Positions 1-64,000 of a stretch of 64,000 nucleotides of DNA are shown in pieces (the stretch's first letter is position 1; each line of letters starts with the position of its first letter). A model generated the notes under the pieces. That model made no database searches and was not told where the DNA came from. It saw only the letters and a list, made by a program, of their open reading frames with translations. Source of the DNA: Mytilus edulis (lineage: Eukaryota); NCBI RefSeq assembly GCF_963676685.1, contig NC_092351.1:32426001-32490000 (forward strand), written 5' to 3'. A program made the position numbers and the translations under genes.

Positions 1-1273
1 TAATACATCGCGACGCTACACTTATTGAATAGTAACATAAACAGATTGTTTCCAATGAAACACTATAAACTTGTTTTTATTTATGATTTCTAGAACTCAG
101 ATAAACATGATACGGATTTTACATCATAGATTACATTTTGATATATACATAACATTTTCGTTTTCTTTGAAATTACTAGGTAATCTATTTTTGATTAAAA
201 AAATGCTACTTTATATTGTCACAAAGTTTAACTTCAATCAAATCTTGTATTCCCAAGCAAGCTTTTGCTGACGTAGCACAATTCTATAAATATTTTGAAA
301 TACAGTTTAATGTCGACAGCAAAAATAGCAGTCATAAAATCTGAGATTAGTTGTCAGTAGCACTTATTAAATAAGAGCTTAATAATTTAATGAACTTTAT
401 ATTTACAAGCGTATCTTTACAATAACGGATGGATTGTTTATCATTTAAAAAATAGTCTTATATGTCAAATCTATTTCTTCGAATTAACAGTTTTATACCA
501 TACCATATAAATTGACATTCCTATCGTGCTATTCAAATTATGCAACATTGGAGTGAAACCGAAATTGGTATTCCATGTATTATTATTGACGATATAAATA
601 AATTTGTTCCGGTTGCTTATTTGGAATTCTCGCTTTTCGTATTCAGTTATAAGTCCATAGAGCCGATTGTATTAATATACAAGATATTCGTATGTTAGTA
701 CACTGAAATACGTATCTAGTAGAATTATCATTATATTTCGTTTAAAAGTAGCTTATCAATAGCTTATTGTGACCACAAAAGAATCAAACGAACAGCGCTT
801 TTCTGCCACGATATATTTTTCCATTAGAAAGCTACACAGTAGACTAACTACGGTTCCATTTAATGACTTTAATCCCAGTGAGTTCAGTAAAAAAAAAAGA
901 TTGTGATACGATTTAAGACATGTTAGAAAAAAGAATTACGTTACTTAATAGGTTATGTGAGCAACATATAAAATACTAGGTTTAATAATCAAAGGTTTTC
1001 GAAACTTGCGCTAGCATATATTTTTCTTAATCGTTTGAAGGACAAAGCTTGACAATATCTATGATACCAAACTTCTTCTATGTTTGCTTCGCTAAAAGGC
1101 AAGGAATTGAAACGTCAAAATAATGTAAAATCATAGAGTATGATTACCAGCAAATTGCTACATACTATATAAAGTTACTTAATGTACAATAACGTTAATG
1201 TGATTTTGTACTTAACTATTTCACAATTTGTATATCGTTTCATTTATAAAAGTAATTCAGCTTTCCAAGTTAT

Positions 1274-1318
1274 TTCTGAACTTCATACTTCTGAACTTCA
1301 TACTTCTGAACTTCATAC
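1274..1318. repeat. 15-bp minisatellite (TTCTGAACTTCATAC)x3
   Basis: Three exact tandem copies ending 31 nt before the exon at 1350. Confidence 0.9.
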
Positions 1319-1349
1319 ATGAACATTTATCTGAATATCTTTATTTCAG

Positions 1350-1592
1350 TATGCACATCGATGTCGAATGGTGTGTTTGCGTTATTTGGTACGAAATCTT
1401 ACCGTTCGCAAGATATCCTGACGTCATACTCTGACAAATTCCATATGCCATATATTACAATCAGCTCTATTTTGGAAAGCACGCAAGGGAAGTATGAAGT
1501 CCACATGAAGCCACCATTAACACGTATCTTGAGAGACTTGATCTTTGCCAAAAAGTGGAAGAACATTTTCTATGTTTATGATTCCGATGCAG
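1350..1592 (+). CDS. iGluR exon, ATD (CTSMSNGVFALFG...YVYDSDA)
   Basis: ttcag acceptor, G|gtaagc donor; matches AMPA ATD pattern CSQFSRGVYAIFG...FAYLYDSD. Confidence 0.92.
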
Positions 1593-1777
1593 GTAAGCAT
1601 ACTAGTTTTGTTAGTATTGATATTGTATTAAATAAACATTTGTAAACATATACAAAGTTTACTTGGCGCATTTAAAGTATTATTGTATGCTCTATTTGGG
1701 AGTATTTGGAAGTTAAAATCGGAAAAAACCAGTTCGACCGTCCTTCAAGACGTTCGGTTCTGAAATTACGTGCCATC

Positions 1778-1801
1778 GTTGTTGTTGTTGTTGTTGTTGT
1801 T
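1778..1801. repeat. (GTT)8 microsatellite
   Basis: Directly visible. Confidence 0.9.
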
Positions 1802-2350
1802 CTGTATCTTTCCTCCACTGTCTGGAGAACTGAGGAGTTGAGTATGGAAATAATTTCCGTCATTGAAAGTCTGCCTGGCAAAATTTAATTGTATTTCGTA
1901 TCAGATACGATAAATATTTTTTTATACACTGAAACACTGTGTGATACACATTCCCTTGACGCTATCAGCAATTTAACAACAGATTTTTATTTTTTTTACA
2001 CGTCAAGAGCTTTTCCTTCCAATTCAACATTAAAAGGGTGCGGGGATTACTTCAGTTTTCGGTTAAAATGGGTACCGAAGTGCAGTTGGAATGTATTATT
2101 AATGCATAAAATGTTTACCTCACTCGTAAATGAGAGGGGGTCTGAGCACGGAAACACCATAATGCAGGTGCGGATCTATGATTTAATGTTAGTGGAAGGG
2201 TGTGCAAAAATATTGTTCTGCGGAGCGGAGCATGTTGCGAAATATATTTTGGGTAAAGGATTAGCAAATTAGCAAAAACAAATTACGTGTCGTCATCATT
2301 TCCGCTTTGTCTGTAAGTATTATGGTCTGCATAGCAAAAAGTATACCGTA

Positions 2351-2590
2351 CACCATTTGCGAGTATGGTCTCGAGGAAACGATGATAGTTCGTCGGAAGG
2401 GGACGATAAATGGCTGACCCGTGTTAAGAGGGAGCCATATCTCTTGCACGTTAAAGACACCCTTGTAGATTTCGAAAAAGAGCAGGCTAATGCCGCTACA
2501 AGGCAGCACTCGCACCCGCAAAGTGGAAAGGGATTAATATAAGTTGCAAAACTTGTTTCCCAATCCACTATAAATAAATCTGTTTAAACT
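2351..2590 (+). mobile_element. 5'-truncated SINE (Deu/Nin-domain-like) with 12-bp TSD
   Basis: AAGTATACCGTA at 2339-2350 and 2591-2602; core CTTGCACGTTAAAGACACCC; AT-rich tail. Family assignment from recall. Confidence 0.7.
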
Positions 2591-2959
2591 AAGTATACCG
2601 TAAAGGATAGTGGATTACTTCGGGTTTCAGTTAAAAATGGGTAAAAAAGGAAGTGAAGCTGGAATATGACTCCAATTCATATATTAATGCATACATTTTT
2701 AATACAACTCATATATGGGGGTTGTTCTGAGCACGAAAACACCTGAAATCAGATGCGGATTGATCTTACACTGAAACACTTTGGGATATACATTCCATTG
2801 ACGCTCTCAGCTATTTAACAACAGAATTTTAAAAGGTCGAGAGATCTTCCTTCCGGGGAACCGCAACGAGAATACATGAAAAGGGTGAGGGATAAATTTG
2901 GTTTTCGGTTAAAAATGGGTACAGAAGTTCGGCTTGAAAGTAACACCCGCCCCCACACC

Positions 2960-5900
2960 ACCCCAATTCTTATTAATGCATAACATTTTCAGCCCACTCA
3001 TGTAAAGGGGTGGTTCTGAACACAGAAACACTTGAAATCAGGTGCGGATCCAGAATTTGAGGGGGGTGCAAAAAATTCGTTCCACCGAGTGGAGCGTGGT
3101 GCGAAATCCTTTTGGGTAAAAATGCCTTCCACCTAAACTATATAACTTCAAATTATGAACCAAAATATATTTCGCAAGTATTTTTTAGTAAAGCATTATT
3201 CTTGTCAAGTGAATAATCGACTCCATGGCAATAAATCACGCTTACTTCTGATACGGATGAGGAAACATAATCACAGGTAACACCATATCATCCTTCAATG
3301 GAATGGCTTTCTACTTGATGACATTGTGTGATATGAAAAACACAATGAGTTTAAAAGCAATCGTGTAAATTACAGGAAGTTTTATATCTTTACCTCTGTT
3401 TCATAATTGACTTGGCATGTAAAAGTTTGTAATGTTTTAGTTTTGAGTGTGTTGTACCACGTTATTTGTTGGTTTCATCGTAATTTCATGCTCTAGTCCT
3501 ATTTCTTGTGCAATTTAAGGTTAAAATTCTCATCCACATAATTCACGTTTTATTGGTGTATGAATAGACTACCGTTAACAGACATTCATGATTGGGGATC
3601 CTTTACCAACTATATAGAAAAATATAGATACCTAAATAAGATTTTATAAGATTTTTTAATTGGATCTAAAACTTGTATGGGAATGATTCATTATTGCGGT
3701 ACTTATACTATTGCAAGTAGGGAATATTAATGAAATATGATGCTTACGTCTTCTCTCGAACGATTATTTCTTTAAACTTGTTTCCTGAAGTATCCATCTA
3801 AAAATTGGCTTCTCCATGTTTTACAGATCTAATTAAAAAACAGATTCGGCCAGACTGTCGAATTAACGAACTTTAACACACCCTCAAAAAACATAAATCT
3901 TTATTCTAGCTTTGTTGTTCAAGAATCAATAAAAAATGAAAATATCATGTTTTCGGGTTGAATGAGTTTACTCTATAGAGTAAACATACCACATTGCGTT
4001 TTTTTCAGATTATATTTTATTTTTGACGCTTCTCCATAACGTGATGTGGCTTTTTCTCATACATGTACAGCACTATTTTTTTTTAAATACTGACGGAGTC
4101 ATTAAAATTTGCAGCTGTCTGTGACCTATTTTTAATGGACGATTAACTGTGGTAATGGCATGCATGATGCCAGTGCGAGCTACATGCATACATCTAATAG
4201 ACATTGTGTCCTTGCATGCAACTGCAGTCTAAAACATTAAAGGCGTAGTTATAATCTCAAAGAAAGAGTGACCCCTCTCCCACCCCAATTCATATTATTG
4301 CATAACATTCTCAGCCCACTCGTGTAAAGAGGTGGTTCTGAGCACAGAAACACTTGAAATCAGGTGCGGATCCAGAATTTGAGAGGGGGTGCAAAAAATT
4401 TGTTCCACCGAGAAAAGCGTGGTGCGAAATTCTATTGGGTAAAAACGCCTTACACCTAAACTATTATATCTTCATATTATGAACCAAAATATATTTCGCA
4501 AGTATTTTTAGTAAAGTATTATTCTTGTCAAGTGAATAATCGACCCCATGGCAATAAATCACACCTTCTTCTGATACGGATGAGAAAACATAATTACAGA
4601 AAACACCATATCATCCTTCAATGGAATGGCTTTCTACTTGATGACATAGTGTGATATAAAAAAATACAACGAGTTTTAAAGCAATCGTGTAAATTACAGG
4701 ACGTATTATTTATTTATCTTTATTTATAATTGACTAGGCATGTAGACGTTTGTTCTGTTTTAGTTTTTAGTGTGTTATACCACGTTATTTGTTGGATTCA
4801 TCGTAATTTCATGCTCTAGTCTTATTGTTTATGTAATTTAAGGTTAAAATTCTCATCCACATAATTCACGTTTTATTGGTGTATGAATAGACTACCGTTA
4901 GCAGACATTCATGATTGGGGATGCTTTACCAACTATATAGAAAAATATAAATACATAAATAAGATTTTATAAGATTTTTTAATTGGATCTACAACTTGTA
5001 TGGGAATGATTCATTATTGCGGTACTTATACTATTGCAAGTAGGGAATATTAATGAAATATGATGCTTACGTCTTCTCTCGAACGATTATTTCTTTAAAG
5101 TTATTTCCTGAAGTATCCATCTAAAAATTGGCTTCTCCATGTTTTACAGATCTAATTAAAAAACAGATTCGACAAGACTGTCGAATTAATGAACTTTAAC
5201 ACACCCTCAAAAAGCATAAATCTTTATTCTAGCTTTGTTGTTCAAGAATCAATAAAAAATGAAAATATCATGTTTTCGGGTTGAATGAATTTACTCTTTA
5301 GAGTAAACATACCACATTGCGTTTTTTCAGATTATATTTTATTTTTGACGCTTCTCCAAAACGTGATGTGGCTTTTTCTCATACATGTACAGCACTATTT
5401 TTTTTTAAATACTGACGGAGTCATTAAAATTTGCAGCTGTCTGTGACCTATTTTTAATGGACGATTAACTGTGGTAATGGCATGCATGATGCCAGTGCGA
5501 GCTACATGCATACATCTAATAGACATTGTGTCCTTGCATGCAACTGCAGTCTAAAACATTAAAGGCGTAGTTATAATCTCAAAGAAAGAGTGATCCCTCT
5601 CCCACCCCAATTCATATTAATGCATAACATTCTCAGCCCACTCGTGTAAAGAGGTGGTTCTGAGCACAGAAACACTTGAAATCAGGTGCGGATCCAGAAT
5701 TTGAGAGGGGGTGCAAAAAATTTGTTCCACCGAGAAAAGCGTGGTGCGAAATTCTATTGGGTAAAATCGCCTTACACCTAAACTATATATCTTCATATTA
5801 TGAACCAAAATATATTTCGCAAGTATTTTTAGTAAAGTATTATTCTTGTCAAGTAAATAATCGACCCCATGGCAATAAATCACACCTTCTTCTGATACGG

Positions 5901-7602
5901 ATGAGAAACCATAATTACAGAAAACACCATATCATCCTTCAATGGAATGGCTTTCTACTTGATGACATAGTGTGATATAAAAAAATACAACGAGTTTTAA
6001 AGCAATCGTGTAAATTACAGGACGTATTATTTATTTATCTTTATTTATAATTGACTAGGCATGTAGACGTTTGTTCTGTTTTAGTTTTTAGTGTGTTGTA
6101 CCACGTTATTTGTTGGATTCATCGTAATTTCATGCTCTAGTCTTATTGTTTATGTAATTTAAGGTTAAAATTCCCATCCACATAATTCACGTTTTATTGG
6201 TGTAGGAATAGACTGCCGTTAACAGACATTCATGATTGAGGATGCTTTACCAACTATATAGAAAAATATAAATACATGAATAAGATTTTATAAGATTTTT
6301 TAATTGGATCTACAACTTCATGTATGGGAATGATTCATTATTGCGGTACTTATACTATTGCAAGTAGGGAATATTAATGAAATATGATGCTTACGTCTGC
6401 TCTCGAACGATTATTTCTTTAAAGTTGTTTCCTGAAGTATCCATCTTAATATTGGCTTCTCCATGTTTTACAGATCTAATTAAAAAACAGATTCGACAAG
6501 ACTGTCGAATTAACGAACTTTAACACACCCTCAAAAAACATAAATCTTTATTCTAGCTTTGTTGTTCATGAATCAATAAAAAATGAAAATATCATGTTTT
6601 CGGGTTGAATTACATGTACATTGTAGTTTACTCTTAGAGTAAACATACCACGTTGTGTTTATTCAGATTATATTTTATTTCTGACGCTTCTCCATAATGT
6701 AATGTATAAAATTGAGAATAGAAATTGGGGAATTTTAATGAAATATGATGCTTACGTCTGCTCTCGAACGATTATTTCTTTAAAGTTGTTTCCTGAAGTA
6801 TCCATCTAAAAATTGGCGTGGCTTTTTCTCATACAGCACTATTTTTTTAAATACTGACGGAGTCATTAAAAAGGAGTAGGTTCAGTAAGACCCCTTTTTG
6901 GCCCCAAAATATAGCAGTTTTACAAAATTGTTAAAATGTAAACCTTTAGTTATTTTTTGGACAGTAGAATGCTTCTGCTACATAAATATGGGCTGTTTTT
7001 GACAATACAATGCACATATATAGGGTACTAGCACCATTAAGTCATGCTAAATTACTGAAATCCTCATAATTCTAGCATTTTAGTTAAATTTTAGACGGTT
7101 TTCGTGTAAAACGAAAGTGGCAGCATTCGTGTTCATTCTTAATATTGAAATGTAAGTTGGACTTTATGATAATACATATTATATATAAAGGTTGAGGATG
7201 AACACGGATGCGGCCACTTTCATTTTTACCAAAAACCACCTGAAAAGTGACATTTTTCGGCATATTAGGTAGATTTTTCATATTTGAGCTTGAATCGGAT
7301 CGTTTTTAATGACCAAATCTGTTAAAATCTTTCACATAAACTACTTAATTCAAATAAAATAGACACTTAAGTGTTTAAAAAGTGGTCAAAATCTTTCGTC
7401 AGATGAACCTGAAATTTGAGGCCAAAATCGGTCCTTACCGCACCTACTAGCAGCTGTCCGTAACATATTTTTAATGGACGATAAACTATGGCAATGGCAT
7501 GCATGATACTAGTGCGTGCTACATGCATACATCTTATAGACATTGTATCCTTGCATGCAACTGCAGTCTAAAACATTAAAGGCGTAGTTATAATCTCAAA
7601 GA
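2960..7602. repeat. Tandem triplication of a ~1.32-kb unit
   Basis: Near-identical units starting near 2961, 4283 and 5605; third copy interrupted by insertions. Confidence 0.93.
6875..7448. mobile_element. Non-autonomous element with ~35-bp imperfect TIRs
   Basis: AGTAGGTTCAGTAAGACCCC... / ...GGTCCTTACCGCACCTACT; absent from the other two triplication units. Confidence 0.8.
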
Positions 7603-7815
7603 GTACAACATATATACTTGAAAAATTGAAATGACTGCAAAAATGAGAATAAAAAGTTGTATTATATGATAAATCATCACCGTTTGGTGTCCATCCATCG
7701 ATGGTATACAACCCAAAAGGGTTGTTATTCATAAAAGATAAATTATGTGTATGTCTATTTCACAGCTATATTTTTTACATATATATGTACCTCTTTTCTC
7801 CGAAAAATGCCTTAA

Positions 7816-8506
7816 AGGGGCACTAGCTACGATATATATAAAGAAATAAAGTATGATTTTTTTTAGATCAAATTGAATCATTAATCAAATTGGAATAATG
7901 AAATAATAATTTGCTTTTAGCAATCAATTTCCTTTAATTTTGTTGAAATAAGCGATTAAACATAATTTTTGACTGATTCACTTGCAAGTGAAAACGTCAT
8001 CATCATTCTAACCGGTATTCATGTGAACTTCAAGTTAACCCCTAGCTAGAGATTGACAACGCATGCATTGTACGTGTACAGGTTATTTAAAGAAAAAGAA
8101 TGTCAACAATGAAAGTGAAACTACGGTAAACCATTTGATTACTAATTCGATGCACATAAAATCATTCTTATATGGTTAAAAAGAATGAGAAACATCTATT
8201 TTTAATCTATAAAATAAAATCAAACAGACCTATAAAAATACAATTGCACGTGTTGGTTTAATCTATTCGTATCTTTTTTTTTTGTTTACATCGCTTATAT
8301 GGTCATCTGAGGTCAAATCGATAGTTAATTAGATGGCGTCTGGACTAAAATACACACGAAACGAACCTATATATAATCTACCCCATGCTCTGTAAACTGT
8401 TTATTTTAGACTTTTGATAGTTTGGATAAATGTTTTACATTGTTATAAACCAAATATGAGAATTTGAGTCAAATCGGTTACAATGAATTTGATAGCTAGT
8501 GCCCCT
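7816..8506. mobile_element. Kolobok-type MITE
   Basis: TTAA on both sides; TIR AGGGGCACTAGCTA / TAGCTAGTGCCCCT; purine-purine terminus. Confidence 0.85.
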
Positions 8507-11500
8507 TTAACATATGTAAATATATTTCAATTCTTTCGAGGAACGCACATTATATTCAACTTTCAGAATCGTCGGCCTTTTGCCATCAAATTGTGTCACG
8601 CGGCATTTTCTTTAACTACATGAATATAATTTTAAATAAGAACTATCTTTTAAAAAAGATATCCGACGTATTTAAATTTGAGTATATGTTTAAAACTATC
8701 ATTTCGATAACCTTCAGAAGCACAAAGATACCATTTAAATAACAGTAAACGTTTTCTCTGTTTGTGTTCAGTATTCTCGGTCCTCGTATCTTTCTGTTTA
8801 CATTCACCAAAACCCCGCGGAAATCTCACATGCGTAGGTGCGTTTTAACAGTCATGTAAGTTTACATTAAAAATTATATAATTGTCCCGAATAAACAGCT
8901 GTCACGGATGCAAAGAGCTATTAGAGAAACAATTATTTTAATAAAAATATAAATCTGTGTAAGATCTAGTTCAAATATTTATAGCTTTTCACTTGCTTTC
9001 CATTACGATATAATTAACGAGACGGTTTTTTTCAAACACAACCAAATCACCCACCATGACAGCATTTTGTCCAATCACAGAAAGGATCTTCGAGCATGCG
9101 TATTCTGTTGCCATAGTGAAGCGTTCTTAAGTTCAAAGGGCACAAACCGAAACTAATACCGACTACGTCGGAAAAACTGCCACAGATTCATGGTTTCTTT
9201 TAAAATCTATAATGCTAAAATCTGAATGCGATAAACATCTTTTTTTATTTTAATTTTATATAGTTTACAGAGCTGGTCTAAAAATCCCCTCATCGTATGT
9301 ATTTGATCAGCAAGGCAATTGTTTTAATTTTTGGAATCCTTGCTTTTTCAAAGCAAGAACATTCCATACCAAACTAATTTTTTTAATTTCTCTCCCGCTT
9401 TTGGGTTTTTATAATTTTTAGTTGTATTGAGATCAGACTTGACATCCTTGTTTTCATTATTCCTGAATTCTTCCAGGTCGCTACGTAGTTGACATTTTTA
9501 ACAAACTTGGTAGTTCTTATGGACAATAATTATTTCAGTACAGTCCTTGCTCTTAAACAATCTTTTATCTTTGTAATTATGCACTTCCCTCTTTTATCCT
9601 CCATTTCTGATCTCTTAATAATGCAATTAAGCAACTTGTCGTTGCGAAGAGATTGTGTAGAAACAAAATACTTTTCCAGTGTCGTTCCTCGACATTTCTA
9701 AGACTATTAAGTTTCTTTAATAATCCGTGGGATCATTCTGACAAAACGTCAGACTTTTCCTAATAAAACCTAATACATCTTCTATAAACCTGATGTTGTC
9801 TTTAATTAAGGTGTCCCTTTCTTAAAAGATATCATGCTGAAACCCTATTATTTCAGACCAAATCGATATGTCACTTAAATGTTTAGGTAAATACAATAAT
9901 ATGAAGCAGAACTAAAGCTTTCTAAAAACCATTCTATTGTGAAGTCTTCCATTTACTGTAATTTGAACGAGATTAATTCGTCCGGGAAAATGTCACAATA
10001 TATTGGTTCTGTAATGACTTCCACATAAGACGATTAAACAAAATAAATGTGTAAAGAGGAGAACAAACATTCTAAAGATTTAGTTTTATTTCAGTATAAT
10101 AAAAAGAAAATTTGCTGCGGAAATTGTGATAATCATTCTCGAAGAGATCATGCGGTGTGAAACCATTCTCAATGCTAAGTTAACTTCAGATAAGTGAGAT
10201 AACGACTGCTAACAAATTGAAAATTAACGACTTCAAACTTGTCATTTGTTTCCTCCATGTTAAAGTTTTACGGTTTAATTGTATAGTTGTTGTATAGCAA
10301 ACCATAAAATTTCTTGTATTTCCTTTTCTGGTTAAAAGCAGGAAATTCCAAATTCATTGAAGCTGTACATGATTCTATTCCCAAAGGACAAGATTAAAAT
10401 AGATATTAAACATCCTACAGAGATTAAAATGAAACACATTTGAAAAGTACGAATTGTAATAGGTTATCGAGCATTTAGTGTTTTATTTGCTTTCAATGTT
10501 TGAGCAAAGCTATCTTGGCTTTTATAACCTCTAATCAAAATTATTTCCTATTATAAACTTTAAGCCCTTCAACTAAATCAATGTAATAGTAATCAATTGA
10601 AGCGTTGCTTAAATTGCACGTATAATAACTTCGACTCAATCAGAGTAATTGCCCAAAACGAACAATGTAACATTAAGTTGACTAATATAGTGCAGCGCTA
10701 TTTTTTTTGGCAAGTACAGATACACATTGTGATTGCCTTTTCGTTGCTTAAGGAAATCAGTATGCAACTATCAAAATGACAAAATTCATTATTAAATACT
10801 ACAATTATAAACTAGGAAATTACTCCCTTTAAGTCTGTCAATCGATCAAAATGTATAAAAAGTCATATGATCTTAATTCAAAACCCATAAAAAAAAATAT
10901 TGGCATTTATTTAGTATTTCAAAATAGCTATATATATATATAGACACCTAATTTATTAGAAAATATATATACCGATAGTTATTAGATTTTCAATCACGAT
11001 TTATTCTTTTGTTGAATTCAATACCATCTTTCTCAGTGCAGTATATTCGTTTGTTTAAAAAAAAACAATCAACGAGTTCAATACGTCGAAACCCTTTCTT
11101 TAATTCGTCTTTCAAATCATTATTATAATCATGAAAAAGTATCAAGGGAATATAAATGTTTTATAAAACTCTCTGGTTTAGATAAATCTGTTTGTTCGGT
11201 TTTATTTGTCTAGGTATACTAGTATTAAAGTTATAAAATAGCATATTATAGTAATTCACGTCATCTGTACTATTTATGTCTGACTTATATACATGTACAA
11301 CATTAACGTACGTGCTAAGCTATTTCGATACCATTTTTGTGGCATTTAGTTATAAAAAATGCTCATTTGTCTACTGACTTCCACAATAGGAACCAGACCT
11401 GGCCTATTTAAATATAAAATAAGAAATCCCGGAATAATTACCCGAAGAGACACCTACATGTATCCAGCTGCTGAGACTATAGGACATGGATATAGGCAAC

Positions 11501-13049
11501 ACATTTACTACACTAAATGCACATGTTTCAATCTCAGTTCACGTTTCTGATTACACCTACTTTTAACTAATACAGTTATAGTATTCTCATTTGGAAAAGG
11601 TCATTATCAAAAGTCAAATCTCGCGGAATTGTATTAGGACATAAAGACTTATTTCATTGCTTATGAGATACATGACTTTTTTATATGTTGTTATTGGCTT
11701 TGAACTAACTGTCATTACATGTATATGCTAGTAATCTCAGATCTATACTAAGTGTCTTCGTTTTGTTGGGATGATGTATAAATAACTTGTCACGTCTAAT
11801 CTGTGTTTTGGTAACTTGTCTGTCTGCTTTGTATCGACCTGATGATTTAAGTCCTCTTTTATTGTTTGTTTGTTCACTTTCCCTGGTATTGAGAGCGTTG
11901 GGCGTTCACAAACATGTCTACTCCCGACAAATTATGTATGTGCCTGTCCCAAGTCGGGGGCCTCTTATTCAATGGTTGTCGTATGTTCATGTCTCATTTC
12001 TTTCTTTCGTAAATTGGTGTGGCATATATTAGGTCGTTAGTTTTATCAATCGAATTAATTGAGTCATGTTTTTTTTTTATGTCGGTGCCTTTTATAGCCA
12101 ATTGTACTCTATGTTTTCTTTTAATTGTTGAAGATCGCAAGGTTATCTATAATTTCATCTATAAACATCCTTTGAACTCTGATGAATAGTTGTCTCATTA
12201 GTAATCATTAAACATTTTTTTCTTCTTTGTGTATCCTGAAAAGTTTAGGGATAAAGAAAAGTATTAATATGTGGAATTCTACCATGGCTAGCTTTAGTCT
12301 ATCTATTGCCTCAGAGTTGGCGTCAGTTTGACTGTGTGTGGTGTATAAATATGTAGATGTGTCCGGTCAGATGGGTAGTTAAATTCTATTCTCATGCAGC
12401 ATATGATCAGCGGTCTCGACAATTAAAAACTCTCAAGACTTGTAACAATGATGGGTTTCTATGTGATTTGTGGCAAGGCAAACGTTTTGCCTTATTGAAT
12501 ATACATTTATTTTACAATGCCATTCTGAATGTCCACCCTTTACAACTATATAGAACTAACCTGTTAGATAGAGTGTTAAGTGTTTCTTGGCCGAAAAGTA
12601 TACGTAAAATTGTTGCCATGCACTTGATGCTTAGCAAATATTAATGGAATCACAAAAGTTATGCAGCCGATACAGGATTCCGGAATAACAGAACGGCATG
12701 TTATTTGGTATAAAAGTATAACACAGTGGGGACAGTCGTGTCTCCAAAATAATCATCATCATCAGGTAAACATAAAACTATATCTGGAGAATGTCGAATG
12801 CATTAACAGGTATTCGGCCCATAATTAGCCAATATACAACAAGCAAAATAATTTACATTTTTATCAAGGATTGTAAGCGAAAGGGGGGTGGGGGGGGGGG
12901 TCTAAAAGTTCTTACTATGAAAATAAAACATTGCAATAGCTTTTGATAATAGATTACCTTAATAAGATGTCGTCTAAACTTTTCGGACTTTAAGTTCTTC
13001 AAGGCTCTTCAACTTCGAACTTTATTTGATCTTTTAACTTTTTATTCGA

Positions 13050-13093
13050 GCGTCACTGATGAGTCTTATAAAGACGAAGACCGCATATGATGT
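13050..13093 (+). ncRNA. Degenerate type I hammerhead ribozyme relic
   Basis: GCGTCA-CTGATGA-GTCT(TATAA)AGAC-GAAG; GAAA core and stem III mutated. Confidence 0.6.
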
Positions 13094-13509
13094 ACACAAT
13101 TGTAATCCTAGTACATTGTATTTATGATATTATGCGTTTATTTCATAATATCATAACATTTTTTATATTTTAAAATAATGATTAAATGATTTACATTTAT
13201 CACTTCAGAAGCTGAAGTTTAATAAATAAATGGCCTACTAAAAACATATTTTTCCTCATCCTCTGTTCATGAAACACACCAAGATCGTAATACAACACTG
13301 ACATACAAAAATTACAAACAGCGGTACAAGTTGTAGGTAAAATCATAACAATATCATATACTGGTCTTCATGTCAAAAGCAAGACTTAGTACTTAAGACT
13401 AAATCAAACCACAACTGCTATAGACAAATCCTATTTCCATTTTATTTGCTAGAAACGCATTTCAAATATTTTAATTATAAACTATTATTATGCTGTTATA
13501 TGTTTAAAG

Positions 13510-13715
13510 GATTAATGCGTTATCAGGAATTAAGAGAACTGCTCTTACAGAACAATACTGATCAACCGGTCCACATAAAAATACGACGAATACAGAACAT
13601 AAAACAAGCACATGACGACCTCAAATCTCTAGATTCACAAGAATTACGGTCTACGACCAAACAGATTTTAATTGATCTGGAGTCTGAGGAATCATATGCT
13701 GTAATTCTGCAGCAG
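13510..13715 (+). CDS. iGluR exon, ATD (GLMRYQELRELL...ILQQ)
   Basis: ttaaag acceptor, phase 1 fits previous exon, CAG|gtatgt donor. Confidence 0.9.
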
Positions 13716-14655
13716 GTATGTAGCTATAAATAAAGTGTGTGACCAAAATTTCTTCTTTTTTTTCTTTCTGAACAATAGCTGATTTATTTTAGAGATTTAA
13801 GATTGTTATTGTGTCTTGCATTCAACCTTTGATTGAACGAGCTTCGAGTATTTTATCTGATCATCATAAGTCAAAAACATCCATTAATGAACAATATCTG
13901 TAATGATAACAGTGTGCTCTAATACTCTGGTTTTTTTTTGTGTGTATTGATTAATATGGGCATACATTCTTTTGGGTCTTGAGTTGAAATGAATACTTCA
14001 TTAAGACATCGTCGTTGCATCAAAGGGGATAAATCACTAAATTTAATGTACATTTGACAGCACCATTATCAAAAAAAGAAGCAAAATAATGCATTTTCTT
14101 GAACATATCTTGACGTTAAATAATTCACGTGTGTAAGGTGGAAGAAACTTTCAAATAAAAAAAGAGAAGTCATGAATACATATAACAAGATGCGATATAA
14201 GGTCAATGAGACAACTGCCAACCCAAGTCAGAATTTGTAAAAAGTAAACCATTTTAGTGTAATTAAACTTGGTGTCCACTTTGTCTTATGCTTGATGACA
14301 CGATACAAGAAGATTTGTTAATTATTAGACGTTAAGGAAATGGCTAAATGGACAGCAAATATTAGTATTTGGGGAACATAATTATATAGCAGCCAAGAGA
14401 ACACGAGATGCGATGCATGGGTTTATGTGTGGAATAAATACCTTATAACTGTACATGGTAAATACATTTAAATACAACCAAAGAATGACCTTAACTAGAT
14501 ATAAGAAGATGTGGTATGAATGACAATGAGACAACTCTCCATACAAGTCACAATTTGTAAAAGCAAACCATTATTATATTTCTTAAGTTGATATGTAAAA
14601 ATGATAATTTGAATATGTTTACTTCTCTTTATATCACTGTTGTTGTTTCTTGTAG

Positions 14656-14709
14656 ATACGAGAAGTTGGAATGAATAAACAAAATTATTCATACATTTTA
14701 GCAACGCAG
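14656..14709 (+). CDS. iGluR 54-nt exon (IREVGMNKQNYSYILATQ)
   Basis: ttgtag acceptor, CAG|gtaaga donor, phase 0/0; equivalent of GxxxxGYHYIIA. Absent from ORF track. Confidence 0.9.
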
Positions 14710-15383
14710 GTAAGAGGCAGTAAAAACACCAGTCATAGAACTACGTTTAATAAACATGTGATAAACAAACACTATATTGTATTATAATACATGCATGTTG
14801 GAAATACATTATTTCTCAAAGAAATTGATACACTGATGCACGATGAACGTTTTGACAAATAAAAATCAGGACTTGTAACATAAACGCTCATAATACATTT
14901 TATGACACTTTTGATCTATAAAGAACATGATTTAATGCAATGCTTACAATGCCAAGCGGCACACTCATTTCATTATCATAATACATCCAATAAAAACACA
15001 TTACAATTACCTAAAAATATTATAAGGATTGCTTGTTGTTTGGTTGCCTTACGTTCAGTTGCAAATATTTCATGTATGAAGCTTAGGGTAGGTACTGTAT
15101 TAGTTGTCTACAAAAATGAACAGCATGATATTTCGAATGTCGCTGAAAAATGGGGTATACTATATAGGGACAGAAATTTGGCCTTGCAATGGACTCCTCA
15201 AAATGATTGTTGCAAGAGTTCTTGCCGTACGAAATGCGTGGTACACTCTCTACAAGACAGGGTTTTACGTCCTCAGTCTGACTGGACGTGGTTATGTATT
15301 TATACATACCGCACACAAAAACACATAGTTTTACATGTGGATGACATAAACCAACCAATATAGAAAAATTTAAATCGTAATTT

Positions 15384-15758
15384 AAAATTGGTACCGTTAA
15401 TTTTATTACTACCACGGGGTCGATGCCTCTGCTGGTGGACTATTAGTCCCCGAGGATATCACCAGCCCAGTAGCCAGTACTTCGGTACTGGCATGAAAAT
15501 ACGGATTTTATGTGTTATTAAAATTTGCTGTTACAAAATGATAGAAATTATTATAAATTAAGGAATGTATCTCCCTCATGCAAAGCTCTGATTCCTTTCA
15601 CGGATTTGGCTATACTTTTTGGACCTTTTTGATTATAGCTCTTCATCTTTTATATAAGCTTTGGATTTCAATTTTTTTGGCCACGAGCATCACTGAAGAG
15701 ACATGTATTGTCGAAATGCGCATCTGGTGCAAGAAAATTGGTACCGTTAATTTTATTA
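15384..15758 (+). mobile_element. Retrozyme-like / Penelope-associated 350-nt unit with terminal redundancy
   Basis: 25-nt direct repeat AAAATTGGTACCGTTAATTTTATTA at 15384 and 15734 enclosing a hammerhead. Confidence 0.75.
15687..15730 (+). ncRNA. Minimal type I hammerhead ribozyme, core intact
   Basis: GCATCA-CTGAAGA-GACA(TGTAT)TGTC-GAAA-TGCGCA-TC-TGGTGC; predicted cut after 15724. Confidence 0.85.
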
Positions 15759-17182
15759 AAGAGAAGAAAACAATTGCTTAATTCTACAAAATTGCCTTAA
15801 TTTTTAAACAATCTTTTGTTTGTTCAGTCTTGTTTTAGACAAGAAAAGAAAAAGAAAAACACGATAAGCATCACAAGCGTTTTTGTTTGTTCAGGTTGTC
15901 AAACACTCTTTAGAGTAATTATACATTCTTTTTCTTTAAACCTGAATATCTTATTTGTAATAGAAAGTGAAGCAAGATTTTATAAAAAAAAAACGAATTA
16001 CTTTAAACCGTGCGTGTGGCAATCATTTGATAATGTTAATTTGTATTTAAACCATTGTGGTGACGTCAGCCTATTCATTTACCGTGGATTCTTTTTCTAG
16101 AATCAACGCTTTCTAAATCAGTCGCTGAAATTGACTTACCAGATTATATTCTATTGTTTCCTTTGTGTGCCTAATATCATTAAGTTTGAATTGAGTAATT
16201 TCCTGATTTCTGTTTACTAATGGAATTATTTTTAAAAACTTACCTTTAATTTTTGTAATTTCTATATGCCTTCACTGGGATTCGAACCCGGCCATAAATT
16301 TTGTAACTTGTTACTGACATTAACATATCGACGAAACCTCTGGGCTACCAATAGGTTACGATTTTAAAGTCTATTTCATATATATAAATGAATATATGAT
16401 ACACATCGGTAAAACGGACACACATGGCTTCTACCTTTATATATACATAATAGGTAATCGTATAGTTTGAGTTGGTACTCACGAGGTTTCGTAGATAAAT
16501 GAGTTAAAGCTAAGGACTTGTCTGTTTAGGTTCGAATCCCTGAATTCTCTGTGTTGTTCCAATAGTCTAGATTTCCAGTTTTTGTTCTTGTTTTGAATGT
16601 TATTGTGGATATTTGTGTAAAAAAAAGCGATTATGGTCGTTTATTATCGGATAATGGTTGGCTATTCCATATGTTTCGAACAAAACAAAAATGGATTGCA
16701 TAATATTGGTCCATTTTTGTTTTAAAAATTAATATTATATGATTTCATCTGTTTTACTACATAATTTTACAAATTTTAATTCGCAAATTCCTATGCTAGA
16801 AAATCGTGATATCTCTTGAATTAGGCTTATTGTAGAAATTTCGGAAACATACTTATTATATGCACTATATATAATGTTTTTGACGGGTTGTTGTCCCTTT
16901 GACACATTCTCCATTTCAATTAAGATCAATTCAAATAGAAATAAGTTCCAATATGTCTTATTTTGTAAAAACAGAAAACATTTGGGTGCCTGATGATATG
17001 AAGATGTTTAAGGGCAGACGTGTTGTGTTATAATATATTTGTATTCTTTTAACCATTTAATTGTGATATCTAATTTATTGTAATGGATCGTTTGGCACAA
17101 TCTCATGGTTAATTAAACTCACTTACAATACCTTCTAATTAAGAATAGGCGTTAATTTTCAAAAGACATTATCACAATAGTT

Positions 17183-17297
17183 TAAGTGATAGATACAATG
17201 GATAAGCGTTGATTCATGAAAAACAAACAATTCGCCCTGCGGGCTCATGGTTTCTTTTTCAAGAATCAACGCTTATCCATGGTATCTATATCACTTA
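17183..17297. repeat. Fold-back palindrome with GC-rich mini-hairpin core
   Basis: Arms TAAGTGATAGATACAATGGATAAGCGTTGATTC / GAATCAACGCTTATCCATGGTATCTATATCACTTA; core GCCC-TGC-GGGC. Confidence 0.85.
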
Positions 17298-17523
17298 CCA
17301 AACAATATGATATAATCAATTCCTTCATTTATCTTAACCATTAGGATAATTTAGGTCTTCAATTAAAATGTTGTTGGTAATCTAAAAATGATTATTTTAC
17401 ACAAAGTCGTTTGAATTAAAAATCCTTTATTGACGAATAATTAAATTCTGCAATATTTACATGTATAATGAGTCGGTCGCGTATATTAGATTAAATGTTT
17501 TGCTAAATATTGGTCCCGTCTTA

Positions 17524-17760
17524 GGCCAAATAAAATAGAATTTGTGGTTCAAGTTACATAAAATAAAGTTAAGGTATGAAGGTAGTTTTTTATATGTTTT
17601 TTTTTACATTGAGTCTATGAGAGCTACGTTCTGACTTCAGCAGTGCTGAATTAAACATGACAAACAACTGTTAAGGGTAGGCTCAATATTATTGAGACTA
17701 ATTAAAAAATAGGGCAGATAGGGTAACTGGAACCACACTGTCATGTATTTTTATTTGGTC
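17524..17760. mobile_element. MITE with TTA TSD (Zator/Harbinger-like)
   Basis: TTA|GGCCAAATAAAA...TTTTATTTGGTC|TTA; imperfect TIR extends to TGTGGTTC/GAACCACA. Confidence 0.7.
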
Positions 17761-18175
17761 TTATACAAATGAAATTGTAAGTTTCCCCATCCCTTGTCCT
17801 TGGATACGTATGGATAGTTGTCCCACATCAATCCTTACCACATTCCCCGTTATTATTAATAATATGACCAAAATTTAAAGGAGATGGGAGGGGGAGAAGT
17901 AAACGTCAAGACGACAGCAACCAATCGACAAAGGTAACCATGCAATATCTTAAGATCATCAAACAATCTGCAACAATGGAGACAGCTGCTTGTGAAATAT
18001 ATTTAGATCTAAAGCGTCGGATCTTATATCAGTTGTGAATAAATTAAAAGAAAAAAATATCTGACATTAAAACCATAATGGTTTTCTAATGAAAAAAAAA
18101 CATTTTATAAATTTCGTGCATCCGAAACGCTTTGCTGAATTGCACATGAAATATATCATCTGTGATATTTATTAG

Positions 18176-18337
18176 GACATTTTGAGTCTTCCTGTAGAAA
18201 AGTTTCGCCATGGTGGTGTAAAGATCACAGGATTTCAGCTGGTAGATTATTCGACATACAAAGTACACCGGTTTATAGGGCAATGGAAAACACTATCAAC
18301 ATCTTTGTGGCCCGGAGCAGGGGGCAACAGAATAAGT
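18176..18337 (+). CDS. iGluR exon, ATD (DILSLPVEKFRHGGVKITGFQLVD...NRIS)
   Basis: attag acceptor, AGT|gtaagt donor; GGxxITGFQLVD motif. Confidence 0.93.
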
Positions 18338-19485
18338 GTAAGTAACATTGATAAAAATTCTCTGAGACTGTAGTGGAGATACAAAAAGAGGGGCGAAAGA
18401 TACCAGAGGGACAGTCACACTCATATATCGAAAATAAACTGACAACGACATGGCAAAAAAGAAAAAAGAAAAACAGACAAATAATTGTACACAAGAAACA
18501 ACATAGAAAACTAAATACAGAGCAACACGAAACAAAAACTAGGGGTGATCTCAGGTGTTCTGGAAAGGTAAGCAGATTTCTCTCCACATGTGGCACCTGT
18601 CGTGTTGCTCATGTTATTACAAAGCCGGTAAATAGTCTTATTCGGTAGGTCACATTCATGAAAAGATATTGGTTTTATACTAAACAAATAATTCCGAACG
18701 ATCACATCAAATATTCCCCTAAACCAATTCATAAAAATTAAATACGCGTTCGAAGGAGATAAGATAGAACATATTAATTGAAGAGGTCGTCTAGAATAAT
18801 TATCGACTCCTAGGAGTCGATATTAAGAATTGAACGATGGACAGTTAGTGCGTGAATTTTTCTTGCTACCTGATTGGAAGATTTTACGAGACGTGAATAA
18901 TCAAAGTTTATTGATTGGTTAGGACAATCCAAACCTAGTAAATGTCCTTCAATCCCGTAGAATATCGGATTTGTCCTCTCTATTTTAGCAATTAGATTTT
19001 GCCTGGTCATTAATCATGCATATTTATGATATTGATACACAGGTAACTTTTATTTATAAATAGTCGAATCTTCTGGAGTTATACTACTTCATAACGTGTG
19101 ACCTCACGTGTGTGGTCAAATTTGTTGATTGATGCACGTGGCTATTCTAGTAAAGCAATTAATCTACAAAGCGAGAGCACTTTCCATTTTCATCAGCTAA
19201 GAGTCGACTAGCCCTTTTTGAAAGGCTAATGCTTGTTTTATATGTTGAAGTCGAAAGCAGCATTACAAACAATAAACTGATTTGCTGTTGGACACACACA
19301 TAAACATGTACTGCTAAAGTTAAAAAAAAACACGTTAATTCCGACCTATTTTTAAAACAAATGAAAACAGCAATATATTTACTTTGCCATTTATTCACAT
19401 ACATGTATATTTTTTTAATAATTTTTAACAAGGTTTATCATCTGACATCAACACTTAACTTTAGATAGTTTTACAAATACAATAG

Positions 19486-19683
19486 GTTGGTGCAGCTCTT
19501 TCTTTTGATGCAGCAACGATACTACAGGACACGATTAAAGGAATGCTTGAAAGTGACCCTAATGTATTTAAAACCACATTTAGACGTGCTGACATTTACA
19601 ACTTTAATACGACCAAAGGAATTCCTTGTTCCGGTGGTAGGCCTTGGATGCATGGCCAAGAAATAATGAGAAGGATGAAATCG
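19486..19683 (+). CDS. iGluR exon, ATD (VGAALSFDA...GIPC...PWMHGQEIMRRMKS)
   Basis: aatag acceptor, TCG|gtacgt donor, 66 open codons; ALxxDA and PWxxG motifs. Confidence 0.92.
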
Positions 19684-20155
19684 GTACGTTCAGTGCATGA
19701 ATAACTTTTTTTTTTTTAAATTAACCCATACATTTCATTGCTGTTTTATGTTTTATAGGAGATTTGAAATTACATGTAGCTTTGTTTAAAAAAAAATTAA
19801 CATGAAAATGAAATGAAAATGAAATGAAAAAAAAATACGCAACACGTTTCGTCATAAACTTAAATATTATGTAATAATTACATGATTGATATACCAACAA
19901 ACCAGTGATATATATGGCCTGAAAATTTCAATAAAATATCTATTATTTAGTAGTTACACTTGTTCAAACATTGGTATAGCTTATTGCAATTGCCAAGTTA
20001 CATTTTTTAACTTTGGGGATTATCCTTAGGATTATCTTTACCTGGGTAAGGCATTGAAATAAGTATTGCTTCCCTCATTCAAAATAGAATCGACCAGTTG
20101 CAGAAAAGTTGGCTACATCTAATATGTTGATATGTAATATTGATTTCTATTTTAG

Positions 20156-20263
20156 ATGGACTTTGATGGTTTAACAGGAAGGGTAACTTTTGACGAAAAT
20201 GGTATGCGCAGACATTTTAATTTGGAAGTTTATCAAGTGTCCCTTGATTTTGGGCCTACAAAG
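20156..20263 (+). CDS. iGluR exon, ATD (MDFDGLTGRVTFDENGMRRHFNLEVYQVSLDFGPTK)
   Basis: ttttag acceptor, AAG|gtactg donor; GLTGxxxFDxxGxR motif. Confidence 0.94.
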
Positions 20264-20953
20264 GTACTGATTTCTTCCTCTATGCAATATTTACTTTTTT
20301 ATTCATTTAATACTCTCCGTTATGAATTTTGATACGCTAAGATCGATATCCTGTACTGGAAACTGAAATCCACAAGTTTTAATTGCAATTTACCGAGTAA
20401 ATCTATTGCAAATTAGCGGACCAAATTACAGCTGACACAGACTTCATGGCACACACTGCTTTGGTATGATAAATACAAGACCATCAGCTATGTACTAAAT
20501 AATCTATAATCAATTGGTACGCATCAAATAAGTCCATAGGGACCTAGATGTACTTTATATTTTACTAGAATAAAGATATTTCTGTTCATGTAGTATAGTT
20601 ATGTTATGTAATACATAGATCTATAATTTAGCTTCAACTGATTTTAAAACGACAATTTTCCATTAATATTGTTATTATTTTTTGGGTTATTAGAATGACA
20701 ATAAAAATTTAAACCTTTTCACATTAAGTTAACTTAATCTAGACAAATAACGCAAGATTAGAAAAAAAAATAAGTTTCCCTTCCGACATGTGCTTACATC
20801 TTCGAACCAGAGGTTGCACTATTAGATAATTGATTGAATTTTTTCTAAATTATATTCAGAAAATTATACATGATATACTATTCTGAGCTTTTTTAATTAT
20901 CTAAATAAGTATTTGTTTTCCTCCAACTATGTATACAGACCAATTTCTTTCAG

Positions 20954-21064
20954 ATAGGTGATTGGCATTCTGTCAATGGTTTCACTTGGAAAGGACAAGA
21001 GGAGAAGTATGAAGAAAAGATCGACAATATTGACAGAGATATCAAAATTGTGATAAGTGTGCTG
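20954..21064 (+). CDS. iGluR exon, ATD-S1 linker (IGDWHSVNG...IKIVISVL)
   Basis: ctttcag acceptor, CTG|gtttgt donor; IGxW motif. Confidence 0.9.
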
Positions 21065-21502
21065 GTTTGTACTAACACGTCTATATTCAAAAATTAGCAT
21101 CTGCCTATATAAATACACACTTAGGAAATACACAATTGGCATTATTTAAGAACGATTTAATAAAGAGATGATCAATTTTCAAATGTAAGGATGTCTGCAA
21201 CAAAGCAAACGTCAAAACGAAAAGAAGAATATAATTCAACTAAGTAATGATAACGACGACACATTGTGATTGTATCTGAGGTACAATTACAAAAAAAAAT
21301 ACCATTACAAATATGCTACAAATTTTCATGCACATGTATATCGTCTTTAGTGCTTCTGTCGAAATGGTTAACAAATATTTTGCTCTTCTGTTTTGTCGAT
21401 TTTGTTAAGATCACGAATAAATGACCACCGCGATTAAGTTAGCACGGTTAAAATAACAGTTTACCATAAACATGTATATGATGAGTGCGTTTCTTTTTGA
21501 AG

Positions 21503-21578
21503 GAAAAACCGTTCTTTATGCTTAAATCAGAACCACAGAAAAATGGATCAGCATGGACAGGAAACGATCGATATGAAG
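21503..21578 (+). CDS. iGluR exon, S1 (EKPFFMLK...GNDRYEG)
   Basis: ttgaag acceptor, G|gtacat donor; ExPF and GNxRYEG motifs. Confidence 0.93.
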
Positions 21579-21871
21579 GTACATGTATATTGCCAAATGG
21601 TCGTTTCAGAGTCTAAAGGACTCTGGGTAATTCATTGTTCGTACCCCAAAATGAAAATAACGTCACGACATTGGTTGAATTTTCATTGTTTTGGAAGTTT
21701 TCATCCAATCACGACGTTTTGGTGTACACTTTTGAAAATATTACCAAGAATTCATTAGATTCTGAAACATTTAATTTTGTTACCGTGTATTTCTTGTAAG
21801 CCGACATTGTTTGTGAATAAATATTTGTTTGTGCACTGAGTCTAATTTGTATTACATGGTTGACGTATTGA

Positions 21872-22153
21872 GGGAGCTACCATTTGATTTATATGGGGGG
21901 GGGGGGGCTAGGATGAAATTTGATAAAAATAGGCAGGACAGGAGTTTTGAGTAAAAAAAAAGGCAGGATGAGCAACTTGGTAAAAAAAAGGCAGGATGAC
22001 AATTTGTGTAAAAAAAGTCAGGATAACTAGTAAAAAAAAGGCAGGACCGAATAGAGTAAAAAATAAAAAGGCAGGACAGAGATTACAACTAAAAAAAAAA
22101 GCAGGACAAAATTTTTCATCCTAGCCCCCCATAAAAATTAAATGGTAGCTCCC
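21872..22153. mobile_element. MITE (PIF/Harbinger-like) with internal AAAAAGGCAGGA repeats
   Basis: ~45-bp TIR GGGAGCTACCATTT...CTAGGATGAAA / TTTCATCCTAG...AAATGGTAGCTCCC; flanks TGA and TTA. Confidence 0.8.
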
Positions 22154-22251
22154 TTAAAACAAAATAGGTTTTTCAAATATTTATTAACCAACTACATGTA
22201 AGTGCATTATTGCCAAAAATGACTGTTTTTTTTTAAATTTCATATTTTCTC

Positions 22252-22395
22252 TAATGGCCCTGTTTTTCTGTAATGGCCCTGTTTTTTCTGTAATGGCCCT
22301 GTTTTTCTGTAATGACCCTGTTTTTTCTGTAATGGCCCTGTTTTTCTGTTATGGCCCTGTATTAATGCCCAGTTTGTCTGTATTAAGCCCTGTTA
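22252..22395. repeat. 19-20 bp minisatellite (TAATGGCCCTGTTTTTCTG)
   Basis: About five good plus degenerate copies; same motif recurs in the adjacent palindrome. Confidence 0.88.
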
Positions 22396-22684
22396 GGGTT
22401 TTTAATAAAGTTAATAAAACTAAGTTGTAAAGAGTATAATACCTTTTTGTATTTTATTTAATTTAGTAACCAGCAACAAACATTAAAGAACCATATAAAG
22501 GGATCACTGTTCATCCTGTTTTTTAACACATATCTCTTTCAACTTAATATCTTGGATATTTGGTATATTTAAAGCTTTATAATGGTGAAGATTATTTGTT
22601 CAAACTAAACTGTCATTAAAAGAGTAAGACAGAACATCAAGTTAGCAGCAACACATACATTTTTGTTCAGTTGGTTAATAAATG

Positions 22685-22861
22685 TATTAAGAAATGGGTG
22701 TTTTTATAATGGCCCTGTTATATGTCCTCGGTCATTAATAATGGCCTCGGATGTCTGTAATAGCCCTCGGCGTTGCCTCGGGCCATTACAGACTTCCTCA
22801 ACCATTGTTACAGACCTTGGACATATAACAGGGCCATTATAAAAACACCCATTCATTAATA
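22685..22861. repeat. ~175-bp fold-back palindrome
   Basis: Arms AATGGGTGTTTTTATAATGGCCCTGTTATATGTCC / GGACATATAACAGGGCCATTATAAAAACACCCATT; core GGC-GTT-GCC. Confidence 0.88.
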
Positions 22862-23108
22862 CTATAATAATGTATAAAAGACCATCTTAATAACCTCTGT
22901 TTGATTGTATATGTCATGTTCTTTGAATGGAACTCACTGACAAGGTACCACATATATGACTTATGCATAAATTGTACACCATGGAATACGGGGTAGTCTC
23001 TATAGCCGGATTAAATAAAATTGGGAAAGGAAATGGGGAATGTGTCAAAGCGACAACAACTCGACCATAGAGCAGACAACAGCTGAAGGCCACCAATGGG
23101 TCTTCAAT

Positions 23109-24876
23109 GAGGGGGGCAAGGGGTTTAACTGTTATGCTGTTATGGGGCAATTTAATTCTTTGTTATCTGTTATTTTGAAAATATATTTACTGTTAGCTGT
23201 TATTGTCTTATTCTTTGTTAGCTGTTATTGGGCTTTTATTATTTTTGTTATCTGTTATTTAGATAATGTATTTGCTGTTAACTGTTATTGAAAATTGGAA
23301 TGTTAGCATTTTTTTTGACAGTCAATATTCGATATAAATTGAAGATCATTGGCCATTGGGGTCTACCACTACTAATATGTTTGTCCCGTATTCAGAGAAG
23401 GATTCCATTAACATATACCCATCACAGAAGTGAGGTCCAGGACAATTCAAGTATATCTTATGATTATCCTTTGAAATAAATTCCTTTTTTTTTATGAATG
23501 TGTATTTAGAATTATCTTAGTTTTTTGTATGAGAATAATGTTCCTTGTTTTCCCTACGAACATATTAAATTAAATCAATTCTTAATATGACAAAAAGGAA
23601 AACATATGGCCAGGAATATCTGACAAGGATCTCAATTAAGGACTAGGCCCTAACAACCACTTAACCTTTTATATAATATGATACATAGACTCAGCTCTGT
23701 GATTCTTTTCAAAGCAGAACCAAATGCATTGTACAATGAAAGTTCCAACCATGTACTTGGGTCCGAAGCTGCACATAACTCATTACAAACCAAGATTTTT
23801 TCGTTTCAAGCCATTGTTTCCCTACTAAACTATGTATTCTACTTACTAGTACACTTGGTACAATCAAAAACCTCAGCTGATAAACATTTTTTCAAATAAG
23901 GCCTTTGAAACTAGTGGAATAAATTGCTTTTAGAGTGTCAAAATTCGTTCGAAGTACTTGATAAATTGCATGCTTATAATTGGTGCTTTTGATTTTTTTA
24001 CCCTATATACCCCTTTGCCTCATAGTTTTTTTAAGAAAAATTCACACACCTTATTAAATGGTCATTTAGAAAAAGTCAGAATATTCAAACTCTTTTAGGT
24101 CACTTTTTTGATTAGCAACAAAGGGAGCTTCAGTCAATATATATAAACAATACACCAACGTTTCATGAGAACTGCTGTCTGCTGAAAACATTTTTGTGTT
24201 AATGTCTGAAAACTGGAAAATCACCCCTTTTTAATTAATAAAACCCGTTAACTCGGAAACGTAAAATCGAAAATTTATAAAAATTGAAAATTACCTCATG
24301 TAAATAGAAATAAACAATTCACCAAAATTCCTTGCTTTGTGAAAGCATTTTAGAGATATTATCAGAAAACTGAAAGAAAAAAAAACAACCAATTTTATTG
24401 AATAAAAACCCATTTCCCAGAAACAAAATCTAAAATCTAAAATTTATGAAAAAAAAAAAAAAAAAAAAAAGGGAGCTCACGTCAATACATATAAACAATT
24501 TCCCAAAGTTTATTGCAAATGGTTAAAGAGTTTTTGAGTTAATGTCCGACATGTTGACAACAGACGGACAACAGTATACCATAATACGTTCCGTAAACGA
24601 GCGTATAAAAAATATTATAATATATTGAGATATATTGAGTAGTAATTTAAACACATTCTAGATACATAAATTAATACTAAAAACATAGTCATAGAAAATG
24701 GAATGCATTACAAAGGATTATATCCGTTATAAGAAATACTGATTTGTCAAAGACCGAATTATTTTAGTATTTCATTTACTGTTATCTGTTTTTGTCCATT
24801 TTAATTCCTTGTTATCTGTTATGAGCCAAATCAATTTGCTGTTTTGCTGTTATTGGAACCCCCCTTGCCCCCCCTC
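23109..24876. mobile_element. Non-autonomous DNA transposon, GAG...CTC ends, 6-bp TSD
   Basis: TIR GAGGGGGGCAAGGGG / CCCCTTGCCCCCCCTC; TTCAAT at 23103-23108 and 24877-24882; splits a repeat seen intact near 63495-63630. Confidence 0.85.
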
Positions 24877-25339
24877 TTCAATGTAGCGAGAAACTCTCGC
24901 ACCCGGAGGCGTCCTTAAGCTGGCCCCTTAAAAATATGTATACTAGTTCAGTGATACTTTACGTCATACTAAACTCCGAATTATACACAAGAAACTAAAA
25001 TAAAAAATCATACAAGTCTAACAAATGCCAGGTGCTTCTGACTTGGGACAGGCGCAAAATTGCGACGGGGTTAAACATGTTTATGAGATCTCAACCCTCC
25101 CCCTATACCTCTAGCCAATGTAGAAAAGTAAACACATAACAATACGCACATTCAGTTGAAGAGAAGTCCGAGTCTGATGTCAGAAGATGTAACAAAAGAA
25201 AATAAACAAAATGACAATAATACATAAATAACAACAGACTACTAGCAGTTAACTGACATGCCAGCTCCAGAACTCAATTCAACTGATTGAAAGATTATGT
25301 CTTCATCATATGAATATTAGGCACAATCCCTCCCGTTAG

Positions 25340-25950
25340 GGTTAAAGACTTTCTAAATGAAAGAACACAGTAGGTCGTCCTCGAAAATGGAAGATCCAAC
25401 ACTGCACCTGTCTAATCAGAAGTTCCCCAGCGCAGCGTCTTTTATAAATAAACGACCTTCAAGAGTGCACAGTCAACACATCATCATTTAGAAAATTTGC
25501 CGGTGACTACGTCTTGTACAGGAAAATAAAAACACAGCACAGACGCAGCACTTCTACAAAGATCTGGAGACCCTACGAACATGGGAGAATGATTGGCTCA
25601 TGGAATTCCATCCCAACAAATGTCAGGTCATTCACATTAACAACAAGAGAAAACATATAAGACAGCCATTTAACATCCATGGCCACGTCTTACAGAAAGT
25701 CGAACCCACAAAATATCTGGGATCCAACACTCACCACAAACTGAACTGGACTACTCGTATAGATCAAGTAGTAAGGAAAGCAAAAAACAATAGGGCTTTT
25801 CTACAGAAAAGATATATTATATACCAATGTCAACGCAATACCAATGAAGTCTGTTACAAGACCCTTGTGAGACCACGCATCGAGTATACACTCATCATTT
25901 GGGATCAACACACTGCAAACAACCCTCGTAACCTGGAAATGGTACAAATC
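25340..25950 (+). mobile_element. Decayed non-LTR retrotransposon RT fragment (CR1/L2-like)
   Basis: KDFLNERTQ*VV, VPQ, WLMEFHPNKCQV, KYLG, YKTLVRPRIEY with stops and frameshifts. Confidence 0.88.
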
Positions 25951-26914
25951 GAACAACCAGTGTAACAAACCTATTAAACCAACTGCAATGACCAACTAAT
26001 GTAAACACCAAAGTGGAAACAATTATTAGATGAACAATGTGTATAATTTTTTTTTATGAGTCCCAAATATAATAGTAACTATTGATATGCATTATTGGGT
26101 ACATGGCATATATTTGTTGTCAATCGGTAATTGGTTAATACATTTGTAGTTCTATATAACAAACTGCTGTGCAATGTTTTACGTTTGAATAATTTGAAAA
26201 ACTATTCTTCCGATTTACTGAAATAGCTGAATTTTCAATAAAAAGTCCTAAAATTATATAATTGAAACCAAATACGACAAATATTTGAGATAAACATAGG
26301 CTAGAGGAATAGGGTGAGGGTTGAAACCTCACAAAATAATTTTTGCGCCTGTCCCAAGTCAGGAACCCCAGTCTTTGTTGTGTTTAAAAAAAAATATTTA
26401 TATGTTTCGTAGTTGTAGTGTTGGGTCTATTTGACTGAACTAGTAACATTATTGTGTAGGGGCCAGATGAAGCCCGCCTTTGGTTGCAATACTACAATTA
26501 ACCAGAGTACAATTTCTAGCTTTGAAGACCTATTGGTGACCTTGGGCTATTTTCTGCTCAAAAGTCGGTTTGTTTTCTCTTTGACACATTCCTTGTTTCC
26601 ATTTCCATTTTCAATCTTAATCTAATGATCAAATGTTCCTGATCAAATGCACAAACCTTTTTTCTGTAAAGTCAGTTCAAATTGCAGGAATTACTCGAGA
26701 AAAATGTTTCTACACTTCTTTTCCTTATACTATCCTCCTCTCAAAGGTGTAATGTAAACCTTGATACAGTTATGTCAGTGTACATGACATTGTAAAAATA
26801 AATTGCATTAAAATTATCATGATGAAAAATAAAAAAATTGTGAATATTGTAATTCTAAGTTATTCTTACTAGTAGTATATATTTTTACCTTATAGTGTTA
26901 TGTTTTATTCACAG

Positions 26915-27057
26915 GTTTTTCCGTAGAGTTGATACGTGAAGTTGCAAGCATTGCAGATTTTAAATACAAGTTAAAGCATAGTACTACTGGAGTTTACGGA
27001 ACATATTTAAACGAAAACCAATCATGGAATGGATTAATTGGTCGTATCATAAGGAAG
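26915..27057 (+). CDS. iGluR exon, S1 (GFSVELI...GVYG...SWNGLIGRIIRK)
   Basis: cacag acceptor, AAG|gtaatg donor; YG and WNGxxG motifs. Confidence 0.95.
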
Positions 27058-27854
27058 GTAATGAGTCCTACTAATGACGTTTCATTCGATATTATAATTA
27101 TACCATCTTGAAATTATAACTTAACAAAAAAATGATTCCGATTGCTTGCCTTATAATGTGGCTATATATGGTTCTATTGGCTAACATGAGATATATTAAG
27201 TAAGAAGCCTATCTAATCAGTTAATTGTTTGCGCAGAATATTTGTCAAATTGAACTAATGAGTCTTATAAAGTTTAATGTTTTACACATTGTGACTTGGG
27301 TGAAGAGTTGGCACTCATACCACATCTTATTTATAATTATTGCATAAACGATAATATCTCGTGTTTGTAAATTTTGTCTTGTTCATTTTCACAACTATCT
27401 AGTATGCACATAAATTCGTATCAATAAAACATAAACCAAATAGAAAAGGAACGTAGGGAACAACCGCTGTATCGAAGGATAGTAGACATACACAATTTAA
27501 AATGATAGTAGACGTAAAAGTCAATTACCCTAATATGATTGCATCATCCTTTTATCAGTCTTTTACTGGCTCGTGACTTTCTATCATATATATTGTTCCA
27601 TTAAAAGCGCAGTATTGTACTTCATATTAAAATATCTGTTTGTGACAATATATAGCAGTAGTAGAACCTCCGTTATATACATAAATCACAAGTACAAATG
27701 TACTACCGGTATATAGAATCGCAAGATATATTTTGTTGAAATTACAAAAAGACATGAAACACCATGTGTTATAAAACGTTCATTCGGTGCATTCAATATT
27801 TGGACAATCAATCATGCTCATTATTCTTATTATTCTTATCAATTTTATTATAAC

Positions 27855-28378
27855 TATTATGCCTCATTTATGGGCATTATGTTTTCTGGTCTGTGCGTCC
27901 GTCCGTCCGTACGTCCGTGCGGCTTACCCGCTTCAGATTAAAGTTTTTGGTCGAGGTATTTTTTGATGAAGTTAAAGTCCAATCAACTTGAAACTTAGTT
28001 TATAAATTTTGAAATTATGAAGAAACTAAGGTTTCAACTCCCTCAGGCAAAGTTGACTTTAGATGAATTTGGCTATATATTTTAAATTAGGTATTTTTAT
28101 TGTCATATATAGCTCTTCAACGGGTTCGGTACTTATACATCTTCGGATTTCAAATGTTTGGCATTGAGCGTTCCTGATAAAGGTGAATCCAGAAAAGCGC
28201 TTCGAATGCATGCAATTATTAAACGTGTTGTTTTCAATTTTATGGTACACATGTTCCCTATAATATGAATTTTCTAATTTTAATGTCAAAATAGAGATTT
28301 TCCCCCATTTTCATGGTCCACTGAACATAGAAAATGATAACGGATGGGGCATCCGTGTACTGGGGACACTTTCTTGTT
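27855..28378 (+). mobile_element. HINE/Helentron-like element interrupted by a hammerhead-bearing repeat
   Basis: Head GGGCATTATGTTTTCTGGTCTGTGC(GTCC)n shared with 63893-64000 and, inverted, ~53340-53425; tail GGGGCATCCGTGT..ACAC. Confidence 0.65.
28168..28209 (+). ncRNA. Degenerate type I hammerhead relic (different family)
   Basis: GCGTTC-CTGATAA-AGGTGAATCCA-GAAA-AGCGCT-TC-GAATGC; CUGANGA box mutated. Confidence 0.55.
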
Positions 28379-28412
28379 TTTATTATTATTACTATTATTA
28401 ATTTTATTATAA

Positions 28413-28805
<393 letters not shown>

Positions 28806-29683
28806 TAGGTGAATATGTATCTGGGATGTAGAAATAGTTATAAAAAAAACGAAGCTAAAGATCTTGGCTTGATTGTTTAACGTGCAGTGGCAAATATTCC
28901 ATGCATGTTCCGTGCGTGAGCAAATAAAAAAAAAACAATAGGAAGGTCCTGAAATAAAGGCCGTCCAGAATAAAGGTAGGGAAATTTAGACTGCCACTTG
29001 GAAAATGAGGGTAAATTTGATAGGGACGGATATTCTGCCTTGTAATAGGCTACCTACATGTATGGACCACTCAAGAGGTTTACAAGGGTTCTTAACGTTC
29101 AGAAAGCGCGGTATTCTTTCTTAACGGGGCATCGGATTTAACGATGAAGATACCAGACAGAATCAAAATGCACAAGAAAAAACGACAACACCATTGCTCA
29201 TCAAAAAACTAAAAACTGAGCAACAACAACGATCATTGTGTCAAACCAACCTTACATATCTACAACTCCATTCTTAGTTAATTATGTTTGTGCGTTTTCA
29301 TATGTAAGGTCGGTAATTTTTTCCGGGCACTCTGGCTTTGCTCCACCAATAATAACCGACTTTACGATATAGTCAAAGTGACGCCAATCAATCAATTAAT
29401 CATACAATCTACACGTTTGACCTCTGACTGTTGATAAAAGTATTCTCAAAAACATGACAGGTTAAAAAGTATTATTTGAAGGGGGTTAAAATAACAAATG
29501 CAGCAAAACATTTGAAATTTTTCACACCTTGAGATAATCCATTATAGGAAAAAAGCCGAATTCATGGCCTGCCATCTCATCTATATAAGTGAGCATGTAA
29601 ATAAGGCCTAGAAATCACTGCATATTAATGAGATTATAAAATGTGCCTTATATGTAAATAAATGTTTTTCTACTCATTTTAAG

Positions 29684-29882
29684 ATCTAATGCTGGGAGAA
29701 TAGTTGGTGGAGCTTGGTGGTTTGTTGTGCTGATTACAATTTCATCTTATACAGCAAATCTAGCGGCATTTCTGACCATAGAAAAGCTACTTACCCCTAT
29801 CGAAGGCGTCGACGATTTGGCAAAGCAAACAGAAATCGCATATGGAACACTGGCATCAGGATCAACACAGGATTTTTTCCGT
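29684..29882 (+). CDS. iGluR exon, M3-S2 ([13 protein letters not shown]...[11 protein letters not shown]...GSTQDFFR)
   Basis: ttttaag acceptor, CGT|gtcagt donor; invariant SYTANLAAF gate. The ORF track shows a different frame here. Confidence 0.97.
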
Positions 29883-30361
29883 GTCAGTTGGTATTTCATT
29901 TAAAATTGTTTGTCTTTTTTATTACCATTATTTATTGTTCTGCAATCAATTAAACTGACAAAGAAAGTGTTAACCTAGTTAACAGCTATTAATAAATACA
30001 TGCATACATGTCCGTTCTCTGCCTCCTTTAAGGTCCGGTTTGATATTTTTTTTCCATGCAAACATATATTCTTTAATAGCAGGTTGGTCTATACAATTTT
30101 GCTTTTTACATTCTCATCAAGGGTTAAATTATAAAGACAAATGACGAATACGGGAATGTAACTCTGCTGAAACTTATTGCACATTGTAAATGCACATAAC
30201 TCAAGACATGTCTCTCTCAGAAAAAAAAAATCAATAGCAAAATTTTGCTCACTTTGACTGCATTCTTATTTTATGCGTATGCAGGTTATATATTAAATGT
30301 ATATTAAGAGATTTTCCTACTTTGCTGAGAAGATGAGCGACATATTCAGACATATAATATA

Positions 30362-30452
30362 AATACGGTATATATGGGGTCAGTAAATTCAATGAGAGCG
30401 AACGAAGCTCGAATCCCCATCCGGAATTTACTGACCCCATATATACCGTATT
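30362..30452. repeat. Fold-back palindrome
   Basis: Perfect arms AATACGGTATATATGGGGTCAGTAAATTC / GAATTTACTGACCCCATATATACCGTATT; core GAGC-GAACGAA-GCTC. Confidence 0.9.
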
Positions 30453-30790
30453 AGGTCACTAGCACACTATGTAACGAATTTATCTTACCGACTATCTTTA
30501 GTGTGAAATTTAGACTAGTTACTTATCAAAATGAGCAAGCCAGTCTTCAATACTATCAGCATTAAGAAACTACTTCCATTTATCCTACAAAAACAGATGC
30601 AAACAATAACAACTTGTTAGGTTTAAATGTGTTTTATGAATTCATTTACATTTTAATCATCAATTTTTTCGTCTGTTAAAACCTCTAAGAATTTTCTCAG
30701 TACCGTTTTGTTTTTATAAAGGGACGCAACACTACTACTAACCGTATATACAAGTACGTAACATCATTTTAATTTAATATTTTATTATAG

Positions 30791-31038
30791 AATTCCGAGG
30801 TGCCTGTATACCAAGCGATGTGGAATTACATGACTTCTGCCCAGCCAACGGGATTTGTTGATTCATCGAAAGAAGGGGTAGAACGTGTTCGTAATATGAA
30901 AGGAAAATATGCTTTCCTAATGGAATCCGTTTATAATGAATATTTCAATCATCAAGAACCATGCGATACCATGCAAGTTGGACCTAATCTTAATTCAAAA
31001 GGTTATGGCATCGCCACGTGGAAACGCTCTGGGTTAAG
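30791..31038 (+). CDS. iGluR exon, S2 (NSEVPVYQAMWNYM...FLMES...KGYGIATWKRSGLR)
   Basis: ttatag acceptor, AG|gtaatc donor; EGVERVR, PCDTMQVG. Confidence 0.97.
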
Positions 31039-31691
31039 GTAATCATAATGTTCCCTCTTTTAAATAGTTCAGGATTTGAAAAGAATTGCTGACAGTAACA
31101 CTAAAAACATTTCTACTGAAAAATAAAGGTTTGACCCTTAAAATCATATTAAATCGATTTTCTTGTGATTATGATTATAAAGAAAATATTGGATACTTGC
31201 ACAAGAACTTATTATGTATAATAATTAAGTATCATGTGTAGGTTTTTTTTTATGCTGTCAATTATCTCTGGCTGCTTAATACCTGTTGGGATTTTTTTGT
31301 CGATGTTTACTCCTCCTGACATTGATAAAACAGTATGTGAGATGATAGAGCGATGTTTTTTTATATAATTATTTTCAATGCATTTCCATTTCCTATGTAC
31401 GCTTTGTCATAACAGTTGTTAAATGATTTGTTGTATTAAATAATATCTGTGAGAATAGGTCAGCACTAAATCTTCTTTCCACGGTTGTGTTTTGTCTTTT
31501 AACGTGGGTTTTCTCTTCGCACATCAGCTGTGCGATTGCCGAATTTTAAATGATATTGTCATGGAAAGTTTAATGCATACGGAAAAGCTATCGGCGTTTA
31601 AGTGAGATATAGGTAGAAATATTTCAATACCATTTGCATTTCTGACTGCCTAAGAGGGGTCCCGCTCCAGTCATGCATCATTGGTTTCCTA

Positions 31692-32632
31692 CCCTTACCG
31701 AAAAAAACACCTGCGGCAAACAGTTTGCAGCAAACTTGCCGCAACCATTTTAACATGAAAATGAAGTTTGCGGCTAGCTTGCTGCAAACATAATTATGCA
31801 AATTATATTTGCCGCAAGCTTTCGCTTGTTTGCTGCAAGCTTGCGGCAATTGTTTGTTGCAAAATTTGCGGCAAACTTGCAGGAACTACACATATACTTA
31901 TGTCATGTGTGAAGACAGTCACATCCAATTTATTTATTTAAAAAAAAACAAGGTAAAATCTCAAATGTGTATTGAGACTATAAAGCTAGGTAATAATTGC
32001 ATTACAGAATCTCACTTAATCTTAATAAACATGATCATGATGGTGCAGTGCATCAGTTACAAATTCAAACTTATAATGGCTTAAGTTTTTCAATAACACA
32101 TACATGTATATATAGTTGCTTACTTAATTATGTATGATGATAACATTAATTATTTCATTAAAACATGAAGTTCTATGAATCATTTGTACTTACAAAATTA
32201 CATACTGATTATCCCATATTATTGAACCAAAATGCCTCCTTGATCTCCTATATGTAAAATGCATTTCCAAACACAACCAACATGACCTAGCCACAATTTC
32301 AAATTGTTAGCATCCAGGAAGGGCCAACTAGGCATGCCCAGTCAATATTGTGTAATTCCTGCAATGATCTGGCAAACATATAGAATGGTCAAAGTTTTCT
32401 GCAATCTTGCGGCAAACGTTCTTTATTATTTTAAACTTTCTGGCAATCTTACGGCAAAAATTGATGTTTCTGCAAACTTGCCGCAAGCTTGCAGCAATGT
32501 TTGCCGGAAGTTTGCAGCTACCGGCAAACATCTACAAACACTGTTTTCTGTGTTCCTGCAAACTTTTTGTTTGCCGCAAGCTTGCAGCAAATCTGCTGCA
32601 AGTTTGCGGCAAATAATTAAGTTTCATAGGGG
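31692..32632. mobile_element. EnSpm-like non-autonomous element
   Basis: TA|CCC...GGG|TA ends; many subterminal TTGCCGCAA/TTGCAGCAA motifs in both orientations. Confidence 0.7.
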
Positions 32633-32718
32633 TATATAATCAACAAATTGTTCCCACAAAGGGCAGAGGGGTGGGTCCGAGCCCCTGAAAAACCCTCTTA
32701 ATTCGCCTCGGCATGTAA

Positions 32719-32795
32719 TCTTTTACAAAAAATTCATCCTACAGCAGTTTACATACCAAGCTCTCAATGCCCGCGATTTCGCGGGTGTGTTCTAG
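32719..32795 (+). mobile_element. Helitron 3'-end fragment
   Basis: CCCGCGATTTCGCGGG hairpin then TGTGTTCTAG|T. Confidence 0.75.
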
Positions 32796-32906
32796 TTGGT
32801 ATTTAAGTTTAGAAGCTCCTGGACTATGTGTTCATTATTTAAACCTCACCACATGTTTAATATTGTGTTGTAAATCATTTTACGTCGTAACGAAAATATT
32901 TTACAG

Positions 32907-33018
32907 GGATCAGATATCAATAGCTGTCCTTAAACTTAAAGAGAATGGGATGTTGATTAAATTGAAAAACCAATGGTGGATTGAAAAGGGTGGATGTGGA
33001 GTCCAGGAAACACATTCG
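32907..33018 (+). CDS. iGluR exon equivalent to flip/flop (DQISIAVLKLKENG...WWIEKGGC)
   Basis: ttacag acceptor, TCG|gtaacg donor; AVLKLxExG, LKNxWW, GxC. Confidence 0.95.
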
Positions 33019-33037
33019 GTAACGTAATAAATTGATA

Positions 33038-33245
33038 CTGTGGATTCATTTATTTTCTTGAATACCTATTTTCGTGGTTTGGGAAGAACTTGCATTTTCG
33101 TGGATATTTGATTTCGTGGTTTTGTCAAGGTCTGCATACATTCTATTAGAAAATTTGTAATTTGTTGTACATTGGAATTCGTGTTTTCTGGGTAACCACG
33201 AAATACACGAAAATTGGTATCCAACGAATAATAACAAATCCACAG
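33038..33245. mobile_element. Tc1/mariner-type MITE
   Basis: TA|CTGTGGATT...AATCCACAG|TA; starts 20 nt after the donor at 33018. Confidence 0.8.
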
Positions 33246-33556
33246 TAATACAAAAGAATTTAAATCAAACAGTGAATGCTACACACAATTGCTATTCTAA
33301 ACTATACATGTTTCTAAGATTCTTTTAATCGTCTGTGTTGTGTGATATTTTAGTTTTATTGTTCCTCAACTTTAACTTTATCTAATTAAAGAGCAGATGA
33401 GAAATTTCTTTTCAAAAAGCCAATTTATTTCCCTCAAATTATCTTTGGTATTTGTAATTGTATGTTATATGATACTTCTTCAGCAATGCTGCAAACACGA
33501 GGAAATACAAACTAAAAAAAAAAGGAGTTTTGTATATTTCCATTTTTCCATATCAG

Positions 33557-34473
33557 TCTATACTATTAAACGAGAAGACCTCATTTTTGGTGTCGCTTCT
33601 CTTCTTTCCACAATAAATTAATCAACACGACTCTGTGTCCTATATATACAGTGCATAGTCGCATTTGTCATCCATTCGTATGTTTATTCAGATTGAGTTA
33701 TTTTGAGAGAAAAACGAGAAAAAAGGCATCCGGATATTGTCCCGTCACTGGACGAAATTTTAAGTCAGATTATACTTCCGGTTTGCGTTTTTCTGTATAC
33801 TTTGAACAAACAAATAGTACAAATAAAGTGTATTTTAATTCTGTTCAGAGTTTATTAAATGGAGAGGGTCTGTATACTATGTCAATTGACCACCATGGAT
33901 CGATTACTAAACTAAGAATTGAAAGTAAATACACTTTATTTATATAGTAATATACAGATAAGCGCTAAAATTATTCATGTGAACTTTTGATACCTTTTCT
34001 GAAATCTCCATTCATTAAATATTTTACAAAATTCATTGATTACAAAAAAAAGATGTGGTATGATTACCATATTGAGACAACTCTCCACAAGAGACCAAAA
34101 TGACACAGAAATTTACGACTATAGGTCACCGTACGGCCTTCAACAACGAGCAAAGCCCATACCGCATACTCACCTTTAAAAAGCCCCGAAATGACGATGT
34201 AAAAATATTCAAACGAGAAAACTAACGGCCTTATTTATGTACAAAAAAGGAACGAAAAACAAATATGTAACACACAAACAAACGACAACCACTGAACTAC
34301 AGGCTTCTTACTTAAATGTTCATAACATACTAAATGTATGTTCATATTGAAATTGATAGAAAACCAAAAATTGGGAATTTTGGAAATGAAGGAGGAGGTA
34401 TAAAACTTCTAACAACACTTTACATACTTTTAACTCCGCTCTGAATGCCCGCGATTTCGCGGGTGTGTTCTAG
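33557..34473 (+). mobile_element. Non-autonomous Helitron
   Basis: 5' TCTATACTATTAAACGAGAAGACC; 3' hairpin + CTAG|T; no TSD. Confidence 0.88.
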
Positions 34474-34603
34474 TATTATATTAACTCTTTATATAGAATT
34501 TTGATTTGTACATATATATGTCCATTTAATATATAAATAAAACCGTGACCTGATTGTAATACATGTAATTCTTTGATTTTTATACTATTTTCCTTTTTTC
34601 TAG

Positions 34604-34738
34604 AAGTCTAAGAAACGATCATTATCGTTAAATAAAGTCGCAGGAGTTTTCTTCATTCTCATTGGTGGACTTGTATTTGCAATTGTTGTTGGTGTCATTC
34701 ATTTCCATAAAACAAAGACCAAAGTTCAAAAGTTAGGC
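34604..34738 (+). CDS. iGluR exon, M4 (KSKKRSLSLNKVAGVFFILIGGLVFAIVVGVIHF...)
   Basis: ttctag acceptor, GGC|gtaagt donor; LSLxxVAGVFxILxGG motif. Absent from ORF track. Confidence 0.95.
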
Positions 34739-35340
34739 GTAAGTTTAACATATTTGTATAACTTTTGTACATCGTTTTTGTCCCCAAGTAACGCGTCTGT
34801 GTGTACGTAACATGTAAAATATCCTTGTTAGCGCTACAAAAAAGTGTATCATTTAGTTATTTACCTTGTACCTTGGATAGATAAAATATGTGCAACGTGG
34901 GGGACATTGAAACTCTTTGGCCAGAATGACACGTACACACTTTCACTTCAATGCACACAATATCGCACATGTTTCACTATTTTTTGGGGATTTAGTTTTA
35001 CCTACCGGGTATCAAATATTACCGTATATCGTCATACAATCTGTCTTGTTTTCATCTGTTCTGACATCTTTACCACTGCACGGACATACATTATTCAACT
35101 TTTAATATTTCAAACCAAATTATATCTTTTAAACAATTTCCTGTCTATAGAGTTATGATATCGTTGATATGACCAATGATAATCTGTTTATCGCTATTTA
35201 ACCTATGACGACGTTGTTAATTTCATTGACAACGGGTACGTGCGCCCTTAATTTCTAGCAATACCCTTTCATACCACTCTACTGTGCCGAGAAAGGAAAT
35301 TATCATTATACAATATACTGCAATTATTTTATATTTGCAG

Positions 35341-35461
35341 GGTTTATATTTTTTCGGAAATGACATGAAATGTACAGCTAACATTGAGTATACACGATGT
35401 CCAACTGAGAGCACGAATGGGCGTGTCGTAACAAACGGTCGTTCAAATGGAGAAAAACCTC

Positions 35462-35463
<2 letters not shown>
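35341..35463 (+). CDS. iGluR cytoplasmic-tail exon (GLYFFGNDMK...GEKPQ)
   Basis: ttgcag acceptor, open phase-0 frame, CAG|gtatat donor; no homology motif. Confidence 0.65.

Positions 35464-35464
<1 letters not shown>

Positions 35465-35540
<76 letters not shown>
35465..35540. repeat. (TA)38 microsatellite
   Basis: Begins within the GT donor of exon 35341-35463. Confidence 0.95.
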
Positions 35541-35544
<4 letters not shown>

Positions 35545-36179
35545 TCATATCACTATCTCATTAATGGTATTGGTCCGAGACCACAATTATATCGTAGTGC
35601 ATTTCTTTTAGAACATAAATGAAAATTAAAAAAAATCCCACCTGCGTTTTCTCAATGACATTTTTACAGTGTGTTGTACTACTTTTGGGACAAATTATAT
35701 CAAAATTATAGATAACTTCATCGGCTCTAACTCAAAATATGGACAATTTTATGTTTAGGGCGTCTTGAAATCTTTTGACAGCTTCCGAATTGCTAATGTT
35801 TAAGCTTATTCAGCTGGACCAAACTACTTTCCTCAAAAATAAGGAACCCAAATTTTGGAATAGTCTAATTCAGATTCACTTGTAAAGACCATAAGGTTAA
35901 TATTGAATTATCTTATTTGTATCTATAGCTTATAAGTTTATTTCCCGTTTGAATAGTTTTACACTACTGTATAGTAATTTTTGGGGGCCCTTTATAGCTT
36001 TCTGTTCGATGTGAGCCGAGGCTCCGCGTTGAAGACCGTATTTTGACCGATAAAGGTTTTTCTTTTACAAATTGTGACTTGGATAGAGAGTTGTCTCATC
36101 GGCATCTTCTTATATCTATTAAGTATTCGCTGAAAAGTTGTATTCATTTTGGATGATTTTGTGTAATTCGCTTTTACAG

Positions 36180-36236
36180 ACGAAACACTCGTGTTGTCCC
36201 AGGTGCTTTAAACATTGGATAGTGTATGAATTATAA
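36180..36236 (+). CDS. Candidate last iGluR exon (TKHSCCPRCFKHWIVYEL*)
   Basis: cttttacag acceptor, phase 0, TAA at 36234-36236; alternative acceptor at 36273. Confidence 0.4.
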   Translation, partial: TKHSCCPRCFKHWIVYEL

Positions 36237-38947
36237 GCCTAGTATCTACGATAATTTTTTTATTATTACTTAGGCAGGTTGGCATGAAAATGACGAACTT
36301 GGAGTACCTAACCTGGATCATCACGTGTGTCAATCAATAGATAATTCTGTGCACAGAAACAGACACGAGCCTGTACAACGATTATCTGCCAAGAAAAAGT
36401 CATGAAGCAAGAGGTCACGTGATAGTATGTGAGTGAATACATACACACTTTAAACACACAGTCTGATATGGTTTGAGGATTATGGTAGTCTGGTGGTGCT
36501 AAAGCATATGAGTTGTGTTCATTGTATACAAATGTATGACATTTCCCATTTAACAAGATGTTGAATTTTTTAGATGATACGAACATATACAATAAATTTC
36601 TTTGTTATGCTGCATGTATATATCTATGAAGCTGCAGTAAAAAAATATTTTTGAAGTACTGCAGCTGATGTCTTCGTGTAAAAATTAAGAACAAAGATAA
36701 TTGTTGTCTCGACTAGCTTTTAGAAGATTTTTCATAATACACTCTTATATTTATATTGATTTTTTTTTAAAGGTGCTGTTTTTGTAGCGATTTTGATAGA
36801 TTAATTAGGAGATAACTATGGTGTATTTTAAGCTTGTCCTTCGTAAAACGTAGATTTTACTGTCGTTAATTGAGTTTAGCCTGCGATGCGTTGCGGAGCT
36901 AGGTAAACGGATATTTGCGACGAAGGCCAAGCTTAAAATACAATACAATACAGTTATCTCCATTATAATGCAGAATATTAAAATAAATACCATTTAACAA
37001 CTATTTTGGCGTAAAATGACATAAATGAAAAAGTCCGCGAAAGTGCATTATCTTAAGCAACTAAACAATTTGACGTTATATTTATACTCACCATGTAAAA
37101 CATACATTCTAGACGTGTGTATACCTTTCTTACGCTTCAGAATGACAAAAAGAACATTTTGGGGTTCAACATGTGACTTTCATGTTTATTTTGTGAGAAT
37201 TTACATTTGAAATCAAAATGGTAGCTTTCTTAGCTACGGGCTGGTAGAACGTGGAATTCACACCTTTAAAATATTTGTCAATCGTTACGTCTAATGAAAA
37301 TTATCGTTACAAACGAATTGCTTTAAAATTTATATTTTACTTGTACTAAACATTTTTTCAAGGTATAAACACGTCTTTGTAAAATATTTATGTATCATTT
37401 GGTTTATTAAGTATTAATTCGTTATAAGTTTTGGAATCTCAGCATATATTTTGGTCTCCAGCATTACTGAAAATACAGGATTGTATTGTCGAAATGCGCA
37501 TCTGGCGCAACCAACATTGTTACAGTAAATGTTATTATGAACACAAGTGCTAGTTATGATATAAGGCAGTGTCTAGTTTATTTGCTTGCACTAAGTGTAA
37601 ATTAATGTTTATAAACTATAATTTTGCAATAATTTTGATTTTATTAAATTCTATATACAGTACATTTTTGAACTCGTTATTCTGACTCAGAATATCGAAA
37701 AAAAAGATATACATGTATGTAGCATTTATACTTCCAGCAAAACATAAACTCTTAATTAAAAATTTGTCTAATCAAATACACTAAATAACACCATTGATAT
37801 ACATTTTATATTTCAGAAATCATTTAATCTCAATATGCACATTGAGAAAAAACAAATGTTATTAATAGGATTAAAAAATAAAAGAAGACGTTGTGATAAA
37901 TGTTAATGAGACAACAAGCCAACGAGAAGTGCTGTAAAATTGTGAACGAAAATCAGCAAACGGCTGAATTGAGTGACAAGAAAATGAAAAAGAACTACCT
38001 ACTTCAGTCATTTTATATTACAATGTAGATACCTAACATTACAATTCGAACAACTATACTAGTTTAAGAGCGGTACAGAAAATTAAAATGGATTTATACA
38101 TGTAACGTTAGCACAAGCGCCTCACACTCAAAGCGCTAGCAGAACCAAAGCGTGTACAACCCTATATATACATAAAGAAGCATTCGAGATGTGGTATGAA
38201 TGCCAATAAGACAACTCTCTATCCAAGCTACTGGTATCATAGATTTCTTTTTTTAAATAAATTATTGGAAATTAGGAAAATGATTGACTGGGTTTACCTC
38301 CTGTAAATATAGCATACTTGCTACCATTTTTCTGTGTTTAGTAATACACTGTAGTGTTGTATTCATGGGTCCTAATGGTTACACTTAAGTATAATTTGAT
38401 TGTAGCAAAACGTGTTTTACGCTGTAGAAAATGTTGAGTAGATAAAGACCTTTGGTTAGAAAGTCAGAGGCCGGATCGAAGGTCATAGAAGTGTTTGTGA
38501 GATATTCTCGTGTTCATTAAGGGGAACCTTTAGGGAATACCCATATACAGGACATATTGTATTCGCCCAGGAGTATAGAAAAAAGTAAAATCACAAAAAT
38601 ACTGAACTTCGAAATTCAAAACGGAGAGTCCCTTATCAAATGGCAAAATCCAACACATCAAACGAATGAACAACAACTGTCATATTCCTGACTTGGTACA
38701 GGCATTTTCTTATGTAGAAAAATGATGGATTGACCCTGGTTTTATAGCTAGCTAAACCTCTCACTTGTATCACAGTGGCATCAAATTCCATTATATTGAC
38801 AACGATTCGTTAACAAAACAAACAGACATAATAGGTAGAAGTGACAAATGATAACCATTTGGGTTCGGTAAATGTTCTTATGTAAAAGACCAGTTTATAA
38901 ACATGCTAATGATATTTTAATACGGAGTGGCTATTCATCAGGCAAGA

Positions 38948-41180
38948 TTTTTTATATGCGCCTCGACAAAATATCGGGGGTCATATTAATTTACACCTGT
39001 CCGTCAGTTCTTTTGTCCAGAGTAAGATACATTCTCACTCCTTCTACAGTTTTGGAGGTACAACTTTAATATTTTACTCATATTCATAATGAAGGTGTAC
39101 ATGGCCACAGGATTTAAATATTTTTCAAATATTCTGACAATTGAATGTAGTTGGACTTAGTCATTGTTTTGGTACAAGCTGCATAAAGATATTATGGTTT
39201 GTCTAGCTATCTTCTCCTACAGTTTTAGAGATACTGCTTTAATACTTGTATTATGTAAGATGTTCAAACAAATAATAGAGGTGTGGATTTTGATATCTTT
39301 TAACTATTCTGAAAATTACAGATAGTTGTATTAAGTCATTTTGTTGGTACTAGCTGCATACAGACATCATGGTTTGGTCGGCTAAAGTCCCTACAGATTT
39401 AGAGGTACAGCTTTAATATCTAATAGGATGTTTATACACCTAATGAAGGTGTGCATGGCCACAGGATTTTTTTTTCCTTCTCAAATGATAGAAAGTTTGA
39501 CTTAGTAATTGTCCTTGGTATAAGCTGCCTAAATATACCAACGATTGTCCGGCTGTCTCCTCCTTCAGCGTTTAATACAAGGTACAGCTTTAATATTTCG
39601 TCAGTGAGGCCAATTTCTATTATATTCACAATTGTCTATGAAGTCAATTTTTATTATATTCAGAATTGTCACTAGGACAAATTTACATTATACTATCAGA
39701 ATTGTCACTGAGGCCAATTTTCTATTATATTCAAAATTGACAGTAGGCCAATTTTCATTATCTGGGGCAAATTTCTAGTGTTCTAGCTATTATAGCTTGC
39801 ATGTATCAATTATACATCTTGTCACCATTTGGGTATTTTTGTATTTTGTAAATAAGGTTAATTGTGTGTTTCTTGAACAAGAATTTTATAGTGTGTTTCA
39901 ATGCTTTTTTATAACAAAATTCATACTGTAGATTATTGTATAAGTTATAGATTTATTGTAGTCCAATTTTGAACAAATTGTAATTTATAAAAGCACTCTT
40001 TGTTCAAATTACAACTTGTACGACTTTTTTTGTACAAAATGATGACTTGTTCACAACATAAACATATAATGAAGGTGGGCATGGTCACAGAATTTGGATT
40101 TCTTTGAATTATCCTGAAAATGACAGAAAGTTGGATTTAGTCATTTTGTTGGTACTAGCTGCATAAAGACATCGTGGTTTCTTCAGCTGTCTTCTACAGA
40201 TTTAGAGGTAGAGCTTAAATGTTTAATATGATATTAATACGCACAAGGAAGGTGTGCATGGCCACAGGAATTTGATTTCTTTTAAATATTCTGAAAATGA
40301 CAGTTAGTTGGACATAGTCATTGCTTTTTTGGTACTAGCAGCATAAAGATATCATGATATATCCGTCTATATCCTCTTACAGTTGTGGATACACAGCTTT
40401 AATATTTTGTAGGAAGTCATAGACACAATAAAAATGTCAATGGGCACTTTATTTTGTTTGTTCTTAAATATTCTGAAAATAACGAGTTCATCCCTTTTTA
40501 AATTCAAACTGACCATTTTTCGTGCTTTCATCGTGTATCATGAGTGCTGTGTGCGTGTATCGTGCGTGTACCAATCGTGCGCTCATCAATCACATTTCGT
40601 GAGTTGTTCGTTCAACGTGCGTTCATTCATCGCTCATTCATTCTTAACCGTGTAACGTGCGCCCATCCATCATTCATTCTCAACCGTGTATCGTGGGTTC
40701 ATCAATCAGTCAGGCTTATAACCGTGTTACGTGCATTTGTCAATCGTTCATCCTTAATCGTGTAACGTTCGTTCATTGTAGTTTTTATATTGATAGTTGG
40801 TTGTAGAGCTCATCCAAACTCATATTTAATCTGTAAATGTGTATATATATTCCGCATTTAGATAAAATTGAAAATCTTATTTACTTTCTTGTGTACTCTT
40901 AGTTAACTTCATCGTACATAACGTTGTTTTTTTTTTACTTTCTTGACTTTTGATGTTAAATTTATTTATCGTCTGTAAATTTTTCGTGTTTATTCAGTGA
41001 TTCTTAGCTGAGACTGGCATATTTTAATATGACTATACATATTCTACGTTTTTAAAGCTGCATAAAGAGATTATGGTTTGTCCGGCTATCTTATCCTACA
41101 GTTAAATCATCATATACAGTGTTTAATTTATAACTTCAGATGGTCAGGCGGGGGCATTATTCATCTCTTACAGAAAACGT
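38948..41180 (+). mobile_element. HINE-like element carrying degenerate ~170-185 bp tandem units
   Basis: Recurrent GAAGGTGTGCATGGCCACAGGA...TTGGACTTAGTCATT...GCTGCATAAAGA...CCTACAG; GTCCGTC head and GGCGGGGGCATT tail; boundaries approximate. Confidence 0.55.
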
Positions 41181-41479
41181 AACAATTTTAAGTGGCATGC
41201 CAACATCACTGTTTGTCATTAAATTAACAATTATACATTAATTCAAAAGTGTATTTGCTGCATATCAATCGATGTTGATATTCGACAACATGTTTACTGT
41301 TTCAGGGAATCGGTGTGTTCCATAGAACAGTCATTACAAAAATTAATCAAAGCTGGTACATGATGGGTTTATTCCCATAATGATACTGTTTTGTTTTGTT
41401 TTCATTATTACTATTTTCCAGAACATTTTATCTCGAGTTTATAATCAGTGACGTCCGCTTGGAGAACGTGCATTACATG

Positions 41480-42030
41480 AATAGTTCCAATTTTCAGTGT
41501 TTACCTGCCATTGATTTTAATATACCAATTTCAATTACTTCAGCTTATCTGCATTCAGTATTAATGTTGCTGATACACCGGTACTCGTTTCTATGTTTCT
41601 CATACCCTCTTCCTCAACATATGGCGTTTTCATTTCAAGAAAGGAAGCAAATATCATCGTATATTTAGAATCCATTTTTGACGACTTAAACCATCTTCTT
41701 AATGCTGATTCGATGAATAGAATTTTGTTCCCGTGAATGACGTCTTTGCATTATTTAACTCAGCACAATTAGGTATAGATGAAATCCATAGTGCTCTCTG
41801 ACTTTCACCCATACTCCCTCCTCTGGTTAGCCTGTAGTCTTAATGCTTCGCATTAAAGCTGGCTCAATAACCAAAATTCCTGCTCAATATTGATCTGTTC
41901 GTCTGATCACATGGTAAACTACTTCAAATAGAGCTGCTACTTCTACATTGTTCCTTGAGACATTCCATTTGGTTAATTTTTTTTGTCTACGTGCAATGCT
42001 GTCGAAGCATTGGGAATAACATAGGTCATG
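41480..42030 (-). pseudogene. Decayed Academ-like (CXC-type) transposase fragment
   Basis: Minus strand reads VIRRTDQY*..LVIEPALMRSIKTTG..TRG..ESQRALWISSIPNCAELNNA..FTG..SSNQH with frameshifts; family from recall. Confidence 0.6.
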
Positions 42031-43482
42031 TAACCCAATAAGTGGAAATTTATGTTAATATTTAAAACAAGAAAAAACGATTATGAAGAGTTTACATTGT
42101 TAGTATTGCAATAGTAATAAAAACATGGTCACTGCATAGCGAAGTGTATATAATTATATACATTTGGCTCCTTAAATACAAAGAACGTTTAATGATTTGA
42201 ATACTATTGAAAAGTTAAATGTCTTAAATCAAATATGTTAGTTAAACAAATGTGTCCTATTTAAATAGATGATACTACTAAAAGTTAAAGACGATCACTT
42301 CATGTGGTGAGTTCTTATATATTACATTTCTGCTTTACCTCTTTTGCACGTATTTTAATCACTGAATTTTCTTGGTTTTTATCAATTTTGCAAAAACCTA
42401 TAATAGATAAAATATAAATAAATAATAAAGATTCTTGGATTAACGTGATTAACTTGAACGTCTCATGAGTGCAACTGAGAAACCGAGTTTTTTTTAAGGA
42501 TACAATCATCAAATTTGGCAGTTGGGGTCATAGAGCACATTCTTAAACCAGATGGGTAAAACAATACAAAAATAAATTTGGTTTAGCTCACCTTGTTCGG
42601 CAATATGAGTGAAACAGTGACAAAATCCTGGAGGATATTATTTTCTTACTTGGATTATCCCGTAGAATGTGTGATTTATAATTCCTTGGGAGAATCACAA
42701 TATCATACATGATGTATTTTTTGGACTAAAGAAAAATCCATCAGTAGTAATAAATCATTTCTTAATCCTTTATCCAATAGGATATTTGTATAATAAAATA
42801 ATCCTGTGGAATAAATAATATTAGACAAAATTAATAAAAATTCAAATGGATGGCATTACGAAAAAAGATATCCTAAGGATTTAAAGAAATTCTTAGGGAG
42901 AATCAAATTACTTATGGGAGGTTTACGAAAATCATAAGGAGAAAAAGATCATATTAAAAGAAAAAAATCTTCATTTGAAAATGAGTTACATTCCTATTAT
43001 CTTAAATGAAAATGTCAAACACTTCCACGGTGAAAATGACATAATGTATCAATAATGGGCAGTAAAATGAGTTGCAAAACGAAATCTAAATGAAATTTAA
43101 ATCGACAAACTGAATGCCAAAATTTGATTGAAAGTTGTACAACATTAATGATTATGTTAAAAGTTATATTTTTCTGTAAGCTTTGTTTAATATAAAAAAT
43201 TCGAAATATTGAACTAGATGTGTATCGATTTTACACACAAATGGCAGTATACGCAATTAATACCCGTCGCCATGCCTTAAAAATGTTCCTGAATCGTGGC
43301 TAAAAAAAAACCAATTCATTTGATATGGCAACATTGTTATTATCAAATTCAAAAATGTTTGGCCGTTGTCAAGCGTAGTGCAAATACCTAATATGCTCCT
43401 TGAATAAAAAGAACGTTAAATGACCTGAATACATTGAAAAGTTAAAGGTCTTAAATCTGTTAGTTAAATACATGTGTCCTAA

Positions 43483-45185
43483 TAGACCTTTTCAACATCT
43501 CTCGACACCGACTAATGACACCTACAGTTTACAGGTAAAATGGATGGGTCGTCTCAAAGACAAGAACCATCATCATTACCAATACGTAACATATTGGATT
43601 GGCGGTTATATACTGTCTTTAATTGACTATATAGCTTCAGAATATATATCAACCAAATAAATAAATAAATATTTGTCTCTGTGATATAATATTTTAATTT
43701 TGTATGTATATTTACACGACATTTCATGTTGAATTGATTAAAACAAATACAGCAACCATTCTGCATCCTGATCCGCATTCTCTTCAATTTTATGATTATG
43801 TGAGTCCTTTACCAAATATTTGCCGCATGTAAATAACGATTAATTTGTTGGTGTAAAAGCTTTTATGAAATTTTCCAAAATTTATGAAAAATAATTACTT
43901 GACTGTCCGTACGTCCGTATCACACTTGTGAACACGACCAAATTGGTATTTTTCAACCGATCTTCACCTTAGTTGCTGTACATATTCAATTTCTGGAGGG
44001 ATAATCACGTATTGATTTTGAAGGTCTACGGAACTTGAAAATATATATCACATCTATTTTTTTTTATCAACGGCAGACTTCTCCGCTACAAGATATTTTG
44101 TTAGAGTTGATGTTTTTCATGATAAATTTAAAATAAAATATAATTGACTTCTCGTTTTAATGTTACAACATCTTAAGCAGTGAATTTTTTTACATACCTG
44201 TGTATGGAATTTATGTTTCAAATTGTTAGTTAATACTTAGAGCTTGTTTATATTGCAAAAATCAATATGGACAGTGCTAAGCAGGGGTTTAGAGATCGGC
44301 GGTTGATGTCCCGAGAACAACGTACCTTGTCCCTTCGTCACAGTGTCCTTCCCCCGTTCCTGAAAATGACCTTTGGGTTTCTTACAAGAAGTTGATCAAA
44401 TTTCGTTGATTTTATCTATACACTGTCAATGCTATATTTTGTTTTGTTTTCATCGGGTCAGAATTTATTTCTCTATATCCAATTTCCGGAAAAAGTTTTG
44501 TACCTTTTTCAAGTTTTTTCGTACTGAAGATTTTTTTTTGTATCTCATCTATGACCATACATAAGGGAGGTTTTGAATCAAAACAGGGAGAATCAATCCG
44601 CTGCATTTCCCGGGGGACTGTGTTCTCCTTAGAGACAAAGTTTATTCAAATCGTCATCCTTTAGTTACACCATTTACAACACCTCAAATTAATCGTAAGC
44701 CATAACATTTGAGAGAAAAAGCAGAAAATTTAATCGCGTGATTGGTGAATACAGAATTCAAGTGGAACACCAAATTGGTGAATTGAAAATATACAAAGTA
44801 TTCAGTACATTATGGAGGCACGCAAGGCCAAAACTAACAGACATTGTGGAAACATTTGCAGTCCTTGTCAACAGACATAAAACATTGTTTAATTAAATAT
44901 CAACTACAATTAAACATTGTTTAATTAAATATCAACTACAATTAAACATGCTTTGTTCTTTTCATTTTCCAAATTCCACAGCTAGAAGCTCAACGTCTAA
45001 AAAAATGAAATGTGACTTAAAGTCCATCATTTTCTTTATAATAAATTTTAAAAAAAATCAATTGTCAATGAAAGCAATAAAATCAATAATGATTTATTTA
45101 TTTTTTATTTTTGAGACGACCCCTCATATTTTACCTGTCGTAGTCGTTCTCAACTGTAGGTGTCGATAGATGTTGAAAAGGTCTA
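43483..45185. mobile_element. Non-autonomous TIR element with TAG...CTA ends (Academ-type)
   Basis: TAGACCTTTTCAACATCTcTCGACACC / GGTGTCGAtAGATGTTGAAAAGGTCTA, imperfect to ~75 bp; empty paralogous site near 42255. Confidence 0.8.
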
Positions 45186-45974
45186 TTTAAATAGATAATT
45201 CTTCTAAAAGTAGAAGCCGATCACTTCATGTGGTGAGTTTTTATATATTACATTTCTGCCTTACCTCTTTTGCACGTAATTTGTTCACTGAATTTTCTTT
45301 GTTTTAACATCTTTAATGACTTTTATATTCTTAATGTAATATTAAATCAAGTGTTGTTACATAGCTGTTCATTTTCTTTCACGATTCAACATATGGAGAG
45401 ACTTTAAGTCGACGTATTTTTTAACCTCCTCTTGAAACTACTGGGCCAAAGTTCACTAAACTTCACCACAAGCATCATTTGTGATATGTTGTTTATGTTT
45501 GTGTTCGATGACCCCAACTGTTAAAAAAATTACTAGAGATATAACGGGGAAAAAGGCACGTTTTAAAACCGCTATTAAATGAGATAATTTAATATAGACA
45601 GAAATCATTTATGTTAAGAATGATGAGGTCTGATTATTGCCCTTGACATCAAAACTGTCAGATTAATTTGTATGTTGGTCATTTCCAAAAATGTCGAATT
45701 TTGAAATTGAAAAATTTATTAAAAGTTACTCATTCAAACAACCCGCCAAATAAACAAATCAAAACAAACAGTACTTTAAGAACATCATATTAAAAGATGC
45801 AATCTTAAAGATGTCATACAAGAATATCTTGAAACATTTTTTGATCGGTGGTAGTATATTTTGTCTATCCTGTTACCATTTTCAAAAGAAATTTTGGGTT
45901 ATTAAGAAAAGGTTTAGATAAAATGTTAAGCTTGTTTTACGTAGCCAAATAGATGGTTTTCAAGACAATAAACT

Positions 45975-46045
45975 TGAGTCTTTTGTAGACGAAACGCGCG
46001 TCTGGCGTATATACTAAATTTAGTCCTGGTATCTATGATGAGTTT
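45975..46045 (+). ncRNA. 5'-truncated hammerhead relic
   Basis: TGA-GTCT(TTTGT)AGAC-GAAA-CGCGCG-TC-TGGCGT; CUGA and 5' arm of stem I missing. Confidence 0.55.
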
Positions 46046-46804
46046 ATTTCTATATATATTTATTCTGTAAAATAACAGTTTATTTGCCAATTTTCCAGGT
46101 TGTACTGAAAAATCCCCCTTAAAATTATTTTTCAAAGGTTGTAAAAATTACCACCAGTAATGCAAGTCTAAGATAGCAATTTATATTGTTCGGCATTTTT
46201 TCGCCTTTTCAAACAAACCCAACATCAAGTAAATCCCTCATAAGTTAGTTACTTTTCTCTTTATTTCATTGGTAACAGAAACGTACGTTTCTGATATATC
46301 ACTATATAAAAGTCTATCCTGTTACCGATATCAGTATTGCACCTGCAAATGCTTAATTGGGAAGCTTAAGACGTTATAACCTCAAGATGAGTTCAAACAA
46401 CGAAATATTTCATTCGTTTTGCACCTATGTGTTAAGATAAAAAAAATAACGAGGTTTTTGGTTACAATTGTCTATCCTGTTACTGTAACCATATCAACAA
46501 TTGTAACAGGATAGACATAACAGGATAGACAAATGTCTTCGTTCTTGATTGATGTTGTGAAATAACTACTCCCTTTGGTGAAGTGATTATGGTTTTCTAT
46601 TGTGAATTTGGTTTCCAACATGTTATATGTTATTTTGACAAGCATACTGTTGGTGTAATTAATCAAAATTGTTGGTAACAGCATAAACATGAAAAAAGTA
46701 CACTCTATTTTTTTCACTAAATGTCTTGAAATTTCTTTTCTCTACACTGCCGTTAAAGAAACGAGGCGTTTTATATGTAGATTACTTTATACTTTTAAAA
46801 TCAA

Positions 46805-47977
46805 CTAGAACACACCCGCGAAATCGCGGGCATTCAGAGCGTAGTTTATAGTATGTAAAGTGTTGTTGGAAGAATTAGGTAAAATATTGAATGACTGGAG
46901 AATTTCAGCAAAAGTATCATAAGTCAAAGGTTATTGGGGACAGGAAAATGTGGGTTTTTTTTAATCCCTCCTCCTTTATTTCCAAAATTCCCAATTTTGG
47001 TTTTCTATCAATTTCAATATGAACATAATACATTTAGTGGGGAATTTCAGCAAAAGTATCATAAGTCATAGGTTATTGGGGACAGGAAAATGTTTTTTAT
47101 ATCCCTCCTCCTTTATTTCCAAAATTCCCAATTTTTGGTTTTATATCAATTTCAATATGAACATAATACATTGAGTATGTTATGAACATTTAAGTAAGGA
47201 GCCTGTAATTCAGTGGTTGTCGTTTGTTTATGTGTTACATATTTGTATTTCGTTCATTTTTTGTACATCAATAAGGCCGCTAGTTTTCTGGTTTGGATTA
47301 TGTTACCTTGTCAGTTCAGGGCCTTTAAAAGCTGATTATGCGGTATGGGCTTTGCTCATTGTTGAAGGTCGTACGGTGAACTATAGCTGTTAATTTCTGT
47401 ATCATTTTGATCTCTTGTGGAGAGTTGTCTCAACATGGCTATCATACCACATCTTTTTTTGTAATCAATGAATTTTGTAAAAGATTTAATAACTGGAAAA
47501 TTTCAGAAAAGGTATCAAAAGTTCACATGAATAATTTTAGCGCTTATATAAATCTGTATATTATGAACATTCATTACTATATAAATATAGTGTATTTACT
47601 TTCAACTTTAAGTTTACTAATCGATCCATGGTGGTCATTGATATAGTATACAGACCCTCTCTATTTAATAAACTATGTGACCGCCGTGGATAGTAAACTT
47701 GTAAATGATAGCAGATAGAATTCTTAAAATACAGTATACAGAAAAACGAAAACCGGAAGTCTAATCAGACTTAAAATTTCGTCCAATGACGGGACAATAT
47801 CCGGATGTCTTTTTTCTCGTTTTTCTCCCAAAATAACTCAATCTGAATAATCATATGAATGGATGACAAATGCGACTATGTACTGTACCTATAGGACACA
47901 GAGGCGTGTTGATAAATTTATTGTGGAAAGAAGAGAAGCGACACCAAACATGAGGTCTTCTCGTTTAATAGTATAGA
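46805..47977 (-). mobile_element. Non-autonomous Helitron, inverted relative of 33557-34473
   Basis: Reverse complement reads A|TCTATACTATT...hairpin-CTAG|T; internal ~143-bp tandem duplication. Confidence 0.9.
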
Positions 47978-49039
47978 TACTGACTGATTCAATATTCATA
48001 GGGAGAATAATTTAACGGCTGATTTAAGTAGCGGTAACAGGATAGACACAAACCTCACGTACATGTTGTACGCTGATTGAATTTAGTTTGTAGATAATGT
48101 TAAATACAATGATAAAGAAGCTACAATTTTTCGTTAGAGTAATAATTAACGTTCTTAAAAAGTCCCTTTTGCAGATATCAAAGCGACCAGAAAATCGGAA
48201 AAAAATCATTTGAAATGTGTTTTTCTGACACTGTACGCACACAAATACCCTCAAAATCGGCCTTAAATGCAGCTTAATCTTATCAAAATAGATGTAAGTT
48301 GTGTTTACTATTAATGTTCTGAATCACAAATCAGACAAGCGTTCATTTACAGGATTTAAATCATTACAACTGAAATTTTCATTAGAAATAAAAAAAAAAA
48401 TATATAGCATGGGTGTACTGAAAATTCGACATTTTTTTTAAATGACCCATATATTGTAGAAGCTGTTGCCCTCATATGACAAAGTTGACCAGTTGATTTC
48501 AGTTTTACATAATATATCTTAAACTGTAAACAGTCAAATCACAAAAATACTGAACTTTGAGGAAAATTAAAAACGGAAAGTCCGTAATCAAATGGCAAAA
48601 TCAAATGACAAAACACATCAGATGAATGGACAACAATTGTAATGTTCCTAATAGAAAGTGTTAATATGGGAGAAATTGTACTTATTAGAGTTATTACAAT
48701 TTAATGACCATTTTTTATCAATTTTGCAAAAACCTATGATAGATAGATAGAGAGATACAAAATTTAAATAAATAATAAAGATTCTTCGATTAACGAACAC
48801 GATTAACTTGAACGTCTCATGAGTGCAAATGAGAACCCGAGTTTTTTTAAGGATAGAATCATCAAATTTTGCAGTTGGAGTTATCAAGCACATTTTTAAA
48901 CCAGACGGGTAAAACAATACAAAAAAAAATTTGGTTTAGCTCACCTTGTTCGGCAATATAAAAAAAAAAATACCAGCTTCAAACCATCCCTATCAATTCA
49001 TCCAAGATTTAATGGAGATCTAAAAGTGGGTTTAGGAAG

Positions 49040-49990
49040 GTGTGATGATATCCATATGCTTGTCTGCAATGATGCTGGGGAAACATTATACGAGACATAC
49101 TCACTATCCTGAATTCGCTCAATTTCATGGTTGGCAACACTTATTAGATAGCGTCCCACTTTACTTTAAGAAGCACAAAATCCATTGGCATTCAATTTTT
49201 CAATAAGGTATTTTGAACCAAACTCATGGTACATTTGTAAAGCCAATCCTAAATGAAAAGGAGTAAAAATAAACTAGGCCATATAACTGATTGACTCAAC
49301 AATTCCCAAGTATTTACTCAATTGGATTTCTCTGGTGCCATTTCATGAGAATAGACTTGGCTGTCTGCAGTATCATCGAGTAACTAAAAAATAAATTGCA
49401 ATAAATACGAAGGCATTGACTGAATTGAAGAAGGAAGAGACAATTCATCCGAAGTTGGGTATTCTTCTGTGGAAATTTGTAGAGTTTCAAAGTCTTTTCT
49501 AAGTATACTTGCAGCGGAATGAAATGTCTGTCCGTGACTTGTGTTAAATACAGTTGACATTGAGATTTTGAGGTCAGTTTTCAATTGACAAGCACTTGAT
49601 ATGGCATCTCAAATAGTGATGCTGCTACTAAATATTATGTTAGATTTGCCTTGAACTTGTTGAAGTTGTTTGACAACTGAGTTTCTATAGAAATCAATTA
49701 GTTTAGACTGCATTTTACAAATATGATATTTTAAATTAGAATCAATAGGAAGAAAAGATCTATAACGGTATCATGAGGAATGTTTTTTTTTTTTATCATT
49801 GAATCGTAAGTTAGTAAAAGCAGTATCGTGATCTGAGATTTCTGTTTCCACGGGTTTGGAGTTGTTTTGTTTGTTTTTTTTTTTTTTTTTTTTCTTTTTT
49901 AGCAAATATTTTGTAATGCAACCAGAATGACAGAGTGCTTAAAGTTTAAAAGATGGACGAGAAACTATTTCAACATTTACTTTATCTGAC
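49040..49990 (-). pseudogene. Decayed Academ-like transposase, N-terminal part
   Basis: ALCHSGCITKY, HSAASILRKD..YP..MPSYLLQF, TPFHLGLALQMYHEFGSKYLIEKLNANGFCAS*SKVGRYL; family from recall. Confidence 0.6.
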
Positions 49991-51846
49991 ACGGATAAAA
50001 CTTCCTAATACGCTCATCTGATTCAAACTTGCGTAGTTTTTGATACTTCTAAAATATTTTGTTACAATATGGGGGAAATAGATAAAAAGATGATAACGTT
50101 AAAAAATATATAGATCAGCAAAACATGATCTGCAAATAAGTCTTATGGTGGACAACATCAGTCGAGTCCCTATTGAAGTTATTGCTCTATAATATGATTT
50201 TTTACCAATTTTAGTGGTTATGCCTTTTAGGACAAAAACAAATATATGTGTTTGTTATTACATCATTTTTTTATAATATGGTAGGTAGGTAGGTAGGTGG
50301 GATTTTTTTTATCGGAGAAGAAAGTGGTTAGTTAAAAAAAAATTGACTGTGATTTATAGGGTTTGGTATGTCAATTTGACATACAAGTGTAGTTTGTGTT
50401 GTGGTCTGATCGCAACATGTACCCTCCGGAATTGTTATGGAAATATAATAATATTATTCAACGGGAACTACCAACAAAGTAGCATTATTGAATTTTAAAA
50501 AAATAATATAAGAAGGAAAATTTCCATTTATCAATCAAATTTCAAACTTTAATTCTGTTAATGAAGTTCATTGTTTACTTCATCTGACACGTAATATTGT
50601 ACCTTTTCAACACTTCGTATATGTGACGTCATGGTTATGACTTTTTTGCGTTCAGGCCTGGTTTGTCACTGAGTCGGGTGTGTCTATTGTCTGTGTTGGT
50701 CTTCAATGCATTATGTATTATGGTTTTTTTTTTCTGTAATTAGTTAACGTCAGTTTGATCATGTAAATCTTTTATATTCATTTGATAAAATTTACTGTTT
50801 GCAATAGCATAAATTGTTCTACTAGTATATAATAAGAATGTTCTTATCACAAGCAAAAAACCCTAGCCGTATTTGGCACAACCTTTTTCAACTTTTGATC
50901 CTCAGAGCTGTACAACTTTGTCCCCCTTTTTTTGACTTTCGAACTTTTATATCTGGGCGTCACTGGTAAGTCTTGTTTGGACGAGGCGCGTCTTTGACGT
51001 AATGAATTTTAAATCTGATGCCTTTTGTTATCTATTATTCATGTGTTTCTTTGCCTAATACGTTCTGCTATTTATTTGTATTGTAGTCCTGTATTATTAT
51101 GTTGTCATTTTAATGTTATATTTAACAATGCCATCAAAGTGCGAGGTTTGGCATGCCACAAAACCAGGTTCAACCCACCATTTTTTTCTTTAAAAATGTC
51201 CTGTACCAAGTCAGGAAAATGGCCATTGTTATATCATAGTTCGTTTCTGTGTGTGTAACATTTTTACGTTGTGTTTCTGTTGTGTCGTTTGGTTTCTCCT
51301 ATTTTTGAGTGTGAATTCACATTATTATAAGACGTGTCACGGTACTTTTCTATCCCAAATTCATGTATTTGGTTTTGATGTTATATTGGTTATTCTCATC
51401 GGATGTTGTCTAATGATTAGTCCGTTGCTGTGTGTGTTACATTTTAATGTTGTGTCGTTGTTCTCCTCTAATATTTAATGCGTTACCCTCAGTTTTAGTT
51501 TGTTACCCCGATTTTGTTTTTTGTCCATAGATTTATGAGTTTTGAACAGCGGTATACTACTGTTGCCTTTATTTACTATATCAAAAATGTATAACATTTT
51601 TTTTCAAAAGACAAGGTTCAATAAGGGGCAACTTATATCAAAAACTCAATTAACACTTCATTTGCATTAAAATATATACTTGTAACAACCAATTGTCTAT
51701 GAATGTGTGCTGAATGAGTATTTTTCACTTTTGCAATGATTATTTTTCTGTCATATGTGTCATTCGTCTGAAGTTATAATCATAAGAACGGATTTCCATT
51801 GCCCCGCCTCTTATAAATTGTCTATGAAATGAAAAACTTTAAAGAA

Positions 51847-54087
51847 TCTATACTATTAAACGAGAAGACCTCATTTTGTGTGTCGCTTCTCTTCCGTCCA
51901 CAATAAATCAATCATCATGCCTCTGTGTCCTATAAGTAACATGCATAGTCGCATTTGTCATCCATTCTTATGATTATTCAGATTGAGTTATTTTGGGAGA
52001 AAAACGACAAAAAAAGGAGTCCGGATATGATTCCGTCATCAGACTGACTTTTAGTATAGATAAGACTTCCGGTTTGAAACATTCACAAACACAACCAATC
52101 GTATGATAGATAACAAAAAATGAAAAATAAATAAGCCAATCAAATCGTTCTCCATATCATGGTGTTTAAATCAACCACAACTATTATACCCCCTTATAGA
52201 GGACAATTATTTTTCGCGTTTATGTACATGTAAACTACGATTATACTACTTTAATATATAGAGACTCTCTGTATTCTGTCTACTGTTTTCTTTCAATTGT
52301 TTACTATTTAAGGGGTCATAAAAGTTGCATGTATATTAAAATAAGTAAAACAGTCAAAAAAAAACAATCGTAACTATGATAGATAACAAAAATGAAAAAT
52401 AAATAAGCCATTCAGAGCGTTCTCCATATCATGGTGTTTAGATAGCAAAAATAACAACTATTATACCTCCTTAGAGAGGACAACTATTGTTCACGTTTAT
52501 CTACATGTAAACTACGATTATACTACTTTAATATATAGAGACTCTCTGTATTCTGTCAGGGACTTTCTATGTTACTATAGAAAGTCCCTGATTCTGTCTA
52601 CTGTTTTCTTTAAAAATGTTTACTATTTAGGTGGTCATACCACTTGCATATATTATATATCAATATACTAAATAAATAAATGATTGGGAATACGTTAAAG
52701 TAATAAAAAGTCAAGAGAATTTCAGAACGCAATTTGGTTCCGAACAATATCTATCACGCTTTGTGCATGCAGACTCCACGCGGCCTTCACGTGATTTTAC
52801 TATTTTTAGAATAATTGCATAGTAACCAAATGCACTAGATTCAACCTTTACTAATTATGCAACATTTTCGAATAATTCTCTAGAAAATATTTCAATAGGT
52901 TCTAAAATTTATATTGTAAATATACACACTGCAGTTATTAATAGATAAATAAAAAAATAACTTGTACCCTTTAATACATCCAATCACAGCGTTCTTAAGT
53001 TGGCTTCCTACGCCCTGTCTTGGGTACACAAAAGGCCAACCTAATGCTGGGAAAATGTAATACTACCGTTTTCCCTATACATCAAACATCATGAAATTGA
53101 ATATTTTGTCCAGAACTATACGAATGAAAATTATAATAGATCCAAATTTTATTCAGATTGTACTATAAAGAAACCAAAGTTTTTTTTCCGATTTATTTAC
53201 ATAAACTTATTAAATCAGCTGCAGCATTACTATTATATGTAGACCTTCATTACATAAAACAATGGAAATAACATTGTATATTGATATAAACGATAAAACT
53301 TGTATTAAAATAAGTAAAACATGCTCAACTTTATCTAAAACTACCTCGACTTAAAACTTTAACCTGAAGCGGGACAGACGGGCGACCGAACGAACGCACG
53401 GATGCACAGACTAGATGGGGCATAACAATTTATTGTTGAAAGTGAAAATAGTGATTTGGCAAAAATGAAATTAAGGTAGAGATTAGAGGGAGGCAGTCCC
53501 TTTTTTCGGGGCGTCGGAATCGGGTGTTTTGAAGCTCGGGATTTGGGGATTGATCCTTACGGGATCTGGGAATATATTTTTCGATTTCGGGATTTCGGGA
53601 TATGAATTTCTTTAAATTCTGCATCTCGGGATTTCGGGATCATGACCCCTCCGACCACCCCTCAAATAAGCCTTATTCGGTCTTAGTCATTTATACAAGA
53701 TTCATATCCTACCATTGGCATGTTAGTAAGGCTCTCAAAAGAAAAAAGCAGATGGATTGACCTTGAAGCATATTTTATTAGACTTATAATGGTTATATAT
53801 AAGCAGTTACATTTATTTGATGTTTGAAACGGTGCAAATTTTTAATTTGATTTGACTTTTACCAAAAGAAGCATTGTAGCAAAAGAGAAGAATAATTGTG
53901 GTCTGAGGCCAGAAACACGAAAATAATTGAATTTAACAGAAAGGAAACAAATATCGGACTTTGTAAAAAGGGAGAGGGCTTTTGATACCTTTTATGAAAT
54001 TCTCCATACATAATATCTTTTACAAAAAAATCATCCTACAACAGCTCACAAGCTGTATGTGCCCGTGATTTCGCGGGTGTGTTCTAG
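51847..54087 (+). mobile_element. Non-autonomous Helitron with nested insertions
   Basis: A|TCTATACTATTAAACGAG...CCCGTGATTTCGCGGG-TGTGTTCTAG|T; internal ~270-bp duplication. Confidence 0.85.
52557..52590. mobile_element. 34-bp TIR-only insertion with 7-bp TSD
   Basis: ATTCTGT|CAGGGACTTTCTAT-GTTACT-ATAGAAAGTCCCTG|ATTCTGT; empty site at 52273-52279. Confidence 0.85.
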
Positions 54088-54789
54088 TTATTTATTATAG
54101 TACAATCTGAATATACAAATAAGTACATGTTTAAAAATACAAAAGAATCGGCCAGCCAAATAAACTTATGGTGCACTTTCTGATAATAAAAGGTCTATTC
54201 TAAATCATGAAACATATTTATGAAATCAAAATTTAAGTTTGTTACTTACATGAAAGAAAAATTGAACGCATTTAACATATGTTATAAGATATGACAATTG
54301 TTTGGTAGTTTATTTACACACTACATTTATGTTGATTGATTTTGCAACTGTTTTACTCTTCTTACTATTTAGGAGTTCTTTTAACTTATCCATTGATGAA
54401 AGGTCCGGGAATTCTTAGTCATGAAGCTCGAAGGAGCTTTTTACGAATATTGTTATGAAAATTTTTTCATGAAGTGGAGCTAATCTTCTACTTCGTCATT
54501 GTTACACATATTACATAGTCTTTGTTCAACAAGAATATTTCTGATACGCCTGTCACATCTGACTAGACACACTATATCTATGTGTATTGATATGAAAACT
54601 ATGTCTACTTCACTACTTGAGGGACTTTTGGAAAGATCTAAGCCGATTTTTTAAAAGATAGATGGCTTAGAGTTCATAAGCTCTGTACCGATGATATTTA
54701 TCATTTAATAGTGATTTTACTTGTTTAATTAAGTTTTTCAAAATTAATATTCCTTTATTTTGTATGTACTTTTATTTCTAGCAGTTATC

Positions 54790-64000: not shown

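Follow-up and report, generated by a model that had tools for sequence, protein, structure and literature searches.

A sense retrozyme copy in an intron of a glutamate receptor gene

The window, the whole stretch of 64 kb that was analysed, carries on its + strand a gene closely matching the protein 'glutamate receptor 2-like [Mytilus edulis]' (P0001), with 96-100% identity in 16 of the 17 exon blocks shown; the remaining block over-runs its exon. Exon mapping on either side of the element described here places it in the intron at 14710-18175 of this receptor (iGluR) gene, in the sense orientation, as the first-pass annotation had proposed. The element and its surroundings comprise the following features.

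14656..14709, + strand: upstream iGluR exon, amino acids 237-254 of P0001
15382..15386, + strand: left copy of a likely 5-nt target-site duplication, overlapping the first 3 nt of the 25-nt repeat
15384..15758, + strand: solo retrozyme insertion, 1.07 units of a 350-nt monomer, 5'-truncated and with the fixed 3' end
15384..15408, + strand: left copy of the 25-nt redundancy (exact repeat), start of the truncated unit
15409..15473, + strand: hairpin that on the circle immediately follows the fixed end; homologous to Naiad starts and a putative reverse transcriptase recognition signal
15687..15730, + strand: type I hammerhead ribozyme, identified by direct reading, descriptor scan, covariation, and exact genomic copies
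15725..15757, + strand: 33-nt segment between cut site and fixed 3' end, from end mapping of family loci
15734..15758, + strand: right copy of the 25-nt redundancy, up to the family's fixed 3' end (15757-15758)
15756..15760, + strand: right copy of the 5-nt target-site duplication, beginning with the last TT of the element
18176..18338, + strand: downstream iGluR exon, amino acids 255-308 of P0001, 2,451 nt past the cut site

Other repeats were observed in the window. An old dispersed repeat lies just upstream of the retrozyme copy (15127-15315; 71-76% identity to many genomic copies), and a MITE-like 49-nt inverted repeat with a 3-nt spacer (17189-17289) occupies the same intron. The long intron 1595-13508 of the same gene holds a decayed sense copy of a sister hammerhead family with a damaged core (13054-13140, + strand). 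Elsewhere we observed a DDE transposase fragment (PF13359; 44699-44893, + strand), an open frame of 855 codons that matched nothing in Pfam at 0.001 (54748-57315, + strand), and Naiad-type 3' ends at 38605 and 48553 (- strand).

We searched the assembly for a second copy of the left flank, which would mark an empty allele, and found none. In four DNA runs, no joint skipping the element was present among the 15 shown of 187, with junction contigs reaching less than 31 nt across. Contigs covered both junctions in runs X1 and X3, which carry two species labels, and the left junction in X9, each by less than 31 nt. The run that best holds the insertion may be the source sample.

The hammerhead is complete and its three stems covary

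Stem I of the hammerhead is formed by 15687-15692 paired with 15725-15730 (6 bp, including one G-U). The core consists of CUGAAGA (15693-15699) and GAAA (15713-15716), which enclose stem II (15700-15712; 4 bp with a 5-nt loop). Helix III is a palindrome at 15716-15723 containing UGCGCA (15717-15722), and the AUC cut triplet predicts cleavage between 15724 and 15725. A descriptor of the motif had a single match in the window, with both strands scanned, and no match in 60 shuffles. The complete type I core, the stems, and the AUC cut after 15724 reported at first pass were thus recovered by direct reading and by the descriptor scan.

Two-sided changes were found in 6 of the 13 hammerhead pairs and in all three stems, in a small and related set of six sequences from three families of this genome. 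Helix III was among the covarying stems. The annotation had compared it with the minimal hammerheads of Penelope-like elements (PLEs) and non-LTR retrozymes; the minimal PLE type does not apply, as helix III covaries. We likewise rejected a minimal PLE-type hammerhead within a pLTR: helix III is present and covarying, no coding element adjoins, and among 50 GIY-YIG loci no PLE end resembles the unit.

The proposed check against Rfam hammerhead models came out negative. No Rfam family matched the window at gathering scores, and the six weak matches to 15200-15900 at E<=10 did not include a hammerhead. Because the stems covary, we did not count this result against the fold. Helix III of the monomer has a loop of only 2 nt and cannot be scored by ViennaRNA, and the whole 350-nt unit was no more stable than shuffles (z -0.73). 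The palindromic stem III was verified and permits a double-hammerhead fold, as predicted for two co-folded 48-mers. The earlier suggestion that the ribozyme cleaves best as a dimer, or is completed in trans, describes an option only, as a published mussel clone cleaves as a single genomic repeat at about 0.1/min (PMC7229834, as given in the main text).

The element belongs to an abundant 350-nt retrozyme family

The 44-nt ribozyme has 2,834 exact matches in the genome (1,414 + 1,420), and the reversed control has 0. Searching with the 375-nt element gave 89 matches at 93-100% identity from the 40 of 950 candidates that were scored, many of them in 350-nt arrays. The family is scattered over all 14 large contigs, and its 350-nt spacing recurs in tandem arrays of up to 9 ribozymes. 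A retrozyme-type unit in a genome-wide 350-nt family, as first annotated, is therefore borne out by the arrays and the exact motifs. Two sister families have 17,114 and 704 exact motif matches; the mean spacing is about 480 kb for exact copies of the studied ribozyme and 66 kb for the three sampled families taken together. The window copy differs from the majority of 46 family units at 6 positions, none of them inside the hammerhead. We found no Pfam match in 5 of the 6 stop-to-stop frames of at least 50 aa overlapping the unit and no LTR-like ends in 90 loci. The region 14001-16000 is 32% GC. The size of the unit falls within the 150-450 bp of metazoan non-LTR retrozymes, and its low GC and lack of coding capacity agree with that class.

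The rarer sister family (L210-L239) has units near 546 nt and a ribozyme 88% like the studied one, and its ends are apparently not fixed at the same distance as in the 350-nt family. It was considered as the pLTR of a helper element and rejected, as 30 loci contained one frame of at least 200 codons.

RNA of the 350-nt family was present in four RNA runs. Small RNAs of 30-31 nt with a 5' U were found on both strands over window positions 15579-15722 in three runs of one study. An antisense small RNA at 15722-15692 spans the catalytic core, with 20 and 10 molecules in two of these three runs. Their size and first base resemble those of piRNAs, and the antisense 31-nt RNAs over the catalytic core may be a host counter-measure. 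Our literature search returned no publication connecting retrozymes and piRNAs.

Insertions share one fixed 3' end and have scattered 5' ends

To map the ends of the family, we used 60 of the 69 clusters among the first 100 matches listed on contig C1, in position order and with one omitted; three of the 60 loci had internal breaks and were joined by hand. All 60 loci stop at unit position 22-32, most often at 24-25 (36 loci), which is about 33 nt beyond the cut. The 5' ends are scattered, with lengths from 75 to 3,189 nt and 34 of the 60 sampled loci shorter than one unit. Loose contig ends cluster at 15757-15759, at the end of the window copy, in all four DNA runs.

Duplications of at least 5 nt flank 22 of 58 loci (the 60 minus two segmental duplicates), compared with a mean of 4.0 and a maximum of 11 in 300 permutations. 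In 19 of these 22 loci the duplication starts 2-3 nt inside the end of the element, as it does in the window copy. TT at the left junction alone was not significant (11 of 60 loci vs 7.8 in controls). One retrozyme locus (L009) has a flanking duplication of exceptional length, about 50 nt. The fixed end, the scattered 5' ends, the target duplications, and the dispersal are together the marks of target-primed reverse transcription.

The sequence at 15384-15408 is repeated exactly at 15734-15758, at a spacing of 350 nt. The first-pass annotation took this repeat as the mark of a copied circular monomer. The exact repeat is confirmed and that interpretation is not: any truncation slightly beyond one unit leaves such a repeat, so it is no designed terminal repeat but a by-product of the fixed 3' end and a chance 5' truncation at 1.07 units. 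It is compatible with copying from a circle or a multimer. Starting at the fixed point, reverse transcription of a cleaved linear monomer would give just 33 nt, so longer insertions would need a sealed or uncut junction, that is, a circle or an uncut multimer.

Seven loci (L134, L138, L139, L141, L142, L150, and L161) are insertions of just the 33-nt stretch between cut site and fixed end, which a cleaved linear monomer would give. The excess of 33-nt insertions over neighbouring positions is weak. Among loci with a changed base before the cut, about 10 of 40 begin at the cut, compared with 0 of 13 one base later and about 6 of 25 one base earlier, in counts sorted by eye after script flags of 11, 2, and 8. 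Starts at the cut were not retained as evidence of in vivo cleavage, as the signal is weak and microhomology can explain it.

A hairpin beside the fixed end is shared with Naiad elements

Directly 3' of the fixed end on the circle lies the hairpin at 15409-15473. A Naiad locus with an N-terminal GIY-YIG (L111) has a start that aligns with window positions 15396-15500, scoring 66 compared with a maximum of 37 in 1,000 shuffles, and this type of start is conserved in 30 of 30 fetched copies. In the outer stems of the hairpin 94% of cells are paired, and 3 of 12 pairs are changed on both sides, in effect a single contrast of retrozyme with Naiad. In the window copy two private changes (15416 and 15456) break hairpin pairs. 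A sister retrozyme family has the same fixed end and hairpin as the 350-nt family, and among the PLE families compared only Naiad shares this hairpin at the fixed end.

The six long Naiad loci have the same end geometry. In each, a partial copy precedes the element, the hairpin begins where the 3' end of that copy leaves off, and the element itself ends at the same point. Three of the six retain an open frame of 1,053 codons that encodes a reverse transcriptase (RT) together with N-terminal GIY-YIG, CxC, and DKA motifs, and no hammerhead core was found in the six. This matches the published account of Naiads, in which canonical hammerheads are lacking and CxC and DKA are diagnostic (PMC8557442, as described there). 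The retrozyme thus shares terminal sequence and end geometry with an autonomous Naiad family, as a non-autonomous partner would. As the fixed end beside the hairpin is shared with intact Naiads, Naiad is likely the copying enzyme; the hairpin would be the binding signal of the reverse transcriptase and the fixed end the point at which reverse transcription starts.

We therefore propose that retrozymes are chimeric RNA parasites that combine a hammerhead with a Naiad start hairpin, a model to which we give about even odds. Tandem copies would be transcribed, self-cleaved, and ligated into circles, a step taken from the literature. The Naiad protein would bind the hairpin on the circle, nick AT-rich DNA, and prime on a TT at the nick, the nicked end pairing with the UU just 5' of the hairpin. 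Reverse transcription would begin there, before the hairpin and 33 nt past the ribozyme cut, and proceed upstream across the ligated cut site and on around the circle, so that a fresh array would be the record of one circle. Copying would halt at a random point, in the window copy 1.07 turns on. Having a single ribozyme and a hairpin with broken pairs, the window copy is predicted to be a dead end.

Several observations weigh against this model. The Naiad link is a prediction from sequence, built on one 65-nt homology and the shared end geometry. Naiads often prefer (TA)n targets, according to the text of PMC8557442, and the sampled retrozyme flanks are mostly not (TA)n. The start site of a PLE of the anole is described as not homologous to its target (PMC11167929, as reported there), and here the last TT of the element overlaps the target duplication. 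Four other PLE families with intact frames also exist in the genome. We found no Naiad-retrozyme link in the literature searched; the supplements of PMC7229834 and of preprint 10.64898/2026.07.22.740005 may show end structures.

Alternative readings: other helpers, or spread at the DNA level

One alternative is that the helper is another Penelope-like family, bearing a hammerhead and a C-terminal endonuclease, or that there are several helpers, which would leave the status of the locus as a retrozyme and a passenger unchanged. Young families of this kind do exist; they encode RT and GIY-YIG in open frames of 784, 792, 911, and 959 codons and bear hammerhead-like motifs and tails. In addition, retrozymes of Xenopus are described as related to PLE pLTRs (preprint 10.64898/2026.07.22.740005, as stated in its text), and in one locus of our set a retrozyme and the tail of the 959-codon family lie end to end. 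Against this, in 50 fetched GIY-YIG loci the unit has no BLASTN similarity to these families' own sequence, and the matches that occur are inserted hammerhead repeats; the survey scored 150 of 858 GIY-YIG candidates. The 3' ends of these families mostly run into (TA)n, and the hairpin at the fixed end is one that the retrozyme shares with Naiad only. PLEs with a C-terminal endonuclease were rejected as the helper, having no sequence in common with the unit, and we consider this alternative unlikely.

At the locus with the joined sequences (L078:966-1262, oriented), a truncated retrozyme directly adjoins the 31-nt tail of the 959-codon PLE and runs into a TA repeat. This junction is either a template switch or a later insertion. 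Separately, loci L240, L247, L248, and L250 represent young PLE families with intact RT and GIY-YIG frames, some with hammerhead-like motifs of altered core in their 3' repeats.

The family could also be a satellite spread at the DNA level, by unequal crossing-over or extrachromosomal DNA circles, with the ribozyme and hairpin as relics. Heterogeneous, periodic arrays (L008, L023, and L030) do suggest DNA-level duplication after insertion. This origin is nevertheless highly improbable for the family as a whole, given that insertions share a single fixed end and vary at the other, that target duplications exceed the permutations by a wide margin, and that the copies are spread over all 14 large contigs.

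The array units bear on the template as well. The units differ by 0-1 nt within 5 of the 23 multi-unit loci (or 5 of 8 if only the position-ordered sample is counted), compared with a median of 14.5 between loci. Near-identical units are expected from one circle and fit the proposed model, and local tandem amplification could also be their source. In 16 of the 23 loci the units differ by more than 4 nt, some with a period of 2 or 3. A single fresh monomer circle does not fit these arrays, which need multimeric templates, age, or later recombination. Eight RNA reads span the head-to-tail joint from 15733 to 15384, a joint that tandem DNA copies would give too.

Possible cleavage of the receptor pre-mRNA

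The first-pass annotation further proposed that the receptor pre-mRNA carries a self-cleavage site. In its strongest form, the insertion would measurably lower or tune receptor output, the ribozyme cutting the nascent intron before splicing, in cis or as a double hammerhead formed with abundant retrozyme RNA. The motif is intact, sense, and 2,451 nt before the next exon. At 0.1/min, a rate measured at 37 C in vitro, and an assumed elongation of 3.5-0.5 kb/min, 7-39% of transcripts would be cut before that exon. Two 48-nt copies co-fold as a double hammerhead (-30.3 vs 2 x -9.3 kcal/mol), which in this model makes completion in trans physically possible, and helix III is still palindromic in the sister families. 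Retrozyme RNA is described as abundant (PMC7229834, main text), and the insertion is apparently present in runs under two species labels.

The remaining evidence points the other way. The motif is one of 2,834 identical ones, and a 35-kb gene is expected to hold by chance 0.07 exact copies of the 350-nt family and 0.53 of the three families. The predicted pairing probability of stem I is 0.58-0.85 in the 48-mer and 0.00 in every context of at least 121 nt, where a hairpin over the cut site displaces it. No molecule ends at 15724/15725, the RNA ends anticipated at first pass, in four RNA runs sampled at 12-19% of each read; these runs have 0 reads on three receptor exons and so carry no information on the gene itself. 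Reads carry the family letter rather than that of this copy at 15416 (30 of 30) and 15672 (187 of 188; run X24). Slow intronic ribozymes have been described as without effect on splicing (Fong 2009, as cited in PMC10919898).

Self-cleavage of the receptor pre-mRNA is thus possible and unsupported, and would be slow, if folding occurs at all; an effect on receptor output is improbable. A co-opted regulatory ribozyme like that of CPEB3 is improbable, as such ribozymes are single or low in copy number and conserved at the orthologous site, and this motif has 2,834 identical copies.

We conclude that the locus is a solo, 5'-truncated copy of an abundant 350-nt mussel hammerhead retrozyme, likely written by Naiad and likely a near-neutral passenger in the receptor gene, with a probability of roughly 0.6 for this reading as a whole. 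The locus itself is an ordinary representative of an already described mussel retrozyme type; the interest lies in the anatomy of the family and the Naiad link. The helper enzyme of animal retrozymes has been left open since 2020, and the hairpin beside the fixed end now offers a named protein and an RNA signal of 65 nt with which to ask the question in vitro. The Naiad reading, if true, would identify both the helper of an animal retrozyme and its cis signal, and would supply a minimal element by which any small circular RNA could be written into DNA. If instead the regulatory reading were true, thousands of sense intronic copies would tax splicing genome-wide.

Comparison with known systems

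The closest described system is the non-LTR retrozyme of Mytilus galloprovincialis (Cervera and de la Pena 2020, PMC7229834), to which we liken the studied family on the basis of its published description. According to the main text of that article, M. galloprovincialis has about 5,000 type I hammerheads in two families with repeats of 350-390 bp. These are AT-rich and encode no protein, with target duplications of more than 4 bp and a ribozyme predicted to be blocked in some mussel circles. Tandem copies are described there as transcribed, self-cleaving, and ligated by RtcB into abundant circles, and PLEs are named merely as a strong candidate helper. The window copy differs from these tandem retrozymes in being a solo 1.07-mer with a single ribozyme. 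The words 'tail' and 'truncat' are absent from the main text, where we also did not find the fixed 3' end, the TT-overlapping duplications, or the Naiad hairpin; its supplement may bear on them.

The Naiad clade of PLEs (Craig et al. 2021, PMC8557442) is, as described there, similar in its 5' truncation, partial tandems, and fixed 3' end, and is abundant in Mytilus. Naiads differ in being autonomous, about 4 kb long, without canonical hammerheads, and often targeted to (TA)n, whereas the retrozyme is non-coding and has only about 65 nt in common with them. The Poseidon PLE of the green anole (Frangieh et al. 2024, PMC11167929) is reported to have an internal start of reverse transcription that needs sequence 3' of it, a template RNA uncut by its hammerhead, and AT-rich target DNA cut at ATT. 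In contrast to the retrozyme, it is autonomous, and its start is the one reported not to be homologous to the target.

The vertebrate non-LTR retrozymes (Li et al., preprint 10.64898/2026.07.22.740005) are alike in occurring as dispersed solo monomers, about 43% of the Xenopus copies being intronic, and a PLE helper is proposed for them. They differ in their homology to the pLTRs of hammerhead-bearing PLEs, and the text of the preprint, as far as it was available to us, has no mollusc, Naiad link, or end analysis. Finally, the CPEB3 ribozyme (PMC10919898) and the intronic hammerheads of amniotes (cited in PMC7761336) are similarly described as sense self-cleaving motifs in introns of neuronal genes. 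Those ribozymes are single conserved loci with matched kinetics, whereas the window copy is one of thousands of identical mobile copies.
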